Source of the DNA: Chrysemys picta bellii
Taxonomy: Eukaryota
NCBI RefSeq assembly: GCF_011386835.1
Contig: NC_088797.1
Coordinates: 74,214,001 to 74,278,000, forward strand
DNA: 64,000 nucleotides
Direction of reading: 5' to 3'
The position numbers and the translations under genes were made by a program. Positions within the stretch are counted from its first letter, which is position 1; each line of letters begins with the position of its first letter. This document shows, piece by piece, positions 1-64,000 of the stretch. Under the pieces are notes generated by a model, which did not search any database, was not told where the DNA came from, and worked only from the letters and a program-made list of their open reading frames with translations.

Positions 1-40
1 CTTTAAGGTCAGAAGGGACCATTCTGATCTTCTAGCATTC
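1..40 (-). mobile_element. CR1 LINE 3' tail fragment
   Basis: CTTTAAGGTCAGAAGGGACCAT is a near reverse complement of the CR1-type 3' end seen at 4815-4840 (ATGGTCCTTCCTGACCTTAAAG). Confidence 0.5.
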
Positions 41-1779
41 TGGCATCTGAGTCTTCTATCCTACGCCACATGCCTGAAGTAACCTCCCTATTGATGTGTC
101 CTTCTACACAAAATGTCTAAAATCCTATCTGTTCCATGAAGCATTCAGCCTACAGTGGCTACAACCTACACTCTGCATATTTTATCTTGGACTATATTAT
201 TTTGATTTGTGACTTTAGAGTGTCACAAGAGACATCTGTTATCGGTTTGGTGCCGACTACTGTACAGGAGTGGCATATACTTATGAAAGTCCATGAATAA
301 CAGATAAATCAGTTTCTTAGCCCCTTTGCCAACACTGCCAATAAAGTTTCCACTTACCACCCATTCTGATGTGGATTTTTTCTAGTGGTAATTGAATTAC
401 GATCACCAACCCACCAGTTTATCATTTCCTCTAAGGTATAAGTGAGCACAAAAATTTAAAGAACCTCTTGGCTATATATTTTTATCTTCTTTTAATCACC
501 ATATTCTTTAACTAGGCAGGATCAGTTCTTCAGAGAGAAGCAAAAGTTAATTTGTGACCCTAAGTGGTGGTGTGCATGGGGAAGACTAAATAATAATTAA
601 GCTCAGCCATTATTTTACTGTTTATTTTCATAACCTAATTGTGCATTTCACAATGGCTGTAGGCAACATGATTAATATGAGATGTGAAAGCAATCAAGTT
701 GAAAGAAAATGGGAAGGGACTAGATGAGAGCATTCTCACTCTCTGCCCACTTGTTTTGTTGCGGTTTGAAAAGCTATTCAATTGAACTTTGGAATGTACT
801 GAAATTACCTTGATATCTAGCAGGTATATTAAGGTCAATTTATCACTAGGCATATTCCCATTGCTAGTATTGTTTAAAGCAATCTAATAGCTACATAGAT
901 TTAGTTCCTTCCCTCTACCCCCAACCTCCTTATCGTTCTGTACCATACTTCAAACCTAAACCATTTATGAAAACAATTGCTTTCCAGATGCAGGTCAGGT
1001 CTCATTCTTCAAATGGGGAGGCTCCTTCACTGAAGACACTTTCTCTTGCTTGCTTATTATTTCAGCTCTGCAGTGTCCTCCCGCCCCTGTTCCGGATTCA
1101 TTACTATTCCTTTTGAAAAGAGAAAAATGATATAAAAGCCCTTTGTCATTGCCTTATTTCTTCTACCTCTTTAAGGCAATGCAATGCTTTTCTGTATATG
1201 AACAAGGTGAGGCTGATTGAATTAGAAATTCTTTCATGTAGTCGTCTGCATTAGACTTTTAAATTGCAGGGAAGGATTAAACTAGATGTGCAGCGATGCT
1301 CTCATAAGATATTTAAAGTCCAGTTCTGCTGGCAGCTGGCTGAGATAGTCACAGTATTAGATTGCCTCAGCAAACTGACTGGAAAAGCATGACCTTGACA
1401 TCTTTGCTTCTGTTAGTTTGAAATAAAGGTTGTACCAGTCACTTATAAGAGGGGGGAATGCATTACAAAGCTACAGGGGATTAACACTGAGTGAATTTTG
1501 GAGCCCAAATATGTTTGCATGGGAACAGCTGAACTAAATTCTCCTGAGGTAAAGACACTTACTCGGTTTTGAATTTCTTATTTGTGAGCATTGTATACTC
1601 AAACAGTCTGCTTCCTGCATGTTGGATTCATTTTTTAAATTGTGTTCCCAAAAATAAGCCAAATAAGGCTATATATGGGTATTGAGTGAGTTCAGCAAAA
1701 ACAAAAAAATGTGTTAATATCAATAGTCCAAATGCAGAACCAGGGAGCCATGTTGTTGTTTGTACTTTTTATATTAATG

Positions 1780-1885
1780 TAGTGGCTAGAGGTAAGTCAG
1801 TATTGGGGCGTCACTATGCTAGATACTAAACAAACACATGTATAAACCTAGTCACTGCCTCAAAGAGCTTACCATCTAATTAATA
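1780..1885 (-). mobile_element. Old L2/MIR-type 3' tail remnant
   Basis: CACTATGCTAGATACT...CTGCCTCAAAGAGCTTACCATCTAA resembles the reverse of the L2/CORE-SINE tail; boundaries approximate. Confidence 0.4.
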
Positions 1886-2187
1886 AATCCATGAATGTTT
1901 CTAGGGAGTCCTTTTGAACATTTTTACAACTAACCCCAGTGCTAAATCTCTCATGCAGCAATGAGAGGATATATCCCTGGATCTTTACACTATAATAATA
2001 GGCTCAAAATAGAATGCCTAAATGTATGTTACATTTGCATGCTTATAAGGCTGATATATTAATGTATATTCACAAAAACATTAATTGTGGATGAATTTGC
2101 AATAGTATAACTGTGAATCACAGATGATAAATTTGCCAAGACCCAGCCAACAACTCATACGAAGAGCATGCTCCACCACAGCCTTCC

Positions 2188-2310
2188 TAGGGTGACTAGA
2201 TAGCAAGTCTGAAAAATCGGGACAGAGGGTGGGGGATAATAGGAGCCCATATAAAAAAAGCCCCAAATATCGGGACTGTGCCTATAAAATCAGGACATCT
2301 GGTCACCCTA
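2188..2310. mobile_element. hAT (Tip100-like) MITE
   Basis: TIRs TAGGGTGACTAGA / TCTGGTCACCCTA and internal ATCGGGAC repeats; no TSD visible. Confidence 0.7.
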
Positions 2311-2361
2311 TAAAAGGGAATGTCAAAGCAGACATAACAGATGTAAATTTCAACTAAGCCA

Positions 2362-2458
2362 CTTGGTCCTGCTAGTGAAGGCAGGGGGCTGGACTCGATG
2401 ACCTTTCAAGGTCCCTTCCAGTTCTAGGAGATAGGATATCTCCATTAATTAAATTAAA
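2362..2458 (+). mobile_element. CR1 LINE, 5'-truncated 3' end
   Basis: GGCAGGGGGCTGGACTCGATGACCTTTCAAGGTCCCTTCCAGTTCTAG is the characteristic CR1 3'UTR stem-loop. Confidence 0.85.
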
Positions 2459-3546
2459 AGAAGCAAATAACTTTCTAGTGGGTAGAGTCCCTGAGAATGT
2501 ATCAGATGAGAAGGAACCAAACCTTGTACTGCTTACCAATGCAAAACTCTCACCAGAGTCCAGGAAATCCAATATGCGAAATATAAAACAGAGGAGTGAC
2601 ATCTGGATTGTTCACAAATAACAAATTCCAATCAGAGACAATGGCTGTGCATCCAGAGAATCTAGTTCAACTTCTCCCATACAAACAGATTTGAGCTGGA
2701 GATTGATATCAATGCGAGGTGAGTTTTTTTCTGAGTAAAGACTGAAAGATTTGGCCCAAGAACAGGGTTTGATGCACTTCTAATCACAGCTGATGCATAT
2801 GGGACAGCAAACCACACTGCACACTACAGCAATATGATTCATGAGATTCTTTCAAGACTTACCTTTTGTGAATACAATAATAAAATATTTCACTTATAGC
2901 ATGTTTCATCCCAAAGATTCACAGAGCGTTTTATACAAATTGTAGACCAGATTCTCAGCCTTACTATGGCCATTTTCTGTTGCTCTTGGCATAAAGAGGC
3001 TGCAAAGCTGGGTTAACTAGTCTCTTGAAGATTACTCCTGTGTAGATGGCCCTGCACCATCCCATCCTGACCTCTGGTATATAGAACATATTAGGTCCAA
3101 CAAAAGGTGGCATGGCCCAAATGCCCTGTACTCCCACAATTTCCAACTAACATAACTGTCCTTTGGGCATTGTTGTGACTTATGCAGTTTAGAAAAGCCC
3201 TGAGGCTGCTCTAAGTTGCACCAGGAACTGAACTGGCCCCAGGTTTGAGAGGAGTCAACAAAAGTTATTTTCTCCCACCTATGCTCACCCAAAGCATAGC
3301 ATTGAGCCTGAAGTTTTCTTTTTCACAAAGACACAAAAAGGCTACCATAATTTGAAAAATAAATAAAATTGTATGAGCTTTCCCAAAGGGGAGGTTTCAC
3401 CACCAGCAGCAAAGGAAAACACACACAAAAATCACTCCCTCCTCTCTCCCAAAAAGTTATGCAAAAATAGTGAATTTTCCCATTTTTACCTAAAACAGCT
3501 GCGTACGCTAGCGATAGCCAATTCTTTAAAGAATTATGATGTAGCT

Positions 3547-3827
3547 CAGTGCTTCTCAAAGCTGGTCCGCCGCATGTTCAAGGAAAGCTCTGGCAGGCCG
3601 GGCCGGTTTGTTTCCCCCACTGACCGCAGTTCGCCGCTCCAGGCCAATAGGGGCTGCAGGAAGGGTGGCCCGCACCGCTTCCCGCAGCCTCCATTGGCCA
3701 GGAGCAGCGAACCGCGGCCAGTGGGAGCCGCGATTGGCCGAACCTGTGGACGCGGCAGGTAAATAAACCGGCCTGGACCACCAGGGGCTTTCCCTGAAGA
3801 AGTGGCGCCTGACTTTGGGAAGCACTG
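3547..3827. mobile_element. hAT (Charlie-like) MITE
   Basis: TIRs CAGTGCTTCTCAAAG / CTTTGGGAAGCACTG; flanking 8-mers ATGTAGCT / ATGTAGAC (6/8 TSD); GC-rich interior. Confidence 0.85.
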
Positions 3828-4027
3828 ATGTAGACTACAAATCTTACTAGGTGAAAATGTATATAATACAATCTTCAAGAGCATCACCAAATATGGTTTA
3901 GCTTGGCTTAAAGTGCTGCTGATTTTTTCAAACGAATGCACCATACCTTACCATGCCATATAGTTCTTTACCAAAATGTCTAGTTGAATATTTCTACTAC
4001 GTGTTTCACAGATGAAGGAAGAGATTG

Positions 4028-4178
4028 TGTGTGTAGCTCCTTAGTAGAATACAATGCCACTAATTATAAAGTACTCAGTGCCATATATGTAACAGCACAT
4101 AGTACCTGTGCTGTTACATATATGGCACTGAGTACTTTATAATTAGTGGCATTGTATTCTACTAAGGAGCTACACACA
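4028..4178. repeat. Near-perfect 151-bp palindrome (72-bp perfect arms, 7-nt spacer)
   Basis: 4028-4099 is the exact reverse complement of 4107-4178; spacer TAGTACC. Confidence 0.97.
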
Positions 4179-4667
4179 TGTGCACAAACTTCTGCTATTA
4201 ACCAAACTAGGCTGCATATGCACTGTATCAGAGGAGCAACTGAAATGTGCTTCTGAGGCAGCATTTGAGCGCTCAGCCCTACTAACTCCATCTCCACTTG
4301 AAGATATGGCTTTAATTCTATATATAATCAGAAAGTGCATAAATGTAGGAGTGCTTTAAATGCAATGCTCACCTTGTAGAAACCTCATTGCCTTTCAACT
4401 GCATAAAAGCTGAGAGCTCTGAATGGGGACCAAAGCCAAATTTCAAATGCTTCAAACACACTCTTCAACTCAGCCTTCACCTTCTCCTTCTCTTTTTCCC
4501 TCCTGTGTCACAATTGTTTCTTTAAATGTGTGATTTTTTTGGTATGAATTAGGGTTTTTTTGTAACATTGCCACATTTATCTTTCCTGCAAGAGATAATT
4601 TGTGTGACTCCTCCTGAATTTTTGTTCTGTTGAAAGATGCTTCTTTCCTTTGTCATCAATAATAGAG

Positions 4668-4841
4668 TGCATGGTGGATTCTCTGTAACTTGAAGTCTTT
4701 AAATCATCTTTTCAGGACATCAGTAACTCAGCTGGAGGTTTGGGTCTATTAGAGGAGTGGGTGGGTGAGGTTCTGTGGCCTGCAATGTGCAGGAAGTTAG
4801 ACTAGATAATCATGATGGTCCTTCCTGACCTTAAAGTCTGA
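4668..4841 (+). mobile_element. CR1 LINE 3' end fragment
   Basis: TGAAGTCTTTAAATCA...GGTTCTGTGGCCTGCAATGTGCAGGAAGTTAGACTAGATAATCATGATGGTCCTTCCTGACCTTAAAGTC matches a CR1 3'UTR. Confidence 0.75.
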
Positions 4842-5089
4842 ACCAGAGTATTTTGTTGTCATACTGCTCTGTCTGCCTGTCCTGTCACCCTCCCCACCCC
4901 CCACATACCATCCCACTATTTGTTCTCTCTCAGGGCCATCCTTAGGATTTATGGGGCTCTACACAGTATTATTAAACTGGTGCCCCTATGCCCGACTTGC
5001 TCTTAGCAACACAAACATAAGCTTACAATACTGGAAAACTTGCCACATGCACTTTATTAAAAACAGTTTAATTATGCTGCCTTCACCCC

Positions 5090-5480
5090 TAACTTCTGCA
5101 CTTCCCTCCCACCTGCACCCCCAACTCCAGCCCTGAGCTGCCAGCATGCCCTGCCACACTGCCCCCCTGCCCAGTACCCCTCACCCCCTTATGTCCAGCA
5201 ACCCCTATGCCCAGTGGCCCCTCTCCCAGAGATCTCCACCACAGATCCCTATGCCCAGCGATCTCCCACCCACAGACCCCACTATGCCCAGTGCCCCTCT
5301 CACAGCCCCCCCACCCAACTGCCCAGCACCCATATTCCTGAGGGAATTCAGCACCAAAAAATTAAATTCTGTGCGCAATATTTTAAAATTCTGCACATTT
5401 TGTCAATAAATAAATGTTGAGGCTCCAGCATAGCAGTGGCAAGCATAGGCCACTGGCTGCATGGAGGTGGAGATCACCCT
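5090..5480. repeat. C-rich loosely tandem (CCCTATGCCCAG) tract, probable non-autonomous DNA transposon remnant
   Basis: Several degenerate CCCTATGCCCAG units followed by GAGGGAATTCAGCACCAAAAAATTAAATTCTG; no TIR or TSD found. Confidence 0.4.
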
Positions 5481-6117
5481 TCAGCCTTCCCCCTCCCCTC
5501 CCCTCCTAGGATAGGGACTTGGCGGTGAGATACCTCTGTGTGCATCTCAAAAGGCCACAGGGAAGTGTTTTACATGATGGCTGGGATGTCAGCCATGACC
5601 CAAAATCCATTTGAATGACAAAAAAGAAATAGTTGATACCAATGGCTGCGTCCAGCCCTAATCCGGGCCTTTGCCTGCCACCGCTCTGGGCCATCACCTT
5701 CCAAATGGCCTTTCATTCTCCCTAAAATAGAGCATTTCCCTCTAATGGGATGTGCTTTGGATGTGCAGTTTAATAAGAAAAGGTTGTATTCAGGCACTCA
5801 GTCTTTTTTTCTGCCCTGATTTACACACGTGGTTGCCGCACATAGCTCAGTGGGCTTGTACTGGGTATAACTCAGCCCGCACTTTCAACAACACTTCAAC
5901 AGTGGGGTTGGAGCCATAACCAGTCTCATTTGAACAGTGGTTCTTGTTCTGGATTATTTAAGGCAGGTTTTAAAGGTCCTTCCCATGGCAAGGAAGAAGG
6001 TGCTGCATTCTTGAAAGGACCTTTAAAATCTGCAACTCAACTCTGCACTGTTTAGAACTCTCCCTCATTTAAAATGCTACCAGCTTGAGACAGAGCCCTG
6101 GGGATACTTGGATCCAC

Positions 6118-6133
6118 AAAAAAAAAAAAAAAA
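6118..6133. repeat. poly(A) run (16 nt)
   Basis: Seen directly. Confidence 0.9.
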
Positions 6134-7214
6134 CCATGTCCCTTTTCCCTAAATAACAGTTTTCATCTACTCCAGCCTTGTCAAGTGTGAGTCCATCTTC
6201 CTTCTCAGCAGAGACGTCACGCCCTCCCTTGCATTCCGCAGCCCTGATTTTGTTTTAGTGTCAGTTTCCTCCTGTTGACACTGGAATATTGTGAATGGGC
6301 AGGAAAAGAAAACACCACCTTATTTTATTTTCCTTTAGCTTTCCCTTCTCCCCAGCCAGGTTGTGTGTGTGCCTCTCCTTCCTCCTAGCCCCCGTCTGCT
6401 GCTGATCCCTGCTGGGGAATGGAGGAGAGGAAAAGGTGATGGTCCAAAGGGGATCCTCGGAGTCTGGGCTTAAACTTCAGAGAAGAGGGAGGCAGAGTGA
6501 AAAGGAGACTAGAAGAGAGATTGCAAGGAGTTGCCAGTGGGGCAGGGCACATGGGCAGAAGAGGGGAGAGGTGCAGGTACAGTATGGGGCTGCTCGGAAC
6601 AGCTGCTCTCCCTTATGGCCATCAGCCTGTTCCCCAGGAGCCCCTAGTGCATTCGCTGCTCACTCACTGTGCCAGACAAAGAAACCCCCTCTGCTCTTTT
6701 CCCTTCCCAGCCTGGTTCCTCCACCTCCTGCTCCCTGAAGTCCCGTGCCCAGCTCTATCCCCTGAGCTCAGCTCCCCCACTCTTTTCCTAGCCTCCAGGT
6801 ATCCCCCCCACTCTGTTCCTATGCTGCGTATACCAAAGGACGGCCCTGGTCTCTCTCATATTTACATAATGGCTCCTTTTTACAGAACAGCATATGAACC
6901 ATGACTAAATTTTACAGACCTAGATACTCTCTGACCAATAACAGTGTGTGTAGTAAAGCCTTCTAAGATAAGAGCAATCCAATATCCAATTCCAGGCTCT
7001 CATGCTCCAGGGCATAAAATGATCACCACAGGTGTCAGACAAGTCTCTTTCCCACATACTGCACAAGTGGCCACATCAGGCCTTTTCTCCATCTTCTGAA
7101 GCATCAGAAAAATTAATTAGAGTTGAAACATGAAAAAAGTCCTAATCTCAGAACCCCCCTAGACATGGGGGATTCTCCTGTCAGCTCAATACAGCTACCT
7201 TCTTATCTTTTCCC

Positions 7215-7320
7215 ATCCTCCTCTCTGTTGTTCTGTGCTTGTACAACATCTAGTAGAATGGGGTCCTGGTCTACGTTTGGGACTCTAGGTGCTATGATCA
7301 CACAAATAATATTAATAGAA
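7215..7320 (+). mobile_element. Old L2/MIR-type 3' tail remnant
   Basis: TGTGCTTGTACAACATCTAGTAGAATGGGGTCCTGGTC...CTAGGTGCTATGATCACACAAATAATA. Confidence 0.4.
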
Positions 7321-8772
7321 GTAGATTATCTCCATTGTCCTCTGTTCTCTTCAGGACCTACATTTTGGAGATATCCTTGACATTTCTTTCCTTTACCTCT
7401 TTCATACAGACTGTTGCTAAATCCCACGTCCTTCTTTCTATGTGACATCTCCAAGCTCTTTCTGTCCTTTTCCATCTCTACCACAAAATCATCAAACAAT
7501 TGACAATGCGGCAGAAGAACAGTAAACAAATCTATAACAATAAACTATTACAACAGAATGACTACATCTTATTAACCATCACCACAGATATGTCAAGTCT
7601 GTGATTCAAAGGTGCACCCATTAGAGAGCTTTTTAGTGTCAGAACGTTCTGATACCACACTGTCGGTATTGTCAGATAAGACTCCTTGCTGAAAAGTAAT
7701 TAGAGCTGGTAAAACATTTTCACTCACTCAGATTTTTCTGGCAAAAAAATAACCTTAAAAACAGAACTTTTAGGAAAAAATTGACATTTTCCATTTTTTA
7801 AAGAGGTCCATGACTTTTTAATCAAAAGTTTAATTAACATGTTTATCCTAATTGTGTTTGCAGTCATTCTCCAATTTTTTATGGTTTTTAGTAAACAAAG
7901 ATGTTGTCTATTTTTGTTTACTGAAAATGTTCAAAATAATTATTGAACAAGATAAAAAAATGTATTTAAAAGTATCAATACTTCGCTTTGGAGTGGGGCG
8001 GCTTTTTCACACCTCTGAGCCATGTAAATTAAGTGGTAGTGTAGCTCTGCCCTAGGTTAGTAGCTCTGAGTTGATAAATGAAGATTTTTAGCTCACCCAT
8101 CTAGTCTTGCTAATATCTTGGGACCAATACAGATATTTTTGGCAGACTGATTTTTGCAGAGAAAGATCCTACTTTGTGCTAGACAGCAACTGAACTAATG
8201 AAAGTTGCCCTAACAACTAATTTGTCACCATTTCTGGACTGGGTAATGGAGGGAGAACTATTTTTCTGCTTAGTCTGGGAACACTGAGAAAATGCCCCCA
8301 TGCAAGAAGGAACCATTGCATTTTATTAAAATCATTGACTCTTCAGAACAATTTGTGAGGCTGCCTTTGAAAATATAAATAAGGAGAGTGCTGACATTTG
8401 TTGTTGTTTTAGGGTTACAGGAAATAGAATCCTGACAATAATATTGCACCAAAGACATTCTTGAGAGAAAAAAATTCCTGGGTATTTATTTCCTCTGATT
8501 TTTATACATTTGTTTCTCTAAACAATACAACAGTCTCTTTTGCATTAACACCTGCAAAACTGTGACATCAGTTCCTTTTATCTATGATTCCTCTGTCAGA
8601 AAAGCGGCTTCTTCCTCTAATTCTGCCTCTGGCTGGAGGTTTGTGAAGGTAATAAGGTTTCTTTGGAAATATTTTTCTCCCACCATCTTCCCTCAGTACG
8701 TCTCAGAATAGATTTAGAAGGATTATGCAATCAGATTGAGTAAAAAACTGAATTAACATGTGATGGAATTAG

Positions 8773-9315
8773 CAGGGCTGGTGGAAGGATGTTTCGCGCC
8801 CTAGGTGAAACTTCCACCTTGCGCCCCCCGACCCCCCGCCCTGAGGCGCCCTCCCCACCCCCGCAGCAGCTCCCCCCCTCTGCCCTGAGGCGCCCCCCCT
8901 GCAGCAGCTCCCCACCCCCCACTCTGAGGCACCCTCCCGCCCCAGTTCACCCCTGACGCCCTCCTCCCCGAGCACGCCGTGGCTGCTTCACTTCTCCCGC
9001 CTCCCAGGGCACCAATCAGCTTAGGCGCCGCAAGCCTGGGAGGCGGGAGAAGTGAAGCAGCCACGGCGTGCTCGGGGAGGAGGCGGAGCAGGGGTGAGCT
9101 GGGGCGGGGAGTTCCCCTGCGTGCCTCCCCCCCCCCCCTTGCTGCAGGCAGCCCTCCCCGCGCTCCACTGCCCCAGCTCCCTCCGCCTTAATGCCGGCAG
9201 CGACCGGGGCGGCCGAAGATCCGGCCACCGCGGTCGTTGCCGAAGAAAATGGCGCCCCCAAATCCTAGCACCCTAGGTGACCGCCTAGGTCACCTAAATG
9301 GTTGCACCGTCCCCG
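8773..9315. mobile_element. GC-rich hAT MITE
   Basis: Perfect 8-bp TSD GGAATTAG (8765-8772 / 9316-9323); imperfect TIRs CAGGGCTGGTG / CACCGTCCCCG; internal CCCTGAGGCGCC repeats. Confidence 0.9.
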
Positions 9316-11645
9316 GGAATTAGGTGAGTATAAATTAAACAATCTGACCTCCAAGCCTCTTGGCTGGAGAGATGCCAGCTAGATTTTAGAAACTAAGGAA
9401 GTTCAAACCCTCCTCACCTGATACAAAGCCCGTTGAAGTCACTGAATAGACTCAACGGGCTTTGAATCCGGTTCTTAAAGTCTGACCCTGAATGTCAATG
9501 GGAGTTCCTCAGCCAGCATGTTTTCAGGATCAGGCCCTCAAGAATGGGGGATAAAACAAACTACATGTAGATTGAAGATGGGTTGTCCATAAATACTTGC
9601 AGAGTATCACTTATTAGTTTAGTTGTGATTTTCCGAAAGCCCTAAAGGAGCTGGTGCCCAACTTCCATTGATTTTTAAAATCCCAATATTGTGTGTGCTT
9701 GTGACCATGCCCTATAGTGATTGTTCCACAAACTGTCATGGATTTTCTACTATTACTAGTCGTGAGTAATTTCTCTTAGCTCAGGAAGTTAAAAGCCAGT
9801 GCCTTTAGAAACATGGACCCTGATCTTCAAAGAGGTGTTTGGGTGTTGGATGTGATTTATTTAGACATTGTGGCTGGCTGTGGTGGGGGGGAGAGGAGGG
9901 ATCTAATTTTTCTAGTCATGGTGGCTGTTATCTACAGCCGATGGATTCGTTATAAAGTGAAAGTTCTCACTTTACTCATTTCAGTCTTTGGCTAAACAAT
10001 TTTGCTTACTCCTGCCCATCACCCCAGTAAGGAGTTCAGTCTAGTCACTTCTAAACTCTTCAAAACAGCTTATCAATATTCCTGGGCATTACATAAAACT
10101 AGACTAAATGGAATCTGATCATTGGGTTTGCACATCACATCTTTCAGAACAGCAATTTTCCTTTTATGACTTCTAGTCTTTTCCTAGATAGGTATTTACA
10201 TACAAAGCAGTTTCTTTGCAGCTCACTGACCTCCTTTCAAATTAAAGGGAAAAAAATGTACCAGGATCACATTCTCTACTGGTAGTTAAACCAGCATCCC
10301 ATTTCCTACTGGTATCTGCTTGCAGCAATGGTTTCAAGCGGAAAGCAAGAAAGGTTGCTCTGCGGTATTAGGTATGGTCTCTAGGACACTGGTATGACTT
10401 ACTCTGGGAAAAGACGGTGGTATGACACCTTCCACACCTTCTTTGGGCCCAATTCTGAACAACCTTTCATTCAAGTAGTATTTTGGGAGTACAAGGAATG
10501 ATCAGGCCCTAAAGCACCTGGTCACTTCTGTCCAACCAATCAGGCCAGCTAATGTGTCTTTCAGTCTATATCACTGCAAAAAGTGTTTGCTTTTCTAGAG
10601 CACATCATTAAATATTCTGAAAGGAAGCCTTAGAAACATAGCTGTAAGAATTATTGCTGCAAGTTTGTAATTTCCAAGGTTCTCTTTAGATTTCAGCTGG
10701 GGAAATGAAACAGTGACAAACAACAACAAAAATAGTTGTCAGAACTCCACATACCTGCCATGATTTTTGTTATGCTTTATTTATTAAAATGCTCTGGATA
10801 CAGATTAATTTTCTTTCCTCAATATTTATTGTTTCATCTGCCTTGAAACCCAAATTGCAAGCTCTTTGATAAATGGATGGAAAAGGTGCCTGGTTTGGTT
10901 TCTCTGTAGCTTCTTAAATACTACTACCTTGCGTTGCTGAAATGCTATTTTGTAGCTTATGCCAATACTACCCAGAGAATCGTAGGATTTTACTATATCA
11001 TCTATGGCAGCAGGACTCTGGGGACCAATAGTCCTTCTTCCTCAGAAAGTGGGAGAATCAGATTAATGGTTAATTAGAAATCTGGCCCTTTCTAGTACCA
11101 GGAAATGCTACATCTCAGCAGAACGCCTCCCCAATCCCTACAGAGAAGTTTGCACAGGTAATTGAGGCTCCTCCACTACTACTCCAGCCTGATGACTGGG
11201 GCTGGCTCCATGTCCCTGGTGTTGCCCCTCTACAGAGGGGCAGACTGGAGATCTTTCCTCTATGCCCCCACATACATCCCTGTATAAAACACTGGGAGCC
11301 TCTGCGGGAAATAAACTCCATGCAGGGGTGTCTACTGCCCTGTGTGACTTCACTGAGCCTGCCCTTTCATTGTGAAACCAGGGTGCTATTGCAAGAGAGT
11401 CTTTCCCACCCGTGGAGGAGGAATGGGGTGGAGCAGAGTTTTTGCACTTTAAAAGAACCCATCCAAAGTCATTTGAAATCAGTAGGAATCTTTCCATTGA
11501 CACCTGTTGTCTTTGCATCAGGCCTAAAACACATCATTTTGTTCAGTGAAATTCTCATTTATCTCCCCTATTAGAGATTCATATAACTTATACTCTGTTA
11601 TTGTGTAGAGATAATAGAACCATGTGAACCTCAATTCTTCTAAAA

Positions 11646-11827
11646 CAACAAGGAGTTTGGTGGCACCTTAAAGACTAACAGATTTATTTGGGCATAAGCT
11701 TTCGTGGGTAAAAACCTCACTTCTTCAGATGCTTATGCCCAAATAAATCTGTTAATCTTTAAGGTGCCGCCAGACTCCTTGTTGTTTTTGTAGATACAGA
11801 CTAACACGGCTACCCCCTGATACTTGA
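11646..11827. mobile_element. Penelope-like element remnant (pseudo-LTR with inverted 54-bp arms)
   Basis: 11646-11699 is inverted at 11731-11784; typical tail TACAGACTAACACGGCTACCCCCTGATACTTG; 16-bp flanking duplication CTCAATTCTTCTAAAA (11630-11645 / 11828-11843). Confidence 0.85.
11692..11732 (-). ncRNA. Minimal type I hammerhead ribozyme motif (Penelope)
   Basis: Minus strand GCAU-CUGAAGA-A-GUGAG-GUUUUUA-CCCAC-GAAA-GCUUA-UGC: intact CUGANGA and GAAA boxes, stem I GCA/UGC, palindromic AAGCUU loop 3. Confidence 0.75.
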
Positions 11828-12779
11828 CTCAATTCTTCTAAAAGAGCTTATCCAGACAACATGCAGTCAGGTGCTTTACATGGAAACTACTCTGCTGCCA
11901 ACTGATTTAAATTAAAGATATAAAGAAATTAATTTGGAGTGCCTAGTTACTGTAGCTCTGTCATAAAGAAATGCACGATTTAGCTGCATGGAAACCATTT
12001 CCCTTTTGGTTGCCCATCACCTTGTGTTGAATTTAATTATGGCACAAAACCCCCCAGTATTGATAGAAACCCTAACTCCATATCTGTATATTGCAATTCT
12101 TTATGATATTACAGTTTTCAGCATGAGAGTAGCATTGTAAATTTCAGCTCTGATATCTAAATATATATAATATTCTGGCAATGAAAGACAGTTAAATAAC
12201 ACATAAGGACAGTGAATTTAAGTAGCAAAAGGGTTATTAATTTTTTACTTGAATTCCAGTCTGCTTTTGTAGAAAAATCCATAGGCAAAACAAGCAAACC
12301 CAGAAGGGGAGGCACTGGAAGCAAGTGTTAGACTGATAGCCCTTGAAATCTAGTTCTACTGTGAAAAAGTAACTTGAAATAGCACCTTTCACTCTTTGGA
12401 CCTGTTCCCTCTGTGTTTTCAGGGTCCTGTCATCTGACTTTACTGACTAAATACATTTCTATTTTTGCTTACTTCTCTGAGCCTTGAAGCACCAAGGCAG
12501 CTCAAAGGAAATGAGCTGAATTCTGGTTTTTGTGCATCATCAGTAGTTGTTTATATTTATAGGACTTTCCTACCTATAAACAAATCTACTCTTAATGATC
12601 ATAGGGTGGCAAACACAGCAGTCTTCCCCCTTCACTGATTAGATTGACAGTGCATTTTGCTTCATCTGGAGATGCTAAAAATTATTTTATTTTGATGGAC
12701 TACAGGCATAAGGTACTTTGGCAATGAATGACAATCATGTTAAAGCATTTATGGAATATTTGCCAGATTACAATCTATA

Positions 12780-13049
12780 ACACACTAATAACCGCCCCTG
12801 CCCACAAGCTGCTTTTCCCCTCCCCCTTCCTTTCCTGCCTGTGACTGGAAGGCTTTTAACTGACCTTTTCACTTTGGTCCCTTGAAATATGTAACTACTT
12901 ATGCTAAACAATCTGTTCCACCTTGTATTTAGCTGTAACACTCTGAGTGCGTTTCCCAGACCTGAAGAAGAGCCTTGTATAAGCTTAAAAGCTTGTCTCT
13001 CACCAACAGAAGTTGGTCCAATAAAATATATTTTGTCACCCACCTTGTC
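12780..13049 (+). mobile_element. Penelope-like element 3'/pLTR fragment (second family)
   Basis: CCAGACCTGAAGAAGAGC...AAGCTTGTCTCTCACCAACAGAAGTTGGTCCAATAAAA...CACCCACCTTGTC; contains a degenerate hammerhead at 12958-12998. Confidence 0.75.
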
Positions 13050-15139
13050 ATTCAGAAAGATGAACAGACAGATTCTCAGGTATGCTCAATGGGTTACGAG
13101 AGCAGCTAAGGACAGGGAGCGTGAAAACCCCATTTCTGCCTCTACTAACTTAAGACCAGCTGTACGCCAGCCCAGTCCCATGTTAAGGTAGATATGACCA
13201 TGTCTTGTCCCATGCTGGGGGCAGGGAGAGACAGTCTGTAATCTAAATTAGAGTAGCTTCCTTTTATTTTTCTGTGCTGTCCTTTTCTTTCTTAGAGGAG
13301 ATGAAAGAATAAACTTAAACTGTAACATTCTGCTCCCCTCTTTTCCATTTTGATAGGAATTTTGGAAAATGCTGATTAAACTTGATATGGTAAATAGTGG
13401 TAAACATCAGATGCATGGTCTAAAGGGGAGGTGTCTGATATATTAGACTATCAGCTCTTCAGGACAGAAACTCTGTCTAGCTCCGTGTTTCTACAGCATC
13501 TAACACTTTCATTAGAAACAGTGAGTTTTGAGGACAATCAGCACTTGGCTGGCTCAATTCCTTAGGGCACTACTGCAATGCAAGTAACAACCTAAACCTA
13601 AAATAATCTTACTTGCCTGCTTTTTACAGTACCTTTTAGGTTGAAGGTTTGCAAAATTACCAAATAGATTTAGAAACTATTAGAGGTGAGCCTAAAATAA
13701 AATCCCGCAGTCAAACCCCACAAAACATTCTCGAAAGGTTACACTGGGATCTGAACTTTGTAACTGGTTCCCATACCTATATGCTAAATATATGGAGGTC
13801 ATGCCACCCACCACTGAAATGCCTTTTTCTCCTCTGGGCTAGAACACAGCAGCTGTTTAATAGAGCACAACGACATGACACAACTGTTTATGGAAAACAA
13901 TGAAGAAAAATGTGGCAATCACTTGGAAGCCAAGTACTAACCCAGTCTGAACCTGCTTATCTTGTGACATCTGCCAGGATCACAGTACAAGATACTAAGC
14001 CAAGCTACACTCTACTTTTAATAGTCTAACTTCTTAAAATGCTGATCTTACTAAGGGGCAATTATGTAATACAAGGTGGGACACATTCAAAGCGTGGAAG
14101 ATCTGCTTTAATATTCAGACTACACAAAAAATTCTAGTGAATTTTACATATTTGCATCTCTAAATCAATGGCTGTTTTTGTGTGTGTTCCCCTCACCCAC
14201 TCTCAAGGATACATGGAACAGCAGCTAGTTAAATATTTATATAACAGTATTGCAAAATGTATGTCTACACAGGCTGCCTTTTTAGCATGTAGGTATAATT
14301 AAACAGGCAGATGAGTACATGAAATATTTAAGTACTCATTTACAAATTCTTAAAGGACTACTTCCAAAGGCAATAAAGAAGTGCTAGGACTGGAGACTCT
14401 TTACTTAAACAGTGTGAAGTAAAGGGCAAAATGCATTGGCCTTATGCATAATGTGAAAGTGTTTTCATTTTGCACCCTACACATCCAGGAAGGTGGAGAG
14501 TTCAAATGTGGAATGAGTTCTAACACGCCTTCATTGTTTGATCTTCAGCAAGTGGCTTGTGTAAACAATTTAAATTCACTAAGGTTTTTCATATTGTGTT
14601 TTAGTTCATCATTGGAGATATCTACTAGCTCTCAGTAAAATTAACACAGTGAGTACAGTATGAATCACAACTTTTGATGTAGACATTTGTCCATCTCTTG
14701 ATGCAAATTAAAAGTGGGAAGAAATTTTCCCATGCATAGCATAAAAGAACTGGATCTTGCTGTTTGTTTTTTAGCAGTGGCTATGCTTTTACTAGGGGAA
14801 AAGTTGACATAGGGGATAACGCATATGCATCAGCCTTCATTTCTGAAGATAGTCAAGCTACATGTTGTATAGCTAACCTTACAGTTTTATTAACTTCAGG
14901 ACACAGTTTCATAACCAGGTACCATTTTTTTCCTGATACTGTAAAAATGTTTCTCTTTAATTATGTATAGCCACATTCACCATTAAGAGATGCTCTATAT
15001 TTAAACACAGATCAGACTCTTAATATAAAGCCAGTACATAACGATATGTTAATCATGTGGCTTGTTGGCCTTAACATTTAAAATGAGATGTTGTGTATTT
15101 CCATAGTTAGAGGTTTTATGCCTGCCAAAACTTTTATAC

Positions 15140-16900
15140 ATTCCTAGATGTTAAGATCTGAGGGAACCATTATGATAACCTGAATAACACTGGCCACAGA
15201 ATTACCTTCGCTGTTAAATAAATATATCTTATTTCTAGTTTGCATTTTTCTAGTTTCAATTTCCAGCCATTGGCTCTTGTTATGCTTTTTTTGTCTGCCA
15301 AATCAAAGGGGAACCCCTTTAGTATCTGATACCTTTTCCTCATGTAGGTAGTTACAGACTCTGATCAAGTCACCTCTTCCCCTTCTCTTGATAAAATGAA
15401 AATACTGAGGCTATGTCTACACTACAGCCAGGATCGACGCTCTGAGATCGATCCACTGGTGGTCAATTCAGCAGGTCTAGTGAAGATGTAGAAGAGTAAG
15501 GTAAGTTGATGGGAGAGTTTCTCCCATCGACACCCCCCCCCACCCCTCCCGTGGTGTAGACCCTGTAGTAACTTGACCTAAGCAGTTACACTCTGAAGAC
15601 GACTTAGGGGTCCTGGTATATAATCAGAGTCACTCTTTTCCTTAAACAGCCCCTCAACTTGTATATATGACTTACATTCTTTTTTTCCGTACATGTATGC
15701 CCTTGGATCCGGCTTATCAAGTGATCCACTGGCCTATTCCCATTATTATTTGCCACCCCATCAGTCATCATGTCATCTGCAAAATTTATCATCAATGATT
15801 TCATATTTTCTTCTAGTTCATCGATTAAAAATATTCAGTGGTGTTGGTCTGGGACTAGAAATACTTCATTTACATAATTATTTGCCATTAACAATTAAAC
15901 TTTGATATCTGTTAACTATTTTAATCAAGTTTAATATCTGCCATGTTAGTTTTGTGTGTTGCTTTTTCAGTTAAAACATCATGTGATACTAGGACAAGTC
16001 TAATAATATTATGTCACTACAGTTCTTTTATCAATCAAAATTGAAATCTCATTAAAATCTATTGAATTGGTTTGTCAAGACCTATTTTCCATTAAGTTGA
16101 TTGGCATTAATTACGTGTTCATCCTTTAATTCTTTATTGATTTAATCCTGTATCAGCAATTCCATTCTTTTGCCCAAGACTGATGTCAGGCTAACTAGAT
16201 TATAGTTACCGATGTCAATCTGTTTTATCTTTTAAAATTCTCATGCAATATAGGCTTTCCACAATATTATCTAAGATGTTTTAAAAATTAACACAGTGAG
16301 CCAGAGAGCTCTTTGGCCAACTCCTTTAAACTCCAAGGTCAGTTTTATAGACCTATTGTTTTTAAAATGTATGTTTGTTTAATGCAATTTACAGCCTCTT
16401 TAGTTATTGTTGAACTAGATGGCAAGTATTTTATCATTTTATAATATGAATACATCATCCAGCATATTTCCAGATATTGAACATAAATATTTATTGAATA
16501 CTTCTGCCTTATCTCTTCCTTTACTGGCAATTTCACCACCTCCATCTAGTAATGGACTGATACACTTGTTAGGATTCTTTTTGCTCCAGATATATTTAAG
16601 ATATTCTTTCTTGTCCAAAACTGAGCTGGCAATAGCTATTTCACTGATACCTTTAGCTTCCCTGATCAACTGACAACTGAAAACTTGAAGAAGAAAAAAA
16701 CATGTCCTTCCCTTTTTCTGTGCTGATAAACCATGATTATCCAAATACATAGAGCCATCAGAAAATTTGAATGATCAGAGATTCAGATAAAAATGTTTTT
16801 ATAAATATCCATACTTCAGATGATCTCACATTTTGGATATTCAGGGTCTGGATCACTAGTAATTCCCTAAAGCCCTTTTTAAATTTAACAGATCTAGAGC
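15140..16900 (-). mobile_element. CR1 LINE ORF2 remnant (linker, RT and 3' end), deleted and frameshifted
   Basis: Minus-strand peptides LIREAKG...KYIWSKK...PLLDGGGEI...DKAEVFNKYLCSI (16439-16750) and INFADD RT motif (15604-15804); CR1 3' end near 15140-15200. Confidence 0.85.
15409..15585. mobile_element. Harbinger-type MITE, right end lost, nested in CR1
   Basis: Starts TGA|GGCTATGTCTACACTAC with ATCGAC/ATCGAT repeats; no right TIR visible. Confidence 0.65.
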
Positions 16901-18711
16901 AAGATTAATAAGATTCAGCATCACCACTCTGCTGGTGCAAAGCAGCTGTAAACCTAGCTTAATTGGGTGGTTAAACCACTGCAGCAGCTCAAAGCAGCAG
17001 GAGTGTTCTAGTGAATCTAGCTCTTTATTTTTACAGTCTTTACCATATGCACAACCCAAAAGGCTTTATTCTTGAACATTCTGAACTGCTTTAACACTTC
17101 ACTGCAGCACAAAGACTCATACTGACAGGAAACAACACGAGGCTACAATTAACGAGTTGGGGACTATTTCCCCACACTCCCTGTGGTTCTAAAAGAGTCT
17201 GAAATTAAACAGGGCTCTAGTGACTTCTTGTTTCTGTATTGTATCATCATTTCTGAGAATGAGGTTTCTTGGGTGCTTCAGGCCCCAGGTAAATGGTAAC
17301 TATTTATTTTCTTGTTTAGCTGTTTACTTTTTTTATTAGATAGTCCCTTTAAATGCAAGTCCTATTGCTCTCAGTGAAGAGTAGTTTAATGGTCCAGTTT
17401 AGATCAGCCTTGTTCATCAATTGTGTGCTTCAATGGCTGGGTGAAGGAGATAAAAGTCACCCTGTCTTTCTGTACAAGGCCTATGGATTATCTGCTCTAA
17501 TTCACTGAGGACCATTGCTGGAAATTTTACAAAATAGCCTTTCAGTAAATGTGCTTTTAAAAGTTACAGTGTAACTAGACAACAAGCTTTCCATCCTTTT
17601 AATAAAGCACTAGCAGTTCCCACGTCTAGGCAGGTGAAATAATAAACAACCAAGAGAAAACAAGTTCTGTATATCCAGAGCATCTTAATAAATAAAAATA
17701 GTTTCTGTGGCTCAGTGCAGATCTTGTGGTTAGTCATGATAGTACATCTATTTTATTATTAAGTTAGACAATACTTTATAATGGCCATGGAAGAAAATAT
17801 GATACACAGTACATTGAATAAGTCATCTGCTGTGCTTTTACATATAGTATACAGTAAGAAACTATGAATAACAACATTTAATAATGTCCTGCAGTCCACC
17901 ATGCACTATCTATTGGAGAAACAATGCACAATAGAACATCGGCATCTCCTATGCACACCGCCTCTTCAAAAATGCTCCTTCCATTCCCCATGTGAATCAC
18001 CCACTATCCTCTGGAAGAACAACAGTTACTCTTCTTTCCAACTCCTTCCACTGCAGCATGGATCATTACCCCCACCAAACAAAAAAACACCCAAACAAAA
18101 AGATGCAGTCTAAAAGAGAAAACATAGTATTTCATGTTGTTAACAAGACGTTGAGTCTACTTGGTACAGGTATGGAACATTGTTTATGAGATCACACCTA
18201 CTAGTAGTTCTCTCCTTAATTGAGAGAGGTATAAGATCTGTTGTTGTTCAGTCTATATGAGACAACACTTTTAAGTGTTAAGTTCTTTTAGTTTTACTTA
18301 ATTTCCCTTCACTGATTCTACTGTTTTTCTCCATGGCCCAGGAAAAGAATTTCAAACCTCTCTTCCTAGTTGTTTCATCAACATTACAAGAACTGGATAG
18401 AGGCCCAAGCTGAAACCATGAATCTGAATCTTTCATGAGGTTTCAGAGTGCACGCTTGACGCAACAGCCACAACCCCAACCCCTCATATAGGAGGTTTGG
18501 CTCCAGAGGAAACCAAAAAACAAATCTCCTTAAAAATAAAAAAGCCTCAGTAGATACTGGGAAAAATACAACATTCCCCCTTAACACAAAGAAAAGCAGA
18601 AGGTTGATCAACCTTTGCATTTTAAATCATTTAATACTGTCCTAAAAAGTTCTATCCAGCTCCTACCCTGCTTTCCCCATTCATGTTGCAGGTAAACCTA
18701 ATACCCTATGG

Positions 18712-19409
18712 CAGGAGTGGGCAAACATTTTGGCCCAAGGGACAAATCTGGATGGGGAAATTGTATGCAGGGCCATGAATGTGGGGCAGGGGGTTGGGGT
18801 GCGGAAGGGAGTGCGGGCTGTGGGAGGGGGTGCGGTGTGCAGGAAGGGGCTCAGGGCAAGGAATTGGGGTGCAGGAAGGTGCTCAGGGCAGGGGGTTGGG
18901 GTGCAGGAGGGGGTGTGGCAGGGGGTTGGGGAGCTCAAGGCAGGGGGTTGAGATGCGGGCTCCGGCCCGGCACCACTTACCTCAAGTGGCTCCAGGGTGG
19001 CAGCAGCGCACAACGAGGCTAAGGCAGGCTCCCTGCCTGCCCTGGACCCGTGCTGCTCTGCTCCCGGAAGTGGCCAGCATGTCCGGCAGTGGCTCCTGGG
19101 GGTGGGGTGGGGTGGGGTGGCGTGAGGCGGGCGGCTCTGCCGCGCGCTGCCCTCACCTGCAGGTACCACCCCCAAAGCTCCCATTGGCTGCGATTCCCCA
19201 TTTCCAGCCAACAGGAGCTGTGGGAGGCAGTGCCTGCAGGCGAGGGCAGCACACAGAGCCCTCTGCCACCTCTTCCCCCAGGGGCCGCAGGGACATGGTG
19301 CTGGCCGTTTTTGGGAGCGGTGCAGGGGCAGGGCTGGCAATCCCATGGGCCGGATTGAAAGCCCTAACGGGCTGGATCCGGCCTGTGGGCCATAGTTTGC
19401 CCTCCCCTG
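18712..19409. mobile_element. GC-rich hAT (Charlie-like) non-autonomous element
   Basis: TIRs CAGGAGTGGGCAAAC / GTTTGCCCTCCCCTG; flanks CCCTATGG / CTCTATCA (5/8); internal GGGTGCAGGA repeats. Confidence 0.85.
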
Positions 19410-20160
19410 CTCTATCAGGATCTCAGACAGTAGAGAGTTTTCATATTTTACACAAAATCCTTAAAAGCACTCATTTGGTTCAGTGCTGTCAAACATTATC
19501 AGCAGAGCTTCCCTATCTAATTAAGTGGTCGGTTAATCACTCTAGAGGCAGCAGTTTTTCATTTTAAAGGACCATCTCAGGAAAAGGCTAAGTGCTCCTT
19601 TAAGGCTGTGAGATGCCTTACCTTCGTGTTGTGCAGGCCCTTGTTACAGAAAACTCTGTCAGAGTGAAATTCCTAAACCTTCTGATTAAGATCAAGCATT
19701 TTATGATAAGTTTGGTAGAGTCTAATCTCTTCAAGGAAGGAATTCCTCTGGAGGAGGAATTCATCATTGAACTGAATTTTTAAAATGGCAACTTGGGGAG
19801 AGGCACAGGGAAAGGAGTTGTATATCACATCTGGAATGGAATTGGCTGAAGGTTTTGATATGAAACACAAATCTAGGTGCGAGTTTGTGGAAAGAAGTGT
19901 CTGGATCCTTCCCTTGCATATTTTATTAATTTGATGAAATCTGGAAGCATTGTAATTGCAAAATCCTTTCCATTAATGCCAAGTGTGAGAAGACACATTT
20001 GTTCCAGGGGGTTCTGTGGAGTTTGGGGCAGTCTGGTATGGAGTGCCGGCCTGTGGTTACTTCCTATTTCCCCATGCGACGGTGGGCAATGGGTAATGGA
20101 TCTACATAACAATGTGTCTTTTAGCTCTTTTTCATGTGCATGCTAGTTCTGCTGTGTATA

Positions 20161-20369
20161 CAGGGCCGGCGCAACCCATTAGGCGACCTAGGCAGTCGCC
20201 TAGGGCACTAACATTTGGGGGGGCAGCGATCGCGGCAGCCAGATCTTCAGCCGCCTCTGTCGGGGGTGGCATTTCGGGGACGGGACCTTCCGCCACCTCT
20301 GTTGGGGGTGGCATTTCGGGGCAGGACCTTCCGCCGCCTAGGTCAGCAAAAAAGCTGGCGGTGCTCCTG
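20161..20369. mobile_element. hAT MITE, same terminus family as 8773-9315 in opposite orientation
   Basis: Perfect TSD TGTGTATA (20153-20160 / 20370-20377); the left ~55 bp resembles the reverse complement of the right end of 8773-9315. Confidence 0.9.
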
Positions 20370-20627
20370 TGTGTATAGATATCAGAATAGCTGTGGAGGA
20401 GGTGCCAGATTTGCTCCCAAGAAATATCACACCCTTTCTTAATGGAACATAGTTTTACCAGATGACAAGAACTTAGGACATAGTGGTTTCATTTACTTCA
20501 ATGGGCTTTGGGTCAGCTCCTAAGTACATTTTATGCTTTTTATGATTCTATCCATCTGTCGGTTCCAAAACTTCTTTCTTGATTTCCTTTACTATTTCCT
20601 CATTCTGGTCCCTCCCTGGTTCTTTTT

Positions 20628-20757
20628 NNNNNNNNNNNNNNNNNNNNNNNNNNNNNNNNNNNNNNNNNNNNNNNNNNNNNNNNNNNNNNNNNNNNNNNNN
20701 NNNNNNNNNNNNNNNNNNNNNNNNNNNNNNNNNNNNNNNNNNNNNNNNNNNNNNNNN
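20628..20757. other. Assembly gap (130 N)
   Basis: Run of N. Confidence 1.
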
Positions 20758-23058
20758 TCTTCCCTGACATTCCATGTTCTTTAATCTCCTCTTCCCTCTG
20801 TGAACCTGCACATCTCTCTCTAAAAACTTTACCTTCCTCTCACTGGCTCTCTTCTTCCCTTTGCAGACACACCAGTGAGCAGAGAGATTATAAATGGGCA
20901 TGGGGGTGTCTTGTGGGCTTCCCACCCAAACCACCAACAAATCAGGTAGAGCAGCAGTGCACTATTTGGGAAGGGGCCACATTTAGTGGCTGTCCTTTGT
21001 TTGCTGGCTTGATCTTCAGTGAGGCATTACTCTATCTGTTTAAAAATACCAAAATGCCTCTCCAGCCCCATCCCATTTCTAACAACAGGTCACATGGTTT
21101 GGGACTAGACAGTTGATACCTCGACTTTAAAGGCGGGCACCCAAAAATCAAGGCCCACCAAACTAGTGGAGATTTTTTTAATGTAGCCCTCAAGAAAAAG
21201 CATTTTATAAACGCAGTAATACACTTCTGGAGTATGCAGTGCAGCTAGGATGTATGGACATAGCTCCGGTGTAATGAAACTCAGACCATTTCCTAGCCCC
21301 AGTGGAGCCTGTCAAAAATGCATAAGTGGCTACTAAGTGGGACCTGAGAGTTCTGGGCCTGTGTTTGAGCTGAATTGAATTGTGTTTGTGTGTTGGCAGC
21401 TGCTTGAAATGCCAGGGCTTCTGGCATAATTCTAGCACTACACTGGACTTGTGCTCTGAGAGCTTTGGAAGTCTAGGTCTCTAATGTATCATGTGCCAAT
21501 AGTCTGACCTTCCTAATCGAACAGGAACTGTAGATGGAAAATAATTGCCTCTCAAACAACCAGTTTGCTTGAAATCTTAATCATATATCTTAACAGGGGG
21601 CAAATGAGGTACATTGTCTGGTAAGTAGCTTTAGCCTTGTATTTCATGTGAACAGAATGAAATGTCCTTATGTCAGAAAATGAATGATAGCAACAGTACT
21701 TATCATATCACTCCATATGAATCATAAACATAAACTCGGCAATTTATGTTGATAATAAAGGATTTCTGAAAGTATTAAATCTGCAGGAAAGATGTTAATC
21801 CCACTTTGACAAGTCCCTATTCTCTAATAGCATAACACTACTTAAATATACCTATAGAGTAAGTAAGATTTGCCTTAAGCCATATAAGTGAATTGATGTC
21901 AGATGTACTTAGTGTATGAGCACAAGATTATGGGAGGGGAAAAGGATGGAACTTTATTGCCCCAATGGCATAGGAAATCTGGGGATTTAACTTTTTAACA
22001 TTTTTTTCTTTATTAAGGTAGATGTAATGCTTGGAATAAGGTGCTGACCCGAGAAATTGAAGTCCCCATTTTTTCCCCTAGAACAAGTGCTAGAGGGGCA
22101 GCAGTAGTGAAAGGTTCCTCAATCTGTTTCCCCAATGCCTTTCTCTTTTGATAGGAGTGACAAGGTAGTTCACTCTGTGTCTACTCAACTTTTGGCCCCT
22201 TTGCTGAGACCACCAATATAGGCTCCTACTGCAATTAAGATTTTGATGTTATGGTTACTGGGAATATGAAAGGAGTAATATAAAACCAAATTCATTACAA
22301 TAAAGGTTCACACACAAGTGATTCACCCTAAAAAGTAAATGTGGATTAGTTTATGACAAAGGAATTCTATCCTCCTTTCCTCTTTTATACAGCTTTACAA
22401 AAGCACCTAGAATGCATTCTGATGACTTTGCATGTTCTATGTTTCTATGTACAAATTCTATAAGTATATTCTACGTATATGTTCCTATGCTAGAGTGAAC
22501 AGCAATGCAGAGATTGGATTGCATGCCATGCAATGGAGGCAAAATTGATAATTATTTAAAAGTAATAGTATCATGGCTCAACTTCTGACTCACTTATGCT
22601 TCCTAATGTTTGTCTTCCCAATGATCCAGTTAGCTTAAATTTATATCATATGGTGTCCACCTGGTATTTTCTAACTATTTGACGGGTGTTAGATATACCA
22701 TTATTATATGCAGGTAGGAAAGGAAGTATTTGGTATATTGTTCTGCATAAGAATATACACAGGTTGTTGTGATGGCATCATTACATACAAGTTCATACAC
22801 AGCTATTTGGAGCAATGCTTTTTTGCAATAGTATATCAACAAGTTTTTATAGACAGGAAGGCACAAATTGTTGTGTTCAGTATATGCAGGTGGTGAACTA
22901 TGGTTGCAGAGCACCCCGAACACTATGACATTTGATACATATTTCTAATACAACTATATACAAATGTATATTCCAGAATCTAATGAGTTGCTTTTGTGTA
23001 TGTCTATTTATCAAAATGATATATTAAAGATTTTTTTAATATTTATTTTCCTTGCGTG

Positions 23059-23216
23059 CAGAGCTTAGTTTGTAATGAAAGAGGTGCTGGGGCTCAAGCA
23101 ATTTTTTTTACTTTCATAAGTGACGTGGCAAGTCCGGAGGTGCCGGGCCTATGAACTACCAAGCCTAGAGGTGCCAGGGCTCAGCCCTGGCAAAACCTGG
23201 CACAAATTAAGCACTG
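23059..23216. mobile_element. hAT MITE
   Basis: TIRs CAGAGCTTAGTTTGT / ACAAATTAAGCACTG; TSD CTTGCGTG / CTTGCTTG (7/8). Confidence 0.85.
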
Positions 23217-23804
23217 CTTGCTTGAGACCTCGATTAATTGTGTGAGTCAGTAAGTCTGTCTGAATCTGTGGACAGTTCCAAAAAATATGAGAGTCTGTCT
23301 GTACAATTCCGGTCTGTTTGGGCTTATTATTTTTTGATGATTATTGTAAGTGGTATTCTTGCCAACAGAGGGTGTATGCATTTGGAGTTATTTTCTATGG
23401 AGTCCTGAAATTCTGCTTTCCATTTTTCTGTCATTATGCTATGCCACCAGCTGGGTGAATAATTAATAACAAATCCTTTATTAGAAGAATTTTGCCCATT
23501 TATCTGTTCACAAATTGTCTATAAACAGATTGCTTTTTCCTGAAAATTATTTATGAATCAAATTATTTGCCAAATAATTTCTTCATTTAATTCTTCGTCT
23601 GTGTGACGGGGCAGCTCCGCCCCGCACTAGCCCCGGAAGTGACAGACAGATACATCTGACAGGCGCCCAATCCACGCTTCCGAGGCTTCCCAACCCCGAG
23701 TCCAGACACAAGACACCCCAGACAACGACCCGGAGGGAGCAACGGCCCTGAGAGCGAGCGGGCCCCCTTGGGGAAGGCCCGGGGCCTACTGAGACCCGAG
23801 AGAG

Positions 23805-24590
23805 GTGTTCGGGTGTGGACAAGAAGGGCATTTTCGACAGGATTGCCCTTTCATGGACTGCAGCTATGGGCAAGCCTGGGTGGCCGGACGAAGGGCGCGG
23901 AGGAGAGGGATAGGAAAGCTGGTGGTCCCCGTCCGGGTCGAGGGGATCCCCACAAACGCCCTCGTGGACTCAGGGTACAGTCAAACCCTCATACAGGAGG
24001 GGCTGGTCCCAGACCTTAATCTCTTGGGTCCCCCGATCCGCCTGTCGGACCTGACGAAAAACTCTCAGCCTCGACAGGTTCAGTGGTCCGAACAATGCGA
24101 GAAGGCCTTTGAAACACTAAAGGAACGGCTCACCCTGGAACCCATCCTACGACACCCAGACTTTCAGAAGGAATTCATACTGCAAACTGACGCATCAGAA
24201 GCAGGCTTGGGGGCAGTCCTATCCCAAGAAGTAGATGGGGAGGAACACCAAGTGCTATACCTGAGTCGTAAACTGTTCCCTCGGGAACAACATTATTCGA
24301 CAATAGAAAAAGAGACTCTGGCAGTACGTTGGGCCATCGATGCCCTGCGGTATTACCAGCTGGGGAATAACTTTAAGTTGATCACGAATCACGCCCCCCT
24401 ACGGTGGATACACAGTATGAAGGACTTGAACCCCAGGATTGTGCGGTGGTACCTCTCCCTCCAACCCTACGACTTCCGGGTGTTTCATCATCCTGGTAAG
24501 GCCCACGGTAATGCGGATTTCTTCTCCAGGCAAGGGGAGAGGGAGGAGGGGGCGGACCTACCCGGGGGATCCTTCTTAAAGGGGGAGGTG
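23805..24590 (+). pseudogene. Gypsy gag-pol remnant: CCHC knuckle, protease N-half fused in frame to RT connection and RNase H
   Basis: CGQEGHFRQDCP (first Cys appears lost to a 1-nt deletion), ALVDSG protease motif, WSEQCEKAFETLK, FILQTDASEAGLGAVLSQ, YSTIEKETLA, HHPGKAHGNADFFSR. Confidence 0.92.
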
Positions 24591-25515
24591 TGTGACGGGG
24601 CAGCTCCACCTCTCACTAGCCCCGGAAGTGACAGACAGGTAGCTTTGTCAGCGGAAGTCCCACCCCACCCATACTGGGCATGCTCCAAATGCTCCGTGAG
24701 TATAAAAGGAGGGAACTCAGCTCAGTCTGGGCTGGTGGCCGAAGGAGAAGGACCTAACCGGGCAGCTCCTGCAGAGGACCAGCCGGCACGAACCCCTACC
24801 GGGGGAGGAACCAGAGGAGGTGACAGCCCCGGAGACCCGCGGAGGACCCTGGGATTTGTGGATGACCCCGACTCCCAAACCGGTAGGAACCGACCCGGGG
24901 GGTGGGGGTGTGATAGACTGGCACCTTGCCCCTGGTAAGCCTCAGCTTGTTTCGGTAGGACTACCCCCACTGAGCCAGCAGTAAGGTCCTGCTGCCCTGT
25001 AACCAAGGGCTTGTTCTATGGACTCTGGCCACTAGGCCGTGTTGCCCTGTAGCCAAGGGCTAATAACCTGGACTATGGCCACTAGGCCGTGCTGCCCTAC
25101 AACCAGGGGCGGTTATATGGACTTTGGCCACTAGGCCGTGCTACCCCGCAACAAGGGTTTATCCTATGGACTTTGGCCACTAGACTGTGCTGCCCTGCAA
25201 CCAGGGGCGGTTATATGGACTTTGGCCACTAGGCCGTGCTACCCCGCAACAAGGGTTTATCCTATGGACTTTGGCCACTAGACTGTGCTGCCCTACAACC
25301 AGGGGCGGTTATATGGACTTTGGCCACTAGGCCGTGCTACCCCGCAACAAGGGTTTATCCTATGGACTTTGGCCACTAGACTGTGCTGCCCTGCAACCAG
25401 GGGCGGTTATATGGACTTTGGCCCCTAGGCCATGCTGCCCTGCAACCAGGGGCGGTTATGTGGACTCTGGCCATTAGGCCGTGCTGCTCTGTAACAAGGG
25501 GCGTAAACCCTCACA
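24591..25515 (+). repeat. 3' LTR (925 bp) with TATA-like box TATAAAAG at 24701
   Basis: Begins TGTGACGGGG right after the PPT and ends TCACA before the TSD. Confidence 0.88.
24990..25510 (+). repeat. 49-bp minisatellite, about 10.5 units, alternating A/B variants
   Basis: Units start GGACT at 25020, 25070, 25119, 25168, 25217, 25266, 25315, 25364, 25413, 25462. Confidence 0.95.
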
Positions 25516-26863
25516 GTCTGTAATGTGTTCATTGTGAGTATATTCAGTATTCAACTTCAAGCTGTTCCTGTTGGACACTCAGGCCACATGGTATGTTTCT
25601 GTTCTGACTCGATGAATGGTTACAATCAGGTTCCCAATGCAAATACTTGTGATTACAAATACAAAATCTGCTTTCCATAAATAGTCTGCAATATTTGCTT
25701 AAAATTTGCCATTTCAGTGAACATGAATGCCAGCTAACTCATTTGCTTTAATATTCATGGAAAGTGACATTAAAAGGGGTGGGAACACAGCTGAAGTGAA
25801 TTTAAAAAAAAAGAAAAATATGACTACTTGTGGAAAAAAAATTGGCAATGTTCACTCTCTCTAGCCAGACGTCTCCATTCCAGCAGTATTCACAGATGCA
25901 CAGCGAATGGCAGTTTGTGCTTCAGATAGGCAGTTCATCTGCATGTCTGGACCTAGCTAACTGTATGGGTACCCACTCAATACTGTTATGGAAATACTGT
26001 ACAAAAATTTGATCTGTTAAGCTTGTGTGGTTCAATGAGTTATTCAGATATTTTCAAACCTGAAATATGGGAGATCTGATCTAAGAGATTCTGTTTATTT
26101 TGCTCCCATCTAGCTATGGTCTCGAGGAAAAGTTGAGACATGAAGTTTGGAGTGCCTGAATTGCTTAGTAAACGGGAAACAGAAGTCTTTGTATCCAATT
26201 TCTTTTTGATATATTTCCAGATAATTAAGGCATTTTTAATCCAGCCATTATCTTACTCTGGATTTGTGACTTGATCTTTGTGGTAGCTATCGAGGAATTT
26301 CAGTGGAGTCACTGAACAAGCTGCTTTTCAATACCCATCAAAGCTGGCTGTGTGGTATCTGATATCAGATTTGTTAGCTATTTTCGATGAGCTTCATGAT
26401 AATCGTTGGAGAATCAAACTCCAAGGCCACAATTTTCAGAAGAGTTCAGCATACTGCGTGTTGAGATCTTCTCAAAATCTGGCCCCAGTTGTTGAGCATT
26501 TGAAAATCTGTCGCTGAGCTCTCTTGGAACTCTGGTCCCTGGTGTCCTGCTGTCATAGAGAGCACATTTTTGATTCTGCTCTTTTTATCTTCCCAAAAGA
26601 ATCTTGAAACATGTTTTGATTTATAGAGACAAGGCTCTCTCTAGGATGTTTTGGAGATCTATGCTGAGAGCTTCATCCTCCACAGCCCTGCATGTTGTGC
26701 ATCACAACAGTAGCATTTTACACCCTCATTGAATATTGTTCTTCCTTGACACTGGGTCTCAGAAATTTTGGGATAGAGGTGAACGAAAGAAAAAACCATT
26801 TCATTGGCATTTTGGTATGATGGATATTGCTTAGAAGTATGGAATGTTAGTAAGGCCTGGTCT

Positions 26864-27243
26864 CAGGGGTGAAAGTAAGGCCGGGCTGGTACGGGCTGGT
26901 ACGGTGTACCGGTAAAAACTGGCCGCTAGTAGCTGCCCATACAGCTGACTTTAAAGTGCTGCCATGGCAGTGCTTTAAGGACCCTGCTTAAAGCGCTGCC
27001 TATTTAAAGCTCCAGCCGCTGCTGCTGCTACCGCAGCAGTAGCTGAAGCCCTGGGCCCTTTAAATCGCCACTGGAGCCCCAGGTGGTGTGGGCCAGGCAG
27101 CACAGATGGGCTGGCTGGGGGACGCTGACCCCCAGCCCCACCACTTCCACTGAGCCCCCACCCCTTCCACCCAAGGCCCCGCCCCTTTGGGGAGCGGAGC
27201 CGGCCCCCGGACCAGTAAGAGTTCAATTTTACTTTCACCCCTG
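26864..27243. mobile_element. hAT MITE inserted in the left TIR of the Harbinger element
   Basis: Perfect 15-bp TIRs CAGGGGTGAAAGTAA / TTACTTTCACCCCTG; perfect TSD CCTGGTCT. Confidence 0.93.
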
Positions 27244-27340
27244 CCTGGTCTGCACTGGCAAGTTTTTTCGACAAAAGTCAACTTTTGGCGATGAAACAGC
27301 AGAGTCCACACTGAAAAGCCACTTTTTGCACCAAAACTCT

Positions 27341-27994
27341 GGCCTTGGCTACACTTGCAGCTGTACAGCACTGTGAGGTAAACTTGTCTTCGTACATCTG
27401 AGTAGGGAAAAGCGCTGCAGTCTGTCCACACTGACAGCTGCCAGCGCAGTGGAGTGGGCAGACTTGCAACATTTGCAGCAGTGTTGGGAGTGGTGCATTA
27501 TGGGCAGCTATCCCAGCATTCATGTGGCTGCAACGTGCTTTTCAAAACAGGGGGGTGGGGTGGATTGTGACAGGGAGTGTGGGGGGCGAGAGAGTGCTTT
27601 TTGGAGCATGTCAACTCTCTATTTTGCAAGTTCTGAACTCCCGGCCCCCTGCTCATTCATTTACTCACTCAAAACAAGCTGCAAAACTGTTTGCTTTTCT
27701 CTGTGGTACCAGCTTTGAAACCGGCACTTCCGCATTCCTGCAGCTGGTCACAACAATGGAGAGGATTGGCCACTTGACAAGGTGATAAGTACAGCGCTGC
27801 AAGCGTTTACACTCACACCCGTGAGTCGTAGCCACTCCGCTGCAGCTGTTATTCCTTTCGGAAATGTGGAGTACCCGCAGCGGTGTACCCAGGGAGATAC
27901 AGCGCTGTAAGTGCCCTGTCAGTGTGGACAGGGAGTGAGTTACAGCGCTGGGGAAGGCTTTACGGCGCTATAACTTGCAAGTGTAGCCAAGGCC
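27341..27994. mobile_element. Harbinger MITE related to the 31635-35612 element
   Basis: Perfect TIRs GGCCTTGGCTACACTTGCA / TGCAAGTGTAGCCAAGGCC; 3-bp TSD TCT; about 180 bp left and 130 bp right align by eye to the full-length element. Confidence 0.92.
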
Positions 27995-30900
27995 TCTGTC
28001 AGTTGCAGCGCTGTAATAAAACCAACCCTAGAGTCATAAGGCCTTTTGCACTGAGGCTTTAACACTGTAGTGCCAGTGTGAACATCTTGATTGCTTTTAT
28101 CTCTGTAATTGGCCTCTGAAGGTGTCCCCCAATGCCTGGAGTGACCGCTCTGCTCATTGTTTTGAACTCAGCTGCCCTGCAGGCATGCATCCCTCCCTTT
28201 TCAAAGCTCAGTTCTGACAACCCGGGGCGTGCTGTGCAAATAATTAATGTGGAATGCTACTGATGTCTTCCACAATAGAAACAGAGGCAGGCAGGCAGGG
28301 GTGGATGTGTGTGTGACAGTGAGAAAGACTCTATGCTGTGGAGAGTGAGGAAGGGAGGTGGGGGCCTCCCCCTCCCCCTGTCTCAGGACTGGTTGCTTCC
28401 TGTGGCTGTCTGGATTTACGAAACAGCATGCCGACACACTTACTCTCCCCCAACACACACTGTCTGTCTCCCCCCCCCACATACACACGCTTGCTGTCAC
28501 ACACTCTCCTTCCCACACTTCAGTTGAAAAGCAGCTGGCAATGGGATTGAGAAACCTGCATTGTGTGATGCTGTACCTGCCCCATGAGGCATTGCAAACT
28601 CTTCCCAAACCACCCTGCAGTCAGTTACACATTGGGATAGCTACCACAGTGCACTGCTTTCTTTGTCCTTGCAAGAGCTGTTAGTGTGGATGTGCTCCAG
28701 CGACACAAGGAACTTGTGTGGACACACAACAGCGCTTCTAATTAAAGCGCTTTAATAAAAGTGGTAGAACTTTTGGCGCAAAAACTTGCAAGTGTAGACA
28801 TACCCTAATAATGCCAGAATAGATGAGACTACTGATGATTGTACTTAATACACATCTTTCATCTTTGTAGATAAAGTACATACATCCTAAAATAGGCACA
28901 GGTGAGCCTGTTTGGATTGGTGATTTTAAGAATCACACTCTGGAGCCTTTCCCTCTTTCTATAACTCAACCATGTTTTTTCTAGTATCTGAAATGTCTTT
29001 TTAACATGATATCCATTATTTGCAGGTTTTGGCTAAGGCTGGAAGTGTAAGAATGTCACTGTACAAGATGGGTTGTTTTTACATCACTTCCAACTCAACT
29101 AGGAGAGGGAAGTTCTGAAAATCTTGTAAAAATTTGTTCTCATATCATTTCTGGCCAAATTTTCCAATCCAAACTAAAAACACAAGCTTCAACCAGCATG
29201 AATCTAAAGGCAAGTTTGTGCTCAGTGCCTTGTTTATTCTTCTGATGGACTTTTTCCCCATAGAATATCGATACATGCAGGCTGATCCATAACATATGCA
29301 GAAAATCTGCTTTCACATCTCTACAACTCCAGAATTTATTAATACCAGCCCTTCGTTTATTACTCAGGGTTCAACAAATTCTAAATAATAGTCTGATGGA
29401 TCAGTGTGTGATTGACGTGTGATAGACTTACAATACTAAATCCTTATACTTCATTCTGTTTTATGTCTTACTGTGTATCCATAAGCTCATTAGTTTGTCT
29501 GCTTTGCCATCCATTGATGACAGGAAGTATTTGTAAATGAATGAGGCCAAGCTCTAGGTTTTGGTTAAAAATTCTAGAAATAATGTTATTTCTGGATTCT
29601 AAGAGGCTTTACCCTGTGTCTTTGGTATCATCTATCTAAACCTGCTACTATTACATAAAACTTTTCAGGCCAGATTTGGCTCTCCAATACACCTGTGTAA
29701 CTCTGGGGGTGACTCCCTTGACTTTGATATTCTGCGGAGAAAATAAAGTTCTCTTTAAAAAAGAATAGACATATTTTTGCATTCAGATAGCTGGATTGCC
29801 CAAGTAATGCTCTTTCCACTATATTTGGTATAACTTATTGCCAGTTAACTTAACGTATTGCAGTCTCTAGCAATCGGCTGAAATTTGTCGGTATCCTGGA
29901 CCTCCATGTGGAGGTCTTCAAAGTCTTCTGGCTTGCTCCAGGCTTACTTCTGATTTAAGATGCTGGATGCCGCCTTCTGAATTTGCTTCCTCTGTCTTTT
30001 CTCTCTAAAACTAACTTTGTACGTGTTGTACTTTCTTTAGGAAATGCTAATCATTCTGTGTTTCTAATTTTCCTGTCGTGTGACACTCTCTGTCCACACT
30101 GAAACCAATGTAAATTGCTTTACTCCAAGAGTCAGCAAAAAGATCCTTCATACATACACTGATGCTTGTTAGTTCAATGAATGTTCAGACACAGAGAGAA
30201 AAGGTAGAGTTGCTGTGTCTTTTTTCTTTTTTTTTTTTTTAATTTACTTTGTATTCCTTCAAGCCCACAGTAAAGTTTCAAATGAAAGATGCACATGTGT
30301 CAGTTCAAAGCCTCCATTGCTTGATCTGTATTCCCAACAGAAAGATGGACGGGAAAAGGTGGATTGCTAAAGCCTCACTGGAATTTTCTCAATAGCTTAG
30401 CTGAAAAAATAAAAAGGTTTCTTTCTCTGTTTCTGTCCTTTCTAGGCACAAACCCACAGAACAGAGCTCAATTTAAAACAAAACTCATGCTCTTGCTCTC
30501 TCTCAATATTGTCCTAGTATCTTCATTTTAGGTCTCTCCTCAAACATTTTTGTAAGGGGAAAAAATAATCTCCTCTAATGATGAGTAAGAGATTACAGCA
30601 GTCTTTGTTTATCAGAAACTCATCAGAGAGTATCTCATCTGCACACGGGAGTAAATTTAGTCCCCACCATTGCTCAGATCCTCTCCTCCCCCCCCCCCTC
30701 GTAAAATGTTAGTTGAAGAAGCTCTGGGGAGATGATCTCCAGCTACTCTGTGGCCTGGAGGAAAATAAATCCCTGATGGCCTACTAACTGTGTTATTCAG
30801 TGCACATCCTGCCGCTTAGGCCAGATCCTTGAATTTGGGTGTTGTACACATTTGGTGGCTCAGGTTCAGACAAAGTATGTCTGGAATTTTAGAAGTACTT

Positions 30901-31991
30901 ATGTGTTGTTAATCACAAACATGGAATTTATTCATGATATAACAAAATGGCAAATGAAATGGAATACAACTGCAATGGATTTGGTGAATAACAATATGAT
31001 TTAAATTAAATCCTTTGGAATTTCCGTCAGCCTGTCAGATTGCTTAATAAGGCTGTTTGGAAGATATAACATTCCGACGTGCAGTCCAGACCACTGAGGG
31101 ACTGAGTCATCCTTGCCCTGAAACCTTGGGTGCCTCCCAATGCTTTGCTGCTGTAGTTCCCACCTGGATTCCTCACAAACAGCATGCAGGTCACACCTTG
31201 AATGTCTGTGTATAACCACAGCCCTGGTCCAGCAACTCTCACCCCAGCATCCTCTCAGCAACCACCACCCACACTTCGGCTTCCAGCAGCCTTGGTTACT
31301 GTTTCAGGGAGACCCCAACATACTCCTAGTCCTGAATTTTCCCCAAAAAACATATGTTCTAAACTGTCCAGCCCTCTTCTGGACAGTTCACATATTTTAG
31401 GTCCGTTTCCCTTCTAAGGGGATTAATATACAACAGTTTTCTACTTCAAATGGTGTTACCCATACAATTGAGTTTCAACACAACACTGAGTTAGTTTTGA
31501 TTAAACAATCAATTTTATTTAACTACAAAGAGATTTTAAGTGAGTACATGCATAAGGCATTAAAATCAGAAATGATTACAAGAGAAATAAAGATAAAATG
31601 CTTCCTAACACTAAAACTTAATAAACTAGACTTAGGCCTTGGCTACACTTGCAGATGTACAGCGCTGTGAGTTAAACCTGATTTCGTGCAGCTGAATAGG
31701 GAAAGCGCTGCAGTCTGTCCACACTGACAGCTGCCCAGCGCACTGTCGTGGCCACATTTGTGGCAATTGCAGCACTATTGGGAGCGGTGCATTATGGGCA
31801 GCTATCCCACAGAGCACCTCTTCCCATTCTGGCACCATGGGTTGTGGAAGGGGGCGTAGGTGCAGGGCATTCTGGGTCCTGTCCCAACGCCCCATGATGC
31901 ATCGCTTCGCATCCCAGAAATCCCTTTGTTTCCGTCCACCTTTGGCGCCATCTTTCAACGGTTTCTGTGCAGCGCGATCTGTCTGTGGGAA

Positions 31992-33239
31992 ATGGAGCCC
32001 GAACTGCTGAGGCGTATGCTGACTTATCTCGCCAGCACGTCACGTTTGGCTGTCGAACTGTTCCTTAAGATCCAAAGTGACAGTGAGCGTGAGGAGTCCG
32101 ACGATGCTATCGAGCCACGTAACGCGTACGACACGAAATTGCTTGTGGCATTCATTGACATGCTCAGCACCGTGGAACGCCGCTTTTGGGCTCAGGAAAC
32201 AAGCACCGAGTGGTGGGATCACATCGTCATGGAAGTCTGGGATGATGAGCAGAGGCTGCAGAACTTTCGGATGAGAAAAGCCACTTTCATGGGACTGTGT
32301 GAGGAGCTTTCCCCCACCCTGTGGCGCAAGGACACGAGATTGAGAGCTGCCCTGCCAGTGGAGAAGCGGGTGGCTATTGCAATCTAGAAGCTGGCAACTC
32401 CAGACAGCTACCGGTCGGTCGCAAACCAGTTTGGAGTGGGAAAGTCGACCGTTGGAATCGTGTTGATGCAAGTTTGAAAGGCCATTAATCGCATCCTACT
32501 CAGAAGAACCGTGACTCTGGGTAACATGCAGGAAATAGTGAATGGCTTTGCACAAATGGGGTTCCCTAACTGTGGAGGGGCGATAAATGGGCCGCATATT
32601 CCTATTCTGGCACCACCCCACCTAGGATCCGAGTACGTTAATCGGAAGGGGTATTTCTCTATGGTTCTCCAGGCGCTTGTGGATCACCGTGGGCGTTTCA
32701 TTGACATTAACACAGGCTGGCCCGGAAAGGTGCATGACGCACGCATCTTTCAGAACACTTGGCTGTTCAGGAAGATGCAGGCCGGGACTTTTTTCCCAGA
32801 GCGGAAGATCATGGTAGGGGAAGTTGAAATGGCCATTGTGATCCTTGGAGATCCCGCTTACCCATTAATGCCGTGGCTCATGAAACCCTACACAGGGAGC
32901 CTTGACAGCAGCAAGGAATGGTTCAACTACAGGCTGAGCCAGTGCCGAATGACTGTGGAGTGTGCCTTTGGCCGTTTAAAGGCCCGCTGGCGATCTCTGT
33001 AGGGGAAGCTGGACTTGGCCGAAAACAGCATCCCCACGGTTATATCCGTGTGCTGTGCCCTCCATAATATTTGTGAAGGGAAGGTTGAAAGATTCACTCA
33101 GGCATCGACCTCTGAGGATCAACACCTGGAGGCTGAATTTGCACAGCCAGAGAGCAGGGCTATTACAGGGGTCCAGCGCGAGGCTACAAGGATTGGGGAT
33201 GCCTTGAGGGAGCAATTTGAGGCTGAAAACCAGCAGTGA
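31992..33239 (+). pseudogene. Harbinger DDE transposase (415 codons, three in-frame stops, no frameshift)
   Basis: NFRMRKATF, NQFGVGKST, GAINGPHIP (catalytic D to N), NRKGYFS, GKVHDARIF, GDPAYPL, RMTVECAFGRLKARWR, CCALHNIC; stops at 32385, 32475 and 33000. Confidence 0.95.
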
Positions 33240-33458
33240 TATCTGGTGCCCTGCACGGGAGTGAAGTGCAGTAGTTCCAATCTTTAGGAATCAGTGTTTG
33301 CTAAGCAGACTTGCAGTGCCTGTTTATTTCCTGGGCTAAGGAGTCTTTTACTTTATGCAATAATAAAGAATGTTTTCAAAGCCAAAAAATCCATTTATTG
33401 AAAAGAAAAAAAAATATTTATTGAAAAGAAAAAGGGGGTGGAGTGGGGAACAGTACAA

Positions 33459-35212
33459 TCACAGATTCGCGTATGTCCTGTCTGGTGTGCAGTGCAGTGA
33501 GTGCTGCACTTCAGGACAGCTATACTGCATGGTGATGGGGGTTGAGTGCAGAGGGTAAGGGTCATGGTTTTCACGGCTGGGTGGTGAAGATACAGGTGTT
33601 GGAGGCAGCGGGTGGCGTGAAGAACACGGAAGTTGGGAAAGTGGGTTGGAGGTGACAGTGGGGCACAACGGAAAGAGTTTTGGGACAAGGGCTGTGGGGG
33701 GGGTGGCGTTTGCGGTACTGCTCCTCTTTCTGCATGGCTACCAGCTCCTGGATAGCGTCTGCTTGGTGCTCCAGGATGCTTATGAGCCTATCAGTGCTTT
33801 GCTGCCGGTGCGCGGTGCTTTGCCACCAGTGGGCTGCATTTTCCTGGCAGATCCTGCTTTCTCTCTCCCTCCAGTTCTGTGCTTTCTCATTCTCTTTAAT
33901 AGATTGCCACATCACTTCTTGCAGCATGTCTTCTTTGCTTTTTCGCGGTGTCTTCCTGAGTCTTTGCAGTCTCTGTGCAGGCGATAAGAGGGACAGCTGA
34001 GGTCTCAAGGTTGATGCAGCTGTATAGGCAAAATGCAACATTTAACAGAGGCAGCATTGTTTATACCAGACAAAGTAATGATTCCCCCCGCACTTAAGGA
34101 GTAGAAAACACACAGAGTCTACACAATAGCATAATTTTCCCGTCTGAAACAGAGCACACATATCCCACGGGAGCCTCAAAATGGTGAGTAAGGGGGACTG
34201 ATTGTTTCAGGGCTGCACTGTCCTCTGGGTTTCTGTGCCTTGGGGAGAGCCAACAGCTTCAGGGGGCACCTACACTGAACACCGTCCCAACATTTTCCAC
34301 AAGAGTTCGTCGTGGACGATATCTCGCTGCTGAGGTAGACCTGGGAAGCAAGGGAGGGTCTTCTACTGCAATGCGGCTTCCGCCCTGGCCCATATGCAGC
34401 TTGCCTGTGTGCAGCAATGGTCCCCCCGCCCCTCGCGGCACAGTGGCGCGAACACGTTAGCCTGGCTGGGACAAGGACCACGGTGGCTCTCCCGATAAAC
34501 CTCCGCAAGCGCATTGCACACGTTCTGGATGAGACATTCAAGGAGATTACCGAGGCCGATTACCGCGATGTGATAAACCACATCAATGCACTATTCCACA
34601 TCTAGGCATGCATGCCTAACCCTCCTCTCCCAAAGAGCCCACACCGAAAAAATTCCTTCCCCCCCCAAAAAAAAAAAACCCACTTACCGGGAACCTGCTC
34701 TTCTGTTTTACCTCCACCAAGTACCGGCCGCTGCGACTGGCTACCTTCCACCTGTCTAGAGAAGAGCTCCTGGCTCCCTGGCTCCAGGGATTCTGGGGTG
34801 TCTCCATCCGACCCACCACCATCACTCCCGTTTTCCTCCTCTTCCTCCTCCCCCACTCCCACACTGGCTCTGAAGTGTCCATGGTGGTGCTCGGAGTGGA
34901 GGTGGGGTTAACCCCAAGTATTGCATCCAGCTCTTTGTATAATCGGCAGGTCGTGGGGGGAGCACCCGAGCAGCCGTTTGCGTCGCGGGCTTTGCGGTAG
35001 GCACTCAGCAGCTCCTTCACTTTAATCCTGCACTGCAGGGCGTCCCGGTCATGGCCCCTTTCCATCATGTCCTTTGATACCTTCCTGAAGGTATCGTAAT
35101 TCCTACTGCTGGAGCACAGCTGGGACTGTACAGCTTCCTCCCCCCAAACACTGATGAGGTCCAGCAACTCGCCATTGCTCCATGCTGGGGCTCGCTTGGC
35201 GCGTGGAGGCAT
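33459..35212 (-). pseudogene. Harbinger Myb/SANT-like (trihelix) DNA-binding protein, two exons
   Basis: MPPRAKRAPAWSNGELLDLISVWGEE...RDALQCRIKVKEL...YKELDAILG; acidic tract; GT-AG intron 34020-34687 joins in phase 1 (EQVP-AASTLRPQ); coiled-coil-like and Pro-rich exon 2; frameshifts near 34860 and 33700. Confidence 0.9.
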
Positions 35213-36136
35213 GGTCACTTGGAAAGATTCGCTGATAGCACTCCACACCAGGCCGGGCTGAGCAAACAGGAAGGGGATTTTTAAAATTCCCGGGGAATGT
35301 AAAGGGTGGGTCACATGGTTGGTTACCTGAGGCCAAGGCAGTAGAGTTTGAACTGATGACCAGAGTGGCTAGAACAGGCATTGTGGTATACTGCCGAATA
35401 ATTCTGGAGGCCATTCACAGCGCATTGGGCGGCCACCCTGGTGCTGCAGCGGCAGCGCAATACTCACTATTCCTCTTGGAGAGGTGGAGTACATGCAGCG
35501 CTGCAACCATGGAGATACAGCGCTGCAAATGCCTTGCCAGTGTGGACGGGGAGTGAGTTACAGTGCTGGGGGCAGTTTTACAGCACTGTAACTCGCAAGT
35601 GTAGCCAAGGCCTTAGTTCAAGGTGAAATCCTTTACCACATGTTCTCGGTAACTTTGCTGACCAAATTCTCAGCCCAGGATCTGCTCTGAAAGGTCAAAG
35701 GGTGTTTCTTTTTGATTTCTTGTGTGAAAGAGAGAGAGCGAGATGGATAGGGAGAGATACCTTGGGGTGTTTTTATCCATTACTTCATAGTCCAGTCACC
35801 CTTTGAAATGCATTTTCCCGAGGGTTACCCCTCAGTAAAATCCATTCCCTCTGTGAGGTTGGAGTGATGGAGTTTGGTAGCGAAAGAGGTTTCATGCTGT
35901 TGTGTGCTAAGATGCAGATCTGATTGTTCCTGCCACCCTACCTTGCCAAAGAATGGCCACTTCAGTGATGGCCCATCAACTTTGATGACACCTGGCTAAA
36001 GGCATCAGCTTGTCCTTTGTCTTAGAGAAACTGGTCTACCCTGACTTGTTTTTTAAACGTATTTCAGACCTAGTTTCATCTTATGTTTATAACTTTACAT
36101 ATAATGTTACTACACACATTTCATTATAGTATTAGG

Positions 36137-37045
36137 TCACATCAGCCTCGGAAAGACAGAAGTTCTCCATCAACCTGCACCTGGATCAAATGCTTCTGTC
36201 CCGAGTATCTCCATCGATGGCACTCAGCTGACAGTAGTGGAGAACTTTAAATATCTGGGTAGTGTCATATCCAGTGATGGATCACTGGATAATGAGATCA
36301 ATGCATGAATATCCAAAGCAAGCAGGCACTTGGCTGTCTGTGTGTCAAAGTTTTAAATCACCACAACATCCGGTTGTCAACAAAACTGCTTGTGTACAGA
36401 ACTGTTGTTCTTTCATCTCTTTTGTAGGGGTGCGAAACATGGACACTATATAGGCATCACATCAAGCAGCTCGAAGCATTTCACATGCGCTGCCTCCACA
36501 ACATCATGAAGATCCGCTGGCAAGACAAAGTGCCCAATCTCGAGGTCCTCGAGAGAGCCCAGATGACAAGCATCGAAATGATGATCATGAAGTCACAGCT
36601 ATGTTGGACCAGTCATGTTAGCTGCATGGATGCCAACAGAATCCCCCGTCAGCTTCTGTATGGTGAGCTCTCCCAGGGCATCTGGCATATAGGTCGTCCA
36701 CGGAAACGTTATAAGGACACCATCAAAGCCAATCTGCAGTACAGCAGTATCAAACCTAGGGACCTTGAGGACGCCGCCAGCGACAGAACACAGTGGCGTG
36801 CAACAGTCAGAAATACCTGCATCACCTTTGAGGAAGACGGCTGCCGGCGTCTACAAGAGGCACGCAAATGACATCACAGAGCATCAGCAGCGCACAATCC
36901 ACTGACCGCGAACTTCCCATGCACCATCTGCAGCAAAATGTGCACCTCTAGAATTGGCTTGAACAGTCACCAGAGGGCACACCATAAGACCAACAACTGA
37001 TGATCTGCACAGATTTGTCATCATCGGATTCGATGGACTACCAAG
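36137..37045 (+). mobile_element. RTE-clade LINE, 5'-truncated
   Basis: ISLGKTEVLHQP, VENFKYLGSVIS, GCETWTLYR, RCLHNIMKIRWQDKVPN, RIPRQLLYGEL, GRPRKRYKD, C-terminal C2H2 CTICSKMCTSRIGLNSHQRAH, tail ATCGGATTCGATGGACTACCAAGA. Confidence 0.92.
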
Positions 37046-37102
37046 ATTCAGTCACAGAAGGGATATAAAACCTTCTGGTTTAGGGCATAGTCTAACCTCA
37101 AA

Positions 37103-37402
37103 GGGTATGTATATACTAGAAAAAAAGACCCACAGCATCGGCTCTCGGAGTCCAGGTCAAATGACTCAGGCTTGTGGGGCTCATGCTATGGGGCTAAAAT
37201 AGTAGTGTAGATGTTGTGGTTTGGGCTGGCGCGAGGGCTTGGAAACCCAAGTGAGGGGGCATAGTCTCAGAGCCAAGGCTCCAGCCAGAGCCCAAACATC
37301 TACACTGCTATTTTTAGCCCCATTTCGTGAGCCCTGTGTACCTGAATCACTTGATCTGGGCTTGCTGCATCAGGGTTTGTTTATTTTCAGTGTAGCCGTA
37401 CC
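37103..37402. mobile_element. Harbinger-type MITE
   Basis: Ends GGGTATGTATATACT / AGTGTAGCCGTACC; internal inverted repeat GGGGCTAAAATAGTAGTGTAGATGTT / AACATCTACACTGCTATTTTTAGCCCC. Confidence 0.7.
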
Positions 37403-51389: not shown

Positions 51390-51530
51390 AGTGGGAAAAG
51401 GGAAACATTATTATCCCCATTTAACAGATGGGGAAACAGAGACATAGCAAGTGACTTGCTCAAGAGCACATGAGAAGTTTGTGGCAAATCTGGAAATTGA
51501 GCTCAGATCTTATGAGACCCAGTGTAAAGA
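51390..51530 (-). mobile_element. CORE/MIR-like SINE fragment
   Basis: ATTATCCCCATTTAACAGATGGGGAAACAGAG...AAGTGACTTGCTCAAG. Confidence 0.75.
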
Positions 51531-51584
51531 AAGGTATTTAGATGTCTAACTAAGCTCCTGAGAAAATTCTAGTCTTATTCTGTC

Positions 51585-51770
51585 TGTGTGTCAGTTCCCA
51601 TCTGTAAAAATATTTTCTTTCTTCTATGTGTTATCAGTCTTGTCTATTTAGAATGTATGTTCTTCAGGGAAGGGACTGTCTGTTATTTGGGTGGGGGGTG
51701 TAGTGCTTTACATAATGGGGTCCCATTCTTCACTGGGAATTCTAGGCACTCGCCTAACACAAATAATGAT
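51585..51770 (+). mobile_element. CORE-SINE with L2-type tail, fragment
   Basis: GTGTCAGTTCCCATCTGTAAAA...TTTAGAATGTATGTTCTTCAGGGAAGGGACTGTC...CACAAATAATGA. Confidence 0.6.
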
Positions 51771-52279
51771 CCTAAAAATAAACAACAAAACAAGAACTCC
51801 TGAGTTTCACAGAAAACCATAAACACCTTGTGCCACTTAGGCAAATTTTCTATGAATGTGTGAAGGCAGAATTTTCCCCCCAGATCTCATCAGAGGCAGC
51901 TCCAGCTCCCTTTCCTTGGTTTCCTAAATGAGGTGCAAGTTCAGTGATATCAGTGGGAGATTAGTAATTGCTCACTTTAATCAAAAAATTTTACATTTCA
52001 AATGCAATCTAGAATTATGTGAAGGGAATTTTCTCTGCAGCTACACTTTTCAAAAGCTGCAGTTTAGCCTATAACTGGCTATTTTGGGCAGCACTGTAAC
52101 TCTCCTTTTTCTTCTCTGAGAAGCTTTTGATCAAAAGCAAAGAGAACACACATCTACTTTAGTGTGTTATGATTAAACTCCAACCTGCTATTTGTGTCCC
52201 TCAGCCTCTAATACATTAGTCTCTCTTGAGAATCCCCTGTTGTCTTCCTTGTCCAACTCATCCTGCACTACACACATGC

Positions 52280-53245
52280 GCACACCAGCGCATGGGACTG
52301 CCCACCCTGTATATGCCCTGCTATGTGGTCCAGGAGATGAGGGCAGCCTTGCCTTCTACTTCTCTTGCTTTCCTCAACCAGGTCCTCCAGGAAGGTGCTC
52401 CTCACCCACCCCTGGCCCTCTGGAACTAGTGATCAGGGTCCTACCCCATGAGCCTCCCTGACATGCCCCCTGAGTCAGCTGAATGACATCCAGCTGGTCC
52501 GCCTCCAAGCCATGTCAGGAAAACATCTGTACATTCTCATGCTTCATCCCATTCACTTCCTCACCCTCATATCCCAACCCAACACCAAGTGGAGGGCCCC
52601 ATTGCCACAAGTGAAGGGCAAGGAACATTGGTGGGCCAGTCTGTACTTCATTCTGGTCCCATGGTCCATGTAGTATATTGGTGGCTGCTCCATGGAGCTG
52701 TGAGCATTGGCATGTACCTGGCACAGTTCAGTAACTCCCCTGACACCTGTCCCTGTTGCAGTGAGAGGGGAATCCTGATGCACATTAACATAGGGTGCAT
52801 CAGGTTGTGCCCCTCTTCCGGCTATTCCAGAACCTCTTACTGGAGGCTGCACTTTTCCCCACACCTCTGTGCACTGATGCACTCCGTCCGTGGCCCCCAA
52901 AAGTCTCTGGACCTCATTGTCAACCTAATCCTGGCACTGGCCAAGGTGGCCATCCATCACTCCAGGAGGAGGAAAGCTGAAAGGCTGGGGGTACTCTGTG
53001 ACTGTGGGGCCTATTTCTGTTCCCTTGTTCACTCGTGTCTCCAGGTCGAGTTCCACTGGGTAGTGTCCTTTGACTCCTTGGATGCCTTTGAAGAGCGGTG
53101 GGCACTGTCCGAGGGTCTCTGCTCAGTGTCCCCTTCTGGTTCCCTGATTTTTCAACCTTTAATCTCACTCCCGTTCCTGTTTTCTCCTGTGATGTCCTCA
53201 GCAATCAATTGTAGCCTGGACTTAGTGGTTCCTCCCCCTTAATTG
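52280..53245 (+). mobile_element. Tx1 (L1-clade) non-LTR retrotransposon 3' portion
   Basis: HLYILMLHPIHFLTLISQPNTKWR, WLLHGAV, CPCC...H...C zinc motif, LIVNLILALAKVAI, FEERWALSEGLCSV; frameshifted. Confidence 0.82.
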
Positions 53246-55984
53246 AGGGTTTGAGACATTAGTTATTGGGTGGGCCTAGACCCGCCTGGACCAGTACTAC
53301 AAATAGTACACATACACATACGTATTTATTTGGAATCACATGTTTCATTTCAGGTGTGGAGTCAGAATCTGGATTCAGAGCTTCATATTGTTCCACCATC
53401 TTGTGGGCAGCAGTTTTAACAGGGTTGCTCTCAGGCTTTCTGAGAAGACAAATAGCAGAAAGACATGGTCATTTAAGAGTCCATTTTTGGTAGACACTTT
53501 GCTGTCTTTTTATAAATTATAGACCTGAGCCTGTTCCCACTGAAATCAGTGGGAGTTTTGCTACTCATTTAAAAGGGAGTAGGTTGAGTCCCCAAGGACT
53601 TGCAAAAACGTGAGCACCTTCAGATCTAATTGACTTCAATGGGAGTTAAGAATGCTCAGCTCCTCACAGGAGGCTGTCAGCTCCATGCAGAATCTGGCTC
53701 TGCTGCAAATAATTTTGTGATGGTCTATAGGTAAAAGATACGTTTGACTTCTAAAGCCATATGCTACGAGGCAGACTGACAGGTTTCAGCCCAATGCCAC
53801 TGAAAATTGCAAAGGTATTAAATTGTGAAAATCAGCATTTACGGCTCTACTGTAATTATTCCTGCATTGATAACAATAATTATTTATTAGAGCATTTCAT
53901 AGTGGTAGTGCCATCCATATGAGGTCTCCTCCCAAAATAAATCCCCATACAAGCCATGTTTCTTTGCATGTCAGAAGGTCAAAATCACTCTGCTATTTTA
54001 AAAGAAAGCAGATTCTTGTGCTATTTCCTTCTGTCCACCCTACCAGGTAAATAATTGGATTGGGGAGGAGCTGGCTACTAAGGGTGACATCATTTTTTAA
54101 GATGACGGCTTACTGACAGACCAGCTTTTTGCTTAATTTCAAGGGTTCGTTGAAGCCATGTGCATAATGATATTATAAACCAGAGAGCAATTTCAGTGTC
54201 TCACAATGGATAGTAAATGATAAAAGCACATATTCCCTCTATGTTAATGCACATGTCCATGTGCACCATCATCATCATTATTGATAGTATAATACTGCAA
54301 TCAGCATTTGATGTATTTGACAGAACATTTAAATTATTTTAACAATACATAGATTGGATTTTCATTTTAAACTGCTAGTTTTAGAGGCACTGCCTATAAA
54401 GGGCCAGATTTTGCCATCCTTACATTGAGTAAATGTGCAAATAGTCCTGCTGATTTCAGGGGAGAATACAATGTCTACTGAACAGGAGTAAAAATGGTCC
54501 GAAGTGGTTTAGTTTATATGTATTGTGGGTTGTTTGTTTTTTTGGGGAGGTTGGGGTTTTTGAGGTTTTTTTTCCTTTTGTTTCTAATATCCATTGAAAA
54601 CCTCTTCCCTTTTGCATGTGACAAATAGTATTTCGCCCCGTATTCCGAATAGAGCTTGAATAAACAATGTTTTAGTTTACTGCTTGTTTGTGCGCCTTGG
54701 TAATGACAGTGCAGTGTGGGCACAGGGGTGGCTGTCTACATAATCTGTCCAGTTTAGGTTTTTCTTACAGTGGATTAACCGGGAATAAAGCATATTCTGG
54801 TGAGTACAACAAAACAGTGGTTATCTGTTGCTTTTGTTCTATGTGCTTGGTTAAGGACTGCTGGAGGGAAAGAAAGATCATTAGAATCAGGAGGACATTA
54901 CTCACTGGATAATCAAGATCAAACTATGGGTCCAGTTTACAATTCCTGGAGACTTCCAGAGCCTCCTATCTTGCAAGAGATATCCTGACTGGAAGAGTGA
55001 ATTCCACTGAATAACACTGAGTTCTGGGGAAAATGAAACTCCCTGCCTGTAGATAGCTTCTGTTTCTGGTGACTTTGTAAAGCCCTAATATGGCTGAGTA
55101 CAATCCTTGAAACCACAAAGAGCAATTGTTTACCATACTTACCCATCCTGAGTAATAATCTGTGATTAGCTTCATTGATTTCAAGTAACCCTGTTGATTT
55201 CAATGTAAGTATGGGCCCCGGAATCTAGTTCATGGTATATTCTCTTTCTTTTACATTCCTCTGCTGTCTGTTAAGTACCTCCCAGATTTTTTCCTCATTC
55301 TTCCCCACAGGATGTAACTAGAAACATTAATTCAATTAAGATCCATTGCAAAATGTCTACCAACTGCTGTCTCTTCCCACATAAAATACTATTATCTTGA
55401 CCACTCGGCCATGCGTTCCTGCCAGGTGCATATTATTAACTGTTGGGTGTCTAGTTAAAATCATTGATCAACATCATAGAACAAGTCAACTGAATCCATT
55501 CTAGTGGGGAGGGCTGCCTTTCTTATTTTACTGGTGATAATTGCCCTGATGTCATTATGTTGCCTTATGCTTCAGCACTGATTTATAATGCTGCTGTGAT
55601 ATGCTTCCTAGGTTGCATCTCTGAGAAGTGGATACAATTCTGTCTTTTACAAGCCTTCAGGGAAGACCTAATTCAACCAGGCTAGTCATGATTTATAGCC
55701 CCTTATCCTAATAGGCTTTTCTGACAAGCCTGATGTCAGGAGGATACCATTAGACACAGGAAGCAGACAAAAATGTGTTTTTGTTTATTGTCGTGGGATG
55801 TACATGACATTACAATCCAGTGAGTGAAACCTTTGTACTTGAGCCAGTGATCCTAAGTGGTTTAGTTTATATAGTTTGTTTTGTTTTGTGGGGTAGGAGG
55901 GCACTGGGGGTTCAAACAACCAAGGAAGGGACTCTAAAGGTTCGCAAAGAGTGCAAGGTGTGTGTATAGCTAGTCTGATCATAC

Positions 55985-56185
55985 TAGTAATAATTATGAG
56001 CACTTACATGGTGTGTCATGTTTTCAAAACTAAAACTAAATAAACATCACAACACCGCTGTGAGGTCAGTTGGTGTTTATATACATGGAGAAACTGAGAT
56101 AAGTAGATAAAATAGCCAGTCCAAACTACATACCAGGTAAATGGCAGAGCAGGAATTAGAAGTCAGACCTTCCTGCTGCCCAACC
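55985..56185 (-). mobile_element. CORE/MIR-like SINE remnant
   Basis: CACAACACCGCTGTGAGGT...GGAGAAACTGAG...GGCAGAGCAGGAATTAGAA. Confidence 0.55.
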
Positions 56186-57765
56186 ATTTGCTACTTCCTA
56201 TCAAACATACTGTTCTCTGACTGTCTTCGGTAAGCACTCAGTAGTTGTACCCTAGTTCCCAAGGTTCCCAGGAAGTGTTTTAAAAAGATCTACCTTGTGT
56301 CTCCATAATGATTCATGTATCGCCAAATTTGAGGTTTATCTAGCCACCTGCAACAACCTAGGGTGGTTATTTTCCTACTTCCTACCCTCCAAGAGAGAGA
56401 TGTTCCTTGTTGCTCTTTCTGGATTGACTGGTCGTGGAATGACATTTACAGGGAAGCAAGTATTCATATGCTTTATGGGTAGATGCAGATCCAGAGTGTT
56501 TAAATACTTACATCTCTTTAATTAACCCAGGATCTTCATTGACTGCAGTATAGAAGCCGTGTATGAGCCAAAAGTCAAATTTCAAGAATAGCCCTAGGAT
56601 AAGCCTCTCCCACAGCTTTAATACATTCAAACAGCCACGGCCACACATATAGCTGCAGAATTAGTTTTTAATATTCACTACAGCAGGAAGCACATTTTTG
56701 TTATAAAATGGGGTTAACACCACAAGCCAAATGTCAAATTTGAGAAAGCAAAGAGGCTTTTGTCACATTGAATTAAGGGGTATGAAGAGGGTAAGGATTT
56801 TGGCAATATGATTTATATCCTCAGGCAAACTACAGTATGCATGGTGTTCTTCAGACCTATCCGCAATCTAATCTGGAGGCATCAAACTCAGTTTGAAAGG
56901 GTAATTCATTTGTAATCATCTATTAATTCTGAGCCCTTCACTGCAAACCATGAGGACCACTTGAATGTGAGATGATGGTACATCATTCACAAAGAACATC
57001 AATAACGTGCGCATTGCTGGAGATTCTATTTTGAAGGTTAGATTTGTGTGGACCTTTTGTGTAGTGGAATGTGAAAGTAGGCAAAACTCACTTGATTTCA
57101 GGTTATACACAGGAAAGGCTGGGATCCTTTGTAAAAGCTTAAGATTCCCCTCTCTCTTATTTAGTGTAATCTTCTGAAAAAGAGGCCAAGTACACTATAA
57201 GTCTCTTCCCAACACCTTCTGGAGGTGTTATCTGACGACCTTCTGGATCTTTAGCATTTGTCCCCCCTCCTGTGTGTTTACGCTCTAATTCGTGGTTTCT
57301 GTGGGTGAAGGAGGCAAACCAAATGCTAATTTCTACAGCAGCAGGAATATAAATTCCACTAAGATGGCTGTTGCCAGTGCTTCTGTGGCTCTTAGCTTTC
57401 GGCATGTCTACACTACAAACTTAAGTTGACATCCAGTCGCTGCAGTGATTAAGTTGGTTGTGCATGTCCACACACACTCCTGGTGTTGGTGGAATGTGTC
57501 CTCACTAGCAGCGCTTGCATTGATGCAGAGAGCAGAACACTATGGATAGCTATCCCACAGAGCAACTTGCCACAGGGTGTTTTGGGAAGATCTTGCAATG
57601 CCTCATGGAACCAAAACATTCTTGCAGCGGTGACTGGGAACATGGCTTCAACGTCCCATGATGCAGTTTTCTTCCTCCCCTAATTTCATCTGCAACCCAT
57701 AATATTTCTTGCCTTTTATTTTCAAAAGGTTGGCGTGGCTATACATATGCCATTCGCTGAGAAGC

Positions 57766-59776
57766 ATGGACACTGCTCAGCTGTGCGCTATTGTGGTGAG
57801 CATTGCAAACACCATGCCTTTATCCTGCAGTATTTCCAGAGTCGCAAGAGGAACTGCCGCATGGAACATGGCTATGTCCTTCAAGTAGCCCTCCTGGAAG
57901 CCATGGAACAGAACAATTCCCAGTTGCTGTTGGCAATCATGCAGCAGCTGAACACAGTGGAGCGCCAGTTCTGGGCCTGAGAAAAACACTGACAGGTGGG
58001 ATCGCATCGTTATGCAGCTATGGGACAACAAGCAGTGGCTGCAGAACTTTCAATGCACAAGGCCATTTTCCAGGAACTGTGTGAGGAGCTCTCCCTCACA
58101 CTGCAGTGCAGTGACGCTAAAATGAGACCTGCTCTTACAGTGGAGAAGTGAGTGGCCATCGCTCCGTGGCAGCTTGCAATGCCAGACTGCTACTGGTCAG
58201 TGGGGAATAAATTTGGAGTTTGTAAATCCACTCTGGGGAGTTGCTATGATTAAAAGTATTCAGGGTCTTCTGCTAATCACCTTCTGCTAAGAAGGGTAGT
58301 GACTCTGGGTAATGTGCAGGACATACTGGATGGTTTTGCTGCAATGGGGTTCCTTAATTGTGGTGGAGTGATAGATGGCATGCATATCCTTAACTTGGCA
58401 CCAGACCACCTTGCCAAAGAGTACATAAACAGAAAGGGATACTTTCCTATGATGTTGCAAGTGCTGGTGGATCACTGGGGGCGTTTTACCAACATCAACA
58501 TGGGATGCTCCGGGAAGGTGCATGACATTCACATCTTTAAGAACACAGGTCTGTTCAGAAAGTTGCATGCATGGATTTTCCTTCCAGACTGCAAAATCAC
58601 TTTTGGTGATGCTGAAATGCCAATAGTAATCCTGGGAGACCCAGCCTACCCCTGAGTCCCATGGTTCATGAATAGGGCCCTACCTAATTCACAGCCATAA
58701 AAAAATGCATCATGGACCATGAAATCTGTTCTTTTGTATGCTTTTACCCTATACTGTACAAATTTCCTGGTGGAGGCCAGCATTGCTCAAACTAGGTTCT
58801 TAGTCACAGGGGAGTTGCCAGGTTATTGTAGGGGGGTCATGGTATTGCCACCCTTACTTCTGTGCTACCTTCAGAACTGGGCGGCTGAAGAGCGGCGATG
58901 TTGGCTGGGTGCCCAGCTCTGAAGGCAGTGCCCCACCAGCAGCAGTCCAGAAATAAGGGTGGCAATACCATACTATGCCACCCTTACTTCTGCACAGCTG
59001 CCTTCAGAGCTGGGTGGATGGAGAGAGGCAGCTGCTGAGTGAGGGCCCAGTTCTTCAAGCAGCAGCGCAGAAGTAAGGGTATCAATACCATACCATGCCA
59101 TCCTTACTTCTGTGCTGCTGCTCATGATGGCGCTGCCTTCTGAACTGGGCTCCTGGCCAGCAGCCACTGTTCTTTGGTTGCCCAGTTTGGAGGGCTGCGC
59201 TGCCACCAGAAGCAGAGCAGAAGTAAGGGTGGCAATACCACAAGCCCCCTACAATAATCTTGCAAGCCTCCCATTACCTCCTTTTGTCCAGGACCCTTAC
59301 AGTTACAACCCCATGAAATTTCAGATTTAAATATCTGAAACCATGAAATTTATTATTTTTAAAATCTATGACCATGAAACTGACCAAAATGGACCGTGAA
59401 TTTGATAGGGCCCTATTCATGAAGCTGTACACTGGGCACCTGGATAGCAGCAAGGAGTGGTTCAACAATAGGCTCAGTAAGTTCAGAATGGTGGTTAAAT
59501 GTGCCTTTGGCCATTTGAAGGGTCGCTGGCGCAGTTTGCTCACTAGGTTAGACCTCGGTGAAAAAAATATTCCCATGGTTGTAGCTGCCTGCTGTGTGCT
59601 TCATAATATCTGTGAAGCAAAGGGAGAGAAGTTTCCATACGGGTGGGGAATGGAGGTGGATAGACTGTCTGCTAATTTTGATTAACCAGATTACCAGGGC
59701 TACAAGAAGAGCTGAGCACGGAGCAATGCATCTCAGGGAGGCTTTGAAAACCCATTTTGATAATGACCCACAGTAA
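57766..59776 (+). pseudogene. Harbinger DDE transposase, frameshifted and split by a hAT MITE
   Basis: VERQFWA, GGVIDGMHI, NRKGYF, GKVHD, GDPAYP, then after the insertion MKLYTGHLDSSKEWFNNRLSKFRMVVKCAFG (catalytic E to K) and CCVLHNIC. Confidence 0.9.
58673..59415. mobile_element. hAT non-autonomous element (743 bp) with internal hairpin modules
   Basis: Perfect TSD TTCATGAA (58665-58672 / 59416-59423); TIRs TAGGGCCCTACCTAA / TTTGATAGGGCCCTA. Confidence 0.92.
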
Positions 59777-59867
59777 TGTGCACTTCTTTCCTGTATTGTG
59801 CCTACCCATAGTCTGAACATTGCTGTGACTGCTGTGTGTTTCTCATGCACCTCCCCGCAGTACCTCA

Positions 59868-60158
59868 GGCCTGGTCTACACTGTGGGGGATCGACCTAAG
59901 ATATGCAACTTCAGCTATGAGAATAGTGTAGCTGAAGTCGACATATCTTAGGTCGATTTACCTCGCATCCTCACGGCACAGGGTCGACTGCTGCCACTCC
60001 CCCATTGACTCCGCTTCCGCCTCTCGCTGCAGTGGAGTACAGGAGTTGATGGCAGAGTGATTGGGGATCGATTTATTGCCTCTACACTAGACGCGATAAA
60101 TCAATCCCTGATAGATCGATCACTACCCACTGATTCAGTGGGTAGTGTACACGTACCC
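59868..60158. mobile_element. Harbinger-type MITE nested between the transposase and Myb-like genes
   Basis: Ends GGCCTGGTCTACACT / AGTGTACACGTACCC; TSD TCA (59865-59867 / 60159-60161). Confidence 0.85.
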
Positions 60159-60329
60159 TCAGTTTCCCTGTCCCTCCCCTCCCCACACTTTGAATTAATA
60201 AAGATGATTTCATTTTCAAGACCCCCTCGCCTACTGGAACGTGTGTGAGGGGGAAGGGTAGGATGGCGATGTTGGAATGCTGTTCAGCAGGGGCTGCAGA
60301 GGGAGTTGATCCTGCTTAAAATGTTGAGG

Positions 60330-60705
60330 AGTCTCATACTCTGTGTTGCCTGCAGTGGCCCAGGGCTCCGACTCCTCAGAGGTATCCATGCTGCTCTTGG
60401 GGGTCATGGTGGGGTTGCCACTGAGAATAACATGCAGCTCCTTGTAAAAGCAGCATATCTGCGGTACTGATCCAGAGCGACAGTCTGCCTCCCTTGCCTT
60501 CTGGTATCGCAGTTCCTTGATTTTCACACAGCACTGCTGTGTGTCCCTAGTGTAGCCGTTCTCCCCCATGCCCTGCATGATCTGCTTGTATATATCTATG
60601 TTTCTATGGCTGGCTCGGAGCTGTGCCTGCCCAGCGTCTTCTCCCCACAGACCCAGCAGATCCACCACCTCCTGTGTACTCCAGACAGGAATGTGGAGCA
60701 GGCAT
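60330..60705 (-). pseudogene. Harbinger Myb/SANT-like gene, exon 1 only
   Basis: VDLLGLWGE...YTRDTQQCCVKIKELR...FYKELHVILSG; no second exon visible. Confidence 0.85.
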
Positions 60706-63309
60706 GATCAGTTGGGCAGGTGAGCTCTCCATGCTGAACAAACAGGAAGTGGCAATTCAAAAGTTCCCTGTCCTTTAACAGGGGAGGGGCTGTTTCCTAT
60801 GTACTTGGCTCCTGGGCAGCAGAGTTGAGAACAGTGACCAGAGCAGTCACAGCAGAGCATTGTGGGACACCTCCTGGAAGCCAGTTAAGTTGATGTAAGC
60901 AGCATAGTGTCTACACTGCCACTACTTTGACATATCTACATCAAATTAAGTGCTATGCCTCTCGCAGAGGTGGAGTAATTAAGTCAACATAGCAGGTGAA
61001 TTACATCGGTGGAAAGGACCTGGTAGCATAGACACAGACATTAAGTCAACGTAAGGCAGCTTATGTCAACCAACTATGTAGTGTAGATCAGGCCTTAGTC
61101 TGAGAATGGCTTTTATTTTTCATATTATTAAAACTTTTACTACTGGCAGCTGTCTTTAAAACTGCAATAAATTTCCACTTTATCTACTTCTAGTTTTCTT
61201 GGCAGATTAGGTCATGTGGACAGATGAATTAAGAAGAAAAGGGAATAATAAAGTATATAGGGCTAGACTGAAACCAAGCTAAGGATCTAGCCAATAGCAT
61301 TCAAGTCACCAACAGTCCATAGTAAAATATTTAATCAGAAATAAAGAGCCAATGTGGTTGCTCCAGGTGCTTTTTAACAACTTGAAAATCAAAAAGGGGC
61401 TAAAATAAAAGATTGAAAGAAAAAAGAGCAAAATATACGACAGGAGTGAGATATAGGAGAATAGTGTGGAGTGAAACTAGACAGGCAATGTGTGGAATAC
61501 AGGAAGGAGTAATAGTACTTCCAAATATCCACCCTTTTCTTTCTTTACATCCCCACCCACATTCATTCCCACAGGGTCTTTCTAGCACTGCTGCTAGTAC
61601 TAGACCCTCAGATCCTGGCATGCTGGATGCACTGGGACCCAGATTGTGGCTAGCCTCTGCTCAAGGGTTTGAAGGTAGGAAGGGATGAAATGTTCCTTCA
61701 GCTGTCTCCCCCCAACCCACACATCTGGGAGGAAATAGGGACAATCTAGCTCCAAAATGTGATTGGGTTTAAAGTTATTATATACTATTATTATAAATGA
61801 GCCAGACCTTCAACTAGTGTTAATTGGAGTAGCCCCACTGACTTCAATGCAGCTATGCTGATTTACTTCTGCCGCAGAGAGACTGGCCAGCATGCTTTAT
61901 TAGTATTAAAATCTCTAAGTTCATTTCATTTTGTAACTCATCCAAACAATGATGTGGATTGCTTCCCTCATCCCCTTTCCTGCAGGCTGGTAAATGTACT
62001 ATACATAAAACAGCCACTTTATTCATCTGAGGAGAAATTGCTCCTCATACTTAAAATGAGATTGGAATGTGTCTGTGCTTGTTCTAAGATACTGTCACCT
62101 GGCCTATGGCCTATATTGTATGTAGTTGAAACCTATTTTATGGGACTCAGAGATGTTCAGAAGTGATGAGAGCTGAGGCAGTTACTAACATGGTGACAAT
62201 GTGGGTCCTTTGTCCCTTGAACAGGGGAGGTTTCAGATGAGAGACAGCCCTGTGTTTTCATTTCTAGCTTTTGGCAGCATGATTTCCAATGGACTTTATT
62301 TCCTTTCTGATAGTTGATTCCATGCTTTGAACAATGTCAGTGTCACAATGTAAATAATGACCCCTACTAAAATCACAGTCTAGAAGGAAATTCTTGGTGT
62401 GATAGCTGTATGTTTTGCATAATAGATTTCCTTTGTTTCAGGTATGTTGTGTTAAATGGCAGCCCATCAACATGCTCCCATGCTTTACATTTTATGCATG
62501 CAGAATGCATGACTTATTCCTCAGAATTGTATTTAACATGGAAAAATAGTGAGAATTAATCTTTGGCAGCTGTGCAGTTTAAGCACTTTACTGGTGCAGT
62601 TTTATTCCAATTAGACTTTTTGTATAAAACTTCATTTAAATTTAGAAATGGATTTCTACCCTGCCCTGCTCATTCTTCTACAAATAACTGTTGACTCATG
62701 AATTCATGAATTATTTCATAACCCCTAAGTCATATAAACGATAACAAAAAATTTTATATTGGCAGCCAGCTCATGTTTCTCTCTGATGAGAAACCTCCTC
62801 CTCCATTATTTTCTGTACTTAAGAGCTTCCCTTCACTAAAATACAATAGAATGGACTGCCAAGGTCTGAGGACTGCCTTCAGGCCAGTCTACAGTTTCAT
62901 GCACATGCAGAATAAAATATGGCATTAAAGGTTTGCAGGTGTTCAGAATACCGGATACAACGACAAAACACGGATCTGCAGTTCAGCAGAAAATTGGAGA
63001 CTGCTCAAGCTGCAAAATGTAGATCTGAATTTCCACTATCCCAAAGTTCAGGCATGTTTTGTGCCAAAATTCTGGTTTGGCCCATTAAAAAGAATTGTTT
63101 GCAAAATGTGGTTACCGATCCATGTTTAGATTTTAAACAGCCCTAACATTCAGAGAGGTTGAATCTGGAGTTTGGGTTGGGCCATTTCTATATAAAATAA
63201 TATTTTAAAATAATGAAACTAAAAATAAATAAATAAATTGGACTCTGGACTTCACTTTCTTTTGAGGTCAGTTCTAAAGTCCATTGAAGGTAATGGAAAG
63301 ACTCTCTTG

Positions 63310-63522
63310 TGGCATGTCTATATGGTAAGTTAGTGCACAGCAAGCTAGGGTGTAAATCTACACCATGCCAGCATGCTTTAACCTAGCACTATGCAAAGTC
63401 CATTAGGGAAATTTTAGTGCACAGCAACAGTGTATACATGGGCACGTAGTGTGTGGCATGCTGACACACAGTACATTTACGCCCCAGCTTGCTGCATATT
63501 AACTTACTGTATAGGCAAGCCC
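63310..63522. mobile_element. Harbinger-type MITE with long imperfect inverted ends
   Basis: GGCATGTCTATATGGTAAGTTAGTGCACAGCAAGCTAGGGTGTAAAT vs ATTTACGCCCCAGCTTGCTGCATATTAACTTACTGTATAGGCAAGCCC. Confidence 0.7.
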
Positions 63523-64000
63523 TGCAATTCATAGAGGTTTGGATCAGGCACTAGCTTTTCTTTGTAAATTATATATTGCCATTTCTTTTATTATCATATT
63601 TTGTTTTGTGTTAGCTGTTTCAGAGCTTCAGGGCTCATTAAGATAAATACGTTCCACCTGATGTGTCCTGTGGCAGCGAACAAATTGAATACAAGATGCT
63701 ATCCTGTGGAAAGGATGAGCCTGGGGAACTGGTGACAAACTCATAAAAAACGTTAGTGAACCTTTTTGTTCTGAACTGAAATTATTTCAGAAAGAAAACA
63801 CAGAGGAAATCTGGATAGAGCAAGGGAATAACCTAATCCAACTGGGCATATCCTAACTGTTTTGATCATGCAGGGCCAGGTCATCAGCTCCTGTAAATCA
63901 GGGTAGCTCCGTTGGAACTAGTAGAGCCATCCCAATTTATTCCAGCTGGCATTCTGTCACACAGGTCCTAATTTTTAAAGTCAAAGGAGTCCATGACTAT

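What the first reader, a model, noticed from the sequence alone, without database searches (positions are those of the whole stretch)
4028..4178. Unexplained palindrome with perfect 72-bp arms in unique AT-rich DNA
Seen: 72 bp match their reverse complement exactly across a 7-nt spacer (TAGTACC) that is itself one or two changes from full symmetry around GTAC. GC is about 36%. There is no TSD and no hAT- or Harbinger-type terminus, whereas the long inverted repeats inside the elements here are imperfect. Inference: either a very recent template-switch fold-back duplication or arms homogenised by conversion. It could extrude a cruciform, or give a 72-bp dsRNA stem (endo-siRNA or miRNA-like substrate) if transcribed. 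An assembly or chimeric-read artefact is also possible.
Basis: partly seen in the sequence, partly recalled or inferred. Interest (0 to 1): 0.72.

Follow-up and report, generated by a model that had tools for sequence, protein, structure and literature searches.

The report
Perfect 72-bp fold-back palindrome
A 151-base stretch of turtle non-coding DNA reads the same on both strands, most likely because the copying machinery once turned back on itself for 72 bases; this is a known kind of mutation, it has no evident function, and I could not check it against raw reads.

Summary
Arms 4028-4099 and 4107-4178 are 72 nt and 100% complementary across the spacer TAGTACC. GC is 36%, there is no real TSD, and there is no second copy in the window.

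New here: only the right arm is bounded by a 5-nt direct repeat, TGTGC (4107-4111 and 4179-4183). Removing that arm leaves a plain sequence with a small hairpin seed, GCACA-N7-TGTGC. The spacer has no in-register symmetry. This fits one switch-and-return copying error (template-switch mutation, or snap-back repair) in which the left arm is ancestral and the right arm is the copy.

"Very recent" is not required. With the slow turtle clock, zero differences in 144 sites allows up to about 20-70 My.

No Rfam family reaches threshold and no host exon was found nearby, so I see no evidence of function.

The scan has noted other perfect palindromes in this genome. One is an 801-bp fold-back that a follow-up agent read the same way, also without reads.

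Verdict: a probable long example of a known mutation type, of low to moderate interest.

The parts
4028..4099 (.). Left arm, 72 nt; inferred to be the ancestral source copy
   Evidence: Exact reverse complement of 4107-4178. It has only 1 nt of direct repeat at its edges, so it does not look like an insertion.
4100..4106 (.). Spacer TAGTACC, asymmetric; inferred to be ancestral sequence that became the loop
   Evidence: 0 of 3 in-register pairs are complementary; the internal GTAC is out of register (read).
4107..4178 (.). Right arm, 72 nt; inferred to be the derived, reverse-complement copy
   Evidence: It starts with TGTGC and is followed at once by TGTGC, the signature of an insertion.
4095..4099 (.). 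GCACA, left half of the inferred 5-bp seed hairpin
   Evidence: Complementary to TGTGC. With the right arm removed, the remaining sequence folds as a 5-bp stem with a 7-nt loop, DNA dG -3.7 kcal/mol.
4107..4111 (.). TGTGC, first copy of the 5-nt direct repeat bounding the right arm
   Evidence: Edge-repeat measurement: right arm 5 nt, left arm 1 nt.
4179..4183 (.). TGTGC, second copy of the direct repeat, first bases of the right flank; inferred to be the microhomology used in one of the two template switches
   Evidence: An edge repeat of 5 nt or more occurs at 0.4-0.8% of all 72-nt segments in this window.

Best explanation
The palindrome is the scar of a single switch-and-return copying error in the turtle germline, and it has no function of its own. 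The inferred ancestral sequence ran: left flank, left arm, TAGTACC, TGTGC, right flank. It therefore held a chance mini inverted repeat, GCACA-N7-TGTGC. During replication, or during repair synthesis at a break, a growing strand left its template and copied 72 nt (67 nt if primed on TGTGC) of the neighbouring sequence in reverse-complement orientation. The template was either the strand itself after snapping back or the opposite strand. It then returned to the original template. One of the two switches was guided by the 5-nt homology TGTGC/GCACA; the other shows none. The net result is a 72-nt insertion, the right arm, bounded by TGTGC on both sides. The arms are perfect because they were made in one step and the turtle clock is slow, not because something keeps them alike. 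Shown: the perfect arms, the sharp borders, the asymmetric spacer, the direct repeat around one arm only, and the absence of a TSD. Inferred: the ancestral state, which arm is the copy, and a germline origin.
For: The arms are exact with sharp outer borders. TGTGC lies at 4107-4111 and 4179-4183, whereas the left arm has only 1 nt of edge repeat. Such an edge repeat is found at 0.4-0.8% of 72-nt segments in the window, so about 1-2% for two arms. With the right arm removed, the sequence keeps a 5-bp stem and 7-nt loop. The spacer shows no in-register symmetry, as expected if it is plain ancestral sequence. The four-point template-switch model describes exactly this product (PMC5453318). Template-switch events of 28 to 83 bases that create perfect hairpins in one step have been inferred in mammals (PMC10710096). 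There is no TSD beyond 2 nt and no other copy in the window.
Against: No outgroup or second assembly was available, so the ancestral state is inferred from a single sequence. No reads were seen, so an artefact is not excluded. The direct repeat is only 5 nt and lies in GT/CA-rich sequence, so its significance is modest (p about 0.01-0.02). Only one of the two switch junctions shows microhomology. At 72 nt the copied tract is near the top of reported template-switch lengths. It is well above the 5-15 nt snap-back insertions analysed for polymerase theta (PMC7454005).
Confidence: 0.6

Rival explanations
1. It is a sequencing or assembly artefact: a fold-back chimeric molecule made in vitro, or a local misassembly, became the consensus, and the real genome has one arm only.
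For: No read evidence could be obtained. Library preparation is known to produce chimeric reads with inverted-repeat or palindromic sequence at natural inverted repeats (PMC10908179), and long reads show fold-back artefacts (PMC12870357). In-vitro snap-back would use the same GCACA/TGTGC seed. First-stage notes list many perfect palindromes in this genome, which could point to a technical cause.
Against: The structure needs two switches and a clean return into continuous sequence; there is no N within about 16 kb (the only N run is 20628-20757). Chimeric artefact reads occur at low allele fraction, and I would expect them to continue in the inverted direction rather than return. The published painted-turtle assembly averages 18-fold coverage (PMC4054807), so a rare chimera should not win the consensus. 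I did not verify which assembly this window comes from.
Confidence: 0.14
2. It is a copy of a dispersed fold-back or MITE-like transposon family whose whole body is a hairpin.
For: The window is rich in transposons (Harbinger DDE and Myb domains, an LTR-element RNase H domain; a Penelope-type hairpin at 11636-11794). Finding no second copy in 64 kb is weak evidence, because the clear MITE-like element at about 3529-3845 also has no second copy here.
Against: There is no TSD beyond a 2-nt TG. The direct repeat bounds one arm, not the whole unit. A transposon insertion does not predict that removing one arm leaves a seed hairpin.
Confidence: 0.08
3. It is an older imperfect inverted repeat whose arms were later made identical, by quasi-palindrome correction or by gene conversion between the arms.
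For: Classical template switching turns near-perfect inverted repeats into perfect ones (PMC5453318). Zero differences in 72 bp is what such correction would give.
Against: Identity falls from 100% to background exactly at the arm ends, with no degraded extension. The direct repeat around one arm points to a de novo insertion. At turtle rates no homogenisation is needed to explain zero differences.
Confidence: 0.1
4. It is a functional hairpin-RNA gene (a source of miRNA-like or endo-siRNA small RNAs) kept perfect by selection.
For: The RNA fold is extremely stable. Template-switch hairpins are a documented source of new miRNA genes (PMC10710096).
Against: No Rfam family reaches its gathering score. 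The sub-threshold miRNA matches score alike on both strands and are far below threshold, so they are generic hairpin matches. A 72-bp perfect stem is about twice the 35-bp stem preferred for pri-miRNA. No transcription evidence and no host exon were found nearby.
Confidence: 0.04

Closest known systems
Short-range template-switch mutations (four-point model; Loytynoja and Goldman 2017, PMC5453318) and template-switch-born hairpins (Monttinen et al. 2023, PMC10710096)
   Same: One event writes the reverse complement of neighbouring sequence and gives a perfect inverted repeat with a short loop. It is followed by a return to the original template.
   Different: The 72-nt tract is at the long end of reported events (28-83 bases). 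Here the ancestral state is inferred from a microhomology signature, not from an outgroup. No RNA product is known.
Snap-back templated insertions of synthesis-dependent MMEJ / polymerase-theta end joining (PMC2943611, PMC5728401, PMC7454005)
   Same: A 3' end primes on a short inverted repeat in its own strand, is extended, and the product is joined with microhomology. This gives an inverted copy of flanking DNA.
   Different: The insertions analysed there are 5-15 bp, against 67-72 nt here. No deletion is evident at the junction.
Large fold-back inverted duplications, including origin-dependent inverted-repeat amplification (PMC10766183)
   Same: They start at short inverted repeats with a small spacer. 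The spacer survives as the asymmetric centre.
   Different: Those events copy kilobases to megabases and change copy number of chromosome segments. Here the polymerase returned after 72 nt.
MITEs and fold-back transposons
   Same: A short non-coding unit made almost wholly of two inverted arms.
   Different: No TSD, no second copy seen, and the flanking direct repeat surrounds one arm only.
Palindromic AT-rich repeats (PATRRs) and other cruciform-prone fragile palindromes (from my own knowledge)
   Same: A near-spacerless palindrome with low GC that can extrude a hairpin or cruciform.
   Different: It is much shorter (151 bp against several hundred) and only moderately AT-rich (64% AT). No instability is known.

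Membership tests
Template-switch mutation (four-point model) | A segment that is the exact reverse complement of sequence close by | tested here: met
   72 of 72 nt, 7 nt apart
Template-switch mutation (four-point model) | The whole difference from the ancestor is explained by one switch and one return | tested here: inconclusive
   The derived sequence parses as a pure 72-nt insertion bounded by TGTGC, but the ancestor is inferred, not observed
Template-switch mutation (four-point model) | An outgroup or parental sequence lacks the copy | not testable with these tools
Template-switch mutation (four-point model) | The variant is real in sequencing reads | not testable with these tools
MITE / fold-back transposon | Target-site duplication flanking the whole element | tested here: not met
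   Only a 2-nt TG match, with a 1 in 16 chance
MITE / fold-back transposon | Multiple dispersed copies | tested here: inconclusive
   None in the 64-kb window, but a true MITE-like element nearby also has none here; the genome-wide test was not possible
microRNA precursor (Rfam families) | Match to a family model at its gathering score | tested here: not met
   0 matches at gathering. The best sub-threshold matches score 51.6 against 89 and 49.5 against 90 bits, and are equal on both strands
microRNA precursor (Rfam families) | Stem of about 35 bp with an apical loop of 10 nt or more | tested here: not met
   The stem is 72-73 bp and the loop 7 nt
microRNA precursor / hairpin-RNA locus | Transcription and small-RNA reads | not testable with these tools
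Palindrome maintained by arm-to-arm gene conversion | Arms more alike than the age of the structure allows | tested here: inconclusive
   The age is unknown. Zero differences fits up to 21-69 My without conversion

The most novel reading that the evidence does not exclude
This locus may be one of many. First-stage notes on this genome list perfect palindromes with arms of roughly 50-110 bp or more in unrelated sequence (a CR1 element, Penelope elements, and an 801-bp fold-back around a hAT MITE). If these are real, the painted-turtle germline would either run unusually long template-switch tracts or, through its slow clock, preserve them as a readable archive. In that case some of them, this one included, could be newborn hairpin-RNA loci.
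Probability: 0.12. Interest if true: 0.6.

Novelty: new member of a known kind. Interest (0 to 1): 0.3.

Why it matters
If real, this is a clean and unusually long natural example of a template-switch mutation. The polarity (which arm is the copy) and the seed hairpin can be read from the derived sequence alone, and that prediction can be tested directly in related turtles. Such events create perfect hairpins in one step and are a proposed source of new miRNA genes. Long perfect palindromes are also potential fragile sites. On its own, though, it is a neutral scar in non-coding DNA, and specialists would not find it surprising.

Tried and rejected
- **Other contigs.** I tried look-up of encoding contigs with two window ORFs lying beside that stretch (5146-5406 + and 3373-3759 +), hoping for other contigs of the locus.
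- **Searches made after the decline.** The decline did not name human-likeness. Afterwards I ran an Rfam scan of 3900-4300 and a findings look-up by sequence (blank, which means nothing here). I sent nothing from the stretch to any public sequence collection.
- **Host gene.** Six-frame stop-free segments over the window showed no convincing exon. That route to orthologous loci was dropped and the costly protein searches were not used.
- **Known RNA.** Rejected.
- **Coding reading.** The ORFs over the arms (3984-4142 +, 4064-4297 -) encode the same peptide only because of the symmetry.
- **Hairpin-opening (P-nucleotide-like) origin, or central deletion of a once fully symmetric palindrome.** Rejected, because the spacer keeps no in-register symmetry.
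- **Transposon terminus with TSD.** Rejected.
- **NUMT or viral hairpin terminus.** No tRNA or rRNA match and no viral-type ORF nearby.

Full report
**Observation.** Positions 4028-4099 and 4107-4178 are 72 nt each and perfectly complementary, separated by TAGTACC at 4100-4106. A pattern search with up to three mismatches finds only the two arms in 64 kb, and 100 shuffles gave none. A sensitive local BLAST of 3846-4500 against the window finds only the self-inverted hit. A scan for perfect inverted repeats with spacers up to 60 nt makes this the longest in the window. Next come a 49-nt pair at 8960-9083 and a 24-nt core in the Penelope-type hairpin at 11676-11754; Markov simulations gave none of 14 nt or more. 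GC is 36.4% with no CpG. As RNA the stretch folds into one uninterrupted stem at -134.9 kcal/mol, z = -20; with DNA parameters it folds at -84.4 kcal/mol.

- The spacer is not close to symmetric in register. Its three pairs (T/C, A/C, G/A) are all non-complementary, and the internal GTAC is centred half a base off the palindrome's centre.
- One other inverted repeat in the window is also perfect.

**Anatomy that bears on origin.** Complementarity falls from 100% to background exactly at both outer ends. Around the whole 151-bp unit the flanks share only TG, so there is no target-site duplication. The two arms differ in one respect. The right arm begins with TGTGC (4107-4111) and is followed at once by TGTGC (4179-4183). 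The left arm has only a 1-nt edge repeat. Over all 72-nt segments of this window, an edge repeat of 5 nt or more occurs at 0.4% (one direction) to 0.8% (summed). That makes the chance roughly 1-2% for two arms: modest but real, and somewhat weakened by the GT/CA-rich context. If the right arm is removed, the remaining sequence reads left arm, TAGTACC, TGTGC, right flank. The last five bases of the left arm (GCACA) and TGTGC then form a 5-bp stem with a 7-nt loop, DNA dG -3.7 kcal/mol.

**Mechanism (inferred).** These features fit a single switch-and-return copying error. A nascent strand left its template and copied the neighbouring 67-72 nt in reverse-complement orientation. It did so either on itself after snapping back on GCACA/TGTGC, or on the opposite strand, and then resumed on the original template. 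Read left to right, the first switch is primed by the 5-nt homology and the return re-copies TGTGC. Read right to left, the strand leaves and returns at the same point, and the return is guided by the 5-nt homology. In both readings the other junction has no microhomology. The reverse polarity, with the left arm as the copy, has no microhomology at either junction. I therefore take the left arm and the spacer as ancestral.

The four-point template-switch model describes exactly this class of product (PMC5453318). Single events of 28 to 83 bases that create perfect hairpins have been inferred in mammals (PMC10710096), so 72 nt is long but within the reported range. A break-repair version, snap-back synthesis in microhomology-mediated end joining, gives the same product. 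The polymerase-theta snap-back insertions analysed in PMC7454005 are 5-15 bp, so I rank replication-type switching first. The asymmetric spacer argues against a once fully symmetric palindrome that lost its centre, and against a hairpin-opening origin.

**Age.** The transposon content (Harbinger, an LTR element, a Penelope-type hairpin) is at least what such a genome would hold. The painted-turtle genome paper states that turtles evolve at about one third of the human rate (PMC4054807). Taking a human long-term rate of about 1e-9 per site per year (my own knowledge), I used 0.3-1e-9. Zero differences in 144 sites then has 50% probability out to 5-16 My and 5% probability out to 21-69 My. Neither extreme youth nor homogenisation by conversion is required. 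The same paper puts the Trachemys-Chrysemys split at about 10-15 My, so close relatives may or may not share the palindrome.

**Function.** Nothing points to one.
- No Rfam family reaches its gathering score in the window.
- A permissive scan of 3900-4300 gives miRNA-family matches far below threshold that score the same on both strands, as any long perfect hairpin would.
- The stem is about twice the 35-bp length preferred for pri-miRNAs.
- Stop-free segments in all six frames show no convincing host exon in the window.
- The recognisable coding remnants are transposon genes: RT RNase H at 23.8-24.9 kb, and DDE_Tnp_4 plus Myb domains at 31.6-35.6 kb and 58.2-60.7 kb.

My committed reading is a neutral mutational scar. 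It could extrude a cruciform or, if transcribed, give a 72-bp dsRNA, but I could not test either.

**What could not be tested.**
- None of the DNA collections on hand holds turtle genomes.

As a result three checks remain open: read support (artefact or not), the orthologous state in other turtles, and the genome-wide copy number. The decline did not mention human-likeness. After it I ran only an Rfam scan and a findings look-up on the stretch, and sent nothing from it to public sequence collections.

**Rivals.**
- Artefact, about 0.14. Fold-back chimeras do arise in vitro at natural inverted repeats (PMC10908179; PMC12870357). However, they occur at low allele fraction, and I would expect them to carry a single junction and not to return cleanly into continuous sequence. 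The nearest N run here is 16 kb away.
- Dispersed hairpin transposon, about 0.08. It has no TSD, and the direct repeat surrounds one arm only. Absence of copies within the window is weak evidence, since a clear MITE-like element nearby is also single here.
- Perfected older quasi-palindrome, about 0.10. It is not needed and does not predict the edge repeat, but it is not excluded.
- Selected hairpin-RNA gene, about 0.04.

**Context from the scan.** First-stage notes on this genome list many other perfect palindromes. A follow-up agent read an 801-bp fold-back as a large case of the same copying slip, also without read evidence. These notes are unchecked. They raise both a biological possibility (long template switches that are frequent or well preserved in turtles) and a technical one (a class of assembly artefact). 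The edge-repeat test used here could be applied to all of them.

**Verdict.** The most likely explanation is a long template-switch (fold-back) inverted duplication with the left arm as source, at confidence about 0.6. It is a new member of a known kind, of low to moderate interest.

Noticed in passing
window 8936-9108 (perfect core 8960-9008 / 9035-9083): A second perfect inverted repeat with 49-nt arms and a 26-nt spacer. It lies inside an 84%-complementary larger palindrome in a very GC-rich repeat-like stretch, with short tandem units at 8854-8938. Neither arm has an edge direct repeat, so it looks like a hairpin built into a repeat element rather than a fresh template switch.
   Followed up: partly
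window 3529-3845: A MITE-like element just left of the palindrome. It has imperfect 33-nt (76%) and 27-nt (78%) inverted arms around a GC-rich core, and no second copy in the window.
   Followed up: partly
window 11636-11794: A Penelope-type hairpin with 64-nt arms, 92% complementary, and a 31-nt spacer.
   Followed up: partly
window 31635-35612 and 58254-60707: Two Harbinger-type elements. DDE_Tnp_4 domains lie at 32511-32999 and 58254-58652, and Myb/SANT-like domains at 34616-35311 (-) and 60234-60707 (-). The second copy looks more degraded, with shorter domain matches.
   Followed up: partly
window 23793-24935: A 381-aa open frame with reverse-transcriptase RNase H domains (RT_RNaseH, RT_RNaseH_2), a fragment of an LTR retroelement pol gene.
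   Followed up: partly
window 18646-19567: A GC-rich block (48% GC over 18001-20000) with open frames of 221-262 aa on both strands and glycine/arginine-rich, repetitive translations. It is probably a low-complexity repeat rather than a gene.
   Followed up: no
window 20628-20757: The only assembly gap in the window, a 130-N run. I did not touch it.
   Followed up: no
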